Part shown: positions 1 to 64,000 of the stretch, one piece after another
Layout: every line of letters begins with the position of its first letter
Numbering within the stretch: position 1 is the first letter of the stretch
From: the human T2T-CHM13v2.0 reference genome, Homo sapiens
DNA: 64,000 nucleotides
NCBI RefSeq assembly: GCF_009914755.1
Contig: NC_060939.1
Strand: one strand, 5' to 3'
Notes under the pieces: generated by a model
Databases searched by the model: none
What the model was told of the DNA's origin: nothing
Seen by the model: only the letters and a program-made list of their open reading frames with translations
Made by a program: the position numbers and the translations under genes

Positions 1-545
1 GGGAAGGGCGGTGGTGACTGGGAGCATGCGGGGTAACCGCAGTGGGCAAGGGACATGGGTGGAGGTGGGTACATCAGGGTGATTGCAGTTCCGTGTGGCG
101 AGGGTACGTGGGGGGACCAGTGCATAGGGATTTTAGGCGGAGGTAGGTATATTGGAGTGATTGTGGCGGGGCGAAGGTACGTGAAGTGATCGGTATTTAG
201 GGGGTGTTGAGCGCAGGTAGGTGTATAATAGTGACCACTGCGTGGTGGAGCAGGGTACGTGGGGCGACTGGGGGGGGAATTCGTCGCAGTGACCGAGGCG
301 AGGAGGCTATGGCAGTGGACCAGGGGGATGAGTCGGTGTGACAGTGGTGGGGGTTGTGTTGGTGGTCGCGGCGCGGGGAGAGTCCGTAGGAAGTGGCTGG
401 GAGGTAGGGGGAAGGCGGCGACAGTGGGTATTGGCGGCGGTGGGCATTGGCAGCGGGTAGGCATGGCGGTGGTGGACTTTGGCGGCGGTAGGCATGGCGG
501 CGGTGGGCATGGCATGGAGGCGGTGGGCATGGCGGCCGCGGGGCC
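1..545 (+). repeat. G-rich degenerate direct repeats in intron 1
   Basis: GGCGGCGGT(G/A)GGCAT-type units at 433-447, 481-495, 496-510, 516-530; GGTACGTG-type units near 103, 176, 254. Confidence 0.85.
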
Positions 546-972
546 TGTCGCTGTCCGGAGTGACTAAGGGACGCTGAATGATTGCTGTGTAGAGGAGGGG
601 GCATCAGAAGGGGCAGTAGCACAGTCCGCAGCCTTTAATTTTCCTGTGACCTGCGATGGTCATCTGGTTTGCCTACTGTGGTGGTGGTGCTTTTTTATTA
701 AAACTGCGCAATGCCTACACTGCCGCAGGGGCTGCAGAAATGCGTGGAATCCTTGCGTACCCTTTAGGAACCCTCGCTTTAGAGGCTATGGCATAAGAAG
801 ACTGGAATGATGTGCAGAACTTGCATTTACAGATCTTTTGACTGATAGGCCAGGTGATGCCTGGGGGTTACTTTTTTTTCATTGTTTCTCTCTGTTGGGA
901 ACCAGGTCTTGGAAGGCTATGTCGAAATAACCTGGGGGTCTGTGTTGCGTCACTGCCATTGTGCAGCTCCTT

Positions 973-1070
973 CAAGATGGCCGCCGCTGCAGCGGCTTAG
1001 ATCTGCGCAAGCGCTTCAGCGGGGGGGTGGCCGCTTCCTCCCTGTAGAGCCGCCAGTGGGGAGGGGGCAG
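973..1070 (+). promoter_or_regulatory. Intron 1 regulatory cassette with YY1-, NRF1- and Sp1/GC-box-like motifs
   Basis: CAAGATGGCCGCC (973-985, YY1-like), TGCGCAAGCGC (1004-1014, NRF1-like), GGGGGGGTGG (1021-1030), GGGGAGGGGGC (~1058-1068). Fits the YY1/NRF1/Sp1 intronic enhancer I recall for SNRPN intron 1. Confidence 0.7.
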
Positions 1071-3150
1071 GTGGTGTGTGTTCAGCTTCTGCTGTTTCGG
1101 AGTTTCAGCCGTACCCTCTTTAGGGTGCAGTGGTAAGGAGAGGAAGCCGGCCAAGGTGGGCGGCTGCCCCCTCCCCAAAGTGCTGCTTGGGAAAGGATGC
1201 AGGTTGCGCAGACGCAGCAGAGGTGACAGTCGCCTCCGCTTGCAGTGGGGCGAGACGTGGGGCAGGGGAGCGAGGGCTTACGCAGCTTTTGCCTGGAAGG
1301 AATGGCAGCCCTCCCCTTCACCTGGCTGATACAGCAGCTGTTCCTTTCCGGTTGTGGCGCAGTAGAGGGGGGAGGAGGGAGATGGGTTGGCGCAGGCTCC
1401 GCCTAGCAAGCTTGGCAGCCACCCCTTACCCACGGTGCAGCAGTAGAGGACTGGAGGGGAATGTGGCTAGAGGCCAGGCATTTGTACCACCTCCGCCTGT
1501 GTGGGATGGCAGCTGCACTGGGCTACTGCTTTTCAGCTCTGCAGTAAACTAGAGTGGTGGGGGCCTGGAGGCCATCAAAGGTGCAGCCACCCCAAGACCT
1601 GCTGTGCTGTTTCAGCAAGCCTCCATTAATGATAGAGATTTTAAATTGGTTTTCTGACTCCCTGGAAAATCGTACCTTTTCATTTTTGTAGTTCCTCTCT
1701 TGGTTGTATTGTGCGCTAATTCTCTATTTTCAAACTGGACTTGTTAACCCCTTTTTTTTAACTCCCTGTAGTCTTTGATTTCCATTCGACACATTTAATA
1801 AATGTCACCATTTAAGATTCAGTTATCCTTCTTAATCTCTGGATAGTCCATTCTGATGCACTGCATACTTTCCTTAAATGGGTTGGGGGAGAGGGCATCG
1901 TGATGGCTCTTCCCGACTAAGGTTGAAAGGTGTTTCAAACACTGGACCTCTTCATCTTCTGGGAGTTGAAAGCTGCAAGTTTTGTGCTCAAAGAGAATAA
2001 AAGAGAAAAGTGGAGACAATCTTATTGGGGTGGGGTTGTGCTTTGGATCAGTTACTGTCTTTTTTTGGATTTTTAAATTAATGATCATTTTTGAAGTTGG
2101 AGCTACTACAAAAATTTGGTGAGAAAGGTTAATGAATAACTGCATTTTTATATTCCAGTACTTTTTTAAAAAATCATTTTATTCTAAGGATTTTGTCTTC
2201 CTTTGCAGGATTTTCAGTGCTTGCCTTTTCTGTATTTACATTTTCCCTCTATCATAACTGGTATGTCTGGTTGCACTGAGTTGTAATTAACAGAAAAGTT
2301 AAATCTACGAAGCCCGAAAAGCCTTGTTCTGGAATAATCTATTTTTGGGTAGTTTTAAAAATAGCAGGAGTCTGGGATTTTATATGATATTTATAATTTA
2401 CCCTTTTTTTTCTGCTTGCATGAAGATAGCAGTTCACATACATATATTTCTTGGTTTAACTTCTGGTCATTTGGCTATTTGCAAGCTGAGTATTTAGTCT
2501 GATCCGCCATTTTGTAGTCTTGCATTCAGGCCCGGGATCCTAATATGGCAGATCCCTTTGGAAAGGCCTCTTGAAGTTTCAAGGTCTGTGTCCTACTCAG
2601 TGAATTGGCTCTGTGCTAGGGCTTTTTGGAGGCAGGGAGTGGCAGCCCTTCCTGTGATGCAGAGGAAGGAAGCTTGGTTGAGAGACCCTTATGTTGTTGT
2701 CTAAGGCAGGGTACTAACTGATTTGGATTTATTCACAGACCTTGCCTTATCTTGATTTCACTATTCTATCTGACCAGTGTGTCATTGCCGAAATGTTTTC
2801 CACATTTATAGTTACTCTGTATCTTTATGTTTCCCTTACCCTGTTCCTTTTCCTAATAAACATCTTTGTTTTACAAAAAATTTTGTTTATAAGGTGTCAA
2901 GGATGCCAAGATAACCTCCTTTGTTTATCAGCGCCCTCTGTTTAGCTATTTTTTAGGAAGAATCATTTAAGCAGGTTGTGAGTACTGCCCTCAATTACTT
3001 GGACAATGAAGTTTTAAAAATCTTATTTAGACCTGTCACTGGTCCTGTCTCCTTTTTTTTTTTTTTTGTGGCCCAGGGCCAGAAAGCTTGAGTGAGAATT
3101 GTTACTACTTAAGGTAGCCTCTCTCCATTTCTGGATGCTAGCTGGCTCAA

Positions 3151-3152
<2 letters not shown>

Positions 3153-3193
<41 letters not shown>

Positions 3194-3290
3194 CAGGGTC
3201 TCCCTATGTTGTCCAGGCTGAACTCGAACTGCTAGACTCAAGCTATATCCTCTCCCTCCTCAGTCTCTCTCTGGCCACTGTGGCTGGCCC
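3153..3290 (-). mobile_element. Alu monomer (FLAM/AluJ-like) with long poly-T
   Basis: T-run followed by gaccagggtctccctatgttgtccaggctg. Confidence 0.75.
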
Positions 3291-3387
3291 AAATTCTCTT
3301 TTTGTTAATTCTCCTCAGATTTGTTTTGGAGGCAATGAGGTTTCTTATATTCATGGGGTACAGATTAGCAGCCTATCATTAACCTTA

Positions 3388-3682
3388 TTTTTTTGTTTTT
3401 AGGAGACAGGGTCTGGCTATGTTGCCCAGGTTGGAGTGCAGTGATGCAGTTATAGCTCCCTGTAACCTCAAACTCCTGGATCAATCTAGACTCCTGCCTC
3501 AGCCTCCCAAGTGCCTGTTAGTACAGGCTTGAGGTACTGTGCCCAGCTAACTTTTTATTTTTTTGTAGAGAGGGGTCTCCTTATGTTGCCCAGACTGGTC
3601 TCGAACTCCTGGACTCAAGCAGTGCCCCTGCCTAGGCCTCCCAAAGTGCTGGCATTGCAGCCATGAGCCGCTATACCTGGCC
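3388..3682 (-). mobile_element. AluJ-like
   Basis: Antisense dimeric Alu, gagacagggtct...cctcccaaagtgctgg. Confidence 0.85.
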
Positions 3683-4010
3683 AACTTTGTTTATTTTTAT
3701 TCTTGAGATCTTAGTTAAATTTTATGGAAAATTTAGGCCGTAATAAAATTGGGATTCCATTGCTTTTTGCTTTTCAATATATTTCCGGATTATTACTTTC
3801 AGTGTAAGTGATCTGAGGGCAAACATTTAACACCCTTTCTATATGATGATTTTTTCATGATGTCCTCAGTTTCATAAAATGTTGGTTTCTGTGTTGGGGA
3901 TGCAGTTAGATAAATGCATGTGTGTGTGTATCTAGAACATTCAATAAAGTAGTGTTTTCAAAATCTTATAGATGACATTTTATATGTAGATTAAAAATAA
4001 GTAGATTTAA

Positions 4011-4128
4011 GCCAGGTGCGGTGGCTCATGTCTATAGTCCCAGCACTTTTGGAGGCCAAGGCAGAAGGATCACTGGAGCCTGGGAGTTCAAGCTTGGGTA
4101 TTGAGACCCCGTCTCTACATTTAAAAAA
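4011..4128 (+). mobile_element. Alu left monomer (FLAM-like)
   Basis: gccaggtgcggtggctcatg...gagaccccgtctctac with short A tail. Confidence 0.8.
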
Positions 4129-4647
4129 AGGTAAATTCAGAAAGTTGAAATAATAGAATATTTTGGTTTGATGGCTATTTCCTCAGTTGACCTCAGACCT
4201 TTCATATTGAGCAACTGCCGAATGGGTTCTTTTTGTTTTTTGGTAAGACAGTGTTTGCAGTTGTACACTATTAGATTAATCATGGTTTAGTTGATAGTTT
4301 CCTTAATTGTATTATATTAAGGTACTACATTATTAGCTGTATTTGTGTGCCCACCATAATGTAGCACTGATCAGTACTAAATTCCTTTTTATGGCTGAAA
4401 GACATTCGTTTGGATATATCATATTTTCTTCATTCGTAAGTTGATGGACATTTGAGTTGTTTCCACTCTTTGGCTATTATGAATAATGCTACTAGGAACA
4501 CGTATAATACGTTTAATACAAAGAATTAGTTTCACAAGGTTTTACTTAGCCCTCGTATATGCCAGGTTCTTGAAATTTTGTCTTTTTGGAAGTATGAGAG
4601 TAGTGGTAGCTGGGAAGGCTGCAGGTATAATAGAAAGAACATGAACT

Positions 4648-4833
4648 GTCTGGGCATGGTGGCTCATGCCTGTAATCCCAGCACTTTGGGAGGCCGAGGT
4701 GGGTAGATCACCTGAGGGCAGGAGCTCGACATCAGCCTGGCCAACATGGTGAAACCCTGTCTCTACTATAAATACAAAAATTAGCTGGGTGTGGTGGTGC
4801 ATGCCTGTAATCCCAGCTACTTTGGAGGCTGAG
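4648..4833 (+). mobile_element. AluS, 3'-truncated
   Basis: Left arm plus start of right arm. Confidence 0.85.
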
Positions 4834-5010
4834 TTTGGGTCTTGTAATATTACTTCATCTAGCAGTAGAGTTAGTGTCATATGTTACTTTCATGATTAAC
4901 ATTTTTAGGAAGTTGGCAAAGTCTATATATAACACTTTATGTTTCCACCAGCAGTTTCCCCACATCCTTTACAAATATTGTGGTGTCAGATGGTGGCATT
5001 TCAGTGGGGG

Positions 5011-5265
5011 TTTTTTCATTTTGAGGCAGGGTCTGGCTCTGTCACCCAGGCTGGTGTGCCAGTGGCATGATCTCAGGTCACTGCAACCTCTGCCTCCTAG
5101 GCTCAAGCGCCCTCTCACCTTAGCCTCCTGAGTAGCTGGTACCACAGGCATGCACCACCACACCCAGCTAATTTTTGTATTTTTTTGTATAGATGTTGCC
5201 CAAGCTGGTCTCCTGAGCTCAAGTGATCGCTGGCCTCAGCCTTCCATGAACCATTGCGCCCTGCC
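5011..5265 (-). mobile_element. AluJ-like
   Basis: Diverged antisense Alu motifs. Confidence 0.8.
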
Positions 5266-6778
5266 TCATTGGGATTTTGATTTGCATTTTTTAGTGACTA
5301 ATGTTCAGCATCATTTCATATAGATTAGCCACTTGTATGTGTTTGGAGGACTGTCTATTCAAGTGTTTTACCCATCGTAGCAATAGAATTTGCCCTTTTA
5401 TTGTTGAGTTGTGAGAGTTCCTTACATATTCTGGATACCAAACTTGAAAAAATACTTTTTTGAGGTGTGAGTGACATACAAAAGCTGTAGATAGTTAATG
5501 TTAAAAGTTGATATGCTAAGAGATAAGTACATGCCTTTGAAATCATTCTTATCAAAATTAGTGGCATAAATGTGTCTGTCACCTGAAAAAGTTTCTTTGC
5601 CTCTCCCTACCTTCTTTTTTTTCATTGTTTGGATTTTCTTTTTGTTTGTTTTGGATACTAGAAACTTAGCTGTATGTTAAGCAAATATTTTTTCCTATTC
5701 TGGTTATCCTTTCACTTTCTTTAGTGTTTTCGGAACTTTATTTTTTGATGAAGTCCACTTTATTTTTTATACTGCTTGTAATTCAGGTGTTATATTTAAT
5801 AGACCATTGTGTAATCAAAAGTAATAAACATTATCAGTGTATAAAATTTTACCATTTAGAAATCAAATATGTGTGTATGGCTTGATTAGAACATTTAAAC
5901 TCTTGAAAGAATAAAACAGCTGTGCGTTATTGGTAAGCTATTTTACCAATCTAAAAGTCTAACATGACTTAAAAACATCTAGGGTTCAGAGAATTATTAA
6001 TAGCTTTTGGCATGTATCTTTGAATTTTGCTTTTGAGATATTACTTGTGTTACTTTAGTGAAAGGTCCTGCTGACCTTTCTGATTTATCATCTTTAAAGG
6101 TTCATAGGTGGTTTCTGCAGTCCCTAATATGGCTAGTCTGGTGTGGGATTTCATGTTCTGTTCCCTTGAGCAGCCATTTTATGAGGGGTTCTGCAGACGT
6201 AACATGGCGGGTTTTTTGTTTGTTTGTTTGTTTTTGCTATGTGGATAGTTTTTAGCTTGAGCAGCTCTTCTATTGCTTTGCAAATCCTAAAGAAAGCACC
6301 ATTTGCATGTTTTTTTAAAGTAGATATTTTATAATTTAAACTATGTTCTATTCCACTATATAAGTATGTCTACTGTATCCTAAAAATATTTTTTGAAACC
6401 ATTTTGGAAATCAGGTTTACTGTTTTTGGGGGGAAGGTGAGTAGGGTAGTGGTGGTATGTATGTATCTACATCTGCATAAGTGGGAATTTTATATGTACG
6501 TGACTACAAATAGAGGTAGATATATTATTTTAATTTCATTTTCTGATTTTTTTTAAAACCAGATTTTCTGATGTCATGGGCTTCTAAAAGGAGAAAAAAG
6601 TGGTTATAGCATAGATTATGACTGTTTGAAGGTTAAAGATCTTGTAATAATTTTACCTTGTTTTAATTAGATTTAAAAATCCATTATATTAAATGTAGTT
6701 CTAAATATAACCTTGACAAATAGTTATTTCATAGATTGATGCAGTCTACCAAACAAATGCCTCTCTTTTCTGTTTCAG

Positions 6779-6874
6779 GGATCGCTTACACCTGAGACGA
6801 ACTACAGAACAGCACGTACCAGAGGTGGAAGTCCAAGTCAAACGCAGAAGGACTGCCTCACTGAGCAACCAAGA
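6779..6874 (+). CDS. SNURF: SNURF exon 2 (96 nt, coding)
   Basis: ttttctgtttcAG acceptor, GA|gtgagt donor; encodes (R)DRLHLRRTTEQHVPEVEVQVKRRRTASLSNQ(E), recognised as SNURF. Confidence 0.97.
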
Positions 6875-7999
6875 GTGAGTACAGACTGTGTTGGGAACAA
6901 ATGCAAGTCAGAATCTCCTTTCAGATTAGAACAAAATATCATGCAATGAGGGGATTAAAATGAACATAATTGAAGAAGCAGACACATCTAATACAGAAGA
7001 TGTAGTAAAAAAGCAATGAAATTCTTAACCATATTATCCTAAAATAATTCACCCTCTTAAAGATTTTAGTATAATTTTCTTTTTTCCTATACGTGGGTAA
7101 GTGCATTTTATCTTTATAAAATTTTGTAATTACCCTTCAACATAAGCATACTTAAATTTTTCTGCATTATTAAATCACTTTGTATGCTTGCAAAATGTAC
7201 TGTGCGCTGAAGTGATTAATTTACATATTCATTCTTGCTCTGTGATATTTAGGTGTTTGTTTTTGGTTAGTGCATTTATTCTGTTAAAATTTAAAATACA
7301 TTTGTGTTTTTTATCCTGTTTTAAGTATATATATGTGGAATGTATATATAGGATGTATACACAGACACACTCAGACACATATTTTAATTTAGATTTCTAG
7401 AAGGGAAATTTTAATTAAAAATAGGTGAACATTTTAAATGACCTAATACATATTTAGTCCACATTGAAACTTTGGCATTTTGTCATTGCCATTAAAATTT
7501 TGATGGCATTAAAATTTGATGCCATTAAAATTTTGATCAGTAGGTAGCATTTTTTTCTTAGCTACAATTGTTTTTTTTAATTATAAGTATTAAAAATTCA
7601 TGAAGATGATTCTTTTTGTAAAACAGTTTTGCATAAAAAGTAAGTCTCATTTTAAAGCAACTACCAACTTAACTGGCCTTTTCCTCCCCAGAGATAATCA
7701 TTAAGTAAATAGCCATCAGACCTTGTCCTATGCATTGTGTGTGTAGTGGGGAGAGAGGAAGGGAGGACATGGGACACATTTGAAGTTTGTGTGCATACGA
7801 CACCGTGCTGTCTGTATTTTGACAATATGTCTTGGTGATCTTTTCATATCAGTACACATAAATCTACCTTATTTTACAAAGTGTGCGTGGTGTGATAACA
7901 TTATTATTGTAATCGTTAGCTTGCTGCTGGATATTTAGTTTGTTTGCATTGTTTGGCTATTAACAATGAAAAGAACAGTCACTTTGAAAACGCAGTGTA

Positions 8000-8320
<321 letters not shown>

Positions 8321-8421
8321 TTATTTTATTTTTTTCAAATTAAAGGTTTTTCCTCATAGTAAAAACTGAGTAGTAGTTTGTGTGTCTTTTGTTATTTCCT
8401 CATTTTATATGTGAAAAGTTG

Positions 8422-8711
8422 AGCTGGATGTGGTGGCTCATGCCTCTAATCCCAGCATGTTGGGAGGCTGAGGTGGATCACTTGAGCCCAGGAGGTGGAG
8501 ACCAGCCTGGGCAACATAGAGAGACCTCCTCTCTACAGAAAAATAAATTAGCCAGGCGTGGTGTTGTCTACCTGTAGTCTCAGCTACCTGGGAGGCTGAA
8601 GTGGAAGGGTCACTTGATCCCAGGAGGTTGAGGCTGCAGTGAGCCATGTTTGTGCCACTGTACTCCAGTCTAGGTGACAGAATGAGATCTAGTCTCAAAA
8701 AGAAAAAAAAA
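8422..8711 (+). mobile_element. AluJ-like
   Basis: Dimeric Alu with J-type cttgagcccaggag motif. Confidence 0.85.
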
Positions 8712-8990
8712 GTTGTAAAACATCTGTTAGCAAGTTTTAAATTATGGTGAGGGTAAAGATTTTTTTTTTATTTTTTCCTATTTATTTTGCCGATTTTTAC
8801 TATAGTGAGTATATTTAAGTACATTTTCATTTTTTAAAATTGCTTTGGAAGACGTATTTTATGTACGTTTTGTTTGTATATTGGTAAATATTTTGAAAGT
8901 ATTTTGTGTAATATAATTTGTCCTTTATATATAATAGGTTATTCGATCATTCATTTTATTTGATATGAAATCTCTTTTTTCATCTCTTCA

Positions 8991-9262
8991 TTCTTTTTGA
9001 GACGGAGTTTTGCTCTTGTTGGCCAGGATGGAGTGCAACCTCCGCCTACCAAGTTCAAGTGATTCTCCTGCCTCAGTCTCCCAAGTAACTGGGATTATAG
9101 GTGTGTGCCACCATGCCTGGCTAATTTTGTATTTTTTTAGTAGAGACAGGGTTTCTCCATGTTGGTCAGGCTGGGCTCGAACTCCCGACCTCAGATGATC
9201 CGCCCGCCTTGGTTTCTTTCCCAAAGTGCTAGGATTACAGGTGTGAGCCACTGCGCCCAGCC
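8991..9262 (-). mobile_element. AluS
   Basis: Antisense Alu flanked by a cttcattctttt direct repeat. Confidence 0.88.
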
Positions 9263-9920
9263 TCTCCCTTCATTCTTTTGCAGCTCTGACGTTTTTTTAA
9301 AGTGCCATTACTATTCCCTGAGTTTCTAGAGGTAGTTCAGAGATGGTGGTGGAGGTAGGGCTGAGGTTTAGGACTCTTAGGTTTAGGACTGTTAAGTGGG
9401 TGAAGGTTCTATCTTGCTATATTTTTGTTACAGTTTTTTTCCTATGTAACCTCAGTGTGGACTAAATAACAGGTAGTCTCATCCTCATCTTGTTGTGGGA
9501 TGACGTTAGCCTTCTAGGCATCTTGTCCATATTTATGGAAACATTTTGATGGTTTTGAAGAAGAAATAACTTGAGTTTTTCTTATCTGCACTGCATATAT
9601 ATGTACAAATACTGCAGGGTCTTGAGTTGGGGGAATGATCTGAGTAAAGTGTAGAGTTAGGGAAATAGTATAATTTTTCCCCCTTGTGCGTTTTCATTTT
9701 GAGAGTAATTGGATTATGGAATGGGTAAGCAGGATTGGTTAACACTGCCTCATTGTCCATGTGTTTAGGATTCTCAGGATTGGTATACTTAGAATGTTAT
9801 ACTAGAAGTGTTCAATATTTACCCATTCATCTCCTACTTCCTACCAAATCATAAGTAGTATTGGGAGGCAGTCTTCCTGGAGGAGTTGTGTGGTTATTAG
9901 CCCTAAAGATCAATGAAGGA

Positions 9921-10220
9921 GGCTGGGTGCGGTGGCTCACGCCTGTAATCCCAGCACTTTGGGAGGCGAAGGTGGGCAGATCACCTGAGGTCAGGAGTTC
10001 AAGACCAGCCTGGCCAACATGGTGAAACCTCATCTCTAGAAAAATAAAAAAATCAGCCGGGTGTGGTAGTGTGCACCTGTAATCCCAGCTACTCAGGAGG
10101 CTGAGGTGGAAGAATCGCTTGAACCTGGGAGGCAAAGGTTGCAGTGAGCCGAGATGGTGCCATTGGCTGTGCCTGGGTGACATAGCAAGACTCCATCTCA
10201 AAATAAAGTAAAAATAAAAA
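9921..10220 (+). mobile_element. AluS
   Basis: Full dimeric Alu. Confidence 0.9.
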
Positions 10221-10699
10221 GTTCACTGATTTATTTTAAATTTTTTATTCTGTCTTTCAGTGTATTTGTCACTAAATTAGCTCTTATTCTTTGGGGCTGG
10301 ATGATGTATCGTGAGTTCGAAGGGAAATTGGAAATTGGAGCTGGAGAGTTGTCTTAATATATTTTATGCTAAGCTTCACATGTCTTTTCAAATTAATATT
10401 CTGCACTCTATGAATTAAATTCTGTGTAGGCTGCCTCATTTTCTCAGTCTTTAATCTTCTATTGGGTTACAGGTTAGATCTGAGGGGGACATTGCAATAG
10501 AGAATTATCTTACGTTTCAAGATAACATTATATATATTTTTTTTTACTGAAACACTTTTTAGACCTTTATGAATAATAATCAGAAACTTAGTTGTCATTT
10601 GTAAACAGAGGTTAGAGTGGAGAATGCCCAAATTAAGATTTATTTATTCAGTGATTAGACTATGAATTAGAGTATAAAGTAGACTATGAATTAGAGTGT

Positions 10700-11410
10700 G
10701 AAGATTTAGAGGTATGTGCAGTGCAATTCTGACTACTTGGAGTTAGTGCAAATTTCACAGTTGTCTAGATGCCCTCCAGAACATTCCCCTCAATGCAGAC
10801 ACCAACTCCAAGCTCCAGGGTTGGCAGGGCACCCACACTTCCGACCAACAGTCTATAGATTCTGAGGTCCTACTATTTTCTCAGACTTTATAATTGACTA
10901 AGGTTTTATAAATGACTAGTAGATCTCAAGAAAGTGCTATACTTACTAGTTTTTTTTATAAAGGATACAAATGAACAGATGCATAGAGCAAAATCTGGGC
11001 AGGTCCCACACAAATCTTCCCTGTCCTCAGGATGCATTACCTGCACATTAGCGTATATCACCAATCAGGAAGCTCACCAGAACTCCAGATGTCGATGATT
11101 TTTGTTGGGGATTCATTATGTTGACAAGATTGAATCACTGGACATGTCACTGAATTCAGTCAGCAACTCTCCTGCCCTCCCAGGAGGGCTTGCTCAAAAC
11201 CCCAACCCTTTAGTCTTTGTTTGATCTTTTGTGGCCTGGTTAGTCACCATCTTGAGACATCTCATTACCAAGAACTCAGGTGTGATCCTAGGGACCCACC
11301 TTGAGTAACAAACACATTTCTTTCACTGGGTAAATTCCAAGGATGTATAGGATGTATAGGTTACTTCCCAGGAACCAGGAGCAAAGGCCAGTTAAATTCT
11401 TTATTATACA
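10700..11410. mobile_element. MER21-like solo LTR
   Basis: Motifs caattctgactac, ataaaggatacaaatgaacag, caccaatcaggaagctc, gaaccaggagcaaaggcca recalled from MER21; subfamily and orientation not determined. Confidence 0.6.
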
Positions 11411-11994
11411 GAAGCAATTTTAAAATGTTACTGAAAAACCATAGAAAAAAGTCCAATTTCCAAATCCTTACATGCCAACAAGGGCAGCATTGTTGGTGAT
11501 CCCCCAGCTCCTCACCTCAAGGCAAGCTGTCATTTCCTGTATGTCTTCCTTCTCATCATCAGATTTCACAGCCAGGTTACTGATTCATAGGGGTATGTCG
11601 AGGGCTTTTGTCTGGAATTCCCTGCTTACCAGTAGATGATTGGTTTACATATTTTAAGAGCCCTTAAATAGCCCTGGAAGTTCTATATTTCAGGTAGTGA
11701 CTTGTCAGGAGGATCAATATGAAGGACGGCCTAAACATCTCCCTGCAAATGCTTTAGCAGCATCTCCCTCCCCTCACCCCTGGGGAGAAAGGATTGTTCA
11801 CACAGGATAATTTGAAAGTGAGTGACTATATATGGTACTGATGGTGTTTCTTCAAGGCTGCCAGCTCTTGTGTTTTTAGTTCTTTTGGAAATATTTCTAG
11901 ACTTGGTAAGTATCTTAAGTATCCACTAGTCCCTTGTACAATCTCTGTGTAGAGATTCCTGTTTTGTGTTATAATTTCTCATAAGATAGTGTCA

Positions 11995-12504
<510 letters not shown>

Positions 12505-12596
12505 TTAAATGTAAGGGTACCTAGTTTTCTTTCATATGGTTTCCTATAAAGACAAATGTATTTTTATCATTTATATATATTGTGCTCTTGTTGTAG

Positions 12597-12702
12597 GTGT
12601 CAGTTGTACCCGAGGCGTTCTCAGCAGCAGCAAGTACCTGTGGTGGATTTCCAGGCTGAACTGAGGCAGGCATTCTTAGCTGAGACACCAAGAGGTGGTT
12701 AA
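12597..12702 (+). CDS. SNURF: SNURF exon 3 coding part to TAA (exon continues to 12747)
   Basis: ctcttgttgtAG acceptor; in frame with exon 2: CQLYPRRSQQQQVPVVDFQAELRQAFLAETPRGG*; donor CAG|gttaga at 12748. Confidence 0.97.
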
Positions 12703-12848
12703 AGCCATATTGGAGTAGCGAGGAATCTGATTCCAAGCAAAAACCAGGTTAGAGCTAATGCAGCAATGATCAAGAATAAAGAATCATTAAAGAATGGGGT
12801 GTTGGGGGTTCTCTTAATTATCAGTGACACATTAATTTTTTTCCTTAG

Positions 12849-12885
12849 AGCTTCATACAATAAACACATTGCAGAAAGTTTTAGA
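12849..12885 (+). terminator. SNURF: Probable SNURF-only terminal exon 3b with poly(A) signal
   Basis: ttttttccttAG acceptor ending 12848, then AATAAA at 12859-12864 and U-rich sequence downstream. Consistent with the known short SNURF isoform; 3' end approximate. Confidence 0.6.
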
Positions 12886-13799
12886 AAGTTTTGCAGGACC
12901 TTAAATTTTCTGCCCTGACACTTTCGTCATGTTTCTGTATTCCAGTTATTGTAGCGCATGCTTTTCAGGTAGTTTTCTTTTGCGTTTTTTTTAATTATAT
13001 AAAAATATTTCACTATAAATGGCTCTTGAATACCCTGTTACTGAATGTTTATAATTTCCTTTTGTGGGAGGTGTCATTTTTTTCTGCCAGTAGTTTGAAC
13101 AAAGCTTTAGTAGATAGCTTTGTATAAAACTTAGAATAATTTTTTCAAATATGCAGATGTGAAAATAAATTGAATCAAGGAATATGAACTTAAGGTACAT
13201 TTTTCTAAATTATATTGCAAAGTATTAAATTAGTATTCATTGCTTTCGAAAAATAAAGGGCCAGTTACAACATACTTTCACAGCATTATTTTAATTCAAA
13301 TATGGTTTATGTCAGTGAATTATAAATACACAGCACATAATTAACAATGAGTATTAGAGAATCTAAATACTTTCTCATGCTTATTTACTAATTCCTTTTT
13401 GTTTTGTCTTTTTCTCACTTTTCTGTTTTAACCAATGTATTTCCTCTTTGAATCAGCAGACAATGTAATAAAAATATTATTCATAATTTTTCAATGTGAT
13501 GTAGATTTATTTAGTTCTTTTTATGTTGCTTTCATTTTTTAGGAAAAAGTTATTACAAAGTCGATTTTGATTTGTTTTCTTGTTTTTCCTCTGTGATTTT
13601 TCTTTTTTTCTACTTTAAGTTTTAGAATGCCCTCATTTCTGAGAGTTTACTATTTACTTTTTACAAAGTAAGAGCAGAGAGGAATTGGGTTTACTGATAA
13701 ATTCCTTCTAGCCTTTTTTTAAGTCTGTTTTTGAAGTATTATCCTTCAACTTGAATCAGTTAGGCTTGTTTATGGCCACCATTTTGAGTTATTAATTAA

Positions 13800-14172
<373 letters not shown>

Positions 14173-14463
14173 TAGCAATTGCATAAGCAAATTGGAATCT
14201 AATCATTGTCCAAAGCTTTTCCCTTGAGTAAGGGAATTTTTCATTGAATAGGTGTGCACAACTGATTTTTTACTTTTTAGGAATTTTTTAGCTTCTCAGT
14301 TCAGTTCACAGATTTTTGTAAATTTTTAAATACAACATTTAAGTCATACATTATAGTCTGCAAGTAGGACCATCTAATTTTATGATACTTAATTATATCT
14401 TATTCTAGTCTCAACTGCTAGTTCTACCTAAATAGTACCCATTACTAGTATTCCTGTAGAAGA

Positions 14464-14662
14464 AGGGTTGGTAATATATCTGGACCACTACCTGTGTCTA
14501 TAAATGAAATTTTATTGGAACACAACTCAGTTCATTTATTATGTTATCTTTGGCCACATTGGTGCTACGGTGGTGCAGCTTTGAGTAGTTGTGACAGATT
14601 GAATGACAGGCAAAGCCTAAAATACTTAGTATCTTGCTATTTAAAAGAAAATAATTGGCTGA
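14464..14662. mobile_element. MER58-like hAT-Charlie MITE
   Basis: aaattttattggaacaca...gagtagttgtgacaga...caaagcctaaaata motifs. Confidence 0.65.
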
Positions 14663-14958
14663 GTTTTATTTTAGAGGAGCAGATTGAAAGAAGAAAACAC
14701 CAAAGTGGGGGCCAGTCAATATAGTCATAATGTCATAGAAGGTGATAAAGAATAGATTATAGAAGTATATACGAAGTATACATTACAGCGTAGACAATCA
14801 GATGAATTTCTTGGGGAAGGGATCAGTCTAAGAGTCATGTTAAAGTCTGCTGTGGAGGAAGATGGGTAGTCTTTAACAACATTTAAACACTTCGTACCCG
14901 TTTTCATTAAAAATGTAAGGCACACGATGGCCAGGAAAAATAAGAAAATAAACTATTA

Positions 14959-15253
<295 letters not shown>

Positions 15254-15678
15254 TTGTGTTATGAATATTCTGTTTTTCTTTGGTACCTAAATATTTACCA
15301 GGGTACATATCCAACTGGATACCTACCTAGTAGTTGGGATGCAGGGTGTAATATTAGTATGACTTTTAAACGTTTTTGTTACATTGTTTTCTAAACACAT
15401 CATGAGAAGTGCTGATGGCCACTAAAAATTAGTAGACCATTAGTTTCTCAGTACCACCCTTTGTATTCTGGTGTTTTTTTGTTTTTGTTAAATAAACCTT
15501 TCCAATAAAGGAAATTTGTTTTCTTGTGTTTTTAATTGGAATTATTGTGTATTAATATTTTGCATTTAGTTTTCTTTTGTCACTTGTTTTTGCATACTCT
15601 TCGATGGAGGATCTCTATGGAGACCCTCTATAATTTTAAATTTTAACAGATCAATACTGATATTCCATGGTGTGTCTC

Positions 15679-15768
15679 ATTTGCTATGTGTGCCTTGGCC
15701 AACCCTAGTCATCTTATTTTACTATTTGCTATGTGTGCTTTGGCCAACCCTAGTCATCTTATTTTACT
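15679..15768 (+). repeat. 45-bp tandem duplication
   Basis: ATTTGCTATGTGTGC(C/T)TTGGCCAACCCTAGTCATCTTATTTTACT twice, one mismatch. Confidence 0.95.
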
Positions 15769-16300
15769 TTTGAATTAAAGTAGATTTACATTTTTATGTA
15801 GTTTAATCATTTGAAAGTCTACAGTTTCCTAAAGTTTGAAAACTTGTGCTTCTGTGAGGGATACCAGTTCGTTAATTTGCTTATGTGCCCTTTGATCTCA
15901 GAAGATACACTATGACTGCTCATCCATCCTTGCAGTGTGATGTTGCTACTCTCGTCGCCTTTCTCATGAAGTTTTGTTTTCTTGTGCTGTAAAGATAAAT
16001 TTGACCACTCTGCAGTGATTTATTTTCTTCTTTCACTTACAAGGTCATGACTACATTGTATCACATTTAGGGATGAGAGAGAACTGTTTCTAAATTCCAA
16101 ATCTGTCTCTTAAGGGAATCCTTTTAACTGCTGTAGGAGGTCAACTCCTATTGTGAGTAAAACATATATCTCTTCTAGCTATACAGGTTATTATTATATT
16201 ATGATATATATATAAATATAAAATAATAATCTGTCCCTAATTCTCTAGGTCTTCAGTTCTTTGGGCCATAACTCACATCCCTAGATGTGTTTCATACCTC

Positions 16301-16405
16301 TGGACCGCTAAGCTTGTGGGAGTTATTTATATCCTATTGCTCAAGGTCATTGCCAAGGTCTGATTTTTCACAAAAAAATTCCAACCTCTGGCATAAATGG
16401 GTTAA
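16301..16405 (+). mobile_element. MER85 (non-autonomous piggyBac, PGBD3-related), 5' end lost or degenerate
   Basis: cgctaagcttgtgggagttatttatatccta..gctcaaggtca..gccaaggtctgatttttcac..ggcataaatggg followed by the TTAA target site (16402-16405). Confidence 0.85.
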
Positions 16406-16409
16406 AAAC

Positions 16410-16575
16410 GGCTTTAGTGATGTAGTGCTGATAAACATAAAATTCACCCAATTTAAGTGCATGAAGCAATGATTTAAGTAAATTTACAGAACTGTGCAAT
16501 CATTGCCATGAACTACTCTGGAAACATTTTCATCACCACAGTAAGATCTGTCTTGCTCATTCACAGTCATGATCC
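16410..16575 (-). mobile_element. Old L1 3' fragment
   Basis: cataaaattcacccaatttaagtg...aacattttcatcacc motif. Confidence 0.6.
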
Positions 16576-16638
16576 TTGTTGTCTCTTTGGATGGCTGAAG
16601 GTCCCAAGTGTTGCAGTGCTATAAAAATGGATATTGCT

Positions 16639-16997
<359 letters not shown>

Positions 16998-17206
16998 TCA
17001 TAAGATAATATTCAAAACTTCTAAGTTATAGTCCTTAAACTCTTACTCATATTTAGGACAGAAACTACATTTAATTTTTGTGGAGGTCTTTGTTTGCTTA
17101 TTTGAAAAGTTCTTTTGAGATCTTTATAGGTTTTATTTAATACATTTTTTAATGTACAGACATCAGATTCATGGCCACTGAATGACAGCCAGGCATTAGA
17201 GTATTC

Positions 17207-17283
17207 TTTTTTTTTTTTTTTTTTTGAGATGGAGTTTCACTCTTGCTGCCCAGGCTGGAGTGCAATGGTGCGATCTCCGCTCA
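17207..17283 (-). mobile_element. Alu right-arm fragment
   Basis: poly-T plus gagatggagtttcactcttg...gcgatctccgctca. Confidence 0.8.
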
Positions 17284-17446
17284 AAAAGATACTTTTGAAT
17301 CCTTTTCAAAAGTAATTTGTGTTTCATTTTTTAATTAGTATGATAAGCACTTCAAGACCCTTTACAATTCTGGCTAGATTTGGTTGCCATATTTAATAGC
17401 ATTTTATAAATAATGGAGAAAAGGGAAACATTATGCATGCTTGATT

Positions 17447-18371
<925 letters not shown>

Positions 18372-18975
18372 TGATTTATAACTTTGTCCTTCATTACTTG
18401 ATCTATGAAAGTTGTTTATGTGAGTCTATATATATATATTCCATAGTCATGTGTTCTCTTTTGACATGGGAAGTCTTAGGCAGGTTTATAACACACTTGG
18501 CTCTTAGTGGGGAAAGATTACCTGCCATCATCTTGAAGCGAATTTAGGGGAAGAAAGAATATTGCAAATGACAACATAGGTATTTCAGAAAAAAGGAAAA
18601 ATCTGAATGAAAGAGTAATTGAGATGTTGATACAGAGATGACTTCATATTAATTCTGAACTAGAGAGAGAGACACTACCTTAAATAAGGATGGAAAGAAA
18701 AATACTAAATTTGGGAAAATGACGCTTAGTTTTTGAAACATTTAGGAATTACTAGGTAAAATAAAATTCAATGACTTTCATCAGTCCTAAGTGTGTCAAA
18801 TGTGAGAGTTAAGAATGAGGGACTAGGGAAATGTGGCAGTCCCTTGGTGAGGAAGCTAGTATGAGAGGAAGGATGTTTTTGAACGTGTCTGTCATAGTGA
18901 TTTTCATGCAAAATTGTCTGCCTGTTTTAAAACATGGTAGATTGCAGTGCAGCTTTAACATGCTTTCCTCTGCAG

Positions 18976-19118
18976 GCTCCATCTACTCTTTGAAGCTTCT
19001 GCCCAGCTTGCATTGTTTCTAGGAGAACCTGCGTCATACCTTTATCTATAGCCTTCCCCTAGGTCTTCAGAAGCATCAAGTTTTAACTGTGGACATTGGA
19101 TTTGGTGGAACAGCAATC
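18976..19118 (+). other. SNRPN: Exon 4 non-coding (intercistronic) part
   Basis: ctttcctctgcAG acceptor ending 18975; exon runs to the SmN ATG. Confidence 0.85.
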
Positions 19119-19121
19119 ATG
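19119..19121 (+). CDS. SNRPN: SmN start codon (last 3 nt of exon 4)
   Basis: GCAATC ATG|gtaagc; splices in frame to ACT GTT GGC AAG giving MTVGK. Confidence 0.95.
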
Positions 19122-19282
19122 GTAAGCTGTATGATAAGGCTGAGGGTTGAAATGTGCTGTAAGGGCCGAAAGAAATAGTTTGCCAGCATGTGCAGTGATC
19201 TTGGGTTCTGAATGTTAGAAATAAGGATACATCCATGGATATGGATTCTCATTGCATTGAGTATCAGCTGAAGATGAGCTGA

Positions 19283-19528
19283 TTTTTTTATTTTTATTTT
19301 TTTCAGACGGGGTCTTGCTCTGTCTCCCAGTCTGGAGTGCAGTGGTGCGGTCTTGGCTCACTGCAACCCTGGGTTCAAGAGATTCTCGTGCCTCAGCCTC
19401 TTTATTAGAAACAGGGTTTCACTGTGTTGGCCAGGCTGGTCTCAGGCTCCTGACCTCTGGTGATCCACCCACCTCGGCCTCCCAAAGTGCTGGGATTACA
19501 GGCATGAGATGAGCCACTGTGCCTGGCC
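19283..19528 (-). mobile_element. AluS with internal deletions (SNRPN intron 4)
   Basis: Antisense Alu motifs with the central part missing. Confidence 0.85.
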
Positions 19529-20022
19529 ATGAGAAATGTTTCATGATGTGAGAAAATACAGGAGTTTTTGGTCATGATTCCACCAGTGGTGAAGGACTGT
19601 CCTGCAGATGATGGACTCTCAGGTCAGATTACAATAGAAATAAAGAGGGCTTTGAAAATGGAAGGGTTTTGGCATTAACAGTACAGAGAAAAGCAGTCTG
19701 GAGAGAGAGAACACCCTACATCATTGTGGTTTGGTTTACTTAGGGGAGTGGACAGTTTAGAGCATGCATCGTCACAGAGAAGGATAATCACCTGTAAGGA
19801 GGTGAAAATTGGTTCTTGAGATGTGAAAAAATACTTCATAATCCTTTGTGGTCCTCCAAAGAGCCATACTAAATATGGAAGAATGTTGGTGAAAAAGGAG
19901 AGAATATTTGTTTAGTTAAGGAAACCAGGCTTAGATTATGTAAGGGTGGAGAAGAAACAGGAGAAGATTAGAAGACTAGGGTGTTGGCAAGCTGAACATG
20001 ACTCTTGTCTTACTGCTTCTAG

Positions 20023-20175
<153 letters not shown>

Positions 20176-20949
20176 TAAGGCTGATTTGGGCAAATGGGGG
20201 TTGGACACAGAGGCAGTGGGAAGGGAAGGCCAGAGCTGGAGTAAGGGATTTCCGAGGGTAACTGAAGTAGTTAGGGAAACTATGGTAGAGCCAGTCTATT
20301 GTTTAACCTCTTGACCTGATCTCTGAATTAGGTCAGAGTCTGCATCTGAACTCTTTTAAGTTTGTAAAACAATCATGGATTTATTACTGGGAGTAAAAGT
20401 ATATGCTATGGTCAGAATACTCGTATTTATTTTTAAAATTGAGAAAAATGCTATATTAATTAATTGGTTGGCTTCTGCAGCAGTCTTAGACCAAATCTTG
20501 GTTGAAATGGAGAAGAACAGTTGTTCTTCATGGTTGAGGAGTTGGGATATGGTTGCCATTTGGTATCCTCTCTTTGCCTATCACTGTTCCCATTATTTCA
20601 GTTCTGTGTCACCTGTCATTATGATTTAATTATTTAAGTAATTTTTTAAAGAAATTTCCATTTTAATGTGGAAACCCAGGTTTCAATTTTGTTTTTCTTA
20701 AAAGGTATTTCACAAAAGAAATTAGTCTTGTTGTAGTGTAACATCAAAGGAACATTCTGTAAAAGACTAAAGTTAGATTAGAAAATAGCTTCACTATTTA
20801 CCCTTGTATATTAACTGTGTTTACAGATATTTTTTGGCTTGTTTTTCAGTGATAACTCAGTAAATGTTTAGCATCAGTTGTCTTAATTGATACTTGAGGT
20901 TGTATAAATATTTTGATGAGTGAGTGATCACTAAAATTTATCTCACTAA

Positions 20950-21093
<144 letters not shown>

Positions 21094-21526
21094 TAGGGCA
21101 GGACAGAACTTTAATTTGCAGGGACATCATATTATGTGAGATGTCTGAAATCAGGGTAGAGCAGACACAGTTCAACATGGATTGTCAAATAAAATGTGCC
21201 AGGCACTTAATATCAATTGTTGGTTGCCTATGCTATTCGGGATTAGGGGATTTTTGGTGAATTATTCTATGTGCTGGGCATTACCTAGGTAAGGGTAGGA
21301 GTTGGTGATTCATGTTTGCTTGGTATGTTTATAAAAGAGGTGTTTTCACAATTTGACAAATAATGTGCATTTTATACACAAGATACCTCCATGGTATACT
21401 TGCTTGTTTGTTCATTTGGACACAGAACTAATATGAGATAGGTGTCATGGGAAAATGGTGGAGAGAAGTGATCTCTGATGAATAAGAATACTGAGAACTT
21501 GTAAATTGTTTGATTTTAGGCTATGA

Positions 21527-21760
<234 letters not shown>

Positions 21761-22022
21761 TAAAAACCTAAGTGTATGTGTCATACAATGTAAACAGCAT
21801 ATGGTTTAGGAGGAACCAAAACACAGATATATGGGAGGAAGGGAATAAAACTAGCTGCTTAAAATGGTCATTGGGTGATTAAAGTTACCCAGGTTACTCT
21901 TGGCAAGAGTAACTTGCCACTAGTGGTGAGTGAACAGAATGCATGGATATACCACAGTTGAAAAGACCAAAGGGCTTTTTGGATGTCAGTGTACTAAGAT
22001 TAGTTTTTAAAATATGGGAATA

Positions 22023-22361
<339 letters not shown>

Positions 22362-22418
22362 TCATTTTTCTCATTTATTTTCTGTGTTTGAATAATGTGA
22401 AGGTTTGCATCGCTTTGA

Positions 22419-22619
<201 letters not shown>

Positions 22620-22799
22620 TGATGAGAGATAGCTTACTGATTTAAGACACAGCCTGAGAGCCTAAGAATTTGGGGAATATGCTTCCTTCTTCTAGATACT
22701 GGTTTTTAATGAAAGACATAGAAGAGTAATTGTCATATAGAAGTTATTTGACTCTATCATTGTTGTCTGGCCCATTTCTTTAGGGATTATTTGGGCTAA

Positions 22800-23024
<225 letters not shown>

Positions 23025-23071
23025 TGAATATGTGTATCCTCTTTTTCTCAATGTTTCTATTTCCTTTCCAG

Positions 23072-23109
23072 GTCCACCTCCCCCAGGAATGCGTCCACCA
23101 AGACCTTAG
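23072..23109 (+). CDS. SNRPN: SmN exon 10 coding part to TAG
   Basis: [11 protein letters not shown]. Exon lengths 3+152+112+153+139+126+38 = 723 nt = 240 aa + stop, the size of SmN. Confidence 0.98.
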
Positions 23110-23219
23110 CATACTGTTGATCCATCTCAGTCACTTTTTCCCCTGCAATGCGTCTTGTGAAATTGTGTAGAGTGTTTGTGAGCTTTTTGTTCCCTCATTC
23201 TGCATTAATAATAGCTAAT

Positions 23220-23285
23220 AATAAATGCATAGAGCAATTAAACTGTGAGGTACTGTTGTATATATTTTTTTGCCTGTTGATTTTG
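23220..23285 (+). terminator. SNRPN: SNRPN polyadenylation region
   Basis: AATAAA 23220-23225, ATTAAA 23237-23242, GU/U-rich downstream element ~23254-23285. Confidence 0.85.
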
Positions 23286-24200
23286 ATGAGATCTTAAGTT
23301 ACTGTGGATGAGGGTGATGCCTATTAAGCAGTTGATTCAAATCATATTCTCTTTAATTCTTAGGATAAAAAGGTTTTCTGCTATCTAACTTTCACTTTGT
23401 GCATTGACTGGTGTTGGTTAATAATGTTTTCATGACCCGGGGGTTTAAGTGGTTGTGCTGCTTCACACATGGCCTCCTGCTTCTCATGTTGCTATGTCAC
23501 ATTATCTGAAGGGAAGTGGGGATGGGATGAAAGGCCTTGTAAGGCCACCTATATACTGAAGGAAGTTGTAGTGAATCACAGTCCATGCTCATTACATATC
23601 AAGGCATTTGAAATAGAAGTTACTCTTTTTCTTGGGATGTTGACCTCAGTTGATCAGGTTTTACAGTGTCCTATGATCAGAATAGAGGATGTGATACTGG
23701 AATAATCATTTTCTACCATTGAGTAAGTATTTATTTATAAATTACTAAATGAGTGGAAGATCCTGGGTACTGGGAGGCAGGAGGTTGCATATTTGAGTTG
23801 ATAAGTTGTACTACTGATAATAAAGATAACTGACACACTAAAACATACTTGGTACACTGAAATACAAATTACGGTTATGTCCAGTGGTATCACCAAGTGA
23901 CAAACTGGGAGCTAAATAGTTCAGAAATGCCCTAGTCTCTAGGTCCAGTTTGAATTGGTTATGGAACAAAGAAGCCATTTATAAAAGGGAAGAGATTTTT
24001 AGGTTTTGCAGCTAAGGTTTATAGTAGGCAGCGAGGGAATGATTCATAGTGATTGTAGCAGTTGGTTTACCAAGCACTAAAGAGATTGGTGTTAACTCCA
24101 TAATACTGATAGACTGATTGGAATTACATTTTTTCTCTTGAATTTACCAGGAGTGGTTGTGAATGTCACCTTTTCCATCTTTTAAATTACATCCTTGCAG

Positions 24201-24307
24201 GTGGTAATCACTCAAGGAAAAGGAATTATCAGAGTAACAATAGTTCCTGTTACTGACTTGATATGGTCTCTGCCAGAATAGCTTCTCAGATTAATGGCCA
24301 CTCTCAG
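24201..24307 (+). ncRNA. SNHG14: Candidate non-coding read-through exon (alternative acceptor would start it at 24151)
   Basis: Pyrimidine-rich acceptor atccttgcAG and strong donor CAG|gtaagg; splice signals only. Confidence 0.45.
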
Positions 24308-25068
24308 GTAAGGAAAATAAAGAGGCGAAGCCTTAGTTGCTTTAGGAGATGATATAATACAGGTGTGACATCAGTGTTTTCAGAATTTGTAAATGTTAAA
24401 ACAAACTTCTTGATTTACCAAAGCCACAACCAAAGTACTTTACCTGGATCTTTCAAGACAGAGCTTCTCAGTTCAGACAAATTGACTGATGATAAGACAA
24501 ACACTTTTCCTCTACAAACCGTGGGGTAGTATGTAGAGAGACCTGTGATTTCTTCCCATACTGCTCTGGAACTACTTCTAATTATACTTTTTTCTTTGTT
24601 TGTTTTTGAAGGGGAAGCATTTCTCCTTGCATTGGTTTGCTGGTATGGATGGCCCTTAGATTTTGGCATGAGTGATTATGCAGCCTATTTGAAGAAAACC
24701 TGTTTTCAGGACCTTTTTAATTAAATATGGCCTGTTACATGAGTTAAAGGTAAGTTATAAGAGCTCTAGATTCTGCAAGATGCTTGCTTCTTGTAGTTAT
24801 TTTGCTTGGTGATAATACATTTTCTTTTGTCTGGAGCTTCCTGGACTTTTTGAGAATCCTGATTGTGATGATATAATAGGAGAAAACTTGGGATATAGAT
24901 AGTATAATTGAGTGTGGTGAATCTTTTGTTATGGAATGCTAGTCTAAGCTTCTGTGTGTTTCCACTAGGGACACACATCAACATATCAGTCTTAAAACAT
25001 TCTTGGTAGTTAATGCTTGATGTTACTTAAAAATCATCCTACATTCTTGCATTAAACTACATACACGT

Positions 25069-25376
25069 GGCTGGGCGCGGTGGCTCATGCCTGTAATCCC
25101 AGCACTTTGGGAGGCCGAGGCAGGCAGATCCCGAGGTCAGAAGATCGAGACCATCCTGGCTAACACGGTGAAACCTCGTCTCTACAAAAAATTCAAAAAA
25201 TTAGCCGGGCGTGGTGGCAGGCACCTGTAGTCCCAGCTACTCGGGAGCCTGAGGCAGGAGAATGGTGTGAACCTGGTGGAGCTTGCAGTGAGCCGAGATC
25301 GCGCCACTGCACTCCAGCCTGGGCGACAGAGTAAAACTCTGTCTCAAAAAAAAAGAAAAAAAAAAAAAAAAGAAAA
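25069..25376 (+). mobile_element. AluY-like
   Basis: gatcgagaccatcctggctaacacggtgaaac and gagcttgcagtgagccgagatcgcgcc diagnostics. Confidence 0.9.
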
Positions 25377-25929
25377 TACATACATGTCTCATCTAAAACA
25401 TGGTTGGTCAACAACTTTCTGATTTCCTGATACACATTTTATTAACCGGCTCCTTAAATATATCCATGTTGCATATCATGTTTGACATGCTTTCATTGTA
25501 GCTTATAGAATAATTTCAAATAGAATTTTGGGATAAAAATTATGCTACCTTAAAATAGGTTATGAAGTATTTGAGGTATTCTCTTTTTATATGATAGGTA
25601 AACTTGGCTTGGAATTAAAAAGATTTTGAAAGTTGCTTAGGGAGCTCCCTGCTTTTGTGAACTCATTATTCCTTAATTATGATGTCAAATTTCAGAAGTT
25701 TGTTATTAACATACCGGTATTTTGCTTTTTATAGATTCTTGTAATAGAATATTACAAGTAGAAACTGATTTACATAGATAATTATGTGAAATAGTGCTGC
25801 TTGACTAGGATTTTCATGATCTCATTTCAAAGATTAGCAAAAACACCCTTTACCTGGTATGTTTACCTCTGATACTACCTTCACTGATTTCAGCAGGTAG
25901 TCAGTTATAATCCATGGATTGAAGTTTTG

Positions 25930-26231
25930 ATTTATTTATTTATTTATTTGAGACAGAGTCTCACTCTGTTGCGCAAGCTGGAGTACAGTGGTGTGATCTT
26001 GGCTCACTTTAGCCTCTGCCTTCCGGGCTGAAGCGATTCTCCTGCCTCAGCCTCCTGAGTAGCTGGGATTACAGGTGTGGGCCACCACACCTGGCTAATT
26101 TTTGTATTTTTGGTAGAGACAGGGTTTCACCATGTTGGCCAGGTTGGTCTCAAACTCCTGACCTCAGGTGATCCGCCCAACTCAGCCTCCCGAAGTGCTG
26201 GGATTACAGGTGTGAGCCACCGCACCCCGCC
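25930..26231 (-). mobile_element. AluS
   Basis: Antisense Alu, TSD CCATGG(A/G)TTGAAGTTTT. Confidence 0.92.
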
Positions 26232-26658
26232 ATGGGTTGAAGTTTTTAAATGCATGTTTTCCGGTAGTTAATACATTGCTTGATTCTGTCTTATAATTGC
26301 ATTTCAGTTCTCTTCATCTTGTCCATACACATAATAATGCTTAGTATATAATAAAGCAAGGTATATTTTCATGGGATTTTTGTAGTGGGAGAATGACATC
26401 TGAGCCTGAAATAGGATATTTGTGTTGTAACTTTTTCAGTGTCATACGATACCATTTTTTGACCACTTAGTTGATGCCTCTGAAAGGAAGAGAGAATCAG
26501 ATCGCTAAAATTTGATGTGTCGTCAGTGTGGATCCTACTCAGTAGTGTCACAACGAGGCTGAAAATCATATTAAGTGCTTTTAGGACAGAAACGTAAACT
26601 GCTCAGGTAAAATAACCTTATAAAGAGAAATAAGCATATATTGCAGAGGCCTTGGCTA

Positions 26659-26733
26659 GGTTCATGATGACACAGGACCTTGTCTGAACATAATGATTTC
26701 AAAATTTGAGCTTAAAAATGACACTCTGAAATC
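26659..26733 (+). ncRNA. SNORD107: Box C/D snoRNA SNORD107 (HBII-436), orphan
   Basis: C box ATGATGA 26664-26670, D' CTGA 26684-26687, C'-like ATGATTT 26693-26699, D CTGA 26726-26729, flanking terminal stem; first snoRNA downstream of SNRPN. Confidence 0.93.
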
Positions 26734-26870
26734 CAGTCAGTGTGCCTCACTAGACTTTTCGATTTCAAGATTTTCTGCAGAAAATGTTTTGAAAACTTTG
26801 AATACTTAAAAATGGCAGGTGTAGTATTGCACTTTGCTAGTTGCTCAGATACCCTTTTTTATTTGTATAG

Positions 26871-27102
26871 ATATTCTGAGTTCCTTTTTTTTTCTACATG
26901 TTGTACGTTGTCGAAAGCTAAAAGGAAACTTATCCTTGGATCACGGAAGGCAGAGGCATTTGGTGAGATGGAAACAAGGATGTGTAAAAATGAGACGACC
27001 ACCTCTCGGATTAAAAAAAAAAAGTGCCAGAGTTCTAGGGTTCTAAGTGATGTCCAGGAAGGAGGAGGAATAATATTTATGGAGCATATATTATGGAACA
27101 CA
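26871..27102 (+). ncRNA. SNHG14: Candidate non-coding exon after SNORD107 (alternative acceptor would start it at 26781)
   Basis: cccttttttatttgtatAG acceptor, ACA|gtgagt donor at 27103; upstream donor CAG|gtaaaa at 26607 would make SNORD107 intronic. Confidence 0.45.
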
Positions 27103-27264
27103 GTGAGTATAGTACCTGCCTTTAAATGAATACTGTTGGTTTTTTAGGACAGTTGCTTTTTTTTCTTTTTTCTTCAGCTGTGTGCAGTTGATTAACTTGT
27201 ACAGAGCCTATCACACAATAGATGTTTAAGAAATATTAAGTGAATGAATGAGGCAGCATTGCTA

Positions 27265-27545
27265 ATTTTTGTATAGTGAGACAGTATCTCACAGTCCAGG
27301 CTGGAGTTCAGTGGCATTAACATAACTCACTGCAGCCTTGAACACCTGAGCTCAAACGATCCTTTCACCTTATCCTCCAGAGTAGCTGGGACTACAGTCG
27401 CGTGTCAACATGCCTGGCTAATTTTAGTTTTCTAATTTTTTTAGAGTTGGGATCTCACTATGTTGCTTAGACTGGTCTTGAACTCCTGGCCTCATGCCAT
27501 CCTCTTGCCTCAGCTGGTATTGTAGGTGTGAGCCACTGTGCCAGG
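27265..27545 (-). mobile_element. AluJ-like
   Basis: Diverged antisense dimeric Alu. Confidence 0.8.
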
Positions 27546-27792
27546 TACTAATTTTTTTTATGTTAGAAAACAAGTTTTTAGGTATTTTATAGTTACTTCC
27601 TTATGACAATATCTCATCAGAATCTAGGCCTATCTGATATCTGACTCCATACGTTTATACCGTGTAGTCAGCCATTCCCAGATAGAGGTCATTTGAGTTA
27701 CTTAGTGTTTACCAGCACTTGTTTACTACCTTGCGATGATATTTACAGTGTATTTTTGGGTATGGTTTTGGGGTTATTTGGTTGTTGTTAAA

Positions 27793-28080
27793 ATGCCTGT
27801 AATCCCGGCACTTTGGGAGGTTGAGGCGGGTGGATCACCTGAGGTCAGGAGTTCGAGCCCAGCCTGGCCAACATGGCGAAACCCTACCTCTACTAAAAAT
27901 ACAAAAATTAGCCTGGCGTGGTGGCAGGCACCTGTAATCCCAACTACGCAGGAGGCTAAGGCAGGAGAATTGCTTGAACCCGGGAGGCGGAGGTTGCAGT
28001 GAGCCGAGATCGCGCCAATGGCACTCCATTCAGCTTGAGTGACAGAGGTGAGACTCCCATCTCAAGGTAAAAAAAAAAAA
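27793..28080 (+). mobile_element. AluS, slightly 5'-truncated
   Basis: Begins at atgcctgtaatccc. Confidence 0.9.
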
Positions 28081-28174
28081 TAGAAATCAGCAACTGCTAT
28101 TTGAGTTTACAGGAGTGAGAAGTCCTCTCTTGCATGGTGAGATGGGGAACATTTAATTCAATAGAAATATTTGA

Positions 28175-28496
<322 letters not shown>

Positions 28497-29442
28497 TTAT
28501 TAAGCCAATATAAAGTAAAGAGGTGGGGAATGTTGTAGAAGTATATGTTGATAAAGGGATCAGGTGGTTGTACAATAAGAAGGGGGTTGCAGACATGGAG
28601 AAACAGTTCTTCTAGCTCTTCCACTTTCAGTATCATCTGTGTGGGTCACTGGAATCCTTTTTCACAATGCCTGCTTGCCCATGAGTTTTAAGAACTAGTA
28701 CAGTGTAGAAATGATTAGTAGGAAAAACTTGGCTGGGTTAATTTGCTTTGCTGAGCCGATTCAACTTAAAAAGCGAGGTCCATACTAAGTGCCCAAGAAT
28801 CAAGAAGGAGGCTCACATTTGAACTTGATGTTTAGTTAATGTGAATCATTTTCTGTTGAACTAATGAGAATACAGTGACCTTGAGGGTTAGGTTGTACAT
28901 CTGAATTGTTCGGGCTGTTTCCTGTCTTTTGGATGTTTTGTTTGTATAGATATTTTCATTTTATGTTACATCATTTGTTCTTTGGTAGCAAAAATTGAGT
29001 TGAAATGATACAGTTCCTGAAATCTATGATTTCATGTTTCGGAGATATGTATCAGGAATAATAGTGTGGGTTCTCATGAGAAAATCTGGATTGCATTACT
29101 GTGCTACTTTGGTTTCTTGTCAGAGAAGTTAGTAGTTTAGACCTCCTTCAGAATCCTTTCTTTGGACTTTGTGTTTCTTACGTTGTGCCAGCCTTGATTT
29201 TATTTGTCTGTCCTCTGTCTTTCTATACCATTTGTTTACACTTAACTCTAGAATTTTTTGATGCATGTTTTCAGTGTACTCTAGTCCTAAAATTGGTTTA
29301 CATTTAATTATTGGGGAGAATAGCAAGTTGTCGATAGTATCTGTGGTGGCATTAGTGTATTTCTGTTTCAGTTCTTTGGACAGTTTGCTAGTGGAAATAG
29401 TCATTGTATTTAGCTCTGTGAGACCCGACTGGCAGATTGCTG

Positions 29443-29510
<68 letters not shown>

Positions 29511-29512
29511 CG
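29443..29512 (+). repeat. Compound microsatellite (TC)13(TG)17(CG)5
   Basis: Read directly. Confidence 0.97.
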
Positions 29513-29756
29513 TTTGTTTCCTTCATGTAGATTGCTGTGTGTGTCTTTTTCTTCATAATTCCCCTTAATTCTGTGTGCTTTGAATGACACTGTTGTTGTT
29601 ACTGTTGTTTTATATCCATTGTCACATAAAACTCTTATCATTTATTCTTCCAGGCCAGGGACTGTCCTTATGGGTAGAGATACACTATCTGCAGGAATTT
29701 ATTTTTTTACGTATTTTTACTAGTTGATGGGAAAGACATTGGGAAAGACCTGGGCT

Positions 29757-29823
29757 GGATTTGTGATGAGCTGTGTTTACTGAGCATGATGAAGTAAAGC
29801 TCAACGTGATTACTCTGAAGTCC
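29757..29823 (+). ncRNA. SNORD64: Box C/D snoRNA SNORD64 (HBII-13), orphan
   Basis: C GTGATGA 29763-29769, D' CTGA 29780-29783, C' ATGATGA 29786-29792, D CTGA 29815-29818; flanks GGCTGGATTT and AAGTCCAGCC pair. Confidence 0.95.
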
Positions 29824-30039
29824 AGCCTTACTGTCAGTCTAAGGACTCAGGATACAAATACTCAAAACATAAATTCTTAGACTCTAAATTTCACATGGTT
29901 TTTCCTATCAGTACAGGTTAAGGATAATGGCGTGTTGTAGGTTTTTCCAGTGCAATACAAGGAAGTTGGTTCTAGATCCTTTAGTACAGTTAATGTTTTG
30001 TAGAGTGTGTTCTATGTTCACTGCATTGGTATGTCTCAT

Positions 30040-30270
30040 CTTTGGCATGATCTTGGCTCACCGCAACCTCCGCCTCTTGCATTCAAGCACTTCTTGTCTC
30101 AGCCTCCAGAGTAGCTGGGATTACAAGCATGTGCCAACATGCCCGGCTAATTTTTGTATGCTTTTGTGGAGACAGGCTTTGCCATGTTTGCCAGGTTGGT
30201 CTCTAAGTGATCCACCCGCCTCAGCCCCACAAAGTGCTGGGATTACATGCGTGAGCCACCGTACCCAGCC
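30040..30270 (-). mobile_element. Alu, partial
   Basis: ggcatgatcttggctcaccgcaacctcc...gtgagccaccgtacccagcc. Confidence 0.85.
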
Positions 30271-31494
30271 ACACCTTTGCTTATTTCTACTATGCATTTC
30301 AAGTGATCATTTCAAGAGAATAAGTACTTAGGAGCTCCTATGCTCTTTTTTTTTTTAACCCTGTTGCTTGCATCACCCGGTTCCAACCCTATATGAAAGT
30401 TTCATGAGCATGTTTCTGTCACTGAGGCAGCTTCTCCATTTGGCATATAATTGAGAAATTGCTAGTTTGTGGCTGAGACATTGGTTTGAGAGGAGACGTA
30501 ATTTATATATTTAGCAGAATGCTTAAGTTACATTTCCAGAGATTAATTTAATTCTACTTTTAATTAAGTTAACCCTTTGCTGTATCTTTACAAGACGTAG
30601 GTGGAGATTTAATTTTGACTCTTAGATTCAGTTAAGGTGATGAAATTGGCATTATATAGTTTTTGATGCTGAGCCCCACGGAGATTAAAAGATTTGCTAA
30701 ACACCATGCAATTTTTGAATCACATCTCTAATCTCACATTATTCTGTACTCTATTTTTTGCTTGTATGATTGATGGGTCTTTCATTATCTGTGATTGACA
30801 TTCTATGAGTAGGTGCTTTTGCTTTGCCTATAAGTCGTTATTATGAAGGAGGAATGGTGAATAAGAAGGTAATTTAGAAAAGCCTATATTAAATATACCA
30901 TGAACATTGAATATAGCAAGATCTTATTCTCTAGTTGTTATCTTAGTTGATAAATTCTGTATGTGTTATGTGTTTGTGTATACATATGTACATATTAATG
31001 ATGTGGGTGTTGATACTGTGATCACATGACAAATGACTGGTTTATAGTGAAAAGCTGTTGGGGTTCAGAGAAATGAACATTCTTCTAAAAGTGAGGTAGA
31101 TAAGTTATTTTATAGTTCTTGCCTTTGAGTCTCTGTTCTTCTGGTAGAAATGTTAGTGTATTTATAACCTCTCAGATTTGTTTGGTTCTCTTAGTGTTCT
31201 TGATCCAGGCAGTTAGCGATATGTTGGATGAATTGAGAAAAATGAGTTTTTCCTTTCCTACTAACTGAATTAGATTAGAAATAAGCAGTTAAGTGAGAAA
31301 AATAGGGAATTAGTGCCAGATATGTTGAGGTGTAGTGTTGACAGGGGGTCTTTTACCTTCAGATGTTTGGTGCAACTTAGAGAATGCAGTGGTAGTTGCT
31401 GGCCCAGCCCATCCAAACAACCTCATTTGTGGGGTGATACTTCACAGATGACTTAAAATAAATCCCCTGAAAATAAGAATCTCTGGAAGAGATG

Positions 31495-31554
31495 ACACGT
31501 GTATGTGCGTGTGTGCACGTGTGTGCGTGTGTGCACGTGTGTGTGTGTGTGTGT
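31495..31554 (+). repeat. GT-rich alternating purine/pyrimidine tract (60 bp)
   Basis: acacgtgtatgtgcgtgtgtgcacgtgtgtgcgtgtgtgcac(gt)n. Confidence 0.95.
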
Positions 31555-31580
31555 TTTGGTGGAGTGGTAGGAGGAGGGTT

Positions 31581-31652
31581 GGCTTAATGATGAGAATCAT
31601 TATTTCTTGAATTGGATGACACTTTCCATTCCTGCAAAGGGAGCGTGAGGTC
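31581..31652 (+). ncRNA. SNORD108: Box C/D snoRNA SNORD108 (HBII-437), orphan, variant D box
   Basis: C ATGATGA 31587-31593, D'-like TTGA 31607-31610, C'-like TGGATGA 31613-31619, D-like GTGA 31645-31648; flanks AGGGTTGG and CCAGCCTT pair. Ends approximate. Confidence 0.88.
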
Positions 31653-32134
31653 CAGCCTTGCTAATTCATGATCAAAGTAATTTGCTGAGAGTAGTGGAAG
31701 GAATGAGTTAGCAGAAGATGGCAAATTGCATTAATGAGTAGTAGGAGGAAAACAAATAAGCAAATTTTAATGTGGTTGGAACATGTTCCTGAGTTGTATG
31801 AAGGGAGACAGGTAAATTGAGAGTAATGTTATGATTGTTTCATTTGTTGGAAATAAGGAAAACTTGCATGGTTTGAATTGTGGAACAATAGGTGGTGTAT
31901 GTTAGGAGTCAGAATTATCATTTAACATGTAAGTTTCTGTTTTACTTCAGATAAAGAATGTCAGCTACCTTTCCCATGTTAGCTTCTATACCTTTTCTTG
32001 AGGTGACCATAAATAGGTAATATTGTCTTTCACTGAGATTGTTTTAATTAGCGAAGTGTGCTGATTAAATGTCTTTTCTTGATAAATTATTAGAATGAAT
32101 AAAGGATGGTATTTCTAGATAGCCTTGGTTAGTC

Positions 32135-32300
32135 AGTGATTTGTTTAAATTTAGTGTGGATAAGAATCACCTGAGGGCTTTTTAAACACAGTTTACTGGG
32201 TCCTGACCTTAGTGTTTCTGGCTTATTAGGTATAAGTATGAGAAGTTGATTTTTATCAAGTTTCTAGATGCTACAGATCTAGGAACCATACTTAGAGTGC
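32135..32300. mobile_element. MER5A-like hAT MITE
   Basis: agaatcacctgagggctttttaaacacag...accatacttagag motifs. Confidence 0.55.
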
Positions 32301-35300
32301 TATTATATGTCTTTTAATGTACACTGATATGGAAAAAGCAATGATACATCATGTTATCGCATATTTTAAAATGTGATCATGACCAGGGAATCTTGAAAGT
32401 TGTCTTATGTAATAATGTAAATCAATGTAGAATACCATATATTTTTTTCTTGCAAGGTTATTATTAATAGGAATGACTATTTGTAGCCAATGTGTTCAAA
32501 TGCATGGGAGGACGTAAACACTTCATAATTTCCTGGAAATACAGACATATATCACTTAAAATAATACATTTCTAATATAAATTTAAATTATCTACGTGAT
32601 ATGAGGAAACGAGCTTATTTTTGATAATTTTCCTAGCAGTGAATCAACTATACTCATTTGAATCTAAATTAAATTAAATTTGAGTAAATTCAGCCATTTC
32701 TAAATTCAGTCCATATAAATTCACTTTGGGTAAAAGAAGACAAAATTCCTGAAAACAGTAGATTAAAAAAATAACATTTTAAGAGCAGGTATGATCTCAA
32801 TGAATATAGTGTGGTAATTTCTGCCTAATACCTACCCTTTTGGAGGAAGGAAAGGTAATCCTGTTTGTGTTTAATGTTAATTACTGAACTCTTTATAACT
32901 TGTTTTATTTATTTATTGTTTGATTTTAAGCATCTGCTTCTGGTGGACTTACATATGTTGGGTTTGGGAAATTTCAACATACAGGTTGGCATTCCAGTGG
33001 CTATAGTTGTTTCTTGAAATTTAGTACTGTTTTCCAATGATGATTCTCTTTGGGAATAGGCTGTTCTCTTTTACTTAAAAACTGTAAAATTAGCCACTTC
33101 AGTTGAGACTCCTCCAGGTTTGGAAGTGGTGAAGAATATGGATATATTCAGATCAAATCAGTCATTCTCTGTGATACAGCAACTGAACAAGAAACCCAGA
33201 CTTCAAACAAGCAGACTTCTTTGGGTTGGACTGAATAAAATGAGAAGAAATTACAGAGGATTTGAAAATGTATATGGCCTAGGAATTATTGAAATTATTT
33301 TGGAGGGTGGCAACAAATTTGGGACATTGTACTTTCTGTTTTAATGTCAATTGTATAATGTGTAACTCTAGTGAGCATGGCTGGATACCGTGGCTTCACA
33401 TTTTAGGTAGACTGGGTGTTTTATCTACTGAGTGAATTACAGCCTTCGGCAATGATGTCAAGGTAGCAACAAAACCCAAAAAATCCATCCTTTAGAAATT
33501 GTTTTAAGTCACAATGATGATACCTTCTTTAAAAGCTTTGACTTACTGAAATAATGCTTTTCATTTGTCCAAGATGAGTACATAGCAGAATTTGGAAATA
33601 TGGTTCCAAAAGGCTAAATAGACTGACTTTTTTGATATTTTTCCCTTATAGGGAGAAAGAAACATTAACGGTTTATCAGATGCCTTGACTGTACTTTTTA
33701 CTGCTTTGTCTTCAAGGCCTAGTGTAATAATTAACATCTAGTATGTGTTTGATGGATAGCCAATTTTTGCTTCATTGGTATGTTGTTACCACAGTCATTG
33801 GTAGAGTCAATATATGAATGAAGAAAGTATAACAAATTTGCCCTCTAGTAGAGTACAGGCAAAGTATGGCCGTCAGTTTCACCCTGATTTTTTTTCCTCC
33901 ATTCTTTTTTAGGGTTTAGGTCAAGAACAAGGGCATTTCATTGTACCACATAGCTGAGAGTAGGGAATTGGGACATACTGTCTTGCTTTAAATTAAAGTT
34001 GTCTGTTTCATCAAGTAGAGAGGTTCCTAAGATATTGCCAGATTTCTGACTCGGGGTTTGTTAAAAATAGAAAAGGTAGTTCCTTAAGGTTGTATTTTAT
34101 TGGATGCCTCCACCTGCTTCAGGCTAGCTCACTGGAGAATAAATATTCCAGGTTAAAAAAAAAAAAGCATGTGTTCACGTGAACTTGTCCTTTGAGCAAA
34201 CCTGTTGGAAATCAAGAGGTCATTGCTGTTGGAGAGGATAAGAGGGTGTACTTGTTGGTGTGTTAAGAGTAGTTCACAACATAAAAATAAATGTAAATGC
34301 ATCTATTATATTTGGGTTGGCAAAATATATTGGTTATTTACTCTGTTGATTCCTGTAGTGTACATAAATATGATCTACAACTCTGTGAACAAAAAGGCTT
34401 GAAAAATTGTTCTGAAAATGGACAAATCATGAACAGATAATTGAACAAGAAAATAAGCAGAAAGTAAATTTGTGAAATATTTCAAACTCATTTACATTCA
34501 GAAACATCTTTTTAAGATCACTGTGATACATTCGACTGTCAATTCTGAAGAGACGTATAAAGGAAATGCCAGCTAAGGAGCAAGGAAACAGCTTTCATTC
34601 ATGGGCTAAATTGCAGCTTAAAAAAGATGGACCAGGATTATTTCCTTTAGAAACTTACTGTACAAAAGATACTGTTCACCCCATTAGAGAACTGATTTGA
34701 AGTTACTCTTCCCTGTGAGGGCTCTGTCATCTTAACTGTATTCACATACTTTCAACTGTTCCCCTTGCTGCTAACCTCAGGTTCTTTAGTTCATCTATCT
34801 GGCAGAGCTGATTTGGGGAAAACAAGACAAACCTTCTCAGGTTTTCTTAATAAATAAGCAGTTGTCATGTTTCAAGAGTTTTAGAAATGAGCAATAATCA
34901 AGGAAGAGGACAACGATTGCATACGTTTATAATATTTAGAACATCTTTTGCCACAATAAACACTGGAAACCACCCACTTGTGGACACCAAACATTTGGAT
35001 TTGTATATTTTGTGGCATTCCCTCACTCTAATCCTCTCATCCTTAAAAATTTTCAGAAATTTTTGCAGCAACAAACACTGATTGCAACATATGATTTAGG
35101 GTAGATTTATGAACCATTTTTTCACTGAAATACATCAACAGGAGTGAGTAGTCTGAGTGACCACCCCAGCATGGAGAAAACTGTAGTTTACAGATTCTTC
35201 TGGAGCATTTTTATTTCTAGATTGCGGTGGAAGTCTAACCCCCCTTGGAGATGTCTGCCTTAAAGGGTCTTTGGCCAGGGTCCTCTGTAGAGCCATAGTC

Positions 35301-38300
35301 CAGATCTACTCTATTTGTGTGCTCCTTACAACATCAGAACAGCAACTCTCAATCCGGATTCATCCCCAGAATGCCGTCTGAGTCACAGCGTGGCAGGTGC
35401 ATAAAGAATTATCTACTGAATTGAGAAACATTTCAAATATATAAAACTTGAAATATTTTGGGTAGTCTGTACAAACTCAAGTTGACAAGCCAACCCTGCA
35501 GGAATATATGGATAGAAGGGGAAGGATAACATGTTGAATTCAGCTACATGCCTCATCAGCTAGAAAACCTTGGAAGAAAGAAAGATAGATTGATACTTGC
35601 CTGAACTTCATCAACCAATAATATTTTTTTTCTTGCTATGGAGAGTCCACTCGCCTTTGGAAGATTTACCAGTAAAAGCCCTGCACATGATATACTTGTG
35701 TGCACATGCAATAAGGACATCATTCCCCAACTCCTGCTAGCATTGTGAAAGAGCTCCAAATATTCAAATAATATAAACTTTTTTTCGTGGACATTTAGCT
35801 TACGAGTTTGTTTAAATATGTGGGAAAATTATGTTTAGATAATAGTATTGAAATGAGAATGTAAGATACACATTGAATGATAAATGTGTATGAATTGTTC
35901 ATTGTGCCTTAGGTAAGCCAGACAGTGAAATTAAATGTGTAATAGTTGTATTTTTTTGCATAATCTTGGAATGTAATTAGTTAAAAGCAAACACTTAGAT
36001 TTTGAACATGAATCTGTTAAGCTTGTTAATGTAGTTGCTGTGGCTAAATAACTGGTTTCCTGGGGAAGCTTCTATTTGCTAGAATTTTATTCTGGAACAG
36101 TTGTTAGAAAGGAATTCTCAGGTCACCTTTTAAAGATATACACAATTCTGTATTCACTTTTTGAGTGCATAAGGGTAATAGAAAATGACATGGGAAGCGT
36201 TAATTAGAAAAAAAGGCATTTTGTTTATGTGCATTTGAGGATACAGTGTTTGAAGTTTCTAAATAATTGTTTTATGACATTTTCTTGGTACATAGATATT
36301 GCTAACAATTAGTTTGCTGAAGTATGTAGAAACATTTTAAGAAATGATTTTAGAAATATAATTGTTAAAGTACCTCTGATGTATATTAAAAATCCTTTTA
36401 TTTTGGTTTATATTGCTATGGATGTTTTTCTGGGGGAACTTAATGTATACAACTTCTAACTAAGAAGTTTTATTAATGCTGCTTTATGTATGAAAGTCAT
36501 GGATGTGGATGTTATTTTGTCAGTGGTCTTTCTGTTAAAATTTACGTGGTGTAAGATTTTCTTTTCATGATGGAATTGCCAAAAAGGCCAGCCTCTAGAA
36601 CACTTACATGTTAAGGGTTGGGTGGGATTTGTATTACTTTGTGTATATAACCGACAGGATTGTGTTACTGAATCTTAACCAGCATAGAGATGGCTGACAT
36701 TTTGCATTTTGGGGGACATTAAATTGTTACACAATGATGTCATTGGTTACTGATAGGAGTGTTTAGACTCTTAGATGGCTTTGTTAGTATTAGGCAAATA
36801 TTAGATGTGGATTTAGGAGATAAGAGGGTGGGGTGTTGGAGCCCTGTGTGCACATGAGCATATGTTGCAGGGCCTCCAGACCTAAATCCACGTGAAGATG
36901 GTGGTGGTGGTCTTACCTATATGTTAACATTACATTGTAAACAGGTAGACTACTTTCCTTTTGCTAGTGGGAGTGTTAAATCACCTCTCAGAACATTAAT
37001 TCATTAAATTGCCCCTAAACATTAATTGATTGCTGGTGGATATGCTAAATATTTTTAACATCTATTTTTCTAAATGTATAGATGTCATTTTTAATTCATA
37101 GGGGATAGAACCAGTTTTGCTTGCAAAAAGCAAACTGTTCACTGGATCATTGGGCTTAATTTTTAGGTTGTGGTAGATATAATAGAAATGTTCTTACAAT
37201 TTGTAGTATAATACTGTATATCTCTATAAATATATATGTGACTGTTTTTCTGATAGATGCAACATGGTGGAAATGTCATCATAAATGTCGGTCTGCCTTT
37301 GTTTATAGTTTTCAGATGTGTATATGCAGTTTTTTATACAACAGAAAAATTGCCACATGAGTCAAATAGCATAGGTTAGAAAAGTTCTCATTTGCCAAAA
37401 ATATGTGACTTTCATAATAGTGAGTTGTTTTTGATTTAAAATGTTTCTATCTGTAGAGGCATTTTATAAGTTTTTATGGGGATACTAGCAATGGGATGTG
37501 AAACCTGAGTTCATTAGATCATTGGGTGATAATGGAACCCTTATGTGTATACAATATACATGGTTATATGTTTTTTAAAGCATAGGAGCTATTATGTCTG
37601 CATGGTTCTAAATATATATACACACACGTAAACACATATCTATATATCTATCTATATAGATAGATAGATAAATACATACATATGTAGTGAAAGCTTTTGT
37701 TTCCTCCCTCACATAGGCAGATTATTTGTGTGTGTAAATGAGCAGCTGAAGGGGAATTTTGTTACATGTGTATAAGACAGTCACAATATATAATTGTTTT
37801 GCTTTAATTGTTTAGTCTTTGATTTGTAGGAATTGCCAACACGTATATTTGTGTGTATGCAGGTTTATATATAAATACATATCACTGTATAAACAACATT
37901 TATTGTCATAGGATAGAAATATTCTTAAGTTGCCAGAGATACTGTATGGCTGCTAAATGTATAGTAGAAAAATGTTACCTTTTGCTTTTTAGCATCTGCA
38001 TACAGATTACTAATAGGCGTATATTGTGACCAGTAAACCACTAGACAAGGGCATAAACACTTTAGTTTGATCAGTAGAATTGCTATGCCATGTTTAAATG
38101 GGATTTATTTGGTTGATGCAGAATATATAATTGTATCTAGAAGATAAATATTACAAAAATATTTTAATATACAATTTCTGTCATATTTTTGGAAATATAT
38201 TTTTATTCAAAAGTAGAATCATTGTTGCCAATAGAGTTAGCATCTTTGTGTGCTTGTGAGGTTTGATTTTGAGGGTTTTCTTGGTTTTGTTTTGGGTTCT

Positions 38301-39013
38301 GGAGTTCTAAAAAATGAGATTGTCTTTGTCTAAACAATTTTTATATAAAAATGTACATTTTTGTATTATTTTTTCTTATTCCAACCTAATCGGTGGCTTG
38401 TCCCTTCCTGTGTTTATTGGGCTGTTGGGTGCCTGGATAGAGCTGGAGACCATTTAACTGCTGTATGAATAATAGATAAGCGTCTTGAATAACATCTGAA
38501 TTTCCTAGGTATGTAGAAACACCCACCATGCACATATATGAACATACAGAATATATGAATGTTAAAATATGGTGAAAACAATCTTTTGCTAATAGAAGTG
38601 TTAACCTTTATTTTTAAAAAAAATTTGGTGTGTATGTAGAGGTTTATTTGATTGTTAGTTGTGTCCATGTATAATATGTCATCTACCTTTACAGATGTGC
38701 AGAAATTTGTTGTATTTGGTGGATATATTTTACTTAAAACTATAGGGCAGAAGCTTTTTATGTTTGTTGAAGTGAAATGGCATACCAAACCTGTGTGGTA
38801 GAGTGGGATTTTTAGATTGCTGTGTGTACAGTCAGGTTATATCTTTAAAATACCTATTCGTTATATATTAATATGTAGACATTGCTGATACATATGTATG
38901 TAAAAATCAGAGTATTTTTATTAATATAGGCATTAGCTTCTTGATTCACTTGTTTGTTGGGAAGCACTTGGAGAAGGATGTTGAATACTTTGTCATTTCA
39001 TCTCTGTGACGTA

Positions 39014-39227
39014 CAGTTGTCATGTCAACCCTCCTATCTGCGGGTTTTGCATCTGCAAGCACATGCAGCTGGAAAGTACAGCATTGGCAGAATCTGAAAC
39101 CCGAGTAAAGAGCACCTCATTTTCATAACCATGGGTTCTGAAGAGCTAAGGGAGTTGAGGATGCACCGATTTTGGTATGGGGGTACGGTACAGGTACAAA
39201 TCCCCGATGGATATCACTAGACAACTG
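39014..39227. mobile_element. MER2-like Tigger MITE
   Basis: TA|CAGTTGTC ... GACAACTG|TA terminal inverted repeats with TA target duplication. Confidence 0.75.
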
Positions 39228-39692
39228 TACAATCCTCTTTAGCTTTTTTTTTGTTTTATAGACAGTGTGGACGTGCATATATTGCAAGCATCACTTTGTT
39301 AAACTATGCTTAACCCTGCAAATGATTTTAAGAGCTCTGTGTGGGTGGCTTTCTTGGGTTTACTATTAAATATCTGTGTTTATCATAGTTGTTCTATAAC
39401 ATTTCAACTTTGTAAATATGTAGTTTGTTGATAAAGAGGATAGAGACATTTTTCTTTTGTTGATAGATTGTTCTTTCCCCTTTGCTTAGTCTTCATTGTG
39501 TTGCTGGGATTGTAAAAGACAAATTACTTGCACATATTTAAGCTTATATATTAAATGTATATATGCTGTCATGTTAGAGAGGGAGAGTGGTTCCCTCCCC
39601 CACATTTTGATTTAAAAGTAAAAATTAATTTTTATTAAATTGTTTGGGTCAGTTTCATGTAAGAATAATCTCTACATTGAATGGTATATCTT

Positions 39693-39982
39693 GGCCGGGT
39701 GCGGAGGCTCACGCCTGTAATCCCAGCACTTTGGGAGGCCGAAGGGGCCAGATCACGAGGTCAGGAGTTCGAAACCAGCCTGGCCAATATGGTGAAACCC
39801 CGTCTCTACTAAAAATACAAAAACTAGCCGGCCGTGGTAGTGCACATCTGTAATCCCAGCTACTCGGCAGTCTGAGGCAGAAGAATAGCTTGAACCCAGG
39901 AGGCAGAAGTTGCAGTGAGCCAAGATCGCGCCACTGCACTCCAGCCTGGGCGACAGAGTGAGACTCCCTCTCAAAAAAAAAA
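39693..39982 (+). mobile_element. AluS (Sg-like)
   Basis: Full Alu, TSD AA(T/A)GGTATATCTT. Confidence 0.92.
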
Positions 39983-40009
39983 AGGTATATCTTATTTTCT
40001 TTGATGTAC

Positions 40010-41180
40010 TGAGGTTCATGATGCAATTCATTCTTAAGCATATACTATAGAATCTTTAAATTATATGGTTCTGTGTTCATTTGTGGCATGACAGTAACCA
40101 AGACAATTTAGTAAATAATCAGCAAATGAAATATTTAATTTTGAACATCTAGTATTTCTAGATGTATAGAGAGTCTCACGAAGTAGATTTTTTAAGTATC
40201 TTGTTGTAAATTTGTTAGTACTGTTGTCTTTTGCAATTAATGTGGCAATGAAATTGATTATTGATACACAGGCTCTTGGAGCTAAACAAAATTTATCGTG
40301 TTTTAATTTGGATATTAGAAGGAGGAAATGAAAAGAGACTCTCTACATTTTACCTGTTATTATATAGCTTACCATTATATCAGATATGAATTGCTTTTTT
40401 TAAAAAACTTAGATTAAATGTCATGTAAATGCATTTAGTCTTTCCAGATACACTTCTTGATATCATAATTTTTATTTCCTGTTAATATTCAAGATATAAA
40501 TGACTTCATTAAAGAGATTTTCTACTACCTCTAGGAACTATACAATATTCTGTATGTGTTCCCTTGGTTGCATGACAATATTCAAGACAACTTTGTAAAT
40601 AATAGATAAAAAATTTTAATTTTTAACATCTAGTCTTTCTAGATGTATAGAGTCTCACAAAGTATAATTTTGTAAATAAGTCATTGTAAAATTTCATGGT
40701 TTCATTGTGTTTTGCAAATGTCTTGGCAAAGAACTTGATAAAATTTTGGGCTTCTTGACCTATACATATTTTGGTATCTCTTTATTGGGTTGTTTAGTGT
40801 AAGGAAAAAGTTGAAAGAATGTATTTTCAACTTTGAATTGTAATCAGAAAGAAAATATATTTTAACCATTGTTTAGTGCTTCTGTTATATATTGAAAACT
40901 TCAGTCTTAATTTTTTAGTTACATTGTTGATAGGGCATTATATAAATATACTTCTATAGTCATTGTAGGAAATGTCTTTTATAAGGAAATATTTCTTCTA
41001 CCTCTGAATTACACAGTTTTGTATTTACTTGGACTGCATGGCAACATTCAAAAAACACTTTGAATAACAGATAAAAATGACATTTTCTAAAGCTCTAGGT
41101 TTGCTAGATGCATGAAGTCTCAGCAAAGTATAAATTTGTAAATATTTCATTGTAAAATATCATAAATTGACTCCTTCAAG
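40010..41180 (+). repeat. Degenerate ~470-480-bp tandem repeat (about 2.5-3 units) with conserved hairpin
   Basis: Aligned anchors GCATG at 40086, 40570, 41036; hairpins at 40145-40165, 40626-40646, 41092-41111; shared AGTCTCA..AAGTA..TTGTAAA blocks. Confidence 0.85.
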
Positions 41181-41651
41181 TGTTCAGTAGTACAATAGGT
41201 AATCAATAATTGGCCTCTTGGGACTGACTGTAACGTTTTGGTGTTTGTATGTTTTGAGACAGAGCAATAGATTGCCTCCATATCTTTTAAACATTCAGGT
41301 CTCTTGTATAAGAAAAATAACCATTGTGGGGTTTTTGTGCATCTTATACTAATATGAAACAAACAAAACCCCCTGGATATTTTATCCTTAGAAAGATAGA
41401 GGAAGACAGGAGAAGGGAATGGTCATTGTAAATTAGATAGATATATTGAGTGTTAGAAGATTATTTAAATAATTGTTCTTTTGTTATTTGTACTCTTTGC
41501 AAATTTATTTAAATGCATATTCATGTATATCATAAGTATATATTCACATGCATGTCTAAATTTAGTGGCATAGATCTATCTCAGGGGTATTAATCTTTCA
41601 TTCGTGTACTGATTTGTGTTTTATTTTCATTTAAAAAATTGTGGAACCAGT

Positions 41652-41950
<299 letters not shown>

Positions 41951-43626
41951 AAAAAATTGTGGAACTAGTGTTTTATTTCTAAGCTTGCAGATATTTCTAG
42001 AATTCCACTTACTGTTACATCTAAATGTATGCTGATTTTTCGTTAAATAATAAGCAGGTCTGTAAACATTTTCTTTTCTAACCTCTTTCCATATTTATAT
42101 GAGTATAGAAAAACTGTGGTTATGAATATTTTTTACTTTTTGATAACTTTTAAAAACTATCAGATATGTGATAATCAGATAGATTTCAAGTTTACTTACG
42201 GTGTAAATTAGGAAAATTTTTATAAAGATTCTATCCAGTATTGATCAAAAGTATAAATTGTGTGTCTTTTTAAGCAGCAGTTTGGCAATGACAATCAAAT
42301 TGATACTATGTAAAAGTTTTGAAATGTTATAGCTGGCTACTGGGGTTTTTATCTATTCCAGTTCTCGAAAATTTACCAAATATAGGTTGGCTGTAAAATC
42401 ATAACTATCTGAGGTATCTGTCAATAAATCAAAGATTGCAATGATGATAGCTTCTTTAACATGAATGTAATTCTAACAGTAAAAAATTTCTATATGGAAT
42501 ATGTTTTGTAGTCCTAAATTGATATTTTATATCATTTTTCAGTGAACAAGTAGTTGTTTACAGGTGTCTGTGCATATGTCTCAAGTTTTTCTAACTAAAA
42601 TATTAATAGTTAAGTCTAAAAATATGAATTATACGTGGGGCTTGTCATTCTGACATTTAATACTTCAGCGTGGTGATAATGGTGATATAATATACTGTTT
42701 GAAATTGTAACACATGAGTTAAAATCAAAAGATTGATAAGTACATATTTGTATATTGCTACATGACAAAAATCTAGGAAGAATATGATTCACATGAAAAT
42801 TCTTTGGAAGGACATGACAGACTTTTAACAGTCCTGTATAGTGAAAGGAGAATAGAACGACTACTTCTACTTTCTGTATCTGAAATTTTCAAAAGCTATT
42901 TCAAAATGAACATTTAAACAACAGGAAATTTTAGAGACAACCACTTTGTGCCTGTCTTCATCCTTGACATTCAACATCCTAGGAACAATGGGCTGTTGTA
43001 TTCAACTTCTTATTCCCAACAGCCATTATGAATGGTTTTTGATTGATCTCACAAAGAGCATGTGCTTTAGACATTAATGCAGCGACTACCATGAAACAGA
43101 GTATTGGATTACCTAAGGAAAGAAGCAGAGGATGGAATTTGAGGTAGGTGTCAAACAGTGAAATTTCGTTTGAGAAACAGATGAGTGAAAGAAAATAGTA
43201 ACTGAAACATTCATTCTATAAGGAGAGTACATTTTAATACTGGCGATGCTGTATTTGTGGGTACTGACTAGATCAAGATGTTAGAGGAGGTGTCTCTTGG
43301 GATAAGTTGGAAGTTATCCTTCATTAATTTGGTATAAACTGAAAACAGATTGCTTCTTTCCTTTTAAAGTGGTTGAGTCTCTGATGGGTTTAAAGTAGGC
43401 CTTTGGGGATTTATAGATCATTCAAAATTAGCAGGGGAAATTTTAAATATTCTCTGCATCTTTCTAAAAGGTGTGGTTTAAAGTTGGTGAGAAAGTGAAA
43501 TGGTTGCTGGTTGAACTTGATTTTCTCTATTCACTATGCCTGGCTAGCCTAAAATTATCCTAATGGGTATGTTCAGGTGCCTGATTTGTATCTAAATGTT
43601 TCTGTATTGGATACTGTTTTTCTTAG

Positions 43627-43735
43627 GCAATCAGGATGAGTGAAAAATTGATTTGCAGCTGACCTGCAAATGGAATCATCAGGAACATCCCTTTCTCATG
43701 GAGTCCCTTAATTTACAAGTTAACTGCAAACATAG
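43627..43735 (+). ncRNA. SNHG14: Candidate SNHG14 exon (109 nt)
   Basis: ctgtttttcttAG acceptor and TAG|gtaaga donor. Confidence 0.65.
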
Positions 43736-43884
43736 GTAAGAAGGTTCTGGTGCTATTTGGGGGTGAGGTATTGGTGAGGTTTTGCCTAAGCTCAGGAAAA
43801 TAATACTGGTACAGGTGTATTTCTTGGCCACCTTGGAATTATCAAATGAGTTAGTCTTTAAAATATATTTTATCGAAGTGAAGG

Positions 43885-44483
43885 TATAGTTTGGTTCCCA
43901 GACCAAACTGAGGGTCGGGCTGCTATTTCTCGTGCCCCAATAATGAGATGCAGATGAACAGGGGAGGAAGAGTTAGAGCTAGTTACAGGAAGAAGGCCTG
44001 GAAATTGTCACCACACCAACTCAAAATTACAAAGTTTTTCAGAACTTATATACCTTCTAAGCTATATGTGTACATGTAAGTGTGTATCTAAAGACATAAG
44101 TGATCTATAACTAAGGTCTGAGTCTTCGAGACCTTCCTTTGGAGCCTCAGTAAATTTACATTAATTTAAATGGGTCTGGGTGCTGAGGTGATTACCATTA
44201 TCTTGTTTCCTACTAAATCATGGAGGTTTGGGGAGTTCCTTTAGAACCCCCAATAAACTTGTTTGTGGAGGCCTGGAGAGTTTCTTCAGACCCCTAATAA
44301 AACTTGTTTAATCGTGCTTTAAGGTTCAAGAGAGGCCTAGGTAAAACTTGGTGGGCTTTTGTGACATTCCAACCTTTGTATAACAAAATGGCTCTTTCAG
44401 CTTTTAGTATTTAACTTAACCACTCCGTCAATACTGAAACAGTTGTTATGGAGGCCTCCATTAGAGGGACCTGGCCTGCCACA
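43885..44483 (-). mobile_element. ERV solo LTR (~600 bp, probably ERV1 class; subfamily uncertain)
   Basis: Minus strand begins TGTGGCAGGCCAGGTCCCTCTAATGGAGGCCTCCATAACAACTGTTTCAG, an LTR-type start I recognise; left boundary approximate. Confidence 0.7.
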
Positions 44484-44901
44484 GGTGCGCGCGCACACAC
44501 AGATGAGAGTACCTTTAATTAGTTTACTTATCTATGGTCAAACACGACAATATAACTAATAAAAGAAATGACCAGGCATCTAATTACTAGAAATTATAAA
44601 ATTGACAATATGTGTGTTTTCATAAATGTACAGTTTTCACAAAATGTTTTCACATACAGTTCTTTGATAAAGGGTGAAGTTCATGGAAACCACAGAAAGA
44701 TGCTGATACTGTAAACTATTAAAGTCATTACTGAGGTTGTAAGTTGACTTTGCTATAGGATTGATAATGGGAAGTGTTTCTAAATGTTAACATAACCTGT
44801 AATAAAGTTCAACATGAGCATTCACTTAACCTGCCGCCTTAGCTGTTTCATTAGAGTGGTATATATCTCACCTTACAGTGTTTCTTCTTTTTCCTTGTCA
44901 G

Positions 44902-45031
44902 GAGATGATAGTTCCAAGAAGGAACATTTTATCGTCTTTGTTTTTAATCTCAAGAATGGTACCTACCATCAGTGAATGACCTGTTGCAGTGCTTTCATTG
45001 AAGTGTTCTTCGTTCCCTCAGCAATATGATT
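44902..45031 (+). ncRNA. SNHG14: Candidate SNHG14 exon (130 nt)
   Basis: Long polypyrimidine tract tttcttctttttccttgtcAG; donor ATT|gtaagg. Confidence 0.6.
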
Positions 45032-45149
45032 GTAAGGGCAGTTGAGTGCTAACTTGACTGGGAGAGGGGCGGTTTGGTTAGACAGGACTTGATATATTCT
45101 GTTTTTCATAAGCTTGATGTTTTTTTCTGGCAGCTACTTGACATTCAGA

Positions 45150-45240
45150 TCTGATTGGTTACATATTGCTATGTAATAAATTATCCTGAAACAGGGGCAT
45201 AAACAATATTGTTATGTCCATGGATTCTGTTGGTCTGACC
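45150..45240. mobile_element. MLT1-like MaLR LTR fragment
   Basis: tattgctatgtaataaattatcctgaaac..ggcataaacaa motif. Confidence 0.45.
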
Positions 45241-45370
45241 ATGCCCAGGACAGTTTAGGAATTGTATCCTCTCCAAAGTTTCATTGTAGCTTCTGTGTTT
45301 TTAGTATAGTTACTATTTCTTTCTCATCAAATAGACTGAACTCCTTTTGTTATTATCATTTAAATATTTA

Positions 45371-45854
<484 letters not shown>

Positions 45855-46014
45855 TTATTATTAGAATACTCCAAAAGGAATTTTGATCCACATGCTCTTT
45901 CTTCATAATAGAATGAATGTTGCATGTCATTTTACAGACAAATTTTATTAGTTCTTGCTGATGATATAAACTTTGCTTCTAACCTTTTCCCATTTTCCCA
46001 ACTGTGTCTCTCAG

Positions 46015-46370
46015 GTGATGACTGAAAAAGGGAAACTGTGCCACTATTTGTACCATCATTTTCACCAAAATCTAAAAATGCTTTTTATGACGTATGGAGA
46101 CATTCTTCATGTTTGTTTCAGTGGACACTCCTTGCAGATGTAAAAAACTGAGAAAACTCACTTTTGGAAAGTGACCTAAAGAGTGTCATTGAAGTGAATT
46201 TTAAGTAGGCACGATGATTGTTTTCATGGTTGCTGTTGGATCATATCTCAGGAGCTGGAATGACAGACATTATTGAACAAAGAAATCAGGATAGTGGAAC
46301 TTAAAGGGCTTCATCTCAGTGCTTTCATAAGTATGAAGTGCATATATTTATAATTTTCACTAATCACAGG
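46015..46370 (+). ncRNA. SNHG14: Candidate SNHG14 exon (3' end uncertain)
   Basis: Branch-like ttctaac plus pyrimidine tract ending ctctcAG at 46014; possible donor AGG|gtaaat at 46371, or ATTAAA at 46390-46395. Confidence 0.45.
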
Positions 46371-48919
46371 GTAAATATAAAATTGATTCATTAAAAATGT
46401 TTCATAAGAATTCAAAGGACATAGAATTTTGTGAAATGTAGTATTTTTACTTAAGTGCCTTTTCTCTGCTTCTACCCCACAGCCAATTTTTTATAAACCA
46501 GTTGATAACATAAGTAGTTTTTGGGGGATGATACATTACTTATACATTTTCTATGTAGTAAACATGTATGTGTATGTGTGTGGGTGTGTGTCTAATTACT
46601 TTGTTGGACAGATTCCTGTGGTTTGGAACTGCTGGGGCCAAGTTTATACAAAAATCTACATTTTTGAGTAAACTCCCCATGACTCTAGTAAGTTTCCACA
46701 GTATTTGAGTATTCTTTATTTCCTAAAGCTGTACAAACATCAGATAATCAATATTTGTAAGGATCGATAATATAATTTATAATGAAATTGCTTTATCAGC
46801 TATTAATGTTAACTACATCATCTTCATATAGCCTTATAACTCATTTGTGCTATTCCATTTTCCTCTGTTCCTTTTATTTTCACTTCCCTTGTAATGTTAG
46901 TCTCTTTGTACTGATTTCTGAAGAGTTCATTTATGATTAAACATGTTAACATTTTGTCTAGAATTGCAAATATGTTTTTTCTCATTCATTTTACTATGGT
47001 GTTTTATTTTTTGGTTATACAGAAGTTGTATATTGAAATATAATCTTGTTCTGTTTTATGACTTTGGAGTTTTGTGGTTTTTTAAAACATGTTTACATTG
47101 GTATCATTTATTTGTATTGCCTTCTATTTCAGCAGTTAGTTTGTCATTTCTTTTTCCATTAATCATCATTCTGGTGTTAATGAATGCATTAAATATTTAA
47201 AGTACTCACTTTGACCCGTGTAGTTATCTGTTAAGTTCTACCATAAAGAAAATTTCCAGGTAAAATTGGCTACATTTCTGTTAACTTGCCTTACCATTTT
47301 ATTGACACTTTAATAATTACTAATGATTTATACTGTCTTATCTATTCCATTGAGTTCTATCTCATTTCTCTTCTTTTTCAGAATATTCCCTCTGTATACT
47401 TGCATTTTTTTCTATCAATTGACGCTTACAATTATTTTTGCAAGTTGGAAAAAAATGCAGTATTAATTTCATTTGCAACAAATTTAATAGATTAATTAGG
47501 AGAGAATAGATATCTTTAAAATTGAGTCTTCTGTCCAACTGCAAGGTAGGTCTTTCTATTTTTAATGGAATAATAATTTGGGGATATTGCTAGTGCAGTT
47601 TTTTAAAGTATTTTTTAATACTAGGCATTTTTTAGTTATTTGTTAATTTAGTGATTTGGATTAGTCATTCAACTTGTCTAATTGGTATGTGAAAACTTTT
47701 TGTATGTCTTTTCTAGTAATCTTTACTGAATTTCTAAAATTATGACTTTCTTGAACAATCTGTCATTTTAATTACCTTGATTAAAGTACATTTGTAAGTA
47801 CTTCTAGGATATATGGAAGTAGAAAGTATACTTGGCAATTGGACTGTTAATTGCAATCCCCTTAGGTCATGGTTGTTTTTGTTCTTATTGGTATTTTAGT
47901 AATCTTTTAGAAGAAAGATGTTTTACCAAATTTGGTGACAGGTTTAATAAAATTTCTTTTTGTATAGTTGAAAAACTTGTCCTTATAATTATTAAGGTTA
48001 AAATTAACATATTCCAAAATTGAACATTATTCCATCCCATGAATGAAGTAAATTATATTTTAGTATATACTCCTTAATTATAGTTGTTATAATTTCATTT
48101 GGAATTTCTGAAATGATTCCTAAACAAACAGCTTTATACTTGTTCTGTTATCAGAGGTTTTTAATGTTTTACTGGCTCTTTGAAACCATTTTGAGTATTT
48201 CTGACACAGACTAGAAACAAGTAATATTTTTCTTTAATTATTTTGAAATGTTGGCTTAAAAAGGTGTTGAAATAATAGCGTGTTTTTTTTTTTAAAGTTA
48301 TTTATCTTTTGTCCAAAATCAACTAAGCATTTATGCAAGCATGTGTTTTTTGGAACCCTTTTTTCTGTTTCCTTGTTCTTTGTGTTTTTCTTTATGCCAA
48401 TATCACACTGTTTTGATAATTGTAGCTTTGTAGTTAACATTTTGAAATTGAGAACTGTGACTCTTCCACCTTTGTTCTTTTTCAGGTTTATTTTGCTCAT
48501 TTCAGTCCTTTGAAACTCTGTATGAGTTTTAGGATTTTTTTTTTAATTTTTGCAAAAAATGTCATGGGAAGTTTACTAGGGATTGAGTCTGCACATTGCA
48601 TGAGTATTATTGACATAAACAATACTAACTCTTCCAGTCCATGAACATGGGATGTCTTTTTATTTATGTCATTTATTTCTTTCAGAAATGGTTTGTAAAT
48701 TTCATTGTACAAAAAATTTTCTTTGATCTTACTGGTTAAGTTACTTTCTAAGTATTGTATTTTTAAAATGCTATTGCAAGTGGAATTGTTCTTTGAACTT
48801 CTTTTGTGAATTGTTCATTGCTATTTTTGCATGCTGAATTTGTAGCCTGGTATTTTGTGGAATTTATCAGTTCTGAGATTTTTTTTTATGCTCCCAAGGA
48901 AAATTTTAGCCCGTAATAA

Positions 48920-49189
48920 TTTTTTTGGAGACATAGTCTCACTGTTGCCCAGGCTGGAGTGCAATGGCACTATCTCCCAGGTTTGAACAATTCTCCTGCC
49001 TCAGCCTCCTGAGTAGGTGGGATTACACGTGTCTGCCACCACGCCTGGCTAATTTTTGTGTTTTTAGTAGAGATGGGGTTTCATCGTGTTGGCCAGGCTG
49101 GTCTCGAACTCCTGAGCTCAAGTGATCCTCCTCCCTTGGCCTCCAAAAGTGCTGCAATTACAGGTGTGAGTCACTGTGCCCGACCAGCC
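48920..49189 (-). mobile_element. AluS
   Basis: Antisense Alu within L1. Confidence 0.85.
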
Positions 49190-49522
49190 TATAAAATTTT
49201 AGTGGATGCCAAGAGAGATACTTCTACTTCTTTTCTGACTTGGGTGTCATTTCTTTCTTTTTGTTACTTGATTGCTGTGGCAAGGATTTGTAATACTGTG
49301 TTGAAAAGAAGTGGCGAAAGCAGGCATCCTTGCTTTTGTAACTGATACTAGAGGAAATCCTTTTAGTGTTTAACCTTTGAGAATAATGTTTGTTTTGAGT
49401 TTTTCATTTATAGCTTTTACTATGGTGATGTGATTTCATCTATTCCTAATTTGATGAATGTTGAATTTTTTATTCCTTAGTCTTTGTCTTGCTTTGGTAA
49501 GAGGGTAATGCTGGCCCCATAA

Positions 49523-49914
<392 letters not shown>

Positions 49915-50727
49915 GGAAGATTTTTCATTAATAATTCAGTACTGTTAATAGTTTCATGCGTGTGGTTTTGTTTTGGTGGCCTTTAGTTTCCTAGGTTTGT
50001 AGGAATTTGTACATTTCATCTAGATTATCTAATTTTTTAACATTCACTTGCTTATAGTACTCTTACAATCTCTTAGTTCTGTAGACTTTATGTTTCTGAT
50101 GGTAGCAATTTGAGTCTGCCCTCTTTTTTTCTAGTCCACTTAGCTGAAGCTTTGTCAGTTTTCTTGATTTTTGTTTATGAAGAACCAAGTGGTTATTTTG
50201 TGTTCATTTTCTGTTTTATTCATCTCTATATCATTCTTTATGTCCTTCCTTTTCCTCTTTGTGTTTACTTTGCTTGTGTAATTCTTTAATTTGTACAGTT
50301 GGTTGATTTGAAATTTTTTTTCATGTTACATTAATAGGTGTAAGATTCATAAGAAAACATGTTTTATTTTCATTTTCATTCATTCCCACATATTTTCTAA
50401 TTTTCCTTATAACCTCTTGGTGTACTAGTTGTTTGTGTTTTCTCATGTCCACAAATGTGTGACTTTTCCAAGGCTTTCCTTCTGTTACTGATTTCTAAAT
50501 TCATTGTCTTGCTGTGGTCAGAGAAGAGGCTTCTTTTTCTGTCTGTTTTTTCAAAATTTATTGAGACTGAATTTGTGAATTAACTACATTTGTTGTGAAA
50601 AATATCTCATGCACTTGAAGGGGAGTGTGCATTTTGTTGTTCAGAGATTGTTGTGTGCATATCTGTTAGATATAATTGATTTATTGTGATATTACACACT
50701 TCTATTTTCTCTTTTTTTGTGGGGTGA

Positions 50728-51012
<285 letters not shown>

Positions 51013-51289
51013 CACACCTCTATTTTCTTGTTTTCTGGTTATTCTACCCATCATTGAGAGTAGGTTCTTGAAGTCTATATTTCTTAGTGAGGAAATGTCT
51101 ATTTCTCCCTTCTTTTATGTCAATTTTTGTTTCATATATTTTGATGGTTTACTAGGATCATAAATGTTGGTCATCTTTATCTTGTAATTTTTATTAATGT
51201 ATAATGTACATTTTTGTTTGTTGTAACATTTTGGATTAAAAGTCTGTTTTGTCTGACTTAAGCAGTCTACAAAATAACTGCTTCTGTAA

Positions 51290-51652
<363 letters not shown>

Positions 51653-51808
51653 AAAATATATTTTGTAAAATTTATTTTTTGTTAAATTTTTTAGAAGATA
51701 ACTTGTAGAGTTATAATCAAAGTTACAATAATATTTACTGGTTTTTTGCCTAATGTGTGGTTTTATAATTGATCAATTCAAGTCATGTAGAATCTAAAAA
51801 AGGCAACA

Positions 51809-52110
51809 GGCTGGGCATAGTAGCTCATGCCTGTAATACCCAGCACTTTGGGAGGCTAAGGAAGGAGGATTGCTTGAGACCAGGAGTTTGAGACCAGCCT
51901 GTGCAACATAGCAAGAGGCTGTCTCTACAAAACAAATTTTAACAACAAAAAATAGCTGGGTATGGTGGCATATTCCTGTAGTCCCAGATACTCAGGAAGC
52001 TGAGATGCAAGGGTCTCTTGATCCCTGAAGGTTGAGGCTACGGTGAGCCATGATGATGCCACTGCATTTTAGCCTGTGCAACAGAATCAGAGCCTGTTTC
52101 ATAATGAAAA
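51809..52110 (+). mobile_element. AluJ-like
   Basis: Diverged dimeric Alu. Confidence 0.8.
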
Positions 52111-53404
52111 ACAAGTGGAGGGACAGTACACCATTATTAACCTCTCATAATTGCTCAATTATTTACCTTTAACCACATCTTTATTTCTTTATAGGGCTTC
52201 CATTTACTATTTATTTCAACCTTCAGGAGTCTTTTCAGTGTTTCTGTTTGGTGGGGGAGCAGATCTAATGTAAACAAACTCCTGTTGTTTGTACATCTGG
52301 GAACGTATCAATTTCTCCCTTACTTTTTAATTAACAGTTTTGTTGGATATTAGATTCTTAGTTGAGTATTTTTTTTTTTTTAGCACATTGAATGTGTCAG
52401 TCCACTACCTTCTGGCCTTATGAGAAATTGACTGATAATCCCTGTTACATGATATCGTTTTTCTATTGTTGCTTTCAGAATTCTTTCTCTTTTGCTCTTC
52501 ATAGTTGAAAGATATTGTGTCTCATTGTGGGTCTTTGAGTTCATCTTGCTTGGAGTTTGTTGAGGTTCTTAGATGTTAGAATTCATGTCTTTCATCAAAT
52601 TTGAGAAGTTTCCATCTAGAATTTCTTCAGATATTCTTTCTATTGCATGCTTTCTCTTTTCTGGGAATCCTGCATCGTTTGTATTGGTTAGCTTGGGTGG
52701 TGGACCAGAAGCTGTTTAGACTCTTACCTTTCTTCAATATTTTTTCTTTTTGTTCCTCAGAATTGATAAAATTCTGAAGTTTGCTGATCTTTTTTGTTGC
52801 CTGCTGAGATAATGCATTTGAATCCCTGTAGAAAATTTTTCATTTCAGTTAATTGAATGTTTCATGTTCCAGAATTTCATTTGGGGTTCCTTTTTGAAAG
52901 TTTTTTTATTTTTGATTATTGATCCTTCCATTTTGCTCATGCATCATTTTCTTAACCTTCTCTATCACTTCCTTTAGTTCTTTGAGCAACTTTAAGACAG
53001 TTGTTTTAAAAGCTGCTTACCTGTCTTACCATCTTTGAGATCAGAAGTGGTAAACTGATGAGAGCACAGCCTCTCAATGTTTGTATAACAGAGTGGTGTG
53101 TTTTGTTTTTTGTTTATGCCTACCATCACTCCTTCTGCAAGCTGTATGTAAGTTGTCCAAGAAATGTGTACAGCTACCTTGCGTGAGGGTGTAGGAGTTA
53201 GGGATAGGTAATTTGTACTTTGCTAAGAGTTGATGTTGAGTGAAATTAACCTCAATAAATCTGAATTTAGGGTTAATACAATCCTCCAGAGTTCCAAACC
53301 AGTTATATCATACCGATTATTCTGGTGTATTTATCATCTCAGGGGGAGAAAGAGTTCTGTTGCGTCCTGCTCTGCCATACTCCCAGAATCCTCAGCTCAC
53401 CAGT

Positions 53405-53704
53405 TTTTTAGTTTGTTTGTTTTGTTTTTGTATGGATACAGTTTCTCATTCTGTCTCCCAGGCTGTAGTGCAGTGGCACTATCATAGCTCACTGCAGCCT
53501 CGACTTGTTGGGCCCAAGGGACCCTCTTGCCTCAGCCTTCTGAGTAGCTGGGACTATGGACATGCCCGAATAATGTTTCTTTTTTAAAGAGATGGGGTCT
53601 TACTACATTGCATAGCCTCATCTCGGAGTTCTGCACTCAAGCATTCCCCCAGTCTCAGCCTCACAACGTCCTGGGATTCTAGGCGTGAGTCACTGTGCCC
53701 AGCT
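53405..53704 (-). mobile_element. AluJ-like
   Basis: Diverged antisense Alu. Confidence 0.8.
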
Positions 53705-54714
53705 TGTTTTACAGTAGTGAAATGAATCTGCCCATTTATACTTTCTGATTATCAATGAAAGTTGTGTTCTATAATTTTGTTGCTTTTCAGTTGTGATAGT
53801 TTATGCATCACATAAAATTTGCCATATTAACCAGATTTAATTGTACTACTCATTAGCATTAAATGCACTCACAGTGTTGTGTAACTAACACCATATTCAA
53901 AACTTTTGTCATCTTAATTGGAAACTCTATACCTGTTACTCTAATCCCTAGTCCCTTGTCTCCCCAATCATGTTTTCTGCATTTGATTTTGCCTATTGTA
54001 GGTATTTCTTACAAGTTGAATCACATAGCATGTGTTTTTTGGTTCCTGGCCTATTTTACCTAATGCTTTCAAGTTTCATGTAATACATGAGAACTTCATT
54101 TCTTATTATGACCGAGTAAATCCATTTTGTGTATGTATACATGTGTGTATACATGAGTGTGTGTGTATACACATATAACACAATTTTTATCCATCTGCTA
54201 ATGGATAGAATTTTAAATCTATTCCTCTGCTAATGGACATTTTATATGCCAGTGCTCACCAAAACATTCACAGTGTCCATTAAGAGATGAATACATTTAA
54301 AAATATGTCCATTAATATTTGAGTGAGCATTGGCATACAAATATCTGAGTTCATGTCTTCGTATCTGATTATGTATATAGGGGAATGAAATTGCTGAGTT
54401 ATGTGGTAATTTAATGAACTCACTTTTTGAGGAAATATTTGTTATTTATTATGAGAAATTGAAGTCACCAAAAATGAGAACTGAATAATGAACCTTCTCA
54501 TATCTAGCAACTAGAGTTAATAACTATGAACATTTTGCCATATTTTGAAAATTACAGTTACCATGGTGATTTAATCCTGAATAGGTTTATATTTTTATGT
54601 ATCAATTTTTAAAATAATCACAATATCCTATCTCTACCTAGTAAAATTTACTAAAATCCCTTATGTGTCTTCTAAACACACAAAGAAAAAACAATTCTCA
54701 TTTAAATTTCTCAA

Positions 54715-54982
54715 GGTTGTGCATGGTGTCTCAAGCCTGCAATCATAGCATTTTTGGAGGCCAAGGCATTTTGCTTGAGCCCAGGAGTTCCAGATGAGCG
54801 TAGGCAAATAGTGAAACCTGTTTTCACAGGAAAAAAAAAAAATGAGGTATGGTGGCATGCACTTGTGAACCCAATTATTTCAGAAGCTGAAGCAGGAGGA
54901 TCACTTAAGCAGTAGGCTACAATCACAACACTGAACTCCAGGCTGGGTAACAGAGTGAAACATTGGCTCAAAAATATAAAAA
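54715..54982 (+). mobile_element. AluJ-like
   Basis: Diverged dimeric Alu. Confidence 0.78.
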
Positions 54983-56681
54983 ATTCTCAGTTGTGCGAAT
55001 GATACAACAGTTTTTTGAGCAAATCTGGATCCAAGTGAGTAATTCACTTTTATCTAGGCTATTTTTATGTTAGTCTTGACTGTATTAATTTATATTCAAT
55101 CTTAAATCTCTCTTAATTAAGGTATGAAAGTCAACCCTTTTTTGGTTCTATATTTAAGTAATTTTTAAAAAAATCTTGAATTAAAAACATTATTTAGAAG
55201 TAACTTTCATATTCTACTGGATTTCTTATTTGCTGGTTTTTTTGGGGGGATTGATTCTACCCTTTATTTTTAGTATTCTGAATGAGTTTTGGTGAGCTAC
55301 TGTGGTCCAAAATATATATTGTGTATACACAATACATAGTCTGAATTCTTGTATAACAAAAGTACAGTCCATATTTGTAAGGGGTGCTTGGAAAGGTATA
55401 TTAGGTATATTACCTTACATGTGTAGATCTTCATAAGTAATAGTTGGCAAGGTCTGCTATAAACTTGTTACATATTTCTATATTTGTCATTATATTAGAG
55501 ACATTTTTAGTCTTTGATGTTATTTTTCCCATTAATATGGTGTCCTGACCTGGTCATGCTTTCAGTTTTTCATGAGATCATGCTAATGAAATTTCTTAAA
55601 AGTTTTGCAAATATAATCTGATAACGTACTTTGATTTTTTGAAAAAAAGTCATCTCTTACCCAGTAAATATCAACTAATTGCTGGTTTTCTTTTGTGATT
55701 TCTTCTCAATGTATTTTATATTAAGGTTTGGAGATACCAGTCCTTTTAAGCCTAATCCTCATGCTATCTGGTAAAAATTATTAACAACTAAAAATTACTT
55801 AATGTATATTACAAAGGAGGTAGTACCATCTATGAAATCTTTTTGATAAATCTTACTCCACTCTGTCTTATGTATGTTTAAATGAGCACCAGAAGAATTA
55901 TGCATTACATTTCATTTGATTGGTTAATCTTTGAGCTCTTGGTTTTTAATATTTGTTTCTTGCTGTTTTCTCTTTGAGGAAATGAGTTATTTGCGATATA
56001 AAACTTTCACATTTCTACATTGTGCCCATAGTAGGATGCCACCCCTGTGGTCATGTTTAATAGTTTTTTCTCAGTGTTTCGGTGTTTAATATTTTCTATC
56101 ATTTTTTTAAAAAAATATTCAACATTGAGACATTTTTCTCAATGTATTATATTCTCAAGATCTGATTTTTTGTCTGACTAGTTTTATCAAATCATTAATT
56201 CAGCCATTTATTATATGAACACCTTTTGTAAAACAGAAGAACACTAATTTATCATGATATTTTCATATATATTTTGTGATATTGAGAATCATTAAGTATT
56301 TTATCACCTGCTTTTTACAAAAACACAATAGTCTCTCATTTCACTAATAGTTATACATTTGCTCTAAGTATCAGTAAATTTACTCTGAATGATAAGTTCT
56401 TCATTTAAATAGGAACTTAATCAACTTTTTTGGGATTTCAGTTCAAAAGGAAAGGTAAATAAATGTTTTTTCCCTTATCTTACCATTTATATAATAATGA
56501 ATTGATGTGCAAGTAATCTTCAAAGGTGACTAGTTTTTAAATTCATGTTCTTTATTCAGAAGACAGAAAGCATTTTCAGGAGATTTGAATATTTGAAGTT
56601 ATATTTTAAAGGTGATAATGCTAATAGCATAATTAAAAAACAGTTTCTGCATGTAAACACATGGTAGAATATAACAGGTAA

Positions 56682-57748
<1,067 letters not shown>

Positions 57749-57985
57749 ATAAGGAATATGATTTGAAGGGAAGAGGGGATATGAGTGTGAGGTAAATGTT
57801 TTCCTATTTAAATATTGAAATATAAAAGGCTATTCAGTTTCCATTCAAGTAACATTTGGAAGCTTTTTATTTCATAATACTATTTTGTGTAGAAACCATT
57901 ACTGTTTGTTTTGTATTTGTGTAGGTAAAAAGTATTATGAAATTATGTAATTACAGTATTCACTCTGCCAAAAAAAACAAAAATA

Positions 57986-58098
57986 ATTATAACTCGGGTA
58001 TCTAATGATTGAACATTTAGTAATTCTTCCCTGACAAAAAGAGAAAAATATTATAACTCAGGTATCTAATGATTGAACATTTAGTAATTCTTCCCTGA
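57986..58098 (+). repeat. 49-bp direct repeat, period 64
   Basis: ATTATAACTC(G/A)GGTATCTAATGATTGAACATTTAGTAATTCTTCCCTGA at 57986-58034 and 58050-58098. Confidence 0.95.
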
Positions 58099-58207
58099 TT
58101 ATAAAAGTAGCACATTTATACTTTGGAAAATAAAACAGCATGTATGGGAAAAAGTAATAAACATAGAGAAATTCCATCACCTCCCTTCCCCTCTCCTCCA
58201 AGAAAAA

Positions 58208-58340
58208 GTGGCTTACGCCTGTAATCCAAGTTCTTAGGGAGCCAGAGGCAGGAGGATAGCTTGAGCCCAGGAGTTTGGGACTTGCCTGGGCAATATAGCG
58301 AGACCCTGTTTCCCCACCCCACCCCCCCAAAAAAAGAAAA
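58208..58340 (+). mobile_element. Alu monomer (FLAM-like)
   Basis: gtggcttacgcctgtaatcc...cttgagcccaggagttt...gagaccctgt. Confidence 0.8.
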
Positions 58341-59019
58341 ACGTAATTCCATATTTTACAGGTTTAGTGTTGACTTCATAAAAGATGGAAGGGAAGGTTA
58401 TCAGAGTATCCCATTGTAGTGATTATAGTGCTCAGATTCTAGCTCCATACCTGTTAGAACACATTCGCAATTGTCACCTTAAACTATATTTGTATGTATT
58501 GTTTGTCTGTTTTGTATTAAAGGCAAAAGCTCATTATCAATTAGTTGTATGTTTTAAAGAGTTGGCCACAACATCCATCATAAGACCTATCTAAAGAGGA
58601 ATACATGATGTCTTAGTACAAAGGAGTAGAGATACAATGAATGTATTTATTTTCATGTTTCTTAAGAGGGAATGCACTAGCAATTGACGGTAAAATAGAT
58701 ACAAATCAAGTAAAGAAACCAGTATATTTTTAGTCATTATGTCGCTTTGAACAACAATTTGTTTAATCATTTTGCGGTAACTGGTTGCTTGGAACTGCCT
58801 TATTTTTTGTATTCAATATATTTATTTATGGGAGTGTATACATATTCCAGGGTGTTCTAGTTCCTCAGGGAAAATCTGGATGACATAGAAGAATTTTGTT
58901 CTTTATTATGAGTCAATTTATAATTTCATCTTTTTTTAAAAGGCATTTTTCCTACAGCTAGACGTTTTGATTGTCACTTTTGTTGTGAGAAAAAAATTAC
59001 AAAGACGTTGTAAAGATTG

Positions 59020-59900
59020 GGAATGAGGAAGGTGACTTGATCGGGTATCACAGACTTACAAAATCTTGTATGTAATTAGAGTTATGTTAATGGCACATTT
59101 ATAAGCAAAGTAATGTCATGGAATGGAAGACCCATAAGTTGACATGAGAAACAGAAAGTGTATTAAAGTTAATCTGCATTCATGGGGGCAGATTGTTAGC
59201 CAAATGAATAAAGAATTAGATTCATCTTCATGGTATGTAGCATGAAGAATTTAAAATGAATCAGAGGTTTAAATTAACTGCAGAAATTATAGAGTTTCAG
59301 AAAACGAATTTCTCTCCAATTTTGAGGAAATTACTGATGATACACATTGTAGAAGCAACAAGAAACACAAAGATTGATAGTAAAAATGAAATTACAGAGT
59401 TGAAAAAGTTGTGACATCACATAAGAAGAGTGAAACCCTTGGTGTGTAAGATATAATCGGGGAAAAATACCAGTTCAAAGGAAAAGTGACTTGAGCACAT
59501 AGTTCACTGAAAAAAATACACAAAGTGCTGTTAATCATATAAAAGGATTCTTGGGTTTGCTCATAATAAGGATAATGACAATTGAAAATACAACTAAGAT
59601 ATAATTAGTTTCTCTACTATTAGACTAGCAAAAGTCCAGAAGTTTGACAACATTTTTTTTTTTTTGGCAACATGTTCGGAATTATGGAAAATCATACGTT
59701 GCTTCTGGGCATGTAAAATGTAAACCATATGGGTAGGAATTTAATATTTTGTAAATTTATATCTGTGGCAAATACATAGTTCATCTCCTAGTAATATGTA
59801 GCAGTAAGAAGGATTGATGGATGTTTGTATACCACTATGTGATAATGTCTTGGATATAATGTAGAAATAGGGGAGAAGTCGGCTACAGGAAGTAAAAATG
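59020..59900 (+). mobile_element. Very old sense-oriented L1 3' fragment
   Basis: A-rich; catataaaaggattc..aattgaaaatacaactaagatataat..ttagactagcaaaa motifs. Confidence 0.5.
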
Positions 59901-60311
59901 GCAATATGGTGCTCAGGGTGCATTCATCACTATAACAGATAACCATTTTGTTAATGGTGCCCTGCGCGGTAACTGAAATTGTACTGGGCTTTCAACAGAA
60001 TTTTGTCAAAATGGGACGCTGCATGAGCTAATAAGTTGTGAAATAAATAGGGTTTTATTGTGGAGTAATAAGTAACACAAAGAAGGGGGTTTGCAGTATC
60101 TTAGGAAGAAGAACAGACGTTCTTGGTAAAGTTCCTTTAATATGAAAATAGCATTTTTAAATACTTGGAGTAGTGAGTGAAGAAGCTTTCTCTATGAGAG
60201 CACGGTTAGTTCCCAAATAAATCCCAGCCTCCTCTCTTCTGTTAATTTCTTCGGAAGGATTTGAGGTAGCTTTTGAAGTATTTGGTCAAAGTTGCAAACT
60301 CCTCGGGAGGA

Positions 60312-60615
60312 GGCCAGGCATGGTACCTCACGCCTGTAATCCCAGCATTTTGGGAGGCTGAGGCGGGAGGATCACCTGAGGTCAGGAGGTCAAGACCAGC
60401 CTGGTCAACATGGCGAAACCCTGTCTCTATTAAAAATATAAAAATGAGCTGAGTATGGTGATGCACGCCTGTAATCCTAGCTACTTGGGAGGCTTGAGGC
60501 AGGAGAATCACTTGAACCCAGAAGGCAGAGGTTGCCGTGAGATGAGATTGTGCCACTGCACTCCAGCCTGTGTGACAAAACAAGACTCCTCCTGGAAAAA
60601 AAAAAAAAAAAAAAA
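60312..60615 (+). mobile_element. AluS
   Basis: Full dimeric Alu with long A tail. Confidence 0.9.
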
Positions 60616-61781
60616 GGAAACCTGAGATTCTGCTTAACAATTGTAAAGTCAGAAGGTATGAAGAGTATTTGAAGTTAGACCTGTGGACAGGCTGATTGGA
60701 TCTTCAGCAGTATGAGAAAGTTTAGTTAAGCCAAGGTACTATGTAAAACTCCAAGCTGTACAGAGCTCTGCCTGGCCAGCTGGTCAGCACTTGGGTAATG
60801 AGGAATTGATAAATGGCAAATTGCTTCATTGAATGATTGGATTAATAGTAGCATGAATGGATAAATTAACGGGAATGGGTATATAAATGGGTATGAGATC
60901 AGGAATATTAATGGAGTCACAAGTAGATGATGCGTAAATGGGACTATATGTGTGGATTGATGGATGGATGGACCCTGAAATGCATTTTTGATGGAATTAG
61001 GGAACAAGAATAAATATAATAGGAAGTGTGGTATGCATGTAAGCATGTTTGTGTGTGTATGTGTATATAGGTTGATGCAAGAGTGGAAGGGTAGTAAGGA
61101 CAAAAACTTTGGACAGCTATATTGACAATGCAAAATAAAAACATGAATGTATGAATGTATGAATTTGACGGATATGTGCTTGAAAGAATGAAGTCAGTTT
61201 AGGAAAGGATAATTAACAAATCTCAGTAATGATTGTAATCATGTGATTCTCACAGTAACTGTTCAACAGTGACTGTTAAGGATGCTGCGTGCTCATGGCA
61301 GTAACTCATGGGCAGATGTCACAAAGACAGTAATACCTCTTATTGCTTTTATGACAGCATAAGGTTTTATTTTTCACTGTGGCTTTGTTAGAGTTATGGA
61401 AAGTCATCCATTGCCTCTTAAATACGTAATGGTAAATTGGGTAAAGGAATTGGGTAAATCACATGGTTTTCCAAAACTTCAGGAGATTTAGAAGCTGTAT
61501 TTTATGTTTTCTCAAGGAAAGGATGAAAAGGACACGTTAAACACTGATAGTGTCTACTGTAGGATACCTTTCTGGTCTCACAAACTAGGTATACTTTCTA
61601 CTTAAATGGAAACTATCCCCTTCACAGTGGGAACCAATAAAAACCTCACCCAGGTAAAAATCCAGCGTCTCAGTGATGCTATCTCCCTATCATGAGGTAA
61701 TTCACAGTAATCTGTACCTTAAGTCTCAGTGTACCTACTGTTGGCCCAGAGATAGGTGAAACTTAAAGATAATTGTACCTT

Positions 61782-62113
<332 letters not shown>

Positions 62114-64000
62114 TCAGGGCAACTATAATACAACTCCAAACTCTAAGGTGTCAAATGTGATAGAAATCACTTTTCCATTGAAATTTTGAAATCCCTCTGG
62201 AAATACACTGTGAAGGCTCCCTATACTGTGCTAGAGAGTGTTTTACTAGGGCCTGGAAGATGCTCACTTTTTCCTTGTTTTCCTTGGCTGTAGCTTTTAC
62301 CTCTGGCACACTTTCCCAATCCCCTTATCCTACTTAATTATTTTTAAAATAGGCATTGTGGAGGATGTTTGTTCATATTTTAAGTCTTAATCATGGGCTT
62401 CTAGTTTCTTTGGAAGTAAAAGTGACCCATTAAAAATGTAAAATGTGTTATGTGCATCATGGGCACAGGAGTTTCGTGGCCTATATGTGATTCTAACTTA
62501 TATCTTACCATGGTGATCGTAGAACCATGTGTTGATATGTAATTTTCAAAAGAGGTGAATGCCCTTGGCACAGTAATCTGTCATATTTAGCAAAGCTTCC
62601 CTGAGAGCCATCATAACAGACCCACAGGAATATTTTCATTAGTAAGAAGTAGATGTGTTCAGCCAGTAAAATTTTGAAGTGGCCATGACTTCAATCTGAG
62701 TACAGAGGGAAAGTTACACACAATAATTCAGTGATTGGTGGATAGGTGCGTTCAAGGAGGCAGGGTTGGATTGGTGTTTTCAAGCTTGGTAGTAGTAGTA
62801 GACAGGCAGACATGTGAGTTGATGGAAGGATGCAAGAATGGTTACTGAAATTTTCTTTGTATTATATGGTTAATGTGGATTTAATAACTAGTCATTGAAA
62901 TTATGTGGGATTGGATATTTAAAGCCCAGAAAGATGAATATAATAATCGTCTAATATAATTTGAAATATAATAACGGATGCATGCAAAATTGGGTGTATT
63001 GAATAATGTAAGAAATAGATGGAAAGTAGAATATGAGCAAATGGCTGGATGCAAGAATGGAGAATGCAGGTTTTAAAAACCTGTTGGGTGTATGTATGGT
63101 TATATGCACAGTGGAATCATTTAGTGAAGGTGCAGATGGTTATATGCCTAGGTGTTATCATTGGATGGATCAAAAATGGAATGCTGTATGGATAGATCTT
63201 TAGATTGATGAGTACAAATATGGCTATCTAAAACCTTGGATAAATGTAGGGATCAGGGTTCAGGTACATTGGTTGCATAAGTGATAGCTGCCTGTTTGGT
63301 GGCTTTAGAGTGGCTTAATAGACTGATAGATGGGTTGATTCACAAGGTGATGGTACAGGAATTTGATGACTATGAGAATGGGCTGATGCAATAATAAAGT
63401 CATATATGTAAAGTTGACTGGAAAGATGGACATTTGAAAGCCAATGGTATATTTTCACGGGCAGATTCATTATGAAATTATAAAAGTTTTGTTTTTGCAT
63501 TCTCAACATGATGTGTTAGCAAATAAGCAAAAACTAACTGCAGTGGGTTCACAAGTTAGTTTAATTAAAATGATCTTTCAATATTTTAATAATTTGGGGA
63601 CTTTAGGAGGTTGAGGAATGAGAGAACTTCACCTTCTGTATATTAACTGGTCGTATGTCACAATTTTCCCATATTTTTCACAGTTATAGCTGAGGTGGTA
63701 CCAGTTTAAGAAGTGAGAACTTCTTCACTGACTGAAATTTGCATATCAATCCAAATCATTGTGCTTATTTACTATTTTTGTAGACGTCATTCTTCAAAAG
63801 TGCTGGTAAGAATCAGTAACCCTGGTGTACTGTTTATTTTTGACCAGTTTGATATTGAATCTAATTTGTAATATTTTAAAATCCAAAACTATACATGAAT
63901 TCTATAAAACACAAAGTTGTGAATTTGTGGAGTGATTATCAGTTAGGTGAAATAAAAGAGATAAAAGGGCTCCCTAAATTTTGACACAGTTTTGATATGT

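What the first reader, a model, noticed from the sequence alone, without database searches (positions are those of the whole stretch)
40010..41180. Ancient tandem module: (U)GCAUG followed by a stem-conserved, loop-variable hairpin
Seen: three diverged units spaced 484 and 466 nt apart, with the core GCATG(A/G)CA..CAA..AATAA..[hairpin]..AGTCTCA..AAGTA..TTGTAAA. Hairpins: ACATCTAG-TATTT-CTAGATGT (40145-40165), ACATCTAG-TCTTT-CTAGATGT (40626-40646) and GCTCTAG-GTTTG-CTAGATGC (41092-41111). Units 1 and 2 keep all 16 stem bases while the loop and flanks differ; unit 3 keeps the TCTAG/CTAGA core and 5-nt loop. GCATG lies 55-60 nt upstream in all three (full TGCATG in units 2 and 3), and unit 3 has a second TGCATG on the 3' arm. 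I recognise no transposon here and know of no description. Inference: a repeated RNP-assembly domain of SPA1/SNHG14, or a dimeric DNA site (TCTAG-N5-CTAGA). This is the best candidate for an undescribed element in the window.
Basis: partly seen in the sequence, partly recalled or inferred. Interest (0 to 1): 0.8.

Follow-up and report, generated by a model that had tools for sequence, protein, structure and literature searches.

The report
NORAD-like repeat units inside SNHG14
Three old tandem repeats in an intron of the Prader-Willi host gene SNHG14 are decayed relatives of the repeat unit of the lncRNA NORAD, hairpin included, and are more likely a relic than a new RNA element.

Summary
Three diverged tandem units lie at the stated places, 484 and 466 nt apart. 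Each has GCATG 56-59 nt before a TCTAG-N5-CTAGA hairpin.

The module is not undescribed. It is homologous to the NORAD repeat unit (NRU) of the chr20 lncRNA NORAD. The hairpin is the published 8-9 bp "large stem-loop" of that unit.

- The exact stem pattern occurs at 25 places in the human genome, against 0 for a reversed control. 22 of these lie in NORAD or its retrocopies, 2 are this finding and 1 is unrelated.
- The units align to NORAD units over up to 301 nt (E 7e-13 to 1e-11), in sense orientation to SNHG14.
- They keep Pumilio sites (UGUAAAUA) at 3 of 6 homologous positions.
- They form one clade (100/99 support) and share a ~28-nt deletion. A ~480-nt piece, one full plus one partial NRU, was therefore triplicated on the spot.

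No function is shown. There is no covariation, unit 3's stem is decayed and unit 1 has lost both Pumilio sites.

One puzzle remains. The NRU-like cores are much better kept than the spacers between them.

I found no report in print linking NORAD units to SNHG14. Orthologues could not be examined with the tools available.

The parts
40040..40330 (+). Unit 1 core, homologous to a NORAD repeat unit (NRU)
   Evidence: Aligns to NORAD 1670-1878 (E 3e-8). Covariance model R1 scores it 126.9 bits. Both Pumilio-site positions are mutated (AGTAAATA and TTAAGTAT).
40086..40090 (+). GCATG of unit 1
   Evidence: The aligned NORAD A-type units read ACATG here.
40145..40165 (+). Unit 1 hairpin, 8 bp stem with loop TATTT
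   Evidence: Sequence. RNAfold gives -9.7 kcal/mol with 8 bp. The stem is identical to that of NORAD units N1760 and N3012.
40431..40451 (+). Degenerate fourth NRU hairpin, GCATTTAGTCTTTCCAGATAC, in the spacer of unit 1
   Evidence: Matches the NRU hairpin at 16 of 21 positions. It is one of only 3 sites with 5 or fewer mismatches in the 64-kb window, against a null of 0.35 per 64 kb. It lies 286 nt after the unit 1 hairpin, which is the NORAD-like spacing.
40520..40810 (+). Unit 2 core, the best-kept NRU homologue
   Evidence: Aligns to NORAD 1672-1962 (58% over 301 nt, E 1e-11) and to 2962-3132 (65% over 174 nt, E 7e-13). In the genome search it hits chr12, chr20 and chr7 NORAD copies.
40569..40574 (+). 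TGCATG of unit 2
40594..40601 (+). Pumilio-type site TGTAAATA, upstream of the unit 2 hairpin
   Evidence: It aligns with the NRU Pumilio site TGTATATA.
40626..40646 (+). Unit 2 hairpin, ACATCTAG-TCTTT-CTAGATGT
   Evidence: Identical over 21 nt to the hairpin of NORAD unit N3012. RNAfold gives -9.7 kcal/mol.
40671..40678 (+). Pumilio-type site TGTAAATA, downstream of the unit 2 hairpin
   Evidence: It aligns with the downstream TTTGTAAATA of A-type NRUs.
40985..41275 (+). Unit 3 core, the most decayed
   Evidence: Best match to NORAD is only E 1e-3. It joins the others through unit 2 (75% identity). R1 scores it 138.5 bits.
41035..41040 (+). TGCATG of unit 3
41092..41111 (+). Unit 3 hairpin remnant: 5 bp core plus 2 shifted pairs with a bulge
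   Evidence: -7.6 kcal/mol. 3 of 8 in-register pairs are broken. A second TGCATG lies at 41109-41114.
41137..41144 (+). Pumilio-type site TGTAAATA, downstream of the unit 3 hairpin
39686..39982 (+). Alu bordering the array on its 5' side; not part of the module
   Evidence: Rfam SRP/Alu-type matches. Target-site duplication GGTATATCTT.
41640..41945 (+). Alu bordering the array on its 3' side; not part of the module

Best explanation
The three units are diverged homologues of the NORAD repeat unit (NRU). NORAD is a 5.3-kb unspliced cytoplasmic lncRNA on chr20 that binds Pumilio proteins.

The most likely history (inferred): a short piece of a NORAD-type array, one full unit plus part of the next, came to lie in sense orientation in the SNHG14 transcription unit. 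The simplest route is a fragment of one of the many NORAD retrocopies, early in placental mammals.

A ~480-nt segment was then triplicated in place (shown by the tree and a shared deletion). The copies have been decaying since. Any SNHG14 or SPA1 precursor RNA that contains them would still fold two 8-bp hairpins and carry three UGUAAAUA sites. No function in SNHG14 is shown, and I take the array to be mostly a relic.
For: **The dispersed family is NORAD.**
- The exact stem pattern ACATCTAG-N5-CTAGATGT occurs at 25 genomic places, against 0 for the reversed control. With one mismatch allowed the count is 97 against 16.
- Of the 25 places, 2 are this finding and 2 are the chr20 locus.
- 15 more share NRU flanks when read directly.
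- 5 more lie in or near NORAD-unit matches.
- 1 (chr2:231.15 Mb) is unrelated.

**The chr20 locus fits published NORAD.**
- Its retrocopy-defined length is 5,336 nt. It is contiguous, with no intron against the chr12 and chr5 copies.
- The first 600 nt are 71% G+C with 63 CpG, and AATAAA lies 23 nt from the end.
- It holds 17 UGURUAUA (overlapping count) and 15 UGUANAUA sites, and hairpins every ~310 nt. This matches Tichon 2016.
- The chr12 and chr5 copies carry poly(A) tails and target-site duplications.

**The window units are homologous to NORAD units.**
- There are 21 same-strand BLAST alignments at E<=0.05, the best 7e-13. In 20 shuffles of the array, 5 alignments arose in total.
- A covariance model built only from the three window units matches NORAD units full length, 1-136 of 136 positions, at 46.3 and 44.3 bits (E 9e-5 and 2e-4).
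- The order of motifs matches: Pumilio site, U-rich stretch, hairpin, downstream TTTGTAAATA.

**The triplication was local.**
- The window units form one clade with 100/99 support.
- They share a ~28-nt deletion, and AGTCTCA and GCATG, against all 9 NORAD units in the tree.

**A relic is plausible.**
- 0 of 8 stem pairs covary and unit 3 breaks 3 of them.
- Folding z-scores of the cores are -0.6, -1.4 and -0.1.
- Only 3 of 6 Pumilio-site positions are intact, and no counterpart of the NRU 4-bp small stem-loop is visible.
- Ordinary NORAD retrocopies as diverged as this exist, for example chr2:184.32 Mb at 63% over 901 nt.
Against: **Uneven decay.** Cores keep 65-76% identity (z 10-24), while the ~180-nt spacers of the same duplicated unit are at noise level (z 1.4, -1.1, 0.2). 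Uniform neutral decay does not predict this.

**Clustered conservation.**
- The best 40-column window between units 1 and 2 has 36 of 40 matches and sits on the hairpin (P 0.003).
- The best window between units 2 and 3 also has 36 of 40 and lies just 3' of the hairpin, over a Pumilio site (P 0.0008).

**Hairpin retention.**
- Two of three units keep all 16 stem bases.
- In 11 of the 12 older NORAD copies scanned (one had no such remnant), the 21 hairpin remnants that were not used to find the locus all differ from that stem at 2 or more places.
- This comparison is blurred, because several NORAD units differ natively from that stem.

**No trace of retroposition.** No poly(A), target-site duplication or further NORAD homology flanks the array. 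Regions 35000-39685 and 41960-47000 give nothing but an Alu.

**Tree placement.** The tree does not place the window clade inside NORAD's A-type units with support (63/78).

**Period.** It is 466-484 nt, not ~300 nt.

**Orthologues.** They could not be examined with these tools.
Confidence: 0.6

Rival explanations
1. The NRU-like cores were co-opted as a protein-binding platform in the nuclear SNHG14/SPA1 RNA. The hairpin, the A/U-rich and UGUAAAUA sites and the newly gained (U)GCAUG would recruit the unknown NRU hairpin binder, SAM68- or Pumilio-type proteins, and RBFOX2. Purifying selection on the cores would then explain why they outlast the spacers.
For: - Cores and spacers decay at different rates, and conservation peaks at the hairpin and at the downstream Pumilio site.
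- The units lie in sense orientation to SNHG14.
- All three units have GCATG where the aligned NORAD A-type units read ACATG. That gives 4 GCATG in 1.47 kb, against 1.1 per kb in the window (P 0.006).
- There are 3 UGUANAUA sites in the array, against 14 in the whole window (P 0.01).
- SPA1 is reported to gather RBFOX2, TDP-43 and HNRNPM (PMC12084880, passages).
Against: - The motif counts are not independent, because all copies descend from one ancestor.
- Unit 3 has lost the stem, and unit 1 has lost both Pumilio sites.
- There is no covariation.
- Patchy gene conversion between neighbouring units would give the same local peaks of identity.
- RefSeq places the array in an intron, so it may be absent from the mature RNA.
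- Pumilio proteins act mainly in the cytoplasm (established knowledge).
Confidence: 0.25
2. The array is not a copy of NORAD. It is a sister lineage: both arrays descend from an older repeat-unit ancestor and were amplified separately. The SNHG14 copy would then record the state before NORAD's A- and B-type units diversified.
For: - The window clade attaches at or near the node joining A- and B-type units. Its grouping with A has only 63/78 support.
- Identity to any NORAD unit is 41-59% in the joint alignment.
- The array has its own 466-484-nt period and a 28-nt length difference.
- No retroposition marks are present.
Against: - NORAD retrocopies are abundant and reach similar divergence, 63% over 901 nt. 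An old retrocopy fragment therefore suffices.
- The units share A-type characters: TTTGTAAATA, ATTCAAGAC, and a single T after the stem.
- Long neutral branches are easily misplaced in a tree of about 280 columns.
- NORAD is reported absent from opossum (PMC4947167).
Confidence: 0.15
3. The palindrome TCTAG-N5-CTAGA is a DNA site for a dimeric protein, or the units belong to an unrecognised transposon.
For: The motif is a perfect inverted repeat at the DNA level.
Against: - The only genomic relatives of the whole 1.6-kb array are NORAD-family loci: 3 of 3 non-self matches.
- In NORAD the stem varies by paired changes (ATAT...ATAT in units N2405 and N2686) and by G-U pairs, as expected of RNA.
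- The spread of the motif over the genome is explained by retrocopies with poly(A) tails and target-site duplications.
- Dfam could not be consulted.
Confidence: 0.03

Closest known systems
NORAD repeat units (NRUs) of the lncRNA NORAD/LINC00657 (Tichon 2016, PMC4947167; Chillon 2021, PMC8192489)
   Same: Sequence homology over up to ~300 nt. The order of motifs is the same: Pumilio site, U-rich stretch, then an 8-9 bp stem-loop whose stem is identical in units 1 and 2, then a downstream UGUAAAUA as in A-type units. Both are arranged in tandem and lie in the sense of the host transcript.
   Different: The host is another RNA: SNHG14, nuclear and probably intronic here. The period is 466-484 nt instead of ~300. 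There are three units instead of 12-14. The 4-bp small stem-loop has no visible counterpart and the ninth stem pair is lost. About 28 nt are missing 3' of the hairpin. GCATG stands where the aligned NORAD A-type units read ACATG. Only 3 of 6 Pumilio-site positions are intact.
NORAD processed pseudogenes (HCG11 and others; the paper names four with >90% identity over >4 kb)
   Same: Most simply the same source and mechanism of spread. The genome holds such copies from 99% down to ~63% identity.
   Different: Those copies are collinear with several successive NORAD units, keep the ~310-nt spacing, and the young ones keep poly(A) and target-site duplications. The SNHG14 units are each other's closest relatives, so they were amplified locally, and they have no flanking NORAD sequence.
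Protein-sequestering repeats of the PWS-region lncRNAs (SPA1, SPA2 and sno-lncRNAs, reported to gather RBFOX2, TDP-43 and HNRNPM; PMC12084880, passages)
   Same: The location inside the SPA1 genomic span, and the presence of (U)GCAUG motifs.
   Different: No binding data were seen for this stretch. Motif density is explained by common descent of the units. Whether the stretch is in mature SPA1 is unknown.

Membership tests
NORAD repeat unit (NRU) | Significant sequence similarity to NRUs over the unit core | tested here: met
   BLAST E 7e-13, 1e-11 and 3e-8 for units 2 and 1. Unit 3 reaches only E 1e-3 but joins through unit 2. Shuffles gave 5 alignments in 20 runs against 21 observed. The model built from window units hits NORAD units full length.
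NORAD repeat unit (NRU) | One or two Pumilio response elements (UGURUAUA or UGUANAUA) | tested here: inconclusive
   UGUAAAUA is present at 3 of 6 homologous positions: unit 2 has two, unit 3 has one, unit 1 has none. It fits UGUANAUA but not the stricter UGURUAUA.
NORAD repeat unit (NRU) | Short stem-loop of four paired bases between the Pumilio site and the U-rich stretch | tested here: not met
   The columns aligned to GGAC...GTCC read AGATAAA...ATTTTA or similar, with no conserved 4-bp stem. RNAalifold predicts none.
NORAD repeat unit (NRU) | U-rich stretch of 2-5 bases before the large stem-loop | tested here: met
   TTTT(G), TTTTT and TTTTC stand directly 5' of the hairpin in units 1, 2 and 3.
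NORAD repeat unit (NRU) | Stem-loop of eight or nine base pairs | tested here: met
   Units 1 and 2 have 8 bp at -9.7 kcal/mol. Unit 3 has 7 bp with a bulge at -7.6 kcal/mol. 7 of the 11 NORAD units examined have 9 bp.
NORAD repeat unit (NRU) | Units about 300 nt apart (270-340 nt) | tested here: not met
   The spacing is 481-484 and 465-466 nt. A degenerate hairpin 286 nt after unit 1's suggests a decayed intervening unit.
NORAD repeat unit (NRU) | Binding of PUM1/2 (and SAM68) to the unit | not testable with these tools
   No CLIP data are on hand.
NORAD processed pseudogene | Collinearity with successive NORAD units, 3' poly(A), and target-site duplication | tested here: not met
   Units 1 and 2 both match the same NORAD units best. 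There is no NORAD homology or poly(A) in the flanks. The window units form one clade. Great age could have erased these marks.
Rfam families | Match to any curated RNA family | tested here: not met
   None of the 18 matches at E<=10 in 38000-43000 lies in 40010-41480. Rfam 15 also has no family that hits NORAD itself at gathering score, so this says little.

The most novel reading that the evidence does not exclude
SNHG14/SPA1 carries its own separately amplified array of NORAD-type units, and their cores are under selection. On this reading, two lncRNAs that act by soaking up RNA-binding proteins, one cytoplasmic (NORAD) and one nuclear (SPA1), share a structured module. The SNHG14 version has swapped part of its Pumilio sites for RBFOX-type GCAUG. 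It would also give a second, independent lineage with which to find what binds the NRU hairpins, whose partners have "remained elusive" (PMC7617650, passage).
Probability: 0.18. Interest if true: 0.75.

Novelty: new member of a known kind. Interest (0 to 1): 0.45.

Why it matters
**If it is only a relic.** It removes a false "undescribed element". The hairpin module is the NORAD repeat unit.

**What remains open.**
- The better survival of the cores than of the spacers needs explaining.
- The array sits in the Prader-Willi critical transcript that builds protein-sequestering nuclear bodies.
- Selection on it would link NORAD biology to the PWS locus. It would also offer a natural variant of the unit for finding the hairpin's binding partner.

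**Evolution.** The array is also a useful old outgroup for working out how NORAD's repeats arose.

**Status in print.** No link between NORAD units and SNHG14 or Prader-Willi turned up. The searches each found one paper, PMC13504291, which treats the two RNAs separately. The search found nothing relevant. The published Infernal NRU model was run on NORAD only (PMC8192489, passage).

Tried and rejected
- **Tandem Repeats Finder:** the array is too diverged and was not reported.
- **Rfam:** nothing in the units, and nothing for NORAD either.
- **More units in the window or its flanks:** none by nhmmer, by BLAST against NORAD or by the covariance model. A possible collapsed fourth unit at about 41545-41590 stays unproven.
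- **Interspersed repeat or transposon:** the whole array has no genomic relatives except NORAD-family loci.
- **Multi-unit NORAD retrocopy as direct origin:** rejected in its simple form by the monophyly of the units and their shared deletion.
- **"Older than any NORAD retrocopy":** I considered this, then dropped it. One search showed a retrocopy at 63% identity.
- **Profile or covariance-model search of the whole human genome:** not accepted by the tool, so other very old NRU-like fragments may exist unseen.
- **The SPA paper by Wu et al. 2016:** not held. What I say about SPA1 comes from passages of later papers.
- **Other mammalian genomes:** none is reachable with these tools, so age, constraint and covariation across species remain untested.

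Full report
**1. The observation**

- Direct repeats of 26-50 nt at 83-90% identity are spaced 465-484 nt apart.
- Tandem Repeats Finder misses the array.
- Recognisable homology covers about 280 nt of each ~480-nt unit. Pairwise identity is 69, 65 and 56% by MAFFT and 76, 75 and 65% by gapped global alignment. No shuffle out of 200 reached the observed score for any pair.
- A profile of the cores finds only these three copies in the 64-kb window.
- Rfam has nothing here: none of 18 weak matches in 38000-43000 falls in the array.

**2. What the module is**

*The genome search.* A search of the window's own genome with the unit 2 core returned, besides units 2 and 1, three loci on chr12, chr20 and chr7. 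Identity was 74-82% over 65-90 nt, and each holds the very same hairpin.

*The stem pattern.* ACATCTAG-N5-CTAGATGT occurs at 25 places in the genome, against 0 for the reversed control. With one mismatch allowed the counts are 97 and 16. The 25 places break down as follows:
- 2 are the finding itself.
- 2 lie in the chr20 locus.
- 15 share long flanks with it when read directly.
- 5 lie in or beside matches to a chr20 unit.
- 1 is unrelated (chr2:231.15 Mb).

*The retrocopies.* The chr12 copy matches chr20 at 94-96% over 5.4 kb. It is bounded by a poly(A) tail and the duplication AAAAATCTAACTTCAGT. A 2.6-kb chr5 copy ends at an earlier poly(A) site and has its own duplication. The chr20 locus has a G+C-rich upstream region and no poly(A), so it is the parent of these retrocopies.

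*The parent is NORAD.* I recognised the parent as NORAD from memory, then checked it. The retrocopies define a transcript with these features:
- 5,336 nt long and unspliced.
- A CpG-rich start and a single AATAAA near the end.
- 17 UGURUAUA sites (overlapping count) and 15 UGUANAUA sites.
- Hairpins every ~310 nt.

The published description is a 5.3-kb unspliced RNA from a CpG-island promoter. It has 12 units of ~300 nt and 17 such motifs, and each unit holds:
- one or two Pumilio sites,
- a 4-bp stem-loop,
- a U-rich stretch,
- a stem-loop of eight or nine pairs.

It also notes many pseudogenes (PMC4947167, passages; PMC8192489, passages).

**3. Homology of the window units to NORAD units**

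- The array gives 21 same-strand alignments to NORAD at E<=0.05:
  - 40579-40746 to NORAD 2962-3132: 65% over 174 nt, E 7e-13.
  - 40537-40830 to NORAD 1672-1962: 58% over 301 nt, E 1e-11.
  - 40049-40264 to NORAD 1670-1878: E 3e-8.
- Twenty shuffles of the array gave 5 alignments in all.
- A covariance model built from the three window units alone matches NORAD units over all 136 positions (46.3 and 44.3 bits). It also matches units of old retrocopies, and nothing else in the window.
- In the joint alignment the motifs line up. ATTCAAGAC comes first, then a Pumilio site (TGTAAATA in unit 2 against TGTATATA in NORAD), a U-rich run and the hairpin. A downstream TTTGTAAATA follows, as in NORAD's A-type units.
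- The units lie in the sense of SNHG14.
- Regions upstream (35000-39685) and downstream (41960-47000) have no NORAD similarity other than an Alu.
- The whole 1.6-kb array has no other relatives in the genome at this tool's sensitivity.

**4. How the array arose**

- The three units are closer to each other (61-72%) than to any NORAD unit (41-59%).
- They share a ~28-nt deletion 3' of the hairpin, and the changes AGTCTCA and GCATG.
- They form one clade with 100/99 support, while NORAD's A-type units form another (98/98). The position of the window clade relative to the A and B types is unresolved (63/78). I left units N3631 (Alu-disrupted) and N4634 (gappy) out of the tree.
- A fourth, degenerate hairpin at 40431 matches 16 of 21 positions. 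Only 3 sites in the window come this close, against a null of 0.35 per 64 kb. It lies 286 nt after unit 1's hairpin, the NORAD spacing.
- So the duplicated ~480-nt piece held one full and one partial unit, and it was triplicated on the spot.
- Whether that piece came from a NORAD retrocopy or from an older common ancestor cannot be settled here. Retrocopies as diverged as 63% over 901 nt exist (chr2:184.32 Mb), so a very old retrocopy fragment is sufficient.

**5. Does it do anything?**

Against a function:
- Among the three units, 0 of 8 stem pairs show a compensating change, and unit 3 breaks 3 of them.
- Folding energies of the 136-nt cores are unremarkable, with z of -0.6, -1.4 and -0.1.
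- Unit 1 has lost both Pumilio sites and unit 3 has lost one.
- No counterpart of the small stem-loop is visible.
- RefSeq places the stretch in an intron. SPA1 spans it genomically (PMC9896466) but is spliced (PMC12084880, section 9).

For some constraint:
- The spacers of the same duplicated units are at noise level (z 1.4, -1.1 and 0.2) while the cores are not.
- Matches per 100 alignment columns fall from 76-77 around the hairpin to 44-57 in the spacers.
- Identity peaks are sharper than column shuffles allow. Units 1 and 2 have 36 of 40 matches on the hairpin (P 0.003). Units 2 and 3 have 36 of 40 just 3' of it (P 0.0008).
- Two units keep all 16 stem bases.

Other explanations:
- Patchy gene conversion between neighbouring units would give similar identity peaks.
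- Indel-rich A/T spacers could lose alignable similarity faster than the cores.
- Native differences among NORAD units blur the comparison with the retrocopy remnants.

I therefore rate a relic as more likely than a working module, but not by a wide margin.

**6.

- GCATG is present in all three units where the aligned NORAD A-type units (N1760, N3012) read ACATG. NORAD has a single GCATG, elsewhere in the transcript.
- It is one gain in the common ancestor, kept three times.
- The array holds 4 GCATG and 3 UGUANAUA in 1.47 kb, against 1.1 and 0.22 per kb in the window. P is 0.006 and 0.01 against a Markov null, but the copies are not independent.

**7. Novelty**

- The hairpin module itself is known.
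- Its presence as a separately amplified array in SNHG14 appears not to be in print. Two full-text searches returned only PMC13504291, which analyses NORAD and SNHG14 separately and deals with G+C-rich exon repeats in SNHG14. A third search found nothing on the origin of the units.
- The published covariance model of the units was applied to NORAD alone.
- The proteins that bind the NRU hairpins are said to remain elusive (PMC7617650, passage).
- Supplements of these papers were not opened.

**8. Verdict**

It is wrong on novelty of kind.
- It is a new, very diverged member of the NORAD repeat-unit family in an unexpected host.
- A function is unproven. The uneven decay of cores and spacers is worth checking in other mammals.

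Noticed in passing
window 40431-40451: A degenerate NRU-type hairpin, GCATTTAGTCTTTCCAGATAC, lies in the spacer 286 nt after unit 1's hairpin. The matching places in the other spacers (about 40900-40924 and about 41377) are decayed further.
   Followed up: partly
window 41545-41590: CACATGCATGTCTAAATTTAGTGGCATAGATCTATCTCAGG holds a TGCATG 513 nt after unit 3's, and a short palindrome. It may be a collapsed fourth unit. The covariance model does not detect it at E<=1.
   Followed up: partly
window 39686-39982 and 41640-41945: Two Alus bracket the array. The 5' one has the target-site duplication GGTATATCTT. The 3' one is flanked by a 24-nt direct repeat (D14).
   Followed up: no
window 44221-44309: A tandem repeat of 45 nt in 2 copies at 82% identity, near SNHG14 exons.
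   Followed up: no
L022/L025 (G000:C20:37766604-37771942, minus strand): In the NORAD parent locus, the hairpins of units N2405 and N2686 read ATATCTAG...CTAGATAT, a paired C-G to U-A change. N1489 and N3631 have G-U pairs. The transcript carries an Alu at about 3667-3963.
   Followed up: partly
L021/L024 (chr12) and L023/L026 (chr5): The chr12 locus is a full-length NORAD retrocopy with target-site duplication AAAAATCTAACTTCAGT. The chr5 locus is a 2.6-kb retrocopy that ends at an internal poly(A) site, with duplication ATGGTCTGGTCT.
   Followed up: yes
L031 (G000:C2:184321377-184323397): A very old NORAD retrocopy, 59-65% identical over several collinear units and shortened by deletions. It could serve as a neutral yardstick for the SNHG14 units.
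   Followed up: partly
L027 (G000:C2:177321152-177323172) and L007 (G000:C2:231151123-231154143): These are hairpin look-alikes (ACATGTAG-TCTTT-CTAGATGT and ACATCTAG-GAGTT-CTAGATGT) with no NORAD similarity in their flanks. They are chance matches or belong to another family.
   Followed up: partly
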